Virus record (IMG/VR): IMGVR_UViG_3300045988_030628
Location: 1-17,070 of that record
Source of the DNA: a virus
DNA: 17,070 nt
Direction: 5' to 3' (one strand)
The notes under the pieces: generated by a model
The model's database searches: none
Told to the model about the DNA's origin: nothing
Seen by the model: only the letters and a program-made list of their open reading frames with translations
Translations under genes and position numbers: made by a program
Part shown: positions 1 through 17,070 of the stretch, piece by piece
Position numbering within the stretch: the stretch's first letter is position 1
How the letters are laid out: each line of letters begins with the position of its first letter

Positions 1-20
1 CCCCATTAAAGTTCAAACCC
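1..20. repeat. Left inverted terminal repeat (20 bp), genome terminus
   Basis: Bases 1-20 (ccccattaaagttcaaaccc) are the exact reverse complement of bases 17051-17070 (gggtttgaactttaatgggg). Identity breaks down after 20 bp, with only a shared ccagtt a few nt further in. Terminal ITRs together with a protein-primed polymerase indicate a complete linear genome. Confidence 0.95.
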
Positions 21-34
21 TTTTTCCAGTTGTA

Positions 35-80
35 CAAAAAAGAGAAGGCACACGTGTACCTAAACACGTGCAACCTTCTC
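35..80 (-). terminator. Intrinsic terminator ending the late (structural) operon
   Basis: Read on the minus strand just after the stop of the tailspike gene. Outer stem gagaagg (42-48) pairs with ccttctc (74-80). Inner 7-bp stem cacgtgt (51-57) pairs with acacgtg (64-70). A T-run follows on the minus strand (A36-41 on plus). Confidence 0.85.
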
Positions 81-86
81 GCATCG

Positions 87-2696
87 TTAACAGCTAAGAG
101 ACGCACAGCTAACTGTTCCAACATCAAGCCTTCCAAAAGTTACATTAGTAAAACTTTCATATTGTGAATGATCGTCTTTGATTATATTAAAAGACAGTCT
201 TACTTCGCCTTTTTCAATCGAAATAGCACCGTTAAAATCGTAGAATTTAACCGGGTTATCTTGTTGAATATATCCACTAACTACTCCACCAAACATGTTT
301 GTACCAGGTTTACCACCTTGTACTAGACAATCATCGTCTACTGTTGCAATGACAGGAATTTCACCACCAGCAATGTTAGCCCCTGCAAAGTTAATGTATA
401 TACGTCCAACATTCCATGATATAACACCGTTAGACATCCATATTTCTCCTAACCCTTCTCCTGTTATTGAATTAACAACAGCTTTGTTTGCATGAAACGG
501 TACAGTCTGTTTATATTGTACGTCACAACTACCTGTTTCAATTCCGTCTAGTAAGTAACTCGCTAATAGGTCTTGATTTTCAGTGTTTGGGTGATTTTTG
601 TCACTAGCAAAACCACCATAGTTATGCATAATATACTCAGAGTTTGTAATATATTTTGCGCCATATTTACCACATCTTGTGTAAGCAGGTAGTACATTTT
701 TAACAATCTGCTCACGTTTATCGTAATTACCACTCCAACCAATCATAGCAACATAAATGTCAGCATTTATAAACATCTGTTTAGTTTTTTCAACTGTTCC
801 TTTGATAGCTGTTGAAATACCGGATACAGTACCAGGTGCATCATTCCAACCACCTGCTATTAGAATTTTTTTAATAGATAAACGTTGTACTTCTGTCATT
901 CTATTATAAGCGTCAGTAATAAGTCCCAGAAAAGTTTTACCGGCTACACCAACGTTTACAAATCCAGAACCGCCCTCAGTTTGTTTCCAAAAGTTGACAT
1001 CTTCTGACCACCCTGCATACTCACCCATTAAAGTAGGAAATCCTTTTATATGACCCTCTGGTGTGTAACCCTCTGCGTAGCTGTCGCCGATAATAAGAAC
1101 ATTAGTTGCTATAGTAGATGAAATAAGCGGTGTCTTATTGTTTGCTGTTAGAACTTTGACTATATTTCCACTTCGGTCTTGCATAGGTATATAGCTAAAG
1201 AACTCTGTTGTTTCTAACTGTGTTGGTGTTCTATATTTTAACGGAGTGGTCGGGTTAAGGTCAATCAATGACGCTTTTATTGTTTTATAGTTGCACGTTT
1301 CAGCTGATGTCCCTTTTATAGTCTGAGTAACACTTCCATAATTTTGATTAACAGCATCAGTATATGTTTCATTTTTTTGTACGCCATTTTCAACTTTGTT
1401 AGTTTTTGTTTCAATAGTATGAATGTTTGCATTTATATTTGCATCACCAGTGTATGTCTCTGTATTTGATTTTCCGTTAGTAGCAATATCACCACTGTAT
1501 GTTTCTGTTTTATCTACGCCAGTAGAAGTAACATTACCAGTATAGGTTTCAGTTTTATTTACTGCACTTTCTGTTATATCACCGTTAACAATTTCTTCTT
1601 TTGTTTGACACTCAGTTTTATTCTTACCACCAGAATTTAAAGAAACATCACCTGTATAATTTTCAGTCTTTGTTTTTCCGTTTGCTACAGTTTTCGTATA
1701 AGAGATATTAGCGTTTTCACCTCTAACATCTAACTGTTTAATACTTCCTTTGTAAACACTTCTTGCAATTTTAACAATGTTATTTTGGCCATTATCAACA
1801 TATGTTGTATAATTTCTAACACCGTTAATTTCAACATAGTTATCATTACCGTTAATAGTGAGTAGTTTTGTTGCATCACTAGTCACAGTGCATATAATAA
1901 CGTTATTATCAGAATCAAGTTTAATAAATTCCTTTCCAACTAAAGTAGAAATAGAATTGAAAGTCACATCACTACAATTAGAATCTCCCGTACCGCTTAT
2001 AGTCAAAGCATTTTCAATAGCATGGTCAAAAACTGTATGACTAATCTGTATATTATTACTAGAAGTAAGCTTAGCTAATGTGAAGCCATCAGTAAGAATA
2101 CACTGTGAGATACTAATATTAACACCAGTACATTCAATAAGGTCAACATTATTTACCTGTATATCACCATTACCATCAAACGTAAGACCTGTCAACGTCA
2201 GTGTTTTAACATTACCTTTTAACATAGGTTCTGTTACACCACCCCTAAGCACCAATCTAGTAACATACCTACCTTGCCCAAACATGGTTACGTCACTATT
2301 TTCTGGAAGTGTTAATGTGCCAGTAAGATAAGCACCACTTGGGAAGTAAACGCACATACCGTTATGAGCTTTAGCATAATCCAAACACCCTTGAATAGCT
2401 TCGGTATCATCTGCTGACCCATCACCAACAGCAGGTTTTAAATTTTCTGGTGGATTTTTAACACTAAGCATATAATCACTTAAAATCTCTGCAATAATGT
2501 TGTTAATTTCACCACTGGAAATGTACGTTTTAATGAGTTCTCTAATGTATTTTGGTAACTCATTGTTGTTCTTAATCAGCTCGTTTAACTTTTTAACAAT
2601 TTTACCTTGTACTTCCATATAACTAAGAGAGTCATCGTACACCAAAGGTAATACCTTTAAAGTCCAGTATCTAAGTGTTTCTACGTCTGTAAACAT
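87..2696 (-). CDS. Tailspike / pre-neck-appendage-like protein (gp12 position) with a beta-helix glycanase/lyase domain, a 15-aa repeat stalk and an SGNH esterase domain
   Basis: 869-aa ORF with GAAAGGAG 6 nt upstream of the ATG at 2696.
- aa ~88-330: GDGSADDTEAIQGCLDYA...VYFPSGAYL, the signature of pectate-lyase-3-type right-handed beta-helix tailspikes.
- aa ~336-455: about eight 15-aa repeats with a KTETYTGD core.
- aa ~530-705: SGNH/GDSL blocks IIGDSYAEG, GGSGF, GGWND and DKNHP.
- It is the last gene in the phi29-type order scaffold-capsid-knob-portal-collar-appendage. Confidence 0.85.
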   Translation of the reverse strand: MFTDVETLRYWTLKVLPLVYDDSLSYMEVQGKIVKKLNELIKNNNELPKYIRELIKTYISSGEINNIIAEILSDYMLSVKNPPENLKPAVGDGSADDTEAIQGCLDYAKAHNGMCVYFPSGAYLTGTLTLPENSDVTMFGQGRYVTRLVLRGGVTEPMLKGNVKTLTLTGLTFDGNGDIQVNNVDLIECTGVNISISQCILTDGFTLAKLTSSNNIQISHTVFDHAIENALTISGTGDSNCSDVTFNSISTLVGKEFIKLDSDNNVIICTVTSDATKLLTINGNDNYVEINGVRNYTTYVDNGQNNIVKIARSVYKGSIKQLDVRGENANISYTKTVANGKTKTENYTGDVSLNSGGKNKTECQTKEEIVNGDITESAVNKTETYTGNVTSTGVDKTETYSGDIATNGKSNTETYTGDANINANIHTIETKTNKVENGVQKNETYTDAVNQNYGSVTQTIKGTSAETCNYKTIKASLIDLNPTTPLKYRTPTQLETTEFFSYIPMQDRSGNIVKVLTANNKTPLISSTIATNVLIIGDSYAEGYTPEGHIKGFPTLMGEYAGWSEDVNFWKQTEGGSGFVNVGVAGKTFLGLITDAYNRMTEVQRLSIKKILIAGGWNDAPGTVSGISTAIKGTVEKTKQMFINADIYVAMIGWSGNYDKREQIVKNVLPAYTRCGKYGAKYITNSEYIMHNYGGFASDKNHPNTENQDLLASYLLDGIETGSCDVQYKQTVPFHANKAVVNSITGEGLGEIWMSNGVISWNVGRIYINFAGANIAGGEIPVIATVDDDCLVQGGKPGTNMFGGVVSGYIQQDNPVKFYDFNGAISIEKGEVRLSFNIIKDDHSQYESFTNVTFGRLDVGTVSCASLSC

Positions 2697-2714
2697 ATAT
2701 TACTCCTTTCTACT

Positions 2715-3494
2715 CTACCATAAACCAAAAAACAAATCGTCAAATTCTTTAATAACCTGCATATCAATATTCAAGAAAGTTTCACGGTATTTCATAATTA
2801 GCGAACTGTAGTTTTCTGAATTTTGTTTACCTACAATAGTTTCAATGTAATCTTCTGTAGTGTCAACATTACCACTACTCTGTTCACTGTCTTTATAGGT
2901 ACTTCCGCTTTTCTCAGTAGAATTACCACTTATACTTTCATTGCCACTATTTGTAGTGTTAATCTTTCTGGCATCTGTTAAATATGTCTGGTTATCAACA
3001 CCAACTAAACCGCCTTGAGGTGTATCACTGAACAAGTTCTTTTCTTCGCCGGTTGCATTACTATTTTTATTACTACTTGTTGTCTGTGTTGTGTTAACAT
3101 CTCTGCTTCCATTTCCGCTTCTATTGTCTGTGCTTTTTTCGTTTTCAGTCCTGTTGTGCTTTCTGGTTAAGTCAACATCATGGAATGGATCAAACTTTAA
3201 CTTAGCACTTTCATATAATTGATTATAGTATGGCATGATTTCTTCTAACTTAGTATTAACCCAAAGTTTCCAGATGCCTACAGTTTCACAGCAAATTTCT
3301 CTCAAATAATAGTGCTTTAAGATTTTACAACAAAGCACTTTTCTATAATCTTCATCAAAGAAAGGTACTTTACTGGTAAAAATTTTATCCCATGATTTTG
3401 ATATAACATCATCTACAGAGTTAAATCCAACACTTTCATCTAACCCGCTATCCGTTTCACAAATATACCTAACTTCTGTCGTGTATTTACTCAT
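2715..3494 (-). CDS. Lower collar protein (phi29 gp11 position)
   Basis: It lies directly downstream of, and overlaps by 8 nt, the portal gene, as gene 11 follows gene 10 in phi29. The size (259 aa from ATG 3494) fits. RBS GGTGGTG lies 6 nt upstream of that ATG. The ORF-track start at 3506 is a GTG with no RBS spacing. The central Ser/Asn/Thr-rich segment could be a tube-forming hairpin. The call is mainly by synteny. Confidence 0.65.
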   Translation of the reverse strand: MSKYTTEVRYICETDSGLDESVGFNSVDDVISKSWDKIFTSKVPFFDEDYRKVLCCKILKHYYLREICCETVGIWKLWVNTKLEEIMPYYNQLYESAKLKFDPFHDVDLTRKHNRTENEKSTDNRSGNGSRDVNTTQTTSSNKNSNATGEEKNLFSDTPQGGLVGVDNQTYLTDARKINTTNSGNESISGNSTEKSGSTYKDSEQSSGNVDTTEDYIETIVGKQNSENYSSLIMKYRETFLNIDMQVIKEFDDLFFGLW

Positions 3495-4377
3495 TTCCTG
3501 CACCACCTATCGTATCTGCACCGGGATCTTCTGGCTGATTATCGTCGCCAACCTGTTGAAAATCTTCACGATAATTGACTTCGATATTTGTACCAAACAT
3601 ATCATTTATTTTTTCAACAGCCTGTCGGCGTGATTCTAGTCTGCTATATCTACTAGCAATAGTACCACCTTGGTTACGTGTAACTTCATCAGTTATCAAT
3701 CTTTCTTTCTTCTGAATATTGATATTACTTATACCTAGATAAGTTAGTGCTTCATTCCATATTTGTGTTTTTAACTGGTACAGTTTATCACACACATATG
3801 GAGCATCAGTGCTAAGTGCTTTTAATGCGTTAATATCCAGATTCTTATCACCAAAAATAAAAGGTGCGTTTCCGTCATATTCTTTATACAGATTTAAAAG
3901 AGTAAGTCTTTGCTTTTCATTACCTTGTACCAACACAGGCGTTTTCTGTGCGTTTGCATTGATATCAATAATTCTATCAATATTGTATAATCTTCTTGCA
4001 AACATTTCAACATCAAGAATACTGTTACCATGCAGATAATTATTCCAGATAATAACGCTGTCTTTATAAGTTAGTAACTTCTGGTAATTGTTGTAACCAC
4101 TGTACGCTCTTCTTAGCAATGGGTTTCCATACACGTCAAGCCTGCCATTAACAATACAATCTAAGCACAAGTCTCCTATCACATCGTCTTTGAAATAAAC
4201 CATACAACCAGTTTCAAATAAATGTAATTCAAGATATCTTGCGTCAACTGTATCTGGTAAATTCTTCCATTCAAACATGGATATAGCAAGTTCTGTTAAT
4301 CTGTTCAAATACTGACGATAAGTAAGGTTGTTCAAAACCATACTTTCGTCACAAATGTCATGCTTTCTTCGTCCCAC
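3487..4377 (-). CDS. Portal / head-tail connector (upper collar, phi29 gp10-like)
   Basis: 296 aa with motifs recalled from the phi29 connector: MFEWKNLP, NANAQKTPVL, YDGNAPFIF, TDAPYVCDKL, KKERLITDEV. The start is GTG at 4375-4377, preceded by the strong RBS AAGGTGGTGA with 4-nt spacing. The basic N-terminus GRRKH parallels the RKR pRNA-binding N-terminus of phi29 gp10. Confidence 0.9.
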   Translation of the reverse strand: MGRRKHDICDESMVLNNLTYRQYLNRLTELAISMFEWKNLPDTVDARYLELHLFETGCMVYFKDDVIGDLCLDCIVNGRLDVYGNPLLRRAYSGYNNYQKLLTYKDSVIIWNNYLHGNSILDVEMFARRLYNIDRIIDINANAQKTPVLVQGNEKQRLTLLNLYKEYDGNAPFIFGDKNLDINALKALSTDAPYVCDKLYQLKTQIWNEALTYLGISNINIQKKERLITDEVTRNQGGTIASRYSRLESRRQAVEKINDMFGTNIEVNYREDFQQVGDDNQPEDPGADTIGGAGNE

Positions 4378-4392
4378 TTTATCACCACCTTA

Positions 4393-5943
4393 TTATACTG
4401 GACTATTGTCTAGGTCATATCTACCAACTTCATATCCATGTTTCCAGAATGTTACACCATTATCATAGATACTGCATATCTTTTTCATATCATCAGACGG
4501 GACACTCCCTGTCATTGTAGCACTAACAGTTTTTACATAGTTCCAATGTGGTCTACTGTTACGATTAGGAATTTTTACTCTCTTAGTTGCATATCCAAAC
4601 TTAGTAAAGAAATCGTCAATCATTCTTGCATATTGATAACTTACACTGATTCTTCCACCCCAAAATGTTTTCTTTCCACTTGCTACATCAACGTTACCAC
4701 TGTGAATATTACCCCTTGCTACATCAGCTGCAATAGATGCCTTATAACCCTGTGATAATAAATTCATAACTGTTCCAACTCCTGCTAGTACACCTAGTGG
4801 TGGAAAGCTTACGCCTAAGGCAGACAACCCTAGTGCAGATACACCTGCGGTTGCTGTTGTAGCTAAAGGCAATGCGTTCTGTGCTAACCACGCTTTGAAA
4901 GAATCAGTTGACCAACTGCACATTGGATAATCGTCAAGTACCAATGATTCACCGTTAAGAGTTGTACCTACCTTACTACCCTTGTATCCGTTTGGTCTTA
5001 ATGCTACTTGAATAGGCATAGTTACTGGAACATCAACATGAAGTGCTACGGTTAAATTGTTAAAAAATTCATACCTAAAACTAGCTGTAGATTTTCCGTT
5101 TTCTACTGATAAATAGTTATATGGATAAGTGTACAGTTTGTTATTTTTAGGTTTATACCCGTCAAGCGTATCACGTGTTGTTAATGCAGGAACAGAAATG
5201 TCAAACCCAAAAGCTCCTTTTGAAAATAGTAATTGTAGACCGTCATCTGGAATAGCTTTACCTGTAGCTATAACAGGGCACATGTAAAGACCTACAATAG
5301 CGTCTGGTTTTTGGTTATAACTTTGCAATTTTTTAGTTAAAGCTGAAACACCTTTTTTATTTACATTGTATGCAAATAATGTACAACCACCATAAATGCC
5401 ATCATATAACGTTCCGTCTGGGTCTTCTGCGGTGTCACAGACCATGCATATAATACACAAAGGGTCAAGTGCTTTAGTTAATTTACCGTAGCCATTGTAC
5501 ACATATTCCCCAGTGTCAAGGTTCTCCGGTATAATGTTAGCACCTATCTGGTCACTTTCCGAGTGTTCTCTTTCAACAAAACAATAATCTGGTGAGCAAT
5601 CAAATAACCATGTCTGCATGACATCAATTTCAAAACTGATATTAGATGTAACGTCATTTACATATTCAACACTTGTAATAAATGCATAAAACCATTTGTT
5701 ACCATATGCTGAATTTTGAAACATCATGTAGTTACAGTCATAAAGACTGTCAGCGTTAATACCAACTCTTGCTACTCCTTTTTGTACTCTTTGATAAGTA
5801 TAGTTACTCATATTGTACTTAGTCAAGGCACTGAAATACCCAAACTGTGCGCTCATACTGTCAAACCATAATGTGTGGTCATAGGTTGTATCTAGTGGTA
5901 CATCTTTTAGTAACTTTATATTAGTCTGAGGATTTATATACAT
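4393..5943 (-). CDS. Tail knob protein (phi29 gp9-like)
   Basis: 516 aa. The N-terminal block YMMFQNSAYGNKWFYAFITSVEY...FEIDVMQTWLF matches the conserved gp9 signature as recalled (YIMFQNADYGNKWFYAFVT...FEIDVLQTWMF). A Gly/Ala-rich hydrophobic segment (ATAGVSALGLSALGVSFPPLGVLAGVG) resembles the membrane-active loop of gp9. RBS GAAAGGAA is present. Confidence 0.9.
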   Translation of the reverse strand: MYINPQTNIKLLKDVPLDTTYDHTLWFDSMSAQFGYFSALTKYNMSNYTYQRVQKGVARVGINADSLYDCNYMMFQNSAYGNKWFYAFITSVEYVNDVTSNISFEIDVMQTWLFDCSPDYCFVEREHSESDQIGANIIPENLDTGEYVYNGYGKLTKALDPLCIICMVCDTAEDPDGTLYDGIYGGCTLFAYNVNKKGVSALTKKLQSYNQKPDAIVGLYMCPVIATGKAIPDDGLQLLFSKGAFGFDISVPALTTRDTLDGYKPKNNKLYTYPYNYLSVENGKSTASFRYEFFNNLTVALHVDVPVTMPIQVALRPNGYKGSKVGTTLNGESLVLDDYPMCSWSTDSFKAWLAQNALPLATTATAGVSALGLSALGVSFPPLGVLAGVGTVMNLLSQGYKASIAADVARGNIHSGNVDVASGKKTFWGGRISVSYQYARMIDDFFTKFGYATKRVKIPNRNSRPHWNYVKTVSATMTGSVPSDDMKKICSIYDNGVTFWKHGYEVGRYDLDNSPV

Positions 5944-5961
5944 AATACATTCCTTTCTAAC

Positions 5962-5997
5962 GGGTGTGTGACAGTAACATTATACCACCACACACCC
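5962..5997 (-). promoter_or_regulatory. 9-bp GC-rich hairpin between the major capsid and tail knob genes (no U-tract)
   Basis: gggtgtgtg (5962-5970) pairs with cacacaccc (5989-5997) around an 18-nt loop. On the minus strand the loop reads ...TGgTATAAT..., an extended -10-like motif. The hairpin sits 6 nt after the capsid stop codon. Confidence 0.6.
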
Positions 5998-6003
5998 TTG
6001 ACA

Positions 6004-7416
6004 TTACTCTTTATTTAATGTAATATCCGTGCCAACAGTTGTATCACCAGTAATAGTCGTCGTAGTAGCTGTGTACTTAGTACCGTTAATCTCTGCTACC
6101 AGTGTGATTTCTGTAGCAATCTTATTGTTAGGAATCATAATTCCACCATAAGGCTGAACAGCAATACCTGCCGTAGTCAACTCTTGTGTCTGAATGAAGT
6201 TTACATTGTGTGGCTCAAGGCTCTGGCCATCTAAGTCTGGGCTGATTGTAAATACCGTAGCAATGTCACTTTCGTCCTTAGCATCAACATGTACTTTGAT
6301 TGATTCAGGTAATGTAATTGTAGCGTCATCTGTTACAAATACACAAGCGTTTGCAAACGGAGAATTGGAAACTGTTTTCCATGTGTGATAGAAATAATTC
6401 CAGTATAAACCAGATGCTACATACTTCTCTGTAAATTTGTTATTGTTGTCATAAACCTGAAACCAGTTTTCGTCCAGAATAACAGCTTTTACATTTTTCA
6501 ACAGTGCAAGTTCTTCCGTGGTAACTTCTTCGATACCATCAGAATTAGCTCTGATAATGTCAAAACGTTCATTGTCGAACTCTGACCAGTTATCAATAAG
6601 GAACAGTCTACCCATAAAATCTGCTTTGTCCATGTTGAAAGCACTTGCAAGTACATTCACATCATACTGTGCATTGAACATTGCGTCCATGAAAATAACC
6701 TGTCTTTCTTTTGGCGTGTTTGTTTTAACGCCTGCTTCATTGAACTCACTCGACATAAATGGTAATAAGTTAGAAGTACCTCTAAACTGAACAGCACTTT
6801 CTGTAAGTTCTTTACCAGTACCGATTGACTTCGGATACATTCTACCATGACTGATTGCTTTAATCAACAGGTACTTAAAGAGTAGGAACTCGTCATACTC
6901 TGCACCAGTGTAAACAGCATCAACAATCTTAGCAATAAGGTTCTGTACACCGTCAATGCTAAGAAATGCCTGTCTTAAATCTTCGTCTTGAATAGTTACT
7001 GGGTACATTACACGCCAGTTCATTACGTGGAAAGCTGAACGAACATCTGGAATACTTCTCTGGAACTCTCTCTTAGGTGCTTTTTCTGCACTAAAGTCTA
7101 CTGCTTTTGCGATTGACACGAAAATATCTTCTACAGTTTCACCGTACTCAAGATATCCTTTTTTAAGAATTGAATACGGGTTGTTAAAGTTTGCGGACTG
7201 CACACGCACAATAGCAATTCTGTTAACAAGTGCGTTAATAAACTGGTTTGCAAAAGCAGGTGTTCCGTATATAACTTCTCCGACTTTAGGAATGTCACTT
7301 GCCTTTGCTACAGCAGGTACGTTCTGCTGATAATCATATGACGCGTTCTGTCTGATAACGTTCATAATGTCGATTGTAGACGCATTGAGCGTACTATTAG
7401 CAATTCTTCTAGCCAT
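6004..7416 (-). CDS. Major capsid protein (phi29 gp8-like) with a C-terminal Ig-like domain
   Basis: 470 aa with blocks recalled from gp8: LASAFNMDKADFMG, DENWFQVYDN, GLYWNYFYHTWKT...SPFANACVFV. The ~100-aa C-terminal Thr/Ile/Val-rich region matches the position of the gp8 BIG2 domain. AAGGAG RBS. The gene immediately follows the scaffold gene. Confidence 0.92.
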   Translation of the reverse strand: MARRIANSTLNASTIDIMNVIRQNASYDYQQNVPAVAKASDIPKVGEVIYGTPAFANQFINALVNRIAIVRVQSANFNNPYSILKKGYLEYGETVEDIFVSIAKAVDFSAEKAPKREFQRSIPDVRSAFHVMNWRVMYPVTIQDEDLRQAFLSIDGVQNLIAKIVDAVYTGAEYDEFLLFKYLLIKAISHGRMYPKSIGTGKELTESAVQFRGTSNLLPFMSSEFNEAGVKTNTPKERQVIFMDAMFNAQYDVNVLASAFNMDKADFMGRLFLIDNWSEFDNERFDIIRANSDGIEEVTTEELALLKNVKAVILDENWFQVYDNNNKFTEKYVASGLYWNYFYHTWKTVSNSPFANACVFVTDDATITLPESIKVHVDAKDESDIATVFTISPDLDGQSLEPHNVNFIQTQELTTAGIAVQPYGGIMIPNNKIATEITLVAEINGTKYTATTTTITGDTTVGTDITLNKE

Positions 7417-7419
7417 CTT

Positions 7420-7722
7420 TTAAATCTCCTTAAATAAATCTGAAAATGTCCTTGGGGTGTCATCTGGTTCTAGTTTTGTGCCTGATTTTGGTATTGGTTC
7501 TGGTTCATCTGAGAAAAATCTTTCTGTGTATTTCTTTCTCCAATTTGCGTCGTTTTCTTCATACTTGCTTTTCCAGTCTGTACCGTCACCGTTCGCTCTT
7601 TTTTCAAAGTCGTCCAGTGTATCAGTTACGTCCTCTAAAAACGAAATGGATTCATCATCAGGATTTTCTCCTAATCTTGTTTTGAAACTTTCCAGAATTT
7701 CTTCTCTAGTTTTTACTGCCAT
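7420..7722 (-). CDS. Scaffolding protein (phi29 gp7 position)
   Basis: 100 aa, strongly acidic and predicted helical, immediately upstream of the capsid gene. Its size is close to phi29 gp7. RBS GAAAGGAGATGA. Called by synteny and composition. Confidence 0.7.
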   Translation of the reverse strand: MAVKTREEILESFKTRLGENPDDESISFLEDVTDTLDDFEKRANGDGTDWKSKYEENDANWRKKYTERFFSDEPEPIPKSGTKLEPDDTPRTFSDLFKEI

Positions 7723-7741
7723 TCAATCATCTCCTTTCAAC

Positions 7742-8824
7742 TTAATAATGATATTTTAGCATCATCCAAACTGGCATTGATTTCTTTTTTGTGGTGTGCG
7801 TGCCACCACCTCCACCACCTGCCGATAAGAATCTGTAGATAAGAACGGCATTGTTTAGTCTTTCATCAACTGATAAGAACTCATTTTTTGAAAACCATTT
7901 GTTGATTGAGGTGTCATTAGCGTGTTTCGTAATAAAGTCATAACATTTTTCTGCATAGGTTACACGGAAATCCCATGTGTGATCGTGTATTCCTTCCCAA
8001 CCTACGTTAAAAGCATGAGTTAATTCAGCTAAATCTGTACTACTGGAAGTAAGAAAATCTGTTAACGTAGCATATTGACTAGCTTCATCTCTGGAATACC
8101 ATACATTTTCATGAATTAAATAATTTAACTGTCCGATACCATCATCGTCATTATATCCATTTGACTGAAGCCATTCATGCAGCTGATAAAGTCTACCATG
8201 TGTGTTGCCACCAGTGTTTGTCCATTGTCCTAGCCCAAAACCAACATTTAAAGCGGTAAATGAACTGACATTCTGTCCTTCCCACATACCAGGGTTTACA
8301 CCACTTTCCTGCCACATATTACCACATATTGCTGATACTACGTATGCACTACAACCGTAACCAGATGCACCGCCTTCACCGTATCTAAACAACCGTGGGA
8401 ATGATGATTCATAATTTTGATTTCCAGTTGTTGAACCTATGCTAACTTGATGTGCTAATGGTGCATTGTCTGTGTGCGCTCCCATGAATACACCTTTTCC
8501 CTTACCACCTTTATAGCACATTTCTGTATGCGAAACTGAAAGACCAATGTCACCTGGTAAGTATTCACCACTAGCATCAACTTCCTTGAAACCTAACGAA
8601 AGTAAAACGTCTGCTTCTGTGTAAGTTGTAAATGCGTTATATTTTGGTGCATAATTCGGTGTTGAAAATCCACCTGCTAAGAGTGCGTAGTTTATAAAAG
8701 AACTGCAATCGTAATATGTAATGCCACCTACGGTCTGGGCGTTTCTATATGACTGACTGTATCCCACGTTAGGGGCATTACACGTTTCGATTGCCCATGA
8801 ATAAGCTTTGTTAATGTCTGGCAT
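7742..8824 (-). CDS. Tail-associated peptidoglycan hydrolase (gp13 analogue): N-terminal Amidase_5/NlpC-P60-like domain plus phage tail lysozyme domain
   Basis: 360 aa.
- N-terminus MPDINKAYSW...YYDCSSFINYALLAGGF...PGDIGL..SHTEMC is paralogous to the endolysin catalytic domain (Cys/His papain-like fold).
- aa ~150-330 carry the GNMWQESGVNP...GFGLGQWT...QLNYLIHE pattern of the phage tail lysozyme family found in phi29 gp13.
- A Gly6 linker and a short basic/hydrophobic tail form the C-terminus. Confidence 0.8.
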   Translation of the reverse strand: MPDINKAYSWAIETCNAPNVGYSQSYRNAQTVGGITYYDCSSFINYALLAGGFSTPNYAPKYNAFTTYTEADVLLSLGFKEVDASGEYLPGDIGLSVSHTEMCYKGGKGKGVFMGAHTDNAPLAHQVSIGSTTGNQNYESSFPRLFRYGEGGASGYGCSAYVVSAICGNMWQESGVNPGMWEGQNVSSFTALNVGFGLGQWTNTGGNTHGRLYQLHEWLQSNGYNDDDGIGQLNYLIHENVWYSRDEASQYATLTDFLTSSSTDLAELTHAFNVGWEGIHDHTWDFRVTYAEKCYDFITKHANDTSINKWFSKNEFLSVDERLNNAVLIYRFLSAGGGGGGTHTTKKKSMPVWMMLKYHY

Positions 8825-8828
8825 TGAA

Positions 8829-9551
8829 TTAACCTAACATCTGATTAACGAGTTTTTGAATCTCGTTATAATCATAACCTGCTTTTTCAAGTCTGTTTTT
8901 TCTTTCTTTTCCTACGCCCCACACACCTTTGATAACTTCTCTTGCAACTTCACCATTCGACTTGTAACCACCTTTTGTAAAGAGTCCATTTACATAGCTT
9001 TGTACTTCGTCATAATTATAACCTGCTGTTTCTAATAGTCTTCTTCTCTGGATACCTACGCCCCATTTACCTGCAATAACCTGTCGAGCTATTTCTTCAA
9101 TAGGGTAAGGTTTATTGCTGTTTGTGCTTACATCAGTAAATCGCAAGTGTAAATCCCAACCGAGATAATAGTCATAATAGGAAGTGATATGAATTTCTTT
9201 ACCTGTTTGATCACCAGTTTTACCACCTGTGGCTGTTCCTTTTTCGTTAATTGACGCTTCAACTATCTGGCTTTCATTGATACTCATACATACGTGGTTT
9301 CCTCTGTTTAAATGAATGTCACCTGCTTTCCATGGTGCTTTGCAATCTACAAAACCTGCTTTTCTTAACTGTGACTCTAAGTTGCCAGTCCATGAATACG
9401 GTGAAACAGCAAAACCTGCATAGTATAAAGCTGTCCCTACAAGTGAACTACAGTCATAATCTGGACCGTTTCTGTGCTGTTGGTCATAACCATGAATATT
9501 GTCCTTTGCTGTGTTAATCATGAAAGAAACAGCTTTGTTAATGTCACCCAT
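8829..9551 (-). CDS. Endolysin: Amidase_5-type catalytic domain plus two CW_7 (Cpl-7-like) cell-wall-binding repeats
   Basis: 240 aa. The N-terminus MGDINKAVSFM...NGPDYDCSSLVGTALYYAGF...AGDIHL..GNHVCM resembles the Pal (Dp-1) Amidase_5 domain as recalled. Two ~40-aa repeats match the CW_7 pattern: ARQVIAGKWGVGIQRRRLLETAGYNYDEVQSYVNGL and AREVIKGVWGVGKERKNRLEKAGYDYNEIQKLVNQM (nt 8835-9101). AAGGAG-type RBS. Confidence 0.9.
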   Translation of the reverse strand: MGDINKAVSFMINTAKDNIHGYDQQHRNGPDYDCSSLVGTALYYAGFAVSPYSWTGNLESQLRKAGFVDCKAPWKAGDIHLNRGNHVCMSINESQIVEASINEKGTATGGKTGDQTGKEIHITSYYDYYLGWDLHLRFTDVSTNSNKPYPIEEIARQVIAGKWGVGIQRRRLLETAGYNYDEVQSYVNGLFTKGGYKSNGEVAREVIKGVWGVGKERKNRLEKAGYDYNEIQKLVNQMLG

Positions 9552-9565
9552 TTGTTACTCCTTTC

Positions 9566-9865
9566 TTATTCTTCAATTCTATCCAACATATACTCTACTG
9601 CACATGCATGTTCAATCCTGCAACCTCTAGCATTTTCCCAACCTTTAGAAAAATATACTAAATCTGCTGATGATAATAGTTCAATAGATTTTCCTAGAAA
9701 CCATAACGGTTTTGCATCATGTGGAGCTGATTCAAAGAAAGAATCAATAACTTGAAACGGTTCTGTTAGTATATCACTAATCTTTGAAACAATTCGCATA
9801 CGTTCTTCTTTGATTTCTTCGTTTGTTTTCCTGTTCATTGGCTGTGAAATAAATACTTGTAACAT
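9566..9865 (-). CDS. DUF4406-like / nucleoside 2-deoxyribosyltransferase-fold small protein
   Basis: 99 aa from ATG 9865 (RBS GAAAGGAAAA). The start is 1 nt after the holin stop, so the longer 142-aa ORF-track version is rejected. The pattern VFISQPM...W....L.SADLVYFSKGWENARGCRIEHACA and the length fit my recollection of the DUF4406 family (GWExSxGAxxE near the C-terminus). Confidence 0.55.
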   Translation of the reverse strand: MLQVFISQPMNRKTNEEIKEERMRIVSKISDILTEPFQVIDSFFESAPHDAKPLWFLGKSIELLSSADLVYFSKGWENARGCRIEHACAVEYMLDRIEE

Positions 9866-9866
9866 T

Positions 9867-10217
9867 TTAATTTTCCTTTCTGGTGTTTGAAACGTGAAAA
9901 AGTTCCATAAGTTTACTTGGTAAAAGGTCTGAGTTAATATTGGATATGTTTTCGAGTATCGAAACAAGCTCAGTTGTACATGTATAAAGAACAATAACTG
10001 GTAATATTGCTACACCTAGTTTGAACCCTATAATGTCTCCATATCCGTCAACTAACCACGCCGTAAAATAACAGAAAATAAAACCCACTTTTTTGAAAAG
10101 TCCATCACGTAGTTTGGCGGATTTAATGTCTTTATTTTTTACGGCTGACACGATTCCTGTTATCACGTCTAGGGCGTTAAACCCTAACGCTACAAAGATT
10201 GGATATAAGTTTTCCAT
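9867..10217 (-). CDS. Holin (three predicted TM segments; phage_holin_4-like)
   Basis: 116 aa from ATG 10217 (RBS AAGAAAGGAGA). Hydrophobic segments are LYPIFVALGFNALDVITGIVSAV, VGFIFCYFTAWLVDGYG and GVAILPVIVLYTCTTELVSIL. The KLRDGLFKKVG motif lies between TM1 and TM2, and the C-terminus is polar. The gene sits upstream of the endolysin. Confidence 0.8.
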   Translation of the reverse strand: MENLYPIFVALGFNALDVITGIVSAVKNKDIKSAKLRDGLFKKVGFIFCYFTAWLVDGYGDIIGFKLGVAILPVIVLYTCTTELVSILENISNINSDLLPSKLMELFHVSNTRKEN

Positions 10218-10247
10218 GGGATCTCCTTTCTTATTTAATTTATCTTT

Positions 10248-10276
10248 ATTATAGCACAATACTTGCAAAAAATCAA
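10248..10276 (-). promoter_or_regulatory. Promoter of the holin-to-tailspike (late) operon
   Basis: On the minus strand: TTGATT (10271-10276), 17-nt spacer, TGcTATAAT (-10 at 10248-10253 with extended TG). The predicted start site is ~24 nt upstream of the holin ATG. The -10 context tgcTATAATAAAG is shared with the right-end promoters. Confidence 0.7.
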
Positions 10277-10291
10277 TGGGTGTGTTATAAT
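10263..10291 (+). promoter_or_regulatory. Promoter of the packaging ATPase gene
   Basis: On the plus strand: TTGCAA (10263-10268), 17-nt spacer, TGtTATAAT (-10 at 10286-10291). It lies ~19 nt upstream of the AAAGGAG RBS/ATG region and overlaps the minus-strand promoter back-to-back. Confidence 0.7.
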
Positions 10292-10316
10292 TAAATATAG
10301 AAAGGAGATTTTTTGC

Positions 10317-11351
10317 ATGGGAAAGTATTATGACGGTACTAAATTATTGTCAATGTTAGATATAAATGGTAACAAACCAGAAATCTATATGGTTACTTCC
10401 AACCGAAGCGCAGGAAAGACAACCTATTTTAGCAGACTGTGCATAAACAGATTTCTTGATAAAGGTGAAAAGTTTGGGCTTATTTACCGTTATAATTATG
10501 AACTTGATAATGTGGTAGATAAATTCTATAAAGATATAGGTAGTTTGTTCTTCACAGGTCATAACATGACGTCAAAAAGACGGGCAAGTGGCATTTTCCA
10601 TGAGTTATTCTTAGACGAAAAAAGCTGTGGCTATGCTATCAGTTTAAACAGTGCCGACCAGTTGAAAAAATACAGCCATTTATTTGCTGATATTTCTAGG
10701 CTAGAATTTGATGAATTTCAAAGCGAATCTAATCACTACTGTCCTGATGAAGTAAGAAAGTTCATCAGTATTCATACGTCTATTGCAAGAGGCCAAGGAG
10801 AGCAAGTTCGTTATGTACCTGTGTATATGATTGCGAACCCTGTCAGCCTTATCAACCCATATTATACAAAAATGGAAATAAGTGCTAGACTTCATAAAGA
10901 CACAAAATTTTTACGCGGTGACGGTTTTGTGTTAGAACAGGGATTCAATAAATCAGCAAGCGAAGCGCAGAAAACTAGCGGATTCAATCGAGCTTTTAAG
11001 AAAGACAGTTATGTTGGTTATAGTAGTGAATGTGTTTATTTGAATGATAACCAGAGTTTTATTGAAAGACCTACTGGAAAAAATAAATACCTTTGCACAC
11101 TTAAATATAAAGGCTGTGAGTTTGGTATAAGAGAATTTACTGAGTATGGTTACTTATACTGTGATGATAGACCAGATCGCACCTTTGGCTTAAAAATCAG
11201 CGTAACTACTGACGACCACGAGATCAATTATGTTATGTTAAAACGTAACGATTTCTTTTTGAATAATCTTCGATATTTGTTTGAGCGTGGTTGCTTTAGA
11301 TTTAAAGACCTAAGGTGTAAAGAAGCAACATTAAGCGCACTTAGTTACTAG
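10317..11351 (+). CDS. DNA encapsidation (packaging) ATPase, phi29 gp16-like
   Basis: 344 aa from ATG 10317 (RBS AAAGGAG). Walker A is TSNRSAGKTT and Walker B is RLEFDEFQ. The layout resembles gp16 (GxxGxGKS...IVFDEF...NPY). It is the only plus-strand gene. Confidence 0.9.
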   Translation: MGKYYDGTKLLSMLDINGNKPEIYMVTSNRSAGKTTYFSRLCINRFLDKGEKFGLIYRYNYELDNVVDKFYKDIGSLFFTGHNMTSKRRASGIFHELFLDEKSCGYAISLNSADQLKKYSHLFADISRLEFDEFQSESNHYCPDEVRKFISIHTSIARGQGEQVRYVPVYMIANPVSLINPYYTKMEISARLHKDTKFLRGDGFVLEQGFNKSASEAQKTSGFNRAFKKDSYVGYSSECVYLNDNQSFIERPTGKNKYLCTLKYKGCEFGIREFTEYGYLYCDDRPDRTFGLKISVTTDDHEINYVMLKRNDFFLNNLRYLFERGCFRFKDLRCKEATLSALSY

Positions 11352-11352
11352 G

Positions 11353-11469
11353 TATATCTACTCATGCGATTAACATTGAGAACATAGGATAGCACTCTTG
11401 AAAGTATAGAGCCTGTGTTACTTGTCGTTTTCGCTGAACGCAATGATTAACACATGAGTTATAGATATA
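11353..11469 (+). ncRNA. Candidate prohead/packaging RNA (pRNA-like three-way junction)
   Basis: A 24-bp interrupted closing helix forms between 11353-11378 and 11441-11469, as 8 + 6 + 1 + 4 + 5 bp with small bulges. It encloses two hairpins:
- Long hairpin 11381-11419: 8 bp including a U11385-G11415 wobble valid only on the plus strand, a 6-nt bulge AUAGCA, a 4-bp stem and a 9-nt loop.
- Short hairpin 11426-11440: cgtt/aacg stem with loop uucgcug.
The element starts 2 nt after the ATPase stop and ends just before the terminator. Confidence 0.45.
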
Positions 11470-11472
11470 AAT

Positions 11473-11511
11473 AAAACAGAGGGTAAGAAGTTAGTTCTCC
11501 CTCTGTTTTTT
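11473..11511. terminator. Bidirectional intrinsic terminator between the convergent ATPase and lipoprotein genes
   Basis: Stem cagaggg (11477-11483) pairs with ccctctg (11499-11505), and an inner agaa pairs with ttct. The stem is flanked by AAAA upstream and TTTTTT downstream, so it can act on both strands. Confidence 0.9.
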
Positions 11512-11514
11512 ATA

Positions 11515-11736
11515 CTATTTTACATATAATGAACCATCTTGATTAAGTCTAGGTGTTACACCTTTATTAGATGCTATATACCAAACGTTTGTATCAGGGT
11601 CTTTAAATGTAAATACAAAAGCTGAACCACTATTAAGTATTATACTGTAGTCAGTTTTTTCAGCTGGTACTTTGTTACCAGTCGTACACCCTGTTAATGT
11701 AAAACAAAATAGCAATAAACATATAATTTTCTTCAT
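11515..11736 (-). CDS. Small secreted lipoprotein (candidate superinfection-exclusion factor)
   Basis: 73 aa. MKKIICLLLFCFTLTGC is a signal peptide with lipobox L-T-G-C. RBS GAGGT. It is the last gene of the replication operon. The mature part (KDPDTNVWYIASNKGVTPRLNQDGS) resembles a small Firmicutes family I recall as DUF6440-like (uncertain). Confidence 0.75.
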   Translation of the reverse strand: MKKIICLLLFCFTLTGCTTGNKVPAEKTDYSIILNSGSAFVFTFKDPDTNVWYIASNKGVTPRLNQDGSLYVK

Positions 11737-11741
11737 GTTTT

Positions 11742-13724
11742 TTACCTCATTTCATATGATGTATCTACTAATAGAACGCCACCACGTATCCTCTTTGGTC
11801 GTAATTTTCCAGGTACTTTCAATCCTATTTTAAATGATCTATAATCACGTTTAATAGGGTTGTTATCTTCGTAAAATAGAAATTCTTTTTCTTCATCACT
11901 CCATTCTTTATTTATATCAGCATCACCTGACAGTGATAATTCAAATAAATCTTTACAACGTTTTGGCATACCTGCACACTTTATATTGTTGTATGGTTTT
12001 TCTATTGACTCTAGGTTCTCTGCAACTACGTGTTCAATGTAAGTTTTCTGTCTTGTGAATATTGCTTTATCCCAACATGATTCCAATTTCCAACAACAAA
12101 AGTTTTTATCATGTACTTTGATTCCAATTATTTCTTCTGGTGGTAAATCACAGTGTATGCTATCTGTATCTGCATAAATAAAACCTGCTTTATCAACACC
12201 ATGATAATTCGCTTGTGCCGCTCTGATGGTAAAGTTTCTTGCATAACTTGTGATAGCTGAACCAACAGGGATATACCCTGGTTTCTTGTTTGATTCTGTA
12301 ACAGGTAAAAACCCTATTGTTTTATCATCTTTCACATATGCCAGTTTGAACGATGAATCTTTACTAGATGCCATTTTTCCGTAAAGATTATTAAGAAAAA
12401 GTTTAGCCAACTCACGCAATGCACCCTTGCTAACAAGCTTCTGGTGCTTGTATTTTTCAATGTATTCATCAAAGATACCTGTCAAAGCATAAAACCAACA
12501 TCCATCCAGTATTTCAAAATCAACTAAATCATAGTGGTCTTTCAACAACAGGTAATCTGTCATTGTCAAGACTAATTCAACCCTTGTATCTCTTAATATG
12601 CCGTCCTTATCTTTATAGAATGAAAAGTAAGAATCTGTTTTACTGTCATAAATATCTGACGATTCCAGTGCTTCTGTTCCTTTATATAAGTAAGAATTTT
12701 TTATCTGTATAAATGGTAACTTATCTTTCTTGATATAAAATCTTGTTTTAACTCTAACAAAATAATATTTATTATCTGCTATAGCTTCGTCTGGAATATA
12801 GTTTCCTTTCCAGAAACAAGGTTTACCAATAGGATACCTGTTCCCAGATTCAGACGACATCATGGATGGGTACAGTGAATTTACGTCAGCCGTAGTTCCG
12901 TTTGTTTTTATTTGGTTCTCTTTACCTTTTACTAAATAACACCAACCACCTCTGTATGATTTTCTTATATAATCTCCTGCGTTTTCATATGTGTATTCTA
13001 TAGGGTTAATACTCACATTATACACGTCTGGAAACATTTCCTTATACTCTAACTGGTTTTTGAGTGATTTCTTACATATCTCTTTGTATTCTTCCAAACA
13101 GCAAGAACCTATTGTCAGTTTATCATGCCCCTCATTGAACATAATTTCAAGTGCTTCTTTAACAACAAGGACATCATTAGCAATGTATTCTTTTTCACTG
13201 TCTGATATCTCACACCCTGCATATCGAAAACCTGTGTATTCCATGTCAAGCTTCTTATGCTTTGTGCCAAAGTTATCACCAATTCTTTTAACACTAAATG
13301 GCAAAAGCTTTAGTGAATCCCTTATTTCAATAAAGTGATTATTTACCTTTATAATAATGGTGTACCACATTCCTTTATCTGATATACTATATTTAAAGGA
13401 ATTATTTTCCATAAATTTTTCTTGCAACCACTCTACCTCATTTATAGCTTCACCTGTTTTTCTGTAAGCCTGTTTGAACCCTTTATCTATCATCAAATAT
13501 GACAACCAGAATGAACCATCAAACTTTAAGTTGTGGTAATAGGCTACGATATTACAATCTTGCTTTACAAAGTAATTAAACTGTTCATCAATTGAGTGAA
13601 AAATACTAACATTTTCTGTGAATAGTTCTACCGAAGCTGATGCCCATACCTCTGTGAACTCTTGTCCTTTATAAACAGTTGTTTCAAAGTCACACATAAA
13701 ATATCTGTACTTTTTAATCTTCAA
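11742..13724 (-). CDS. Protein-primed family-B DNA polymerase (phi29 gp2-like)
   Basis: 660 aa. Motifs: ExoI FMCDFETT, ExoII YYHNLKFDGSF, ExoIII YIANDV, motif A DVNSLYPS, motif B KLFLNNLYGK, motif C YADTDS, and KxY as RQKTYI. The annotated start is TTG at 13722-13724, overlapping the end of the upstream gene. The first in-frame ATG would leave only 2 residues before ExoI, so TTG is preferred. Confidence 0.95.
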   Translation of the reverse strand: MKIKKYRYFMCDFETTVYKGQEFTEVWASASVELFTENVSIFHSIDEQFNYFVKQDCNIVAYYHNLKFDGSFWLSYLMIDKGFKQAYRKTGEAINEVEWLQEKFMENNSFKYSISDKGMWYTIIIKVNNHFIEIRDSLKLLPFSVKRIGDNFGTKHKKLDMEYTGFRYAGCEISDSEKEYIANDVLVVKEALEIMFNEGHDKLTIGSCCLEEYKEICKKSLKNQLEYKEMFPDVYNVSINPIEYTYENAGDYIRKSYRGGWCYLVKGKENQIKTNGTTADVNSLYPSMMSSESGNRYPIGKPCFWKGNYIPDEAIADNKYYFVRVKTRFYIKKDKLPFIQIKNSYLYKGTEALESSDIYDSKTDSYFSFYKDKDGILRDTRVELVLTMTDYLLLKDHYDLVDFEILDGCWFYALTGIFDEYIEKYKHQKLVSKGALRELAKLFLNNLYGKMASSKDSSFKLAYVKDDKTIGFLPVTESNKKPGYIPVGSAITSYARNFTIRAAQANYHGVDKAGFIYADTDSIHCDLPPEEIIGIKVHDKNFCCWKLESCWDKAIFTRQKTYIEHVVAENLESIEKPYNNIKCAGMPKRCKDLFELSLSGDADINKEWSDEEKEFLFYEDNNPIKRDYRSFKIGLKVPGKLRPKRIRGGVLLVDTSYEMR

Positions 13725-14304
13725 TGGTATAGCCTAACTCGTTAAACTCGAAGGCATCAGCTAAGTCCATTTTATACTGATCACTTGCGCTAGGGAGTGC
13801 ATTTATAATTCCTGTAGCGTAATCTTCCAATGCTGATTCGCTGTCATATTTACTTTTATTCAAATAGTAATGCAAATCTGGCGTTGACATGATAGCTTCT
13901 ACTACATCATCTATACCCTGCTGTGTGATTAACTGGTCAATTAAAGAAGTAACTTTATCAGCTATTTCTTTAGGGTAATGTAATATGTTATTTTTTATGT
14001 CTGCTATTACTGTCCTATTAAACATTCCATCGTCACCGACTTTTAAATCACCATTTTCGTTAAAGTTCTGAGGCGTTTTTGGAATTGGAATGGTTTCACC
14101 TTTTAAGAAATCGGGTGTTACTTTTTTCAACTCATTGGTGTAACGGGTTAACTCTGCACCCTTTATTCCTTGTAATTTTAGTTCTCTTTCTGTTGGAAAA
14201 TATAATTCAGTGATAAGTCCTTTTTTGTTTAATCGTCTTATGTAGCTGTTGATACGGTTTCTGTTACGTGTATAAGCTGATACTTTCTTTTTTCTTTTTG
14301 CCAT
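13714..14304 (-). CDS. Candidate terminal protein (phi29 gp3 position)
   Basis: 196 aa, directly upstream of and overlapping the polymerase gene as in phi29. The N-terminus is very basic (MAKRKKKVSAYTRNRNRINSYIRRLNKKG) and the C-terminus is acidic. RBS AGAGGGTG. It is shorter than the 266-aa phi29 TP. Called by synteny and composition only. Confidence 0.55.
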   Translation of the reverse strand: MAKRKKKVSAYTRNRNRINSYIRRLNKKGLITELYFPTERELKLQGIKGAELTRYTNELKKVTPDFLKGETIPIPKTPQNFNENGDLKVGDDGMFNRTVIADIKNNILHYPKEIADKVTSLIDQLITQQGIDDVVEAIMSTPDLHYYLNKSKYDSESALEDYATGIINALPSASDQYKMDLADAFEFNELGYTIED

Positions 14305-14324
14305 GAAAAATCACCCTCTTGTCT

Positions 14325-14355
14325 AAAAAAGCGTGTACCGATTAAAGTACACGCT
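14325..14355 (-). terminator. Intrinsic terminator/attenuator between the SSB-like gene and the TP-polymerase genes
   Basis: On the minus strand: AGCGTGTAC-tttaatcg-GTACACGCT (9-bp stem) followed by TTTTTT. It lies 15 nt after the stop of the 118-aa gene and ~20 nt before the TP RBS. Confidence 0.85.
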
Positions 14356-14369
14356 GTTAATATTACTAG

Positions 14370-14726
14370 TTACTCAAGACTTTCAACATCTAACTCACAG
14401 TTGATAAAGTCACGCCCTGCTTTCGTTTTGCCTGACGTCTTAATGATTGTATACTGTTTATCTTTCATGATATTTGAAATATCTCTGATTGAACGTTTGA
14501 ATGTTGACGACTGACATGAGTATACTTTCTTTTCCGGTGTGATCACTGAAAGAATATCCGTAATTTCACCAGTTGACTCTTTTGTATCCTCAAATGTAAG
14601 AATACCGTCAACTGTAATGTGCGTTCCATCTGGAACGTCTTTCATTGAAATGATTGATGGTGCAATCGTCATAAGATACTGCTCAACTTCTGAAAATTCT
14701 CTGCTACAATTTTTAATTTCTACCAT
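14370..14726 (-). CDS. Single-stranded DNA-binding protein candidate (phi29 gp5-like)
   Basis: 118 aa. It occupies the gene-5 position between p6-like and TP. Segments VPDGTHITV, ...VYSCQSSTFKRSIRDISNI... and IIKTSGKTKAGRDFINCEL parallel recalled phi29 p5 segments (LPDGTIIE, ...LYSAISKTVAEAASDLIDL..., VVQGTSSKGNVFFSLQL). RBS AAGAGG. Confidence 0.55.
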   Translation of the reverse strand: MVEIKNCSREFSEVEQYLMTIAPSIISMKDVPDGTHITVDGILTFEDTKESTGEITDILSVITPEKKVYSCQSSTFKRSIRDISNIMKDKQYTIIKTSGKTKAGRDFINCELDVESLE

Positions 14727-14748
14727 ATTATTTTGCCTCTTTCTTTTT

Positions 14749-15051
14749 TTACTGTTCTGTTACGTTTTCTTCTGTCACTGCTCTCGGTGGTAAGACTTTT
14801 GAGTGTTCAATGAAGTTCTGTTCTGTCATTCCGTAGAGTGTTTCAATTTCTTCCTTGTCAACAATGTGTACTGGTTTCAATGTTTCCGTTTCAAGAACTT
14901 CTTTCACTTTCTTGAGAAGCTTTTCATCGTCCTTGTAAGTACGTGGAACTACTACAGACTTGTTACAAGGTTCTCCTGTCTCAATGTCTAAGCACATTAC
15001 GTTGACTTTTGTTGTGATGATTGTTCTTGTTACCATTGGTACTCTTGCCAT
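14749..15051 (-). CDS. p6-like histone-like dsDNA-binding protein, paralogue A
   Basis: 100 aa, about 35-40 percent identical by eye to the 95-aa product of 15718-16005 (MAR..MVTRT...VM..D..T.E...TY..E.LLKK...T.K.V.I...E.L.GMTE..FI...VLPPR). It sits upstream of SSB as gene 6 does in phi29. There is remote resemblance to recalled p6 (..REITKTTVNV.., ..YELPVEKFLEVATV..). The C-terminal tail is acidic. Confidence 0.5.
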   Translation of the reverse strand: MARVPMVTRTIITTKVNVMCLDIETGEPCNKSVVVPRTYKDDEKLLKKVKEVLETETLKPVHIVDKEEIETLYGMTEQNFIEHSKVLPPRAVTEENVTEQ

Positions 15052-15121
15052 GTTTTTTCTTCCTCTCTTTCTTTATTTTTAAAAAACGTCAAAATATAGT
15101 TTAGTGCTATAAAGCACTAGA

Positions 15122-15212
15122 GTAGGTGACAGGGATTGAACCTGTTTCACGTGAATGAGCGATGATAGGATTTATTTAAGATTCACGCATTTTACCAATA
15201 AACTACACCTAC
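15122..15212 (-). tRNA. tRNA-like gene: canonical acceptor, D and T arms, CUU (Lys-type) anticodon loop, but a 21-nt insertion in the anticodon arm (non-canonical, possibly non-decoding)
   Basis: Minus strand: GTAGGTG-TA-GTTT-ATTGGTA-AAAT-G-CGTGA-ATCTTAA-[ATAAATCCTATCATCGCTCAT]-TCACG-TGAA-ACAGG-TTCAATC-CCTGT-CACCTAC.
- 7-bp acceptor stem.
- D loop with GG.
- T loop TTCAATC.
- T before and A after the CTT triplet.
- No encoded CCA.
- A 6-bp hairpin (15102-15119, tagtgc/gcacta) follows. Confidence 0.5.
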
Positions 15213-15220
15213 TAAGGGGG

Positions 15221-15256
15221 TAGGTGGCACAGTGGATTGAAAGTCTGCACCACCTA
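15221..15256 (-). ncRNA. Acceptor/T-arm-like minihelix upstream of the tRNA-like gene
   Basis: Minus strand: TAGGTGG-TG-CAG-ACTTTCAATCCA-CTG-TG-CCACCTA. The 7-bp stem nearly repeats the tRNA-like acceptor stem. The loop shares the 8-mer TTCAATCC with the tRNA-like T arm. Confidence 0.45.
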
Positions 15257-15302
15257 TGGCAAACGTAACTCGAATTTTTGTTTATTATCTTGCTACAATT
15301 AT

Positions 15303-15331
15303 ATAATAGCATATGACGATCTAAATGTCAA
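15303..15331 (-). promoter_or_regulatory. Strong SigA-type promoter driving the minihelix, tRNA-like element, p6-like A and SSB
   Basis: On the minus strand: TTGACA (15326-15331), 17-nt spacer, TGcTATTAT (-10 at 15303-15308). The -35 context ATACTTGACA resembles the right-end promoters (GTACTTGACA). It begins 3 nt after the stop of the 85-aa gene. Confidence 0.75.
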
Positions 15332-15334
15332 GTA

Positions 15335-15592
15335 TTATTTGAATTTTTTCCGAACAAAATACTTATCCAAAATGAACTGCTTATATTGATTTTTTATCGT
15401 GTCTGATACGATTTTCGCTGTCATATATGAACTTGCTCGTAATTCAATACGCGGTATAGCTGTGTGCCAACATAAACAGTGATTTACATAAATGTCCACC
15501 ACAAGAGTACCGTTTACCACTGATATGGCTACATCATCCTTGATGTCCTCTTTAATCATTTCCTTTACTAACTTTACATAGTGTTTACTCAT
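15335..15592 (-). CDS. Hypothetical early protein (85 aa, basic C-terminus)
   Basis: ATG at 15592 with RBS AAAGAGGGAA. The ORF-track 100-aa version starts upstream without an RBS. No recognisable motif. Confidence 0.6.
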   Translation of the reverse strand: MSKHYVKLVKEMIKEDIKDDVAISVVNGTLVVDIYVNHCLCWHTAIPRIELRASSYMTAKIVSDTIKNQYKQFILDKYFVRKKFK

Positions 15593-15629
15593 TTTTGTTC
15601 CCTCTTTCTTTCTGGTTTTATTTTGATTA

Positions 15630-15705
15630 GTTTCCACACCTTGTTGGTGCTAATGGGTGAACAGCGTTGAAACTGTAATCGTGCCTAACCACGCACCCTT
15701 GTTAG
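15630..15705 (-). repeat. Structured intergenic repeat, copy 1 (three-way junction plus flanking hairpin; D-armless tRNA-like)
   Basis: About 90 percent identical to 16041-16115.
- Core 15655-15698: outer stem GGGTG/CACCC.
- Enclosed hairpins: ACAG-cgttgaaa-CTGT and CGTG-cctaac-CACG.
- Flanking hairpin: CACC-ttgtt-GGTG (15637-15649). Confidence 0.8.
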
Positions 15706-15717
15706 TTTTGACTAACT

Positions 15718-16005
15718 TTATGCATTTTTAGTATTTCTAGGTGGAAGGACTGTAGCGTATCTGATAAAGTCCTCTTCTGTCATTCCAAGAAGTAAATCCT
15801 CAACCTTAGTACTGTTGATATTTACAAGCTTGAATGTATCGGTCTGGAAAAGCTTCTGTAGCTTTTTGAGCAGAATTTCGTTAGTGTCGTATGTGCCACC
15901 GATAGTGTACTCACGTATCTGTACTTCTGCCGTTGTGACATCAATCGTCATAACTTCTGCCGTTGTCTGGGTTACTGTCCTTGTTACCATTTTTTCTCTT
16001 GCCAT
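15718..16005 (-). CDS. p6-like histone-like dsDNA-binding protein, paralogue B
   Basis: 95 aa from ATG 16005 (RBS AAGAGGT). The 126-aa ORF-track version extends through the structured repeat and is rejected. Paralogous to 14749-15051. Confidence 0.5.
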   Translation of the reverse strand: MAREKMVTRTVTQTTAEVMTIDVTTAEVQIREYTIGGTYDTNEILLKKLQKLFQTDTFKLVNINSTKVEDLLLGMTEEDFIRYATVLPPRNTKNA

Positions 16006-16040
16006 AGTAATACCTCTTCTTTCTATTGCGTTGTTTATTG

Positions 16041-16115
16041 GTTTCTGCACCATGTAGGTGCTAATGGGCGGACAGCGTTGAAACTGTAATCGTGCCAACC
16101 ACGCGCCCTTGTTGT
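16041..16115 (-). repeat. Structured intergenic repeat, copy 2
   Basis: Core 16066-16108: outer stem GGGCG/CGCCC, a compensatory change relative to copy 1. It encloses ACAG-cgttgaaa-CTGT and CGTG-ccaac-CACG. The flanking hairpin is GCACC-atgta-GGTGC (16047-16061). Confidence 0.8.
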
Positions 16116-16313
16116 TTACATTACATAACCTTCGTCTATGGCATATGAAAGTGTGTACTCATTCACAAAGATTATTTCTTTGACTCCACCTTCATCATAC
16201 TCATAGCACTCATTATTTTCATGTATTCTAACTAACCCTAAAGTAAAGTCAATACCGTCACATTCATCAAATTGTGAAGAATCACCATTCCAAAAAGTTA
16301 TAAGTAAACTCAT
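16116..16313 (-). CDS. Small, highly acidic early protein (65 aa)
   Basis: ATG at 16313 with RBS AAGGGGG 7 nt upstream. The track start at 16319 is a GTG 1 nt from the RBS. There are about 14 Asp/Glu against 2 Lys/Arg. No recognisable motif. Confidence 0.6.
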   Translation of the reverse strand: MSLLITFWNGDSSQFDECDGIDFTLGLVRIHENNECYEYDEGGVKEIIFVNEYTLSYAIDEGYVM

Positions 16314-16325
16314 ATTCACACCCCC

Positions 16326-16661
16326 TTATACTTCACGGTAGGTTACACGTTCCTTGCAACCCCATGTACCACGTCCATAGTCTTTATCAAATTTTGAAAT
16401 ATGTTGTGCTGATGTGTTAGTGTAACCGTAAACACCTCTTAGAAAGTCATAGCAAGTGTCTGAACTTTTCTCAATAATTGCTACTACTGTATTGTAACTA
16501 CGTAAAACGTAGAAACTAGGTGTTTCGTAAACGTATGCCTGGCATGAGCGAAGTCGCTTGCCTACACTAATTGAACAGTAATTCAATTCCTCATTAAAAC
16601 GATCGACTGCCGCTAACACTTCATTGTTAACTTGTATCTGTAATTTTTTACATATTCTCAT
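16326..16661 (-). CDS. Hypothetical early protein (111 aa)
   Basis: ATG at 16661 with RBS AGGGGGT. It contains FYVLRSYNTVVA...YGYTNTSAQHISKF, a pattern I have seen in mobile-element proteins but cannot name. Confidence 0.65.
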   Translation of the reverse strand: MRICKKLQIQVNNEVLAAVDRFNEELNYCSISVGKRLRSCQAYVYETPSFYVLRSYNTVVAIIEKSSDTCYDFLRGVYGYTNTSAQHISKFDKDYGRGTWGCKERVTYREV

Positions 16662-16682
16662 GATAATACCCCCTATTTGTAA

Positions 16683-16856
16683 CTAATTATTTTCTTTCCA
16701 TACCTCATATAACAATGACCATGCTTGATTGAGTTTTTCGTTGAAATCTTGCTTTCCGCATTCACGATCCATTTTAACTGTCAAGTCATAGACTCGATCT
16801 TCCAAGTCCTTTATAGTTTCTAAGTTCTCAATATAAAACGCTTTTTTCGGCTTCAT
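16683..16856 (-). CDS. Small early protein (57 aa), not in the ORF track
   Basis: My own translation: MKPKKAFYIENLETIKDLEDRVYDLTVKMDRECGKQDFNEKLNQAWSLLYEVWKENN*. RBS AAAGGTGGA lies 6 nt upstream of ATG 16856. It is the first ORF downstream of the right-end promoters, and its stop is 21 nt before the next gene's start. Confidence 0.6.
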   Translation of the reverse strand: MKPKKAFYIENLETIKDLEDRVYDLTVKMDRECGKQDFNEKLNQAWSLLYEVWKENN

Positions 16857-16890
16857 TTTGTTTCCACCTTTTTCTTTTCTTTGTACCTTT

Positions 16891-16919
16891 ATTATATCAT
16901 ATGGTTACTTGTTTGTCAA
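16891..16919 (-). promoter_or_regulatory. Right-end early promoter P2 (perfect consensus)
   Basis: On the minus strand: TTGACA (16914-16919), 17-nt spacer, TATAAT (16891-16896), followed by AAAGGTACAAAGA. Confidence 0.85.
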
Positions 16920-16984
16920 GTACTTTCTTGTACTTTTTTATTTTTTCTTTTTTATCACTTCCGATCTTCTTTCTTTGTACCTTT

Positions 16985-17013
16985 ATTATAGCACAGGTGC
17001 TGGCACTTGTCAA
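16985..17013 (-). promoter_or_regulatory. Right-end early promoter P1 (perfect consensus)
   Basis: On the minus strand: TTGACA (17008-17013), 17-nt spacer, TGcTATAAT (-10 at 16985-16990), followed by the same AAAGGTACAAAGA. It lies 94 bp upstream of P2 and ~38 bp from the ITR. Confidence 0.85.
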
Positions 17014-17050
17014 GTACTTGTGTGAAAAAATTTTGGGGGAAACTGGTATC

Positions 17051-17070
17051 GGGTTTGAACTTTAATGGGG
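17051..17070. repeat. Right inverted terminal repeat (20 bp), genome terminus
   Basis: Exact reverse complement of bases 1-20. Confidence 0.95.

What the first reader, a model, noticed from the sequence alone, without database searches (positions are those of the whole stretch)
11353..11469. 117-nt three-way-junction RNA candidate immediately downstream of the packaging ATPase: putative pRNA
phi29-type packaging motors (gp10 portal plus gp16 ATPase) use a prohead RNA, and no such RNA is obvious elsewhere in this genome. This intergenic segment matches pRNA in several ways:
- Closing helix: a long, bulged, 24-bp helix formed by its two ends, like pRNA helix A, which binds the ATPase.
- Long arm: 11381-11419, carrying a 6-nt bulge AUAGCA.
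- Short hairpin: 11426-11440, with loop UUCGCUG.
- Order: the 5'-A, long arm, short arm, A-3' arrangement matches the pRNA A / C-E / D layout.
- Loop complementarity: bulge UAGC (11390-11393) can pair with loop GCUG (11433-11436) as 3 Watson-Crick pairs plus 1 G-U. This is analogous to the 4-bp hand-in-hand loop interaction that builds the pRNA ring.
- Strand: the G-U pair in the long arm (U11385-G11415) exists only on the plus strand, the ATPase sense strand.
- Boundaries: the element starts 2 nt after the ATPase stop and is followed by a strong terminator, which would define the 3' end.
- Portal: it retains a basic N-terminus (GRRKH) like the pRNA-binding RKR of gp10.
Basis: partly seen in the sequence, partly recalled or inferred. 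Interest (0 to 1): 0.75.

Follow-up and report, generated by a model that had tools for sequence, protein, structure and literature searches.

The report
Prohead packaging RNA beside motor ATPase
A 117-base structured RNA encoded right after the DNA-packaging ATPase gene of this small gut phage is an unrecognised relative of the phi29 'prohead RNA' (pRNA), so this odd RNA part of a viral DNA-packaging motor is probably not confined to Bacillus phages.

Summary

**Conservation.** Window 11353-11469 (+) folds into a three-way junction: a 24-bp closing helix, a long arm with a 6-nt 5' bulge, and a short hairpin. The same element lies next to the ATPase gene in all 81 relatives examined.
- 89% of pair cells are paired, against 32-48% when partners are slid.
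- 30 of 40 pairs show compensatory changes.
- G-U pairs outnumber A-C mismatches 252 to 58, so it is a plus-strand RNA.

**Loop pairing.** The bulge (UAGC, 11390-11393) and the hairpin loop (GCUG, 11433-11436) covary across relatives: UAGC/GCUA, AAGC/GCUU, ACGC/GCGU, GGAA/UUCC and CUGUA/UACAG.

**Link to known pRNAs.** A covariance model built only from gut-phage sequences finds genuine pRNAs.
- GA-1: the annotated pRNA is the top hit (29 bits, E ~1e-4).
- Bfsp1 and B103: top hits.
- phi29: the correct locus, but weakly (15 bits).

**Wider occurrence.** The model also finds unannotated candidates in cultured phages CS229P1, CH17P1 and phiCP7R. Rfam's pRNA model misses the window, but it also misses GA-1 and B103.

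**Context.** gp10-type portal and gp16-type ATPase genes are present.

**Not shown.** Function, ring formation and 5'-end formation are inferred.

**Verdict.** New variant of a known kind, with high specialist interest.

The parts
10263..10291 (+). Promoter-like site for the ATPase/RNA transcription unit: -35 TTGCAA, 17-nt spacer, extended -10 TGTTATAAT
   Evidence: 10 of 12 consensus matches, TG present; sequence. The mechanical ORF 'start' TTG at 10263 is the -35 hexamer.
10317..11351 (+). gp16-type DNA packaging ATPase. The likely true start is ATG 10317, after RBS AAAGGAG at 10301-10307. It is the only long plus-strand gene in this part of the genome.
   Evidence: Pfam PF05894 Podovirus_Gp16, 2.6e-31. 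PDB 7jqq phi29 gp16, 1.6e-24, covering residues 44-349 including the C-terminal domain. PHROG terminase, 3.4e-53. Relatives align from MGKYYDG.
11353..11469 (+). pRNA-like RNA, whole element (equivalent to pRNA domain I, 117 nt)
   Evidence: Covariance-model hits R1 115.7 bits and R3 74.1 bits. Fold. Covariation.
11353..11378 (+). Helix A, 5' strand. The outer segment UAUAUCU is near-invariant as GUAUCU in this clade.
   Evidence: Pairs with 11441-11469. The middle and inner parts covary in the close clade; the outer part covaries only across clades.
11441..11469 (+). Helix A, 3' strand, with 3-nt bulge UAU (11460-11462) and invariant AGAUAUA end
11379..11388 (+). C-like helix, 5' strand (pairs with 11412-11422)
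   Evidence: 9 of 10 pairs show changes on both sides (helix 4). The GG/CC closing pairs are near-invariant.
11389..11394 (+). CE-like ('right-hand') bulge AUAGCA. UAGC (11390-11393) pairs with GCUG (11433-11436).
   Evidence: all 5 column pairs have double changes; the 4 core pairs are 90-100% paired; covariation score 0.618 against 0.116 or less when slid.
11395..11411 (+). E-like 4-bp helix (CUCU/AGAG) with conserved loop UGAAAGUAU
   Evidence: All 4 pairs covary (helix 5). Loop motif U/GUGAAA is shared with other clades; UUGAGU and GUAAAA variants are shared with phi29/B103/Bfsp1 and GA-1.
11412..11422 (+). C-like helix, 3' strand
11423..11425 (+). U-rich 3-nt junction linker (UUG), in the same position as the phi29 UUU bulge of the three-way junction
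   Evidence: Rfam consensus ',,' = UUU; aligned to each other.
11426..11440 (+). D-like hairpin: stem CGUU/AACG, 'left-hand' loop UUCGCUG (11430-11436)
   Evidence: helix 6 (3 of 4 pairs covary, 96.8% paired)
11473..11511 (.). Bidirectional intrinsic terminator (A-run, 15-bp interrupted stem, U-run) between the convergent ATPase/RNA unit and the minus-strand genes
   Evidence: -17.7 and -17.3 kcal/mol; z -4.9 and -5.2. Every relative has a hairpin plus U-run here, with differing sequence.
3487..4377 (-). gp10-type portal (connector) with basic N-terminus VGRRKH, the presumed docking partner
   Evidence: Pfam PF05352, 2.7e-69; translation

Best explanation
The segment encodes a prohead/packaging RNA (pRNA): a diverged homologue of the phi29/GA-1 pRNA.

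**Expression (mostly inferred).**
- It is transcribed on the plus strand with the ATPase gene, from the promoter at 10263-10291.
- Transcription ends at the terminator at 11473-11511.
- The 5' end is probably released by RNA processing. This step is inferred; no promoter lies directly upstream in this clade.

**Fold (shown by covariation).** The 117-nt RNA forms the pRNA three-way junction.

**Proposed mechanism (inferred, by analogy with phi29).**
- Copies link head-to-tail into a ring through intermolecular pairing of the bulge (UAGC, 11390-11393) with the hairpin loop (GCUG, 11433-11436) of the neighbouring copy.
- The ring sits on the narrow end of the gp10-type portal in the prohead.
- The long helix A points outward and docks the gp16-type ATPase.
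- The ATPase then pumps terminal-protein-primed DNA into the capsid.
- The RNA leaves before tail attachment.

**Shown here:** a conserved plus-strand RNA structure, the covarying loop-loop pairing, detectable similarity to bona fide pRNAs, presence of the protein partners, and tight linkage to the ATPase gene.

**Not shown:** ring formation, prohead binding, requirement for packaging and 5' processing.
For: **Conservation and structure**
- The element is present once per locus, always on the ATPase strand, in the window and 81 relatives with ATPase identity of 67-99%.
- Close clade: 89.3% of pair cells are paired against 32-48% slid. 30 of 40 pairs have compensatory changes. Covariation score is 0.533 against about 0.10. 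0 of 500 shuffles reach the observed values.
- Family-wide alignment: 89.0% paired, 39 of 40 pairs compensatory, score 0.791 against 0.154 or less.
- Most relatives fold into the same shape on their own.

**Loop-loop pairing**
- It covaries: 88.6% paired against 12-51% slid; all 5 pairs have double changes.

**Strand**
- G-U/U-G occupy 252 cells at 29 pairs. A-C/C-A occupy 58 cells at 10 pairs.

**Architecture compared with the Rfam pRNA consensus**
- Helix A of about 22-24 bp with a 3-nt bulge.
- C helix of 9-10 bp, with the bulge on its 5' side.
- A 4-bp E helix flanked by GG...CC.
- A 3-nt U-rich linker.
- A 4-6 bp D hairpin with no linker back to helix A.
- Total length 117 nt against 118.

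**Model R3 (13 gut-phage sequences, no Bacillus phage)**
- GA-1 1766-1881 (-): 29.2 bits, E 9.5e-5. This is the annotated pRNA.
- Bfsp1 626-743 (-): 27.5 bits.
- B103 174-290 (-): 18.0 bits, the top hit in that genome.
- phi29 215-310 (-): 15 bits, with C, E and D elements aligned in register.

**Protein partners**
- gp16-type ATPase and gp10-type portal.

**Diverged homologues**
- They sit directly upstream or downstream of the ATPase gene.
- They carry their own strong promoters in CH17P1, HM2, MT835904 and several IMG/VR clades, as expected of a discrete small RNA gene.
Against: - There is no experimental evidence of any kind: no transcript, prohead association or RNase sensitivity.
- Rfam RF00044 gives no hit even at E of 10 or less.
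- The genomic position differs from Bacillus phages. There the pRNA lies in the left early region with its own promoter; here it is in the 3' UTR of the ATPase gene.
- No promoter is visible directly upstream in this clade, so an unproven processing step is needed.
- Covariation cannot distinguish intermolecular pairing from an intramolecular pseudoknot.
- The four outer helix-A pairs never vary within the close clade. Their pairing is supported only across clades.
- Covariance-model E-values are rough. The phi29 hit itself is weak: 15 bits, second in that genome.
- Alignments A2 and A4 were fitted to the model, which flatters the modelled helices. This does not apply to the loop-loop pairs.
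Confidence: 0.85

Rival explanations
1. It is a cis-acting regulatory or stabilising element of the ATPase mRNA. As a 3' UTR structure in this clade it would protect the message. As a 5' leader attenuator in the CH17P1-type clades it might be bound by the ATPase for autoregulation. It would have no role as a motor component.
For: - The RNA is always physically linked to the ATPase gene in the gut-phage clades: directly downstream or directly upstream.
- In the upstream arrangement, helix A is followed by a U-run and looks like a terminator or attenuator in front of the ATPase ribosome-binding site.
- No separate promoter is seen in the window clade.
Against: - It does not explain the covarying bulge/loop pairing.
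- It does not explain the constant pRNA-sized three-way junction.
- It does not explain the model-level similarity to true pRNAs, which are not next to gene 16.
- It does not explain the related element in phiCP7R, which lies far from its ATPase gene.
- A regulatory role could coexist with a motor role.
Confidence: 0.07
2. It is a trans-acting small RNA with a different job, such as regulating host or phage genes or acting as an anti-defence decoy. The bulge/loop pairing would be an intramolecular pseudoknot that merely stabilises the fold.
For: - Covariation cannot tell intra- from intermolecular pairing.
- Some minimum-free-energy folds place the bulge-loop pairing within one molecule (L031, L068, L069).
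- Own promoters in several clades fit any small RNA gene.
Against: - The helix lengths that set the geometry match phi29: bulge about 10 bp and loop about 4-6 bp from the junction. In phi29 the pairing is known to be intermolecular (PMC5066667).
- Model similarity to bona fide pRNAs.
- It occurs strictly in phages with gp10/gp16 motors.
Confidence: 0.05
3. It is a DNA-level element, such as a cruciform or protein-binding inverted repeat, or simply part of an extended terminator region between convergent genes.
For: - Both strands fold about equally well as single sequences.
- The element abuts a bidirectional terminator.
- The terminal motifs TATC...GATA are invariant in the close clade.
Against: - A strong excess of G-U over A-C on the plus strand (252 against 58 cells) is not expected for DNA symmetry.
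- Branched three-helix covariation and the loop-loop covariation have no DNA rationale.
- In other clades the element lies upstream of the ATPase gene, with no convergent genes.
Confidence: 0.01

Closest known systems
Prohead/packaging RNA (pRNA) of Bacillus phages phi29, B103/Nf/M2, SF5, GA-1 and relatives (Rfam RF00044 covers the phi29-type core)
   Same: - Size: 117 nt, against 117-120 nt for domain I.
- The same order of helix A, C-E arm and D hairpin.
- A bulge on the 5' side of the long arm, adjacent to a 4-bp E helix.
- A U-rich 3-nt junction linker.
- A covarying 4-5 bp bulge/hairpin-loop complementarity.
- Shared E-loop motifs in sister clades: UUGAGU and GUAAAA.
- Encoded by a phage with a gp10 portal, gp16 ATPase, protein-primed type B DNA polymerase and a 17-kb genome.
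- Detectable by a covariance model in the reverse direction.
   Different: - No recognisable primary-sequence similarity, and no RF00044 hit.
- Encoded immediately after the ATPase gene on the same transcript, not in the left early region behind its own promoter.
- Clade-specific invariant helix-A terminus (GUAUCU/AGAUAUA).
- The 3-nt helix-A bulge is on the 3' strand, not the 5' strand.
- Longer E loop (9 nt against 6).
- The host lineage is gut Clostridia (cultured relative on Clostridium symbiosum), not Bacillus.
Predicted but unvalidated 'packaging RNA' annotations in non-Bacillus phi29-like phages (for example the misc_RNA at 16295-16402 in the Actinomyces phage Av-1 GenBank record)
   Same: The idea that phi29-like phages outside Bacillus carry a pRNA, proposed from folding of a genome segment.
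   Different: - The Av-1 annotation is a single-sequence prediction that overlaps ORFs on the opposite strand.
- Model R3 does not pick it up. The best Av-1 hit is elsewhere (4457-4552, 19 bits, E 0.07).
- The present element is backed by covariation in more than 60 distinct sequences and by model similarity to true pRNAs.
3' UTR-derived bacterial small RNAs (a processing-generated class)
   Same: Position immediately after a stop codon, sharing the mRNA's terminator, with no own promoter in this clade.
   Different: Those RNAs act by base-pairing with target mRNAs. Here the conserved features are a self-complementary loop pair and a protein-docking helix. Sister clades encode the same RNA as a primary transcript.

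Membership tests
pRNA (prohead/packaging RNA) | Three-way junction: long helix A formed by the 5' and 3' ends, C-E arm and D hairpin in that order, domain I of about 117-120 nt | tested here: met
   Fold compared with the phi29 fold and the Rfam consensus. Conserved with compensatory changes.
pRNA (prohead/packaging RNA) | Complementary CE (right-hand) bulge and D (left-hand) loop that covary among relatives | tested here: met
   the 4 core pairs are 90-100% paired, every pair has double changes, covariation score 0.618 against 0.116 or less when slid. The pairing was not part of the covariance model.
pRNA (prohead/packaging RNA) | The loop-loop pairing is intermolecular and builds a ring (pentamer or hexamer) | not testable with these tools
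   Sequence covariation cannot separate intra- from intermolecular pairing. Only the geometry (helix lengths as in phi29) argues for it.
pRNA (prohead/packaging RNA) | Encoded by a phage with a gp10-type portal and a gp16-type packaging ATPase | tested here: met
   PF05352, 2.7e-69; PF05894, 2.6e-31; PDB 7jqq, 1.6e-24. Protein-primed DNA polymerase PHROG, 7.9e-127.
pRNA (prohead/packaging RNA) | Sequence and structure similarity to known pRNAs detectable by covariance model | tested here: met
   Reverse direction, using model R3 built only from gut-phage sequences:
- GA-1 annotated pRNA: 29.2 bits, E 9.5e-5.
- Bfsp1: 27.5 bits.
- B103: 18 bits (top hit).
- phi29: 15 bits (correct locus and register).
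 E-values are rough.
pRNA (prohead/packaging RNA) | Match to Rfam RF00044 (Phage_pRNA) at its gathering score | tested here: not met
   No hit at gathering or at E of 10 or less. The same model also misses GA-1, B103, Bfsp1 and PumA2 at gathering and scores only phi29-type sequences (145 bits). This failure therefore says little.
pRNA (prohead/packaging RNA) | Separate early transcription unit near the left genome end | tested here: not met
   Here the RNA lies 1 nt after the ATPase stop codon, with no promoter in between. Sister clades have their own promoters but are still adjacent to the ATPase gene. This feature describes Bacillus phages and is not needed for function.
pRNA (prohead/packaging RNA) | Bound to proheads, required for DNA packaging, absent from mature virions | not testable with these tools
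   Needs experiments on a cultured relative (CS229P1, CH17P1 or phiCP7R).
Self-cleaving ribozymes, riboswitches and other curated RNA families (Rfam 15) | Match to any of the 4227 covariance models | tested here: not met
   Only terminator-driven chance matches of 17 bits or less in 11200-11650.

The most novel reading that the evidence does not exclude
pRNA may be an ancestral, widespread component of phi29-type packaging motors in phages of Firmicutes, not a Bacillus-phage peculiarity.

**Where candidates were found.**
- Human-gut Clostridia phages: this window's clade, CS229P1, CH17P1, HM2.
- Clostridium perfringens Guelinviridae: phiCP7R/CPV4/ZP2 group.
- Possibly Enterococcus phage Athos (weak hit only).

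**Genetic arrangement in the gut clades.** The RNA has moved around the genome and is genetically welded to the ATPase gene in one of two ways:
- As a 3' UTR that must be processed out.
- As a promoter-proximal leader whose helix A doubles as a terminator. This would set the RNA-to-ATPase ratio.

**Helix-A termini.** Clade-specific invariant termini (GUAUCU/AGAUAU against AAGGUUA/UAACCUU) would be the ATPase-docking code.
Probability: 0.6. Interest if true: 0.85.

Novelty: new variant of a known kind. Interest (0 to 1): 0.75.

Why it matters
**State of the field.** pRNA has been known since 1987. It is the only RNA known to be an essential part of a viral DNA-packaging motor, and it is a workhorse of RNA nanotechnology.
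- Reviews up to 2024 call it unique to phi29 and related Bacillus phages (PMC11476376, PMC5066667).
- A 2025 survey that added 12 pRNAs still lists only Bacillus and Cytobacillus phages (PMC12670572).

**What this finding adds.**
- A well-supported homologue in gut Clostridia phages, with further candidates in C. perfringens phages. This widens the family's host range.
- Dozens of natural loop-pair and three-way-junction variants.
- Cultured systems in which the requirement for the RNA can be tested: CS229P1 on C. symbiosum, CH17P1 on Hungatella, phiCP7R on C. perfringens.

**Questions it opens.**
- It bears on whether pRNA is ancestral to phi29-type motors.
- The coupling to the ATPase gene suggests co-expression or co-evolution of the RNA with its protein partner.

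**Annotation gap.** Rfam's model is too narrow, and GenBank records of these phages leave the locus blank.

Tried and rejected
**Searches that gave little**
- Rfam at gathering and at E of 10 or less, on the window, on 10 diverged loci and on L124 alone: no pRNA hit and nothing else credible.
- Megablast and blastn of the window and of the element against GenBank phages: only MT835814 matched the element.
- RNAalifold on the plain MAFFT alignment recovered only 18 pairs, because the inner helices were misaligned. It was replaced by model-guided alignment.
- Model R2 (close clade only) could not see phi29. Only the broader R3 could.
- The HM2 ATPase found just one IMG/VR relative, so that clade could not be analysed.

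**Ideas tested and dropped**
- Single-sequence bulge/loop complementarity against shuffles is not significant for the window, and not for phi29 either. It is therefore not usable as evidence.
- A promoter directly upstream of the element in the close clade: none was convincing. The conserved TTA(G/A)GGTATC spans the stop codon.
- A coding explanation: only a 31-aa minus-strand ORF overlaps, and indels are not in threes.
- Hammerhead or another ribozyme: the conserved bases sit in the terminal loop, not the junction, and there is no Rfam hit.

**Other phi29-like phages**
- R3 gave no credible hit in Staphylococcus phage P68 or Streptococcus phage Cp-1.
- Hits in Av-1 and Athos were weak.
- The LE1-1 gap at 12524-12732 was inspected by eye without a clear result.
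Full report
**1. What the window is**

The 17,070-bp window looks like a complete or nearly complete small phi29-type podovirus genome. The identified genes are:
- gp10-type portal: 3487-4377, minus strand, Pfam Phage_connector 2.7e-69.
- gp9-like tail knob.
- Major head protein.
- Lysis genes.
- Protein-primed type B DNA polymerase: 11742-13724, minus strand.
- gp16-type packaging ATPase.

The ATPase is the only long plus-strand gene in its neighbourhood. Its transcription unit is compact:
- Promoter-like site at 10263-10291: TTGCAA, 17-nt spacer, TGTTATAAT.
- Ribosome-binding site AAAGGAG.
- ATG at 10317.
- Stop codon at 11349-11351.

No GenBank phage is close at the DNA level. The nearest cultured relatives are Clostridium phages CS229P1-3, which infect Clostridium symbiosum. 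Their ATPase is 69% identical.

**2. The observation**

Its features are:
- A 24-bp interrupted closing helix.
- A long arm with the 6-nt bulge AUAGCA.
- A 4-bp distal helix and a 9-nt loop.
- A 3-nt linker.
- A short hairpin with loop UUCGCUG.

A strong bidirectional terminator follows at 11473-11511.

Two points cannot be settled from this sequence alone:
- The minus strand folds nearly as well.
- The UAGC/GCUG complementarity is no better than chance. The same test gives the same answer for phi29's own AACC/GGUU.

**3. Conservation and covariation**

A scan of IMG/VR with the ATPase returned 80 loci with 67-99% identity, and GenBank added one more.
- In every one, an element of 111-119 nt follows the ATPase stop codon.
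- In 69 of the 82 sequences (window included) it starts 0-4 nt after the stop. In the rest a 10-54 nt insertion comes first.
- Each is followed by a hairpin and U-run terminator whose sequence differs between lineages.
- A covariance model seeded with the window's fold finds exactly one hit per locus, always on the ATPase strand, at 60-119 bits.

On the resulting alignment of 63 distinct sequences:

| Measure | Observed | Control |
|---|---|---|
| Pair cells forming standard pairs | 89.3% | 32-48% (partners slid) |
| Pairs with compensatory double changes | 30 of 40 | - |
| Covariation score | 0.533 | about 0.10 (slid) |
| Shuffles reaching the observed values | 0 of 500 | - |

Most sequences also fold into the same shape on their own.

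G-U/U-G pairs occupy 252 cells at 29 pair positions. A-C/C-A occupy 58 cells at 10 positions, mostly at two weak pairs. The functional molecule is therefore plus-strand RNA, not DNA and not the antisense strand.

**4. The loop-loop pairing**

The covariance model does not model this pairing, so the test is not biased by model fitting. On fixed alignment columns, the last bases of the bulge pair with the hairpin loop in 88.6% of cells, against 12-51% when slid. All five column pairs show double changes.

Examples read directly from the sequences:
- UAGC/GCUG (window)
- UAGC/GCUA
- AAGC/GCUU
- ACGC/GCGU
- UGCA/UGCA
- GGAA/UUCC
- AAACA/UGUUU
- CUGUA/UACAG

**5. Relation to known pRNAs**

The architecture matches the Rfam pRNA consensus element for element:

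| Feature | This element | phi29-type pRNA |
|---|---|---|
| Helix A | about 24 bp, 3-nt bulge | about 22 bp, 3-nt bulge |
| C helix | 10 bp | 9 bp |
| Bulge position | 5' side of the long arm | same |
| E helix | 4 bp, flanked by GG...CC | same |
| Linker before the D hairpin | 3 nt, U-rich | UUU |
| D stem | 4 bp | 6 bp |
| Linker back to helix A | none | none |
| Total length | 117 nt | 118 nt |

RF00044 does not score the window. It also fails on GA-1, B103, Bfsp1 and PumA2 at its gathering threshold, so that failure says little.

I therefore ran the reverse test. Model R3 was built from 13 gut-phage sequences only. Searched with filters off, it gave:

| Genome | Hit | Score | Note |
|---|---|---|---|
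| GA-1 | 1766-1881 (-) | 29.2 bits, E 9.5e-5 | Top hit in an 81-kb search; coincides with the annotated pRNA at 1719-1879 |
| Cytobacillus phage Bfsp1 | 626-743 (-) | 27.5 bits | A pRNA is reported for this phage in PMC12670572; its coordinates were not checked |
| B103 | 174-290 (-) | 18 bits | Top hit in that genome |
| phi29 | 215-310 (-) | 15 bits | C, E and D elements aligned in register |

The E-values are rough. Noise in these searches reached about 20 bits. The GA-1 and Bfsp1 hits stand clear of that. The B103 and phi29 hits count only because they fall on the right locus and strand.

E-loop motifs are also shared:
- UUGAGU in phi29, B103, Bfsp1 and gut clade L124.
- GUAAAA in GA-1 and L103.

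**6. Wider family and how it is expressed**

*Cultured and GenBank relatives*
- CS229P1: the element scores 91 bits in an unannotated gap.
- Hungatella phage CH17P1: a diverged copie lies directly upstream of the ATPase gene. It sits behind a near-consensus promoter (TTGACA, 17-nt spacer, TGGTAACAT).
- Clostridium phage HM2, MT835904 and MT836152: it lies just downstream of the ATPase gene. HM2 and MT835904 have promoter-like hexamers directly upstream.

*IMG/VR clades related to CH17P1*
- They show the arrangement promoter, RNA, U-run, ribosome-binding site, ATPase.
- Helix A is followed by a U-run, so it may itself act as a terminator. In that case the ATPase would be made by read-through.

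*Family-wide alignment of 36 sequences*
- 89.0% of cells are paired, and 39 of 40 pairs are compensatory.
- This includes the outer helix A, which is invariant within each clade: GUAUCU/AGAUAU here, AAGGUUA/UAACCUU in the CH17P1 group.

*Window clade*
- No promoter separates the ATPase stop codon from the RNA.
- The RNA is therefore most likely made from the ATPase transcript and trimmed at its 5' end. This step is inferred.

*Other phi29-like phages*
- R3 finds a 31.6-bit hit (E 2e-5) in an intergenic gap of C. perfringens phage phiCP7R.
- That element has the same fold and a GCCA/UGGC loop pair.
- It is conserved in 17 C. perfringens phage records, and 14 of these carry no annotation under the match.
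- Hits in Enterococcus phage Athos and Actinomyces phage Av-1 are weak. P68 and Cp-1 gave nothing credible.

**7. Interpretation**

The best explanation is a pRNA homologue that works as in phi29:
- It forms a ring on the portal through intermolecular bulge/loop pairing.
- Helix A docks the gp16-type ATPase.

Shown here:
- The RNA structure and its strand.
- The covarying loop pair.
- Similarity to true pRNAs.
- The protein partners.
- The genetic linkage to the ATPase gene.

Inferred only:
- Multimerisation.
- Prohead binding.
- Essentiality for packaging.
- 5' processing.

Rival explanations are a purely cis-regulatory mRNA element, another small-RNA function with an intramolecular pseudoknot, and a DNA element. 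Each is weaker, for the reasons given with it. A regulatory side-role in the leader arrangement is compatible with the main reading.

**8. Novelty**

The searchable literature describes pRNA as confined to phi29 and related Bacillus or Cytobacillus phages.
- PMC5066667 (2016) says the same in substance.
- PMC12670572 (2025) lists only such phages and never mentions Clostridium.
- Searches for a pRNA in Clostridium, gut, Guelinviridae or Rountreeviridae phages found nothing.
- The paper on C. perfringens podoviruses mentions pRNA only as the partner of phi29 gp16.
- A predicted 'packaging RNA' is annotated in the Av-1 GenBank record. It is a single-sequence prediction at a locus my model does not support.

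I therefore class this as a new variant of a known kind. It is the same RNA machine part, in a new host lineage, with a new genomic arrangement, and beyond the reach of the current Rfam model.

Noticed in passing
window 15120-15212 (-): The only Rfam hit in the window is a tRNA (50.4 bits). ARAGORN calls it tRNA-Phe with anticodon AAA and a length of 93 nt. Both the length and the anticodon are unusual.
   Followed up: no
window 10248-10291: There are back-to-back promoter-like sites. The plus-strand site is TTGCAA-17-TATAAT, for the ATPase/RNA unit. The minus-strand site is TTGATT-17-TATAAT (10276-10248), facing the holin/lysis genes. Both have a TG extension. The ORF finder's TTG start at 10263 is really the -35 hexamer.
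   Followed up: partly
L069, L072, L074, L076 (about 4054-4079) and L075, L078, L079 (about 4054-4103): Some relatives carry an insertion between the ATPase stop codon and the RNA. One type is 26 nt and contains the perfect palindrome TGTTTCACGTGAAACA. The other is 50 nt and contains the hairpin GCCAGC-TTAC-GCTGGC. Their function is unknown; a protein-binding site or a processing signal is possible.
   Followed up: no
L136 (Clostridium phage phiCP7R, NC_017980.1) 16467-16576 (-): This is an unannotated GC-rich (55%) intergenic element upstream of the capsid module.
- It has the same three-way-junction fold and a GCCA/UGGC bulge/loop pair.
- R3 scores it at 31.6 bits.
- It is 90-100% identical in 17 C. 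perfringens phage records.
- It is a candidate pRNA for Guelinviridae.
   Followed up: partly
L083 (Hungatella phage CH17P1) 13651-13800 and IMG/VR loci L099-L126, about 1300-1500: In these clades the RNA lies in the leader of the ATPase gene, behind a near-consensus promoter. Helix A is followed directly by a U-run and then the ATPase ribosome-binding site. This suggests terminator read-through coupling of RNA and ATPase expression.
   Followed up: partly
L128-L131 (B103, GA-1, Bfsp1, PumA2): Rfam RF00044 at its gathering score (100 bits) detects none of these. GA-1 and B103 pRNAs are established and a Bfsp1 pRNA has been reported. The family model is effectively specific to phi29-type sequences.
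   Followed up: yes
L133 (Actinomyces phage Av-1) 16295-16402 versus 4457-4552: The GenBank record annotates a 'packaging RNA' at 16295-16402 (+), overlapping minus-strand ORFs. The gut-phage model instead gives its best, though weak, hit in the intergenic gap at 4457-4552 (19 bits, E 0.07).
   Followed up: no
L132 (Enterococcus phage Athos) 4613-4730 (+): The top R3 hit in this genome is full length and lies in a 266-nt intergenic gap before the scaffolding gene. It scores only 15.5 bits (E 0.6), and the minimum-free-energy fold fits only partly.
   Followed up: partly
window 9566-9994 (-) and 9867-10268 (-): A nucleoside 2-deoxyribosyltransferase-like ORF (PHROG 355, 3.6e-13) overlaps the holin-like ORF by about 130 nt in the mechanical ORF list. 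The true starts were not resolved.
   Followed up: no
L088 (Eggerthella phage LE1-1) 12524-12732: This is a 210-nt GC-rich gap two genes upstream of the ATPase. It contains a CCCG-GUGAAA-CGGG hairpin that resembles the E helix and loop of the CH17P1 clade. No model hit was obtained.
   Followed up: partly

What the first reader, a model, noticed from the sequence alone, without database searches (positions are those of the whole stretch)
15122..15212. Cloverleaf tRNA-like gene with a 21-nt insertion in the anticodon arm, in a 17-kb protein-primed phage
The minus strand folds into a near-textbook tRNA:
- 7-bp acceptor stem GTAGGTG/CACCTAC.
- D arm GTTT-ATTGGTA-AAAT with the GG dinucleotide.
- 5-bp T stem with loop TTCAATC.
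- 5-bp anticodon stem CGTGA/TCACG.
- A 7-nt stretch ATCTTAA that has the T33 / CTT / A37 layout of a tRNA-Lys(CUU) loop.

However, 21 nt (ATAAATCCTATCATCGCTCAT, plus 15155-15175) separate that loop from the 3' strand of the anticodon stem. This gives either a 28-nt loop or a 7-bp stem with a 24-nt loop.

Bacterial tRNA introns are group I ribozymes of hundreds of nt, so this does not look like a conventional intron. Genomes of this size class rarely carry tRNAs at all.

Possible roles, all inference:
- a non-decoding tRNA mimic used as an RNase P/Z processing signal;
- a decoy or replacement against anticodon nucleases, several of which (e.g. PrrC) target tRNA-Lys;
- a cofactor in replication or packaging.
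Basis: partly seen in the sequence, partly recalled or inferred. Interest (0 to 1): 0.8.

Follow-up and report, generated by a model that had tools for sequence, protein, structure and literature searches.

The report
tRNA-like punctuation marks in phage operon
This small gut phage carries a tRNA look-alike that cannot decode; it is the largest of several such elements between its early genes, which most likely tell the host's tRNA-trimming enzymes where to cut and stabilise the phage's messenger RNAs.

Summary
At 15121-15212 (-) there is a cloverleaf that Rfam's tRNA model scores at 50.4 bits (threshold 29). A 7-bp anticodon stem closes a 24-nt loop.

It is not a one-off. All ~80 related phi29-like gut phages carry a tRNA-like element at the same place, just upstream of a p6-like DNA-binding gene. 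Acceptor stem and T arm are constant and covary. The anticodon region runs from absent (50 nt total) to >100 extra nt, and one lineage has a normal tRNA-Gln.

It is also the largest of a series. The window has two further 44-nt mini elements (16065-16108, 15654-15698) between early genes. Relatives have 1-5 each:
- 1.29 per kb on the sense strand of the early region, against 0.05 per kb on the antisense strand.
- 89-94% are followed within 5 nt by a hairpin, then an SD and start codon.
- None encodes CCA, and trailers are U-rich.

Best reading (inferred; no RNA-end data): these are non-decoding tRNA-like processing signals, like plant-mitochondrial t-elements. Host RNase P and RNase Z would cut there, leaving each downstream mRNA capped by a 5' hairpin.

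The strongly constrained insert loop remains unexplained and may mark an extra, trans-acting role.

The parts
15303..15331 (-). Sigma-70-type promoter: TTGACA, 17 nt, TATTAT with a TG extension. The predicted transcription start is near 15296.
   Evidence: 11 of 12 consensus matches. Equivalent promoters sit at the same distance in relatives.
15265..15296 (-). 5'-terminal stem-loop of the leader (GTAGC...GTTAC), starting at the predicted +1.
   Evidence: The stem covaries across the family: GTAAC/GTTAC, GTAAT/ATTAC, GAATC/GATTC. The loop evolves at about the neutral rate, pi 0.22.
15257..15264 (-). Conserved single-stranded linker GTTTGCCA (family motif ACGTT(T)GCCA), ending in GCCA directly before hairpin 1. 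Function unknown.
   Evidence: pi 0.047 against 0.28 at 4-fold sites. GCCA is conserved in most subgroups. No complementary target in the genome.
15221..15256 (-). Hairpin 1: a 12-bp stem TAGGTGGTGCAG/CTGTGCCACCTA with a 12-nt loop containing TTCAATC. It looks like an acceptor plus T-arm minihelix copy of the tRNA-like element.
   Evidence: z=-3.2 for the inner part of the hairpin, 15218-15253. The stem covaries and the loop is neutral, pi 0.35. Its resemblance to its own acceptor stem holds in 3 subgroups only.
15213..15220 (-). C-rich spacer CCCCCTTA; it would be the 5' leader at the predicted RNase P site (between 15213 and 15212).
   Evidence: pi 0.022. C-rich in most subgroups.
15121..15212 (-). 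The tRNA-like element. Acceptor 15206-15212 / 15122-15128; D arm 15189-15203; anticodon stem 15181-15187 / 15150-15156; T arm 15129-15145; discriminator T at 15121; no encoded CCA.
15157..15180 (-). 24-nt loop that replaces the 7-nt anticodon loop (CTTAAATAAATCCTATCATCGCTC). Predicted to be unstructured, but constrained at the sequence level.
   Evidence: 3' part TCATCGCTC pi 0.019, 5' part pi 0.073, middle pi 0.24 (neutral is 0.28). Unpaired in the MFE fold.
15102..15119 (-). Hairpin 2 (TAGTGCT-TTAT-AGCACTA), starting 1 nt after the discriminator. Predicted to be the 5' cap of the processed mRNA.
   Evidence: Present 1-3 nt after the acceptor 3' strand in 73 of 76 loci, with at least 10 unrelated stem sequences.
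14749..15051 (-). p6-like dsDNA-binding protein gene A, with SD AGAGAGG about 10 nt upstream. It is the first gene after the element.
   Evidence: PHROG 6370, dsDNA binding protein. Used to fetch 80 related loci.
16065..16108 (-). Mini tRNA-like element 1: 5-bp acceptor GGGCG/CGCCC, a D-like hairpin CGTG-GTTGG-CACG, a T-like arm ACAGT-TTCAAC-GCTGT, and no anticodon arm.
   Evidence: and 83 (z=-2.3 with its trailing hairpin).
16047..16061 (-). Hairpin GCACC-TACAT-GGTGC, 3 nt after mini element 1.
   Evidence: Covaries to GTACC/GGTAC in relatives.
15718..16005 (-). p6-like paralogue gene B (MAREKMVTRTV...), 42% identical to gene A. It follows mini element 1.
15701..15716 (-). Hairpin GTTAG-TCAAAA-CTAAC, just after the stop codon of gene B and 2 nt before mini element 2.
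15654..15698 (-). Mini tRNA-like element 2: GGGTG/CACCC acceptor, otherwise nearly identical to element 1.
   Evidence: Covaries GGGTG/CACCC <-> GGGCG/CGCCC in relatives.
15636..15650 (-). Hairpin GCACC-AACAA-GGTGT, 3 nt after mini element 2.
15335..15592 (-). Small early gene C (85 aa, unrelated to p6). It follows mini element 2.

Best explanation
The 92-nt element is a non-decoding tRNA-like RNA. It is the most complete member of a set of tRNA-derived elements that punctuate the early transcripts of this clade of phi29-like gut phages.

Shown:
- The parts that every copy keeps are the acceptor stem, the T arm with the GGTTCRAnnCC signature and, usually, a D-like hairpin with GG in its loop. 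These make up the tRNA 'top half' and elbow.
- Each element sits on the sense strand in a gap between early cistrons or in an operon leader.
- Each lacks an encoded CCA and has a U-rich trailer.
- Each is followed within a few nucleotides by a covarying hairpin, then an SD and a start codon.

Inferred:
- Host RNase P cuts at the 5' side of the acceptor stem (in the window between 15213 and 15212).
- Host RNase Z cuts just after the discriminator (15121).
- This splits the early transcript into units. The downstream mRNA, here for the abundant p6-like protein and the replication genes, then begins with hairpin 2. That hairpin would protect its monophosphorylated 5' end from 5'-end-dependent decay.
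- Hairpin 1 would protect the 3' end of the upstream RNA.

Because decoding is not needed, the anticodon arm has been free to be deleted or rebuilt in different lineages. In the window's lineage it became a 7-bp stem with a 24-nt loop. That loop's sequence is under purifying selection for a reason not yet known.
For: 1. Conservation at one position. All 80 loci fetched through the p6-like protein have the module upstream of that gene. A strict script finds a perfect 7-bp acceptor plus 5-bp T stem in 70 of 84 sources, with element lengths from 50 to 163 nt. Rfam's tRNA model scores relatives with 22-, 55- and 61-nt inserts at 39.6-50.8 bits, and a canonical tRNA-Gln(UUG) in L074 at 70.8 bits.

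2. Covariation.
- Acceptor/T stack: 10 of 12 pairs change on both sides.
- Window subgroup: 99.8% of cells paired, with compensatory changes in three helices.
- Mini elements: 9 of 14 pairs change on both sides, including the D-like hairpin, which the search never required.
- G-U pairs occur, which fits an RNA read from the minus strand.

3. A series, not a single element.
- The window has 3 elements on the minus strand, all within 15121-16108, and only one spurious in-gene hit on the plus strand.
- Across the family there are 194 sense-strand elements in 150 kb of early region (1.29/kb), against 21 in 398 kb on the antisense strand (0.053/kb).

4. Context fits processing.
- 94% have a hairpin within 5 nt downstream, against 2 of 21 antisense controls. 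With a 5-bp minimum the figures are 89% against 28% at random positions.
- 98% have an SD and a start codon within 110 nt.
- Hairpin 2 starts 1-3 nt after the acceptor in 73 of 76 loci.

5. RNase Z logic. None of 168 distinct elements encodes CCA. Trailer positions +1 and +2 are U in 68% and 61% of cases, against a 29% background. In Firmicutes, RNase Z cleaves CCA-less precursors immediately after the discriminator (PMC8549757).

6. Precedent.
- Plant-mitochondrial t-elements have the same GGTTCRANYCC signature and give mRNA ends through RNase P/Z (PMC1920247).
- RNase P also processes phage M3 RNA, phage C4 antisense RNA and polycistronic mRNAs (PMC11143913).
- 5' secondary structure stabilises bacterial mRNAs (PMC3997798).
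Against: - There are no RNA-end, expression or cleavage data. The cleavage step is inference.
- A stable hairpin 0-2 nt after the discriminator might hinder RNase Z rather than help it.
- The commonest mini element has a 5-bp acceptor and a 6-nt T-like loop (TTCAAC). Its coaxial stack is therefore 10 bp, not the canonical 12.
- The large element has its own strong promoter about 85 nt upstream, so cistron separation alone does not explain why it is kept there.
- A pure processing signal does not explain the strong sequence constraint on the 24-nt loop (pi 0.019 in its 3' part), on the GCCA linker or on the C-rich spacer. Nor does it explain the structured, lineage-specific anticodon-domain expansions.
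- Upstream protective hairpins are only modestly enriched (73% against 53%).
- The 100% pairing in alignment A1 is partly circular, because pairing was a search criterion.
Confidence: 0.6

Rival explanations
1. The elements act in cis without being cut. They could be folding insulators, translation enhancers or binding platforms for a host or phage protein that recognises the tRNA elbow, or antitermination signals comparable to lambda nut or HK022 put sites. In each case they would set the expression of the next cistron.
For: The regular layout of element, hairpin, about 30-50 nt, SD, start codon before many early genes. The constrained single-stranded linker and spacer could be protein-binding sites.
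Against: The parts that are conserved are exactly the canonical T-loop signature plus an acceptor stem with no CCA and a U-rich trailer. These are the determinants of tRNA-processing enzymes, and a generic hairpin would serve for insulation. No candidate RNA-binding protein was identified.
Confidence: 0.15
2. The large element, once excised, is a trans-acting structural RNA. One possibility is a functional analogue of the phi29 prohead (packaging) RNA, which has never been found outside Bacillus phages. In that case the variable anticodon domain would be the part that contacts phage proteins.
For: It lies in the largest noncoding stretch of the genome and is driven by a near-consensus promoter. 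No Rfam pRNA match exists anywhere in the genome although the phage has a small gp16-type terminase. The insert loop is sequence-constrained, and other lineages carry structured, covarying expansions.
Against: Several relatives have only a 50-53-nt minihelix at this position (for example L027, L083 and CS229P1). One lineage has an ordinary tRNA-Gln. No pair of mutually complementary loops or three-way junction of the pRNA kind was seen. The element is co-transcribed with replication genes and is not a separate unit near a genome end.
Confidence: 0.1
3. The large element is a decoy or shield against host tRNA-targeting defences such as anticodon nucleases. Its anticodon domain would diversify in an arms race.
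For: The anticodon region is hypervariable between lineages while the rest is conserved. The window's loop begins with a U33-CUU-A37-like heptamer, ATCTTAA, that is well conserved within the subgroup.
Against: Many copies lack any anticodon arm. Within the subgroup the most constrained segment is TCATCGCTC, not the CTT triplet. Within a lineage the domain is under purifying selection, with no sign of diversifying selection. No defence-related gene context was seen.
Confidence: 0.08
4. It is a genuine decoding tRNA whose 21-24-nt insert is an intron removed before use.
For: The full-length Rfam tRNA match and the ARAGORN call. The heptamer ATCTTAA has the layout of an anticodon loop.
Against: - The insert is far too short for a bacterial group I intron.
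- The fold shows no bulge-helix-bulge motif.
- The insert is more conserved than neutral sites, the opposite of what a spliced spacer would show.
- ARAGORN's anticodon call changes among near-identical relatives.
- Homologous elements have no anticodon loop at all.
Confidence: 0.03
5. It is a decaying tRNA pseudogene, or a chance cloverleaf, with no function.
For: L007 has lost both the D-loop GG and the TTC of the T loop. The weak D stem.
Against: Compensatory substitutions in every helix, strand specificity, positional conservation across about 80 genomes, and diversity 3-15 times below synonymous sites.
Confidence: 0.02

Closest known systems
t-elements of plant mitochondria (tRNA-like processing signals; PMC1920247)
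   Same: Both are non-canonical tRNA-like folds that keep the acceptor stem and the GGTTCRANYCC arm, lie next to coding regions and cannot decode. The plant elements are shown or proposed to be cut by RNase P and RNase Z to make mRNA 5' and 3' ends, and the cox1 mRNA 5' end is generated at a t-element.
   Different: The plant elements are organellar, scattered and few. Here the elements are in a bacteriophage, arrayed before successive early cistrons, tightly coupled to a following hairpin, and include a large copy with a rebuilt anticodon domain. Cleavage is demonstrated in plants and only inferred here.
tRNA punctuation of animal mitochondrial polycistronic transcripts
   Same: tRNA-shaped units between cistrons whose excision by RNase P and RNase Z releases the mRNAs.
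   Different: Mitochondrial punctuation uses functional decoding tRNAs. Almost all copies here are non-decoding.
RNase III processing sites between phage T7 early genes (own knowledge)
   Same: A phage uses structured intercistronic RNA signals and a host ribonuclease to cut its early polycistronic mRNA and leave protective hairpins on the products.
   Different: T7 uses a different enzyme and a different structure (long imperfect hairpins). There the protective stem stays at the 3' end of the upstream product.
MHV68 TMERs and MALAT1-mascRNA (own knowledge; MALAT1 also in PMC8457004, listed)
   Same: A non-decoding tRNA-like module that recruits RNase P or RNase Z to release an adjacent RNA. 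In the TMERs a hairpin directly follows the tRNA-like unit.
   Different: These are eukaryotic or herpesviral, with other downstream products (pre-miRNAs, or a lncRNA 3' end).
Phage RNase P substrates that are not tRNAs: P1/P7 C4 antisense RNA and phi80 M3 RNA (PMC11143913)
   Same: Phage-encoded RNAs matured by host RNase P out of a longer transcript.
   Different: These are single regulatory RNAs, not a repeated punctuation system, and they lack a canonical T arm.
phi29 prohead RNA (Rfam RF00044)
   Same: A structured noncoding RNA of a phi29-like phage, expressed from a strong early promoter.
   Different: No covariance-model match even at E<=10, a different fold, a different genomic position, and no paired kissing loops.

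Membership tests
tRNA (Rfam RF00005) | Covariance-model score above the gathering threshold over the full model | tested here: met
   50.4 bits against 29, model positions 1-71
tRNA (Rfam RF00005) | 7-bp acceptor stem, D arm with GG, 5-bp T stem with a T-psi-C-type loop | tested here: met
   Maintained by compensatory changes.
tRNA (Rfam RF00005) | 5-bp anticodon stem closing a 7-nt loop with a definable anticodon | tested here: not met
   The loop is 24 nt (28 nt with a 5-bp stem). ARAGORN's anticodon call is unstable among relatives.
tRNA (Rfam RF00005) | Aminoacylation and use in decoding | not testable with these tools
   Needs biochemistry. Decoding is structurally implausible with a 24-nt loop.
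t-element-type tRNA-like processing signal | Non-canonical tRNA-like fold that keeps the acceptor stem and the conserved GGTTCRANYCC arm | tested here: met
   G G T T C. A.. C C is invariant in 38 distinct main elements (the search pattern partly fixed the T and A loop positions). The structure covaries.
t-element-type tRNA-like processing signal | Located on the sense strand at the borders of coding regions | tested here: met
t-element-type tRNA-like processing signal | mRNA ends coincide with the ends of the element; cleavage by RNase P and RNase Z | not testable with these tools
   There are no transcript data. Indirect support only: no encoded CCA in 0/168 elements and U-rich trailers.
phi29-type prohead RNA (RF00044) | Match to the family covariance model | tested here: not met
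   No hit in the whole genome at E<=10.
phi29-type prohead RNA (RF00044) | Three-way junction with two mutually complementary loops that covary | tested here: inconclusive
   None was seen by inspection of the alignments and folds, but no dedicated search was run.
Intron-containing tRNA (group I or bulge-helix-bulge) | Group I ribozyme core (hundreds of nt) or a bulge-helix-bulge motif at positions 37/38 | tested here: not met
   The insert is 21-24 nt and unstructured in the MFE fold. There is no Rfam intron hit.
tmRNA | tRNA-like domain plus a tag reading frame | tested here: not met
   ARAGORN finds no tmRNA.

The most novel reading that the evidence does not exclude
Beyond serving as a cutting mark, the excised large element may be a trans-acting RNA in its own right. 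Its lineage-specific anticodon domain, which is constrained in sequence or structure, might bind a phage or host partner. One example would be a tRNA-shaped replacement for the prohead RNA that non-Bacillus phi29-like phages are not known to have. Another would be a mimic that engages a host tRNA-binding factor or defence system.
Probability: 0.2. Interest if true: 0.85.

Novelty: new variant of a known kind. Interest (0 to 1): 0.62.

Why it matters
If host RNase P and RNase Z really cut at these elements, this would be tRNA punctuation in a bacteriophage. That gene-expression strategy is known from mitochondria. Here it would be built from miniaturised, non-decoding tRNA mimics of about 40-45 nt.

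It would matter in four ways:
- It would explain the 'tRNA genes' that annotation pipelines sporadically call in some tiny phi29-like genomes.
- It would show how far a tRNA can be reduced or rebuilt and still be kept by selection.
- It would add a second host nuclease system, besides RNase III as used by T7, that phages use to shape their early mRNAs.
- It would offer compact natural parts for multiplexed RNA release in Firmicutes, the natural counterpart of synthetic tRNA-gRNA arrays.

A cultured relative, Clostridium phage CS229P1 on C. symbiosum, makes the idea directly testable.

Tried and rejected
1. Antisense targets. Complements of the constrained loop segment (ATGAGCGATGA) and of the conserved linker occur in the genome no more often than in shuffles.

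2. C-rich spacer as an anti-Shine-Dalgarno sequence. RNAalifold proposed weak pairing with the ribosome-binding site. By eye, however, each subgroup's spacer matches its own SD poorly. The apparent insert/SD correlation (CCTATC with GAGAGG, CCTCTC with GTGAGG) leaves one mismatch either way and follows phylogeny. Dropped.

3. An attenuator switch. The terminator-like alternative hairpin CACCTAC-CCCCTTA-GTAGGTG depends on hairpin 1 resembling the acceptor stem. That resemblance holds in only three subgroups and is marginal overall (permutation p about 0.04-0.05). It is kept as unexplained and is not used in the model.

4. Conventional pRNA. There is no Rfam hit and no other sizeable noncoding region besides the 214-nt right end, which holds two promoters.

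5. Intron or decoding tRNA. Rejected on size, lack of structure, the conservation pattern and the relatives.

6. Standard detectors on relatives. ARAGORN finds the element in only 10 of 80 loci. Rfam found nothing in L001-L003 even at E<=1, although L001 has a clear 93-nt copy. Absence of a call is therefore not absence of the element.

7. Literature searches for phage tRNA-like punctuation found nothing relevant.
Full report
**1. The observation**

- Acceptor stem GTAGGTG/CACCTAC.
- A weak D arm, GTTT-ATTGGTA-AAAT.
- An anticodon stem CGTGA/TCACG that extends to 7 bp around a 24-nt loop.
- T arm ACAGG-TTCAATC-CCTGT.
- Discriminator T, with no encoded CCA.

Three tools support the fold. Rfam's tRNA model matches end to end at 50.4 bits (gathering score 29), with 24 nt where 3 are expected. 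ARAGORN calls a tRNA with an intron. The thermodynamic fold reproduces three of the four helices, with z=-2.8.

The window is a complete phi29-like genome. It has a perfect 20-bp terminal inverted repeat, a family-B polymerase, collar, capsid and tail genes, and a small gp16-type terminase.

**2. It is a family feature**

The element lies between a near-consensus extended -10 promoter (11 of 12 matches) and a gene for a p6-like double-stranded-DNA-binding protein. Using that protein I fetched 80 related viral contigs of 5-20 kb, most of them 16-17 kb.

All of them show the same layout upstream of the gene:
- promoter;
- a stem-loop that starts at the predicted +1 and covaries;
- a conserved linker ACGTT(T)GCCA;
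- hairpin 1;
- a C-rich spacer;
- a tRNA-like element;
- hairpin 2;
- SD and start codon.

A strict script finds a perfect 7-bp acceptor plus 5-bp T stem in 70 of 84 sources. Element length takes the values 50, 52, 62, 70, 73, 79-80, 84, 90-95, 100, 116-118 and 161-163 nt.

The constant parts are the acceptor stem and the T arm. The columns G G T T C. A.. C C are invariant in 38 distinct sequences, although the search pattern partly fixed the T and A loop positions.

The anticodon region is deleted, short, or rebuilt into lineage-specific hairpins, some of which covary themselves. Rfam still scores copies with 22-, 55- and 61-nt inserts at 39.6-50.8 bits. One lineage (L074/L075) has an ordinary 71-nt tRNA-Gln(UUG) at 70.8 bits.

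Standard detectors miss most copies. ARAGORN finds 10 of 80.

**3. Covariation**
- Acceptor/T stack across the family: 10 of 12 pairs change on both sides. Pairing itself was a search criterion there, so only the diversity of pair types is informative.
- Window subgroup, aligned by MAFFT alone: 99.8% of cells pair, against 26-49% in shifted registers. The acceptor, anticodon and T helices each have a compensated pair.
- Hairpins 1 and 2 and the 5' stem also covary.
- G-U pairs are frequent, which fits an RNA read from the minus strand.

**4. The insert is constrained**

Within the subgroup, nucleotide diversity is 0.28 at 4-fold degenerate sites of the adjacent gene. It is 0.35 in the loop of hairpin 1 and 0.22 in the loop of the 5' stem.

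Diversity is far lower in four places:
- 0.019 in the 3' part of the insert (TCATCGCTC);
- 0.073 in the 5' part of the insert;
- 0.022 in the spacer;
- 0.047 in the linker.

So the loop is neither filler nor an intron-like spacer. I found no partner for it within the genome.

**5. It is one of a series**

The 80-nt gap at 15638-15717 contains a second, smaller element, and a genome-wide scan found a third. The two are 16065-16108 and 15654-15698, both on the minus strand.

Each has four features:
- a 5-bp acceptor (GGGCG/CGCCC and GGGTG/CACCC, a compensated difference between the two copies);
- a 4-bp D-like hairpin with GG in its loop;
- a T-like arm, ACAGT-TTCAAC-GCTGT;
- no anticodon arm.

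Each is followed 3 nt later by a hairpin, then roughly 40 nt, an SD and a start codon. The downstream genes are a p6-like paralogue (42% identical to the first) and an unrelated 85-aa gene. Hairpin 1 itself looks like a 12-bp acceptor plus T-arm minihelix with TTCAATC in its loop.

The window has three such elements on the minus strand, all within 15121-16108, and one spurious in-gene hit on the plus strand.

Across the family:
- 194 sense-strand elements in 150 kb of early region (1.29 per kb), against 21 in 398 kb on the antisense strand (0.053 per kb).
- 46 of 84 sources have three elements and one has five.
- The commonest size is 40-49 nt.
- About ten sense-strand hits lie downstream of the gene. 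All are long and have non-canonical arms.

In the mini elements, all three helices are 100% paired and 9 of 14 pairs change on both sides. This includes the D-like hairpin (CGTG/CACG, AGTG/CACT, AGCG/CGCT), which the scan never required.

phi29 has no such element. The cultured Clostridium phage CS229P1 has one, at 14356-14405 on the minus strand.

**6. Context points to processing**
- 94% of elements have a hairpin within 5 nt downstream, against 2 of 21 antisense controls. With a 5-bp minimum the figures are 89% against 28% at random positions.
- Hairpin 2 starts 1-3 nt after the acceptor strand in 73 of 76 loci, with at least ten unrelated stem sequences.
- 98% have an SD and a start codon within 110 nt.
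- None of 168 distinct elements encodes CCA. The first two trailer positions are U in 68% and 61% of cases, against a 29% background.

In Firmicutes, RNase Z cleaves CCA-less precursors directly after the discriminator (PMC8549757). That CCA blocks the enzyme and that downstream uracils activate the B. subtilis enzyme is my own recollection of the literature; I did not verify it here.

Secondary structure at the 5' end stabilises bacterial mRNAs (PMC3997798).

**7. Mechanism proposed**

The steps below are inferred.
- RNase P cuts before the acceptor stem and RNase Z cuts after the discriminator.
- The upstream RNA is left ending shortly after a hairpin.
- The downstream mRNA is left beginning with a hairpin that shields its monophosphorylated 5' end.
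- The tRNA-like piece is released.

The p6-type protein is needed in very large amounts in phi29 (own knowledge). A stabilised, separately tuned mRNA for it would therefore make sense.

Because only the top half of the tRNA is needed, the anticodon arm has drifted, shrunk or been rebuilt.

I put this at 0.6. No RNA ends have been mapped. The hairpin sits very close to the predicted RNase Z site. The commonest mini element has a 10-bp rather than a 12-bp stack. The constrained loop, linker and spacer are left unexplained.

**8. Rivals**
- A cis-acting element that works without cleavage: 0.15.
- A trans-acting RNA such as a prohead-RNA analogue: 0.10. There is no Rfam pRNA hit, some relatives have only a 50-nt minihelix, and no kissing-loop pair was seen.
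- An anticodon-nuclease decoy: 0.08. Many copies have no anticodon arm.
- An intron-containing decoding tRNA: 0.03.
- A pseudogene: 0.02.

**9. Comparison with known systems**

The nearest described kind is the plant-mitochondrial t-element. It is a non-canonical tRNA-like fold with the same GGTTCRANYCC arm, cut by RNase P/Z to make mRNA ends (PMC1920247).

Functionally it also resembles:
- mitochondrial tRNA punctuation;
- T7's RNase III sites;
- the herpesviral TMERs;
- MALAT1-mascRNA.

RNase P is already known to process some phage RNAs and some polycistronic mRNAs (PMC11143913).

I found no description of arrays of miniature tRNA mimics punctuating a phage operon. A 2024 review only remarks that some phi29-like clusters have predicted tRNAs (PMC11476376).

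I therefore class this as a new variant of a known kind, of moderate to good interest. Its main open question is what the constrained anticodon-domain insert does.

Noticed in passing
window 1-20 and 17051-17070: A perfect 20-bp inverted terminal repeat, CCCCATTAAAGTTCAAACCC. The window is therefore a complete linear genome.
   Followed up: yes
window 15221-15256 versus 15122-15128 / 15206-15212; loci L059/L063 and L064/L070: The hairpin 1 stem resembles the element's own acceptor stem in three subgroups. Two changes look concerted: T4->C4 in L063 and G6->A6 in L070, each in both stems. Other subgroups show no such resemblance, and the permutation p is about 0.04-0.05. The cause could be gene conversion between paralogous minihelices or a real alternative pairing.
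   Followed up: partly
window 15206-15226 (-): An alternative hairpin, CACCTAC-CCCCTTA-GTAGGTG, followed by a T-rich tract is flagged as terminator-like. It competes with both hairpin 1 and the acceptor stem, and it forms in silico when the 5' strand of hairpin 1 is left out.
   Followed up: partly
window 15257-15264 (-) and the same position in relatives: The conserved motif ACGTT(T)GCCA ends in GCCA directly before hairpin 1, and N+CC(C) directly follows hairpin 1. Together they look like the 3' ends of former tandem tRNAs. Function unknown.
   Followed up: partly
window 14749-15051 and 15718-16005 (-): Two paralogous p6-like dsDNA-binding genes (42% identical), each preceded by a tRNA-like element plus a hairpin.
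   Followed up: yes
window 16857-17070 (-): Two tandem near-consensus promoters at the right end, TTGACA...TATAAT, each followed by the same AAAGGTACAAAGAA start region.
   Followed up: no
window 14305-14369 (-) and 11352-11400: An intrinsic terminator (AGCGTGTAC...GTACACGCT plus a T run) lies between the 118-aa gene and the next gene. A bidirectional terminator (AACAGAGGG...CCCTCTGTT) lies where the plus-strand terminase gene meets the minus-strand genes.
   Followed up: no
L074 1773-1843 and L075: In one distant lineage the same slot, still flanked by the two hairpins, holds a canonical tRNA-Gln(UUG) (70.8 bits). This may be the ancestral state.
   Followed up: partly
L007 (window-subgroup relative): The D-loop GG and the T-loop TTC are both lost (T loop ATCATAA) while all stems are kept. 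This would be a joint loss of the two partners of the elbow contact.
   Followed up: no
L056 and L060, about 236 nt upstream of the gene: The tRNA-like element is separated from the p6-like gene by a degenerate second copy of the hairpin/SD/start region and a decayed T-arm-like sequence. This indicates a local duplication.
   Followed up: no
subgroups B2/B3 (for example L026, L029, L054): The 116-118-nt elements share a conserved core, TCATGCG-hairpin-CGAGGTC(A/G)nG(C/G)ACAC, within the expanded anticodon domain. Subgroup B1 keeps an 8-nt bulge, CTGGTCAG, next to a covarying hairpin. Their roles are unknown.
   Followed up: partly

What the first reader, a model, noticed from the sequence alone, without database searches (positions are those of the whole stretch)
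15630..16115. Two ~76-nt structured repeats with a compensatory stem change; with the tRNA-like locus they punctuate the early operon
Copies at 15630-15705 and 16041-16115 are about 90 percent identical. Each fills the gap between two early genes on the coding (minus) strand.

The core is a three-way junction. An outer 5-bp stem encloses hairpins CGTG-GUU(A)GG-CACG and ACAG-UUUCAACG-CUGU. A further hairpin follows, (G)CACC-5 nt-GGUG(C).

There are four differences in the 44-nt core. Two are the paired change GGGTG/CACCC to GGGCG/CGCCC (T15658:A15695 becomes C16069:G16105). One of the other two lies at the unpaired junction next to the outer stem, and one is a 1-nt indel in a hairpin loop. This substitution pattern suggests selection on structure.

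Segment by segment the element parallels the 3' two-thirds of the neighbouring tRNA-like gene:
- CGTG..CACG versus the anticodon stem CGTGA..TCACG;
- ACAG-TTTCAACG-CTGT versus the T arm ACAGG-TTCAATC-CCTGT;
- CACCC versus CACCTAC.
The element therefore looks like a D-armless tRNA derivative.

In copy 2 the two loops also carry complementary tetramers, GUUG and CAAC.

All three tRNA-derived modules have the same layout: upstream stop, tRNA-like fold, small hairpin, RBS. This suggests tRNA-style punctuation of a polycistronic phage mRNA, either as RNase P/Z processing sites or as 3'-end stabilisers. As far as I know this has not been described for phi29-like phages.
Basis: partly seen in the sequence, partly recalled or inferred. 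Interest (0 to 1): 0.8.

Follow-up and report, generated by a model that had tools for sequence, protein, structure and literature searches.

The report
Mini tRNA mimics punctuating phage mRNA
Two repeats between early genes of this small phi29-like phage fold, on the mRNA strand, into miniature tRNA look-alikes with no anticodon arm; they belong to a conserved family in related gut phages and probably mark where host tRNA-processing enzymes cut the long early mRNA, which has not been shown experimentally.

Summary
Two copies (15630-15705 and 16041-16115, minus strand = mRNA sense) are 87% identical. Each folds into the described three-way junction plus a 3' hairpin, and the T15658:A15695 / C16069:G16105 compensatory change is real.

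Comparative data turn a two-copy anecdote into a family. A covariance model finds 64 confident copies in related 15-17.5 kb phage contigs, all on the gene-sense strand of the early region. Seventeen of 19 base pairs show compensatory changes.

Divergent members carry canonical T arms (GGUUCAAUUCC, GGUUCGAUUCC). One gives a near-threshold, full-length match to Rfam's mascRNA tRNA-like model. At the homologous leader site of the replication operon, relatives carry a canonical tRNA-Met or tRNA-Gln, a tRNA with a bloated anticodon arm (as here), or a bare acceptor+T minihelix.

The elements are therefore tRNA top-half mimics. They are better described as anticodon-arm-less than D-arm-less. A hairpin of variable sequence starts one or two bases after the discriminator position in 48 of 55 distinct copies.

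Most likely function, inferred and not shown: RNase P/RNase Z processing signals that leave hairpin-capped mRNA ends. This would resemble plant mitochondrial t-elements or MALAT1-mascRNA.

I found no phage precedent. I rate it a new variant of a known kind.

The parts
16064..16110 (-). Copy 2, tRNA-mimic core (tRNA-style positions 1-72).
- Acceptor-like stem: AAGGGCG (16110-16104) pairs with CGCCCAU (16070-16064). It has 5 Watson-Crick pairs plus an A2xA71 mismatch and A1:U72.
- D-like hairpin: CGUG-GUUGG-CACG (16103-16091).
- Linker: AUU (16090-16088).
- T-like arm: ACAGU-UUCAAC-GCUGU (16087-16072).
- Junction: C (16071).
   Evidence: Sequence. MFE fold. CM hit 98 bits. Parse.
16047..16063 (-). 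Copy 2: discriminator-like U73 (16063) and A74 (16062), then hairpin GCACC-UACAU-GGUGC (16061-16047), which starts at position 75.
   Evidence: Across relatives the hairpin sequence varies with compensatory changes (helix 4: 5 of 5 pairs with two-sided change).
16006..16046 (-). Copy 2: A-rich spacer and RBS (AGAAAGAAGAGG) up to the ATG of the p6-like gene B at 16005-16003.
   Evidence: RBS..ATG segment identity is 0.98 among 19 close genomes.
15653..15700 (-). Copy 1, tRNA-mimic core.
- Acceptor-like stem: AAGGGUG (15700-15694) pairs with CACCCAU (15659-15653).
- D-like hairpin: CGUG-GUUAGG-CACG (15693-15680).
- Linker: AUU (15679-15677).
- T-like arm: ACAGU-UUCAAC-GCUGU (15676-15661).
- Junction: U (15660).
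   Evidence: CM hit 99 bits.
15636..15652 (-). Copy 1: U73 (15652) and A74 (15651), then hairpin GCACC-AACAA-GGUGU (15650-15636).
15701..15716 (-). Upstream hairpin GUUAGU-CAAA-ACUAAC. It lies one base after the p6B stop codon and ends flush with position -1 of copy 1. It is present at every copy that lies upstream of the 85-aa gene family.
   Evidence: sixth fold; gap of 0 nt in 19 of 55 distinct copies, which are the ones in this genomic position.
15593..15635 (-). Copy 1: spacer and RBS (AGAAAGAAAGAGGG) up to the ATG of the 85-aa gene at 15592-15590.
15121..15212 (-). Third module: tRNA-like gene with a 7-bp acceptor stem, a D arm, a canonical T arm and a 24-nt insertion in the anticodon loop.
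   Evidence: Rfam tRNA 50.4 bits. ARAGORN. Fold. Comparative series.
15102..15119 (-). Hairpin UAGUGCU-UUAU-AGCACUA starting at position 75 after the tRNA-like gene. This is the same geometry as in the two repeats.
15213..15331 (-). Promoter (TTGACA-17-TATTAT with TG, 15331-15303) and a ~75-nt leader. The leader has the conserved GUUACGUUUGCCAUAG, a 10-12-bp hairpin (about 15256-15221) and a C-rich tail that abuts the tRNA-like gene.
16891..17013 (-). Two tandem consensus promoters (12 of 12 matches, extended -10) that drive the early transcript containing both repeats. No terminator-like site lies between them and the repeats.
   Evidence: D11 repeat.
15718..16005 (-). p6-like dsDNA-binding protein gene B (95 aa), downstream of copy 2. 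It is a paralogue of gene A (14749-15051), which lies downstream of the tRNA-like gene.
   Evidence: phrog_6370, E 3e-5 and 4e-5. D4 repeat.

Best explanation
What it is:
- Each repeat is a cis-acting RNA module within the early polycistronic mRNA.
- The core, about 47 nt, mimics the top half and elbow of a tRNA. It has an acceptor-like stem, a short D-like hairpin whose loop ends in GG, a 2-3-nt linker in place of the anticodon arm, and a T-like arm with a UUCAA loop.

Proposed mechanism (inferred, not shown):
- Host RNase P cuts at the 5' edge of the acceptor-like stem. Predicted sites are 16111|16110 and 15701|15700, or two bases further in if only the 5 Watson-Crick pairs count.
- RNase Z cuts after the discriminator-like base. 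Predicted sites are 16063|16062 and 15652|15651.
- This excises a mini-tRNA and splits the transcript.
- The upstream fragment of copy 1 would end in the flush hairpin 15716-15701, giving 3'-exonuclease protection.
- Each downstream mRNA would begin one base before a stable hairpin, protecting it against 5'-dependent decay such as RNase J.
- About 25 nt of A-rich spacer and a strong RBS follow.

The whole ~110-nt unit behaves as a portable 'process, cap, translate' 5'-UTR cassette. It was copied in front of two genes. The tRNA-like gene ahead of the p6A-SSB-TP-DNA polymerase operon would do the same job there.
For: Shown:
1. RNA structure on the mRNA strand. The MFE equals the proposed fold. 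64 CM hits at E<1e-4 are all gene-sense and all in early regions. 17 of 19 pairs have two-sided changes, 97.2% of cells are paired against 79.3% in shuffles, and slid controls give 22-46%. GU:AC is 27:2.
2. tRNA mimicry. There is a graded series from canonical tRNA-Met(CAU) and tRNA-Gln(UUG), through tRNAs with 24-41-nt anticodon insertions, to 44-61-nt acceptor+T minihelices at homologous sites. Divergent mini-elements have GGUUCAAUUCC or GGUUCGAUUCC T arms with 7-bp acceptors stacked on 5-6-bp T stems. There is a full-length sub-threshold hit to mascRNA-menRNA, whose D arm consensus GUGGU.GGCAC matches the window's CGUGGUUGGCACG. MAFFT aligns hairpin 1 to the D arm.
3. What is conserved is the part that RNase P/Z recognise, while the anticodon region is free to vary or vanish. 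L035 lost the 5' acceptor strand and hairpin 1, yet re-formed a 4-bp acceptor (AACG/CGUU) on the T arm.
4. Geometry. A downstream hairpin of unrelated sequences starts at N75 or N74 in 48 of 55 distinct copies and after the tRNA-like gene. The upstream hairpin ends at -1 in all copies upstream of the 85-aa gene family.
5. None of the listed copies has CCA after the discriminator position. From textbook knowledge, encoded CCA blocks RNase Z.
6. Both repeats lie inside one transcription unit, with no promoter or terminator at the elements.

Precedent:
- Plant mitochondrial t-elements are cut by RNase P/Z to make mRNA ends (PMC1920247).
- A bacterial tRNA-like YrlA module is cut by RNase P (PMC4201824).
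Against: - No RNA-end data exist, so cleavage is pure inference.
- In the window's own copies the acceptor has only 5 contiguous pairs (A2xA71 mismatch). Across the family, layers 1 and 2 pair in only about 60% and 48% of distinct cores.
- Chen et al. attribute the failure of RNase P to cut some YrlA RNAs to the lack of a 7-bp acceptor.
- The T loop is UUCAAC in a 6- or 8-nt loop, not the canonical 7 nt. One unpaired base separates the T stem from the acceptor in the window copies.
- Rfam's tRNA and mascRNA models give no hit on the window copies even at E<=10.
- A hairpin flush against the RNase P site could hinder leader binding.
- Single-sequence folding z-scores are weak.
- One close relative (L037) lacks the copy upstream of p6B, so it is dispensable there.
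- Much of the covariation comes from a CM-fitted alignment of related sequences, which inflates the counts.
Confidence: 0.5

Rival explanations
1. The element is a tRNA mimic that acts without being cut. It could be a folded platform in the 5' UTR that binds a tRNA-elbow or acceptor reader, such as the ribosome, EF-Tu, the CCA-adding enzyme or a modification enzyme. It could also be a decoy or sponge for a host tRNA-directed defence nuclease or toxin. Alternatively it could simply be a rigid insulator that keeps the RBS region unstructured.
For: - The same structural evidence applies as for the main explanation.
- The GG loop and UUCAA loop that would form an elbow are conserved.
- The short or mismatched acceptor in many copies is a poor RNase P determinant.
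- The element is sometimes located right after a promoter, where nothing needs separating (L057:221).
Against: - It does not explain why a hairpin of any sequence must begin exactly at N74/75, nor why an upstream hairpin ends at -1.
- Anticodon nucleases could not be decoyed by an RNA with no anticodon arm.
- No candidate binding partner is encoded nearby; the neighbours are p6-like, SSB, TP and DNAP.
Confidence: 0.2
2. The element is a regulatory RNA of another kind: an operator bound by a phage protein (for example autoregulation of p6-like or early genes), a small-molecule riboswitch, or a new self-cleaving ribozyme whose three-way junction only resembles a tRNA.
For: - The element is a conserved three-way junction with invariant loop nucleotides, located in 5' UTRs about 60 nt upstream of start codons.
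- It is associated with p6-like genes in most genomes.
- It belongs to no known Rfam family.
Against: - The graded series to bona fide tRNAs at a homologous site and the canonical T arms in divergent members make independent, non-tRNA logic unnecessary.
- No hammerhead, twister, pistol or hatchet core motif is present, and there is no Rfam hit.
- There is no expression platform: no terminator, and the RBS is about 40 nt from the structure and not sequestered in the MFE folds.
Confidence: 0.1
3. The elements are evolutionary debris. They would be decaying copies of the tRNA-like gene that were co-duplicated with the p6 gene and its 5' UTR, then homogenised by recombination between copies, with no function of their own.
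For: - p6A and p6B are paralogues, each preceded by a tRNA-related module.
- The two window copies share the whole UTR including the RBS.
- Both copies within one genome often share rare variants, for example CGCUC in L041, which suggests gene conversion.
- L037 lacks one copy.
Against: - Compensatory substitutions maintain all stems across lineages whose DNA polymerases are only about 77-97% identical.
- The core is more conserved (0.83) than codon position 3 of the adjacent gene (0.75) or the upstream flank (0.54).
- Minihelix pairing was re-established after a deletion (L035).
- In a 17-kb genome with tightly packed genes, about 235 nt of dead spacer is unlikely to persist.
Confidence: 0.1
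4. The repeats act at the DNA level, as protein-binding or replication-related repeats. Candidates include sites for the p6-like protein or a transcription factor, or hairpins in displaced single-stranded DNA during protein-primed replication.
For: - They are repeats in the early region of a phage that replicates by strand displacement.
- The neighbouring genes encode DNA-binding proteins.
Against: - GU outnumbers AC 27 to 2 at fixed paired columns, so only the mRNA-sense strand keeps the pairs. The plus strand does not fold.
- Primary sequence is replaced wholesale in divergent members while the pairing is kept. This is the signature of a folded single strand, not of a duplex binding site.
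- All copies have the same orientation relative to the genes.
- Displaced mRNA-sense single-stranded DNA cannot be formally excluded.
Confidence: 0.03

Closest known systems
mascRNA / menRNA tRNA-like small RNAs at the 3' ends of MALAT1 and MEN-beta (Rfam RF01684)
   Same: - Both are tRNA-like modules embedded in a longer transcript.
- The acceptor stem is followed with no spacer by a 3-4-bp D-like hairpin with a GUUGG-type loop. The Rfam consensus GUGGU.GGCAC compares with the window's CGUGGUUGGCACG.
- The anticodon region is reduced and a T arm is present.
- L106:535-580 aligns over the full model.
- From my own knowledge, mascRNA is excised by RNase P and RNase Z and thereby defines the end of the upstream RNA.
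   Different: - mascRNA is a vertebrate nuclear lncRNA and still has a short anticodon stem-loop.
- The window copies give no Rfam hit at E<=10, and the best relative scores 37.8, below the gathering score of 42.5.
- The similarity must be convergent.
t-elements of plant mitochondria (Forner et al. 2007, PMC1920247)
   Same: - Both are non-canonical tRNA-like folds, with a conserved T arm plus an acceptor-like stem, located in leaders and trailers of mRNAs.
- In t-elements, mapped mRNA 5' and 3' ends coincide with the element borders and are attributed to RNase Z and RNase P.
- Canonical tRNAs and degenerate elements are used interchangeably at comparable positions. The same is seen here.
   Different: - t-elements belong to an organelle genome, not a virus.
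- They were recognised by the GGTTCRANYCC motif, which the window copies lack (CAGTTTCAACGCTG), although divergent relatives have it.
- t-elements are not described with obligatory flanking hairpins.
- Processing has been shown for t-elements and not here.
tRNA punctuation of animal mitochondrial polycistronic transcripts (Ojala, Montoya and Attardi 1981; from my own knowledge)
   Same: tRNA-shaped units between cistrons serve as the cut marks for RNase P/Z.
   Different: Mitochondrial punctuation uses functional, decoding tRNAs, some of which are armless. The elements here have no anticodon arm at all and cannot decode.
RNase III processing sites between the early genes of phage T7, and Bs-RNase III sites in SP82 early mRNA (from my own knowledge)
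   Same: - They have the same logic in a phage early operon. Repeated structured elements in intergenic gaps cut a polycistronic mRNA and leave terminal hairpins that stabilise the products.
   Different: - Those sites are roughly 20-bp irregular duplexes recognised by RNase III.
- The elements here have stems of 4-7 bp around a three-way junction, which is not an RNase III substrate.
tRNA-like module of bacterial and phage YrlA Y RNAs (Chen et al. 2014, PMC4201824) and the tRNA-like domain of tmRNA
   Same: - These are bacterial-world RNAs that keep the acceptor, T arm and D-loop features but lack a decoding anticodon arm.
- M. smegmatis YrlA is cut by RNase P and receives CCA.
   Different: - They are stand-alone non-coding RNAs with other partners (Ro60/Rsr, SmpB), not intergenic mRNA elements.
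- There is no Rfam hit to either family, apart from an 18-nt T-arm match to tmRNA in L095.
phi29 prohead RNA (pRNA, Rfam RF00044)
   Same: Both are structured three-way-junction RNAs encoded near the early genes of a phi29-like phage.
   Different: - pRNA is 120-174 nt and has its own promoter.
- There is no Rfam hit.
- Loop complementarity is not conserved.
- The elements lie inside mRNAs.

Membership tests
tRNA (Rfam RF00005) | Four-arm cloverleaf that includes an anticodon arm and scores above the gathering threshold (29 bits). | tested here: not met
   No match on 15580-16140 even at E<=10. A 2-3-nt linker replaces the anticodon arm. The neighbouring gene at 15121-15212 does score 50.4 bits.
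tRNA (Rfam RF00005) | T arm: a 5-bp stem with a 7-nt UUCRANY loop. | tested here: inconclusive
   The window copies have ACAG(U)-UUCAAC-(G)CUGU, which is 5 bp with a 6-nt loop or 4 bp with an 8-nt loop. Divergent family members have canonical GGUUCAAUUCC or GGUUCGAUUCC.
tRNA (Rfam RF00005) | 7-bp acceptor stem stacked directly on the T stem. | tested here: inconclusive
   The window has 5 pairs plus an A2xA71 mismatch plus A1:U72, with one unpaired base before the T stem. Many relatives have a perfect AAGGGUG/CACCCUU stem abutting a 6-bp T stem. Layers 1 and 2 pair in about 60% and 48% of 48 distinct cores.
mascRNA-menRNA (Rfam RF01684) | Score at or above the gathering threshold of 42.5 bits. 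| tested here: not met
   The window copies give no hit at E<=10. The best relative, L106:535-580, scores 37.8 bits, E 4.5e-4, with model positions 1-56 of 56 matched.
mascRNA-menRNA (Rfam RF01684) | Excision from the host transcript by RNase P (5') and RNase Z (3'). | not testable with these tools
   Needs RNA-end mapping or enzyme assays.
Plant-mitochondrial-type t-elements | Non-canonical tRNA-like fold containing the conserved T-arm motif GGTTCRANYCC. | tested here: inconclusive
   The motif is absent from the two window copies (CAGTTTCAACGCTG). It is present in family members L106:529, L019(-):581 and L083:1599, and in L079 and L092 copies.
Plant-mitochondrial-type t-elements | The element borders coincide with mapped mRNA 5' or 3' termini. 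| not testable with these tools
   No transcript-end data are available. The only support is indirect: hairpins sit at -1 and at N74/75.
phi29 pRNA (Rfam RF00044) | Sequence and structure match to the family, and conserved complementary loops for intermolecular ring formation. | tested here: not met
   No Rfam hit in the whole window at E<=1. GUUG/CAAC complementarity occurs only in some copies.
RNase III processing sites (T7 R-sites type) | A roughly two-turn (about 20 bp) double-stranded stem. | tested here: not met
   All helices are 4-7 bp and are arranged around a three-way junction.
Intrinsic terminators | GC-rich hairpin followed by a U tract. | tested here: not met
   No terminator-like site is found at either repeat. 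The 3' hairpins are followed by AGAAAC....
Known small self-cleaving ribozymes and riboswitches (Rfam 15) | Match to any curated covariance model. | tested here: not met
   No match at E<=10 on 561 nt covering both copies.

The most novel reading that the evidence does not exclude
The excised ~47-nt anticodon-less mini-tRNAs might themselves be the functional product, together with the tRNA-like RNA and its conserved ~75-nt leader. In that reading, a phage-encoded set of small tRNA-shaped RNAs would be CCA-tailed after release. They would then act in trans in one of two ways:
- as decoys or inhibitors for host enzymes or defence toxins that attack tRNA acceptor ends or elbows;
- as the missing prohead-RNA equivalent of the packaging motor in these non-Bacillus phi29-like phages.

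The evidence here neither supports this over simple cis-processing nor excludes it.
Probability: 0.12. Interest if true: 0.85.

Novelty: new variant of a known kind. Interest (0 to 1): 0.6.

Why it matters
If the inference holds, a clade of very small gut phages organises its early gene expression with tRNA-shaped cut marks. This principle is known from mitochondria, plant t-elements and MALAT1, and from synthetic tRNA-gRNA arrays. I could not find it described for phage mRNAs.

The family offers a natural deletion series, from canonical tRNA through tRNA with a bloated anticodon arm to a 44-nt acceptor+T minihelix. That series shows which tRNA features bacterial RNase P/Z need in vivo.

It also gives a compact (~110 nt) natural 'cleave, cap with a hairpin, translate' cassette that could serve as an insulator part in Firmicutes.

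Finally, it warns annotators that 'tRNA genes' called in phi29-like metagenomic phages (noted without comment in PMC11476376) are often not decoding tRNAs.

Tried and rejected
- **Rfam.** The whole window at E<=1 gave only the tRNA-like gene. The repeat region at E<=10 gave nothing. The repeats therefore belong to no known family.
- **pRNA-like ring formation through GUUG/CAAC loops.** Rejected, because the complementarity is not conserved.
- **Anti-CRISPR repeat mimic.** From memory I noticed that GGGCGCGUGG resembles the 3' half of type I-C CRISPR repeats, and that the plus strand contains GTTGAAAC. I rejected this because no matching 5' hairpin strand precedes it, the spacing to GAAAC is wrong, and the pairing evidence fixes the functional strand as the mRNA strand.
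- **Terminator or attenuator at the repeats.** No U tract and no scan hit.
- **RNase III site.** The stems are too short.
- **GenBank phages.**
  - Megablast of the whole genome gave only a 53-nt hit to Hungatella phage CH17P1.
  - blastn of the region hit only the p6B gene of MT835814.1.
  - CH17P1 has a different early-region layout and no such element, so it is not a ready culture model.
  - MT835814.1 does carry all three modules.
- **Genome-contig scan with the degenerate element pattern.** 0 hits in 185,579 species genomes. No host clue and no cellular homologue.
- **First related-loci run.** It failed on a one-base coordinate error. The p6B ATG is at 16005, not 16006.
- **Literature.** Five searches found no description of tRNA-like punctuation in phage mRNAs.
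- **Not used.** Protein structure prediction, the protein homology searches and the metagenome scan were not needed for an RNA element.
Full report
**Context**

The window is a complete 17,070-bp linear genome with 20-bp inverted terminal repeats (I9). Almost all genes are on the minus strand.

It is phi29-like. It encodes a family-B DNA polymerase (11742-13724), a probable terminal protein, a Phi29-type SSB (PF17427) and two paralogous p6-like dsDNA-binding proteins (phrog_6370).

GenBank phages contain nothing close. IMG/VR holds many relatives of 15-17.5 kb, mostly from one metagenome, 3300045988.

Three strong extended -10 promoters lie on the minus strand, at 17013-16985, 16919-16891 and 15331-15303. 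No terminator-like site lies near the repeats.

Both repeats therefore sit inside one early transcript: 57-aa, 111-aa and 65-aa genes, [copy 2], p6B, [copy 1], 85-aa gene. Next comes the third promoter, a ~75-nt leader, a tRNA-like gene, and then p6A, SSB, TP and DNA polymerase.

**The observation**

- On the minus strand each has, as its minimum-free-energy and centroid structure, a 5-bp outer stem enclosing two hairpins, followed by a separate 5-bp hairpin. The plus strand does not fold this way.
- The compensatory U:A / C:G difference in the outer stem is at the coordinates given.
- Single-sequence z-scores are modest (-1.8 and -1.4). The case therefore rests on comparative data.

**A family, not a pair**

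An exact 23-mer from the core occurs in 16 IMG/VR contigs. A degenerate pattern occurs in 32 stretches.

To avoid ascertainment by the element's own sequence, I fetched 80 loci anchored on the DNA polymerase, at 66-97% amino-acid identity. I searched them with a covariance model built from 43 distinct copies.

Every significant hit lies on the gene-sense strand upstream of the polymerase.

A stricter search (E<1e-4) gives 64 copies. On their alignment:
- 17 of 19 pairs show changes on both sides;
- 97.2% of cells are paired, against 79.3% in shuffles and 22-46% when partners are slid by 1-3 columns.

That alignment is fitted to the model, so the counts lean towards the structure.

The MAFFT alignment of the close copies already shows GC/AU/GU and UA/CG/UG alternation at two outer-stem pairs. 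Divergent members replace whole stems:
- L072: GGGCG/CGUCC, CGUG/UACG, AAACC/GGUUU;
- L060: GGUGU/ACACC, AGUG/CACU, CCAGU/GCUGG.

At fixed columns of the three-way junction there are 27 G:U cells and only 2 A:C cells. The folding strand is therefore the mRNA strand, which argues against a duplex-DNA site.

**It is a tRNA mimic**

Four observations support this.

1. Divergent members have textbook T arms and 7-bp acceptor stems directly stacked on the T stem. Examples are CAAGG-UUCAAUU-CCUUG in L106:529 and L019, GCAAGG-UUCGAUU-CCUUGC in L083, and GGCGG-UUCAACU-CCGCC in L095.
2. In the commonest variant of the element the linker U pairs with the junction A. The fold is then a 7-bp acceptor (AAGGGUG/CACCCUU), a hairpin, AU, and a 6-bp T stem, with no bulge. 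The window's copies are slightly degraded versions, with an A2xA71 mismatch and U·U or U·C at the base of the T stem.
3. Rfam's mascRNA-menRNA model aligns end to end with L106:535-580 (37.8 bits, E 4.5e-4, gathering score 42.5). It places hairpin 1 on the D arm. That model's D-arm consensus, GUGGU.GGCAC, is almost the window's hairpin 1.
4. The site upstream of p6A, which holds the window's tRNA-like gene, shows a graded series in relatives:
   - canonical tRNA-Met(CAU) or tRNA-Gln(UUG);
   - tRNAs with 24-41-nt insertions in the anticodon arm;
   - 44-61-nt acceptor+T minihelices with no anticodon arm (L083, L100, L105, L061, L088).

ARAGORN calls a tRNA in only 12 of the 60 more distant loci.

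A model-independent scan for an acceptor (at least 5 bp) next to a UUCRA T arm finds 199 sense and 84 antisense candidates. Of those placed relative to the polymerase, 150 lie in the ~3 kb upstream and 44 in the larger remainder.

Selection at these sites evidently acts on the acceptor/T/elbow part of the tRNA shape, not on decoding.

**Which arm is missing**

That may describe its ancestry. The following evidence favours a D-arm equivalent:
- MAFFT aligns hairpin 1 to the D arm and opens a 42-column gap over the anticodon arm.
- Infernal does the same on the mascRNA model.
- The hairpin-1 loop ends in GG in about 38 of 41 parsed copies. The H1-less members keep GG in the linker (ACCGGGAAC, ACCCGGUGGCAAG, AUUGGAUGUUA).

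GG plus a UUCAA loop are the ingredients of the tRNA elbow. This is an inference from established tRNA structure. I could not model it.

**Layout**

Counting tRNA-style from the T stem, a hairpin begins at N75 in 36 and at N74 in 12 of 55 distinct copies. Its sequence differs completely between lineages (GCACC, GUACC, GUGUAC, GAGAUU, GCUCA, CGGC, CCACCC, CACACA and others).

The hairpin after the window's tRNA-like gene also begins at N75 (15119).

For every copy upstream of the 85-aa gene family, a 6-bp hairpin (window 15716-15701) ends exactly at position -1.

The start codon follows at +57 to +62 in the window's clade. None of the listed copies has CCA after the discriminator position.

The two window copies are alignable over the whole UTR, including the RBS (72% over 126 columns). 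The duplicated unit is therefore a complete 5'-UTR cassette.

**Selection**

Among 19 close genomes, mean pairwise identity is:
- 0.83 in the core;
- 0.75 at codon position 3 of the adjacent p6B gene;
- 0.54 in the upstream flank;
- 0.98 at the RBS.

Two natural variants are informative.
- L035 lost the 5' acceptor strand and hairpin 1, but has a new 4-bp acceptor (AACG/CGUU) closing the T arm.
- L037 lacks the copy upstream of p6B altogether, so that copy is not essential.

**Mechanism**

The best-supported reading is that these are processing signals for the host's tRNA-maturation nucleases. RNase P would cut at the 5' edge and RNase Z after the discriminator-like base. A mini-tRNA would be released, and mRNA fragments would be left whose new ends are capped by the flanking hairpins.

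Shown:
- the fold;
- its strand;
- its tRNA-likeness;
- the fixed hairpin geometry;
- the interchangeability with real tRNAs.

Inferred:
- recognition and cleavage by RNase P/Z;
- the protective role of the hairpins. This part rests on general knowledge that 5'-proximal stem-loops protect Firmicute mRNAs from RNase J, and that 3'-terminal stem-loops block 3' exonucleases.

Precedents:
- plant mitochondrial t-elements, where mapped mRNA ends coincide with tRNA-like folds (PMC1920247);
- the RNase P-cleaved tRNA-like module of M. smegmatis YrlA (PMC4201824);
- MALAT1-mascRNA (my own knowledge).

The main weakness is the window copies' imperfect acceptor and non-canonical T loop. Chen et al. note that a 7-bp acceptor is a major RNase P determinant.

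I put 0.5 on processing and about 0.85 on 'conserved tRNA-mimicking RNA structure'.

Rivals, detailed in their own section: an uncleaved tRNA mimic that binds a host factor or acts as a decoy (0.2); another kind of regulatory RNA (0.1); non-functional duplication debris (0.1); a DNA-level site (0.03).

**Novelty**

- Rfam 15 has no family for the repeats.
- Five full-text searches found no report of tRNA-like punctuation in phage mRNAs.
- The degenerate pattern has no hit in 185,579 prokaryotic species genomes.

The principle is known elsewhere, so this is a new variant of a known kind. It has a well-defined, testable prediction for the cut sites.

Noticed in passing
window 15121-15212 (-); relatives L103, L077, L072, L083, L100, L105: The 'tRNA-Phe(aaa)' called by ARAGORN has a 24-nt insertion in the anticodon loop and is unlikely to decode. 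At the same site relatives have a canonical tRNA-Met(CAU) or tRNA-Gln(UUG), tRNAs with 35-41-nt insertions, or bare acceptor+T minihelices. Only 12 of the 60 more distant loci give an ARAGORN call.
   Followed up: partly
window about 15213-15295 (-): A ~75-nt leader RNA lies between the third promoter and the tRNA-like gene. It has the conserved GUUACGUUUGCCAUAG, a 10-12-bp hairpin and a CCCCC tail. The promoter / hairpin-containing leader / tRNA(-like) / small hairpin / RBS layout recurs in many of the 57 related leaders. If RNase P cuts the tRNA-like gene, this leader would be released as a small RNA. Its function is unknown. It could be looked at as a pRNA substitute.
   Followed up: partly
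window 15206-15226 (-): The 3' strand of the leader hairpin (CACCUAC) is identical to the 3' acceptor strand of the tRNA-like gene. It can pair with the 5' acceptor strand GUAGGUG. The scan flags this alternative hairpin plus UAGUUUAUUG as terminator-like. It might be a conformational switch or attenuator. The motif recurs, with small changes, in close relatives, but it is absent in L019 and L106.
   Followed up: partly
window 14749-15051 (-) and 15718-16005 (-): There are two paralogous p6-like dsDNA-binding protein genes, with a 51-nt stretch at 75% identity at their 3' ends (D4). In most relatives examined each paralogue is preceded by a tRNA-related module. This suggests that gene and leader were duplicated together.
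   Followed up: partly
L035:392-465 and L037 (upstream of p6B): Two natural variants were seen. L035 has lost the 5' acceptor strand and hairpin 1 but re-forms a 4-bp acceptor on the T arm. L037 has no element upstream of p6B.
   Followed up: partly
L079:520-566 and 821-867; L092:248-313, 632-678 and 974-1045: More distant relatives carry two or three copies of a different ~47-nt acceptor+T minihelix. Examples are AGGUAA..UUCGGG-UUCGAGU-CCCGAG..UUACCU and AAACCUC..UGCAGG-UUCAACU-CCUGCA..GAGGUUU. The multi-copy habit therefore recurs with unrelated sequences.
   Followed up: no
L001 = MT835814.1 (GenBank, human faeces, record has no annotation): locus positions 2796-2840, 2158-2202 and 1630-1724, locus minus strand: A public GenBank record carries all three modules: an H1-less mini-element, an H1-type element and a tRNA-like gene with an extended anticodon arm.
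   Followed up: no
window 16876-16899 and 16970-16993; 1-20 and 17051-17070: A 24-nt direct repeat (96% identical) lies beside the -10 hexamer of each of the two tandem consensus early promoters, overlapping it by two bases. The genome ends in perfect 20-bp inverted terminal repeats.
   Followed up: no
window 1341-1682 (inside the 869-aa ORF at 87-2696, minus strand): Several 28-48-nt direct repeats are spaced at multiples of 45 nt (D1, D3). They are probably a 15-residue repeat in a large structural (tail or appendage?) protein.
   Followed up: no
window 10263-11351 (+): This is the only long ORF on the plus strand (362 aa, TTG start) in an otherwise minus-strand genome. I did not examine it.
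   Followed up: no
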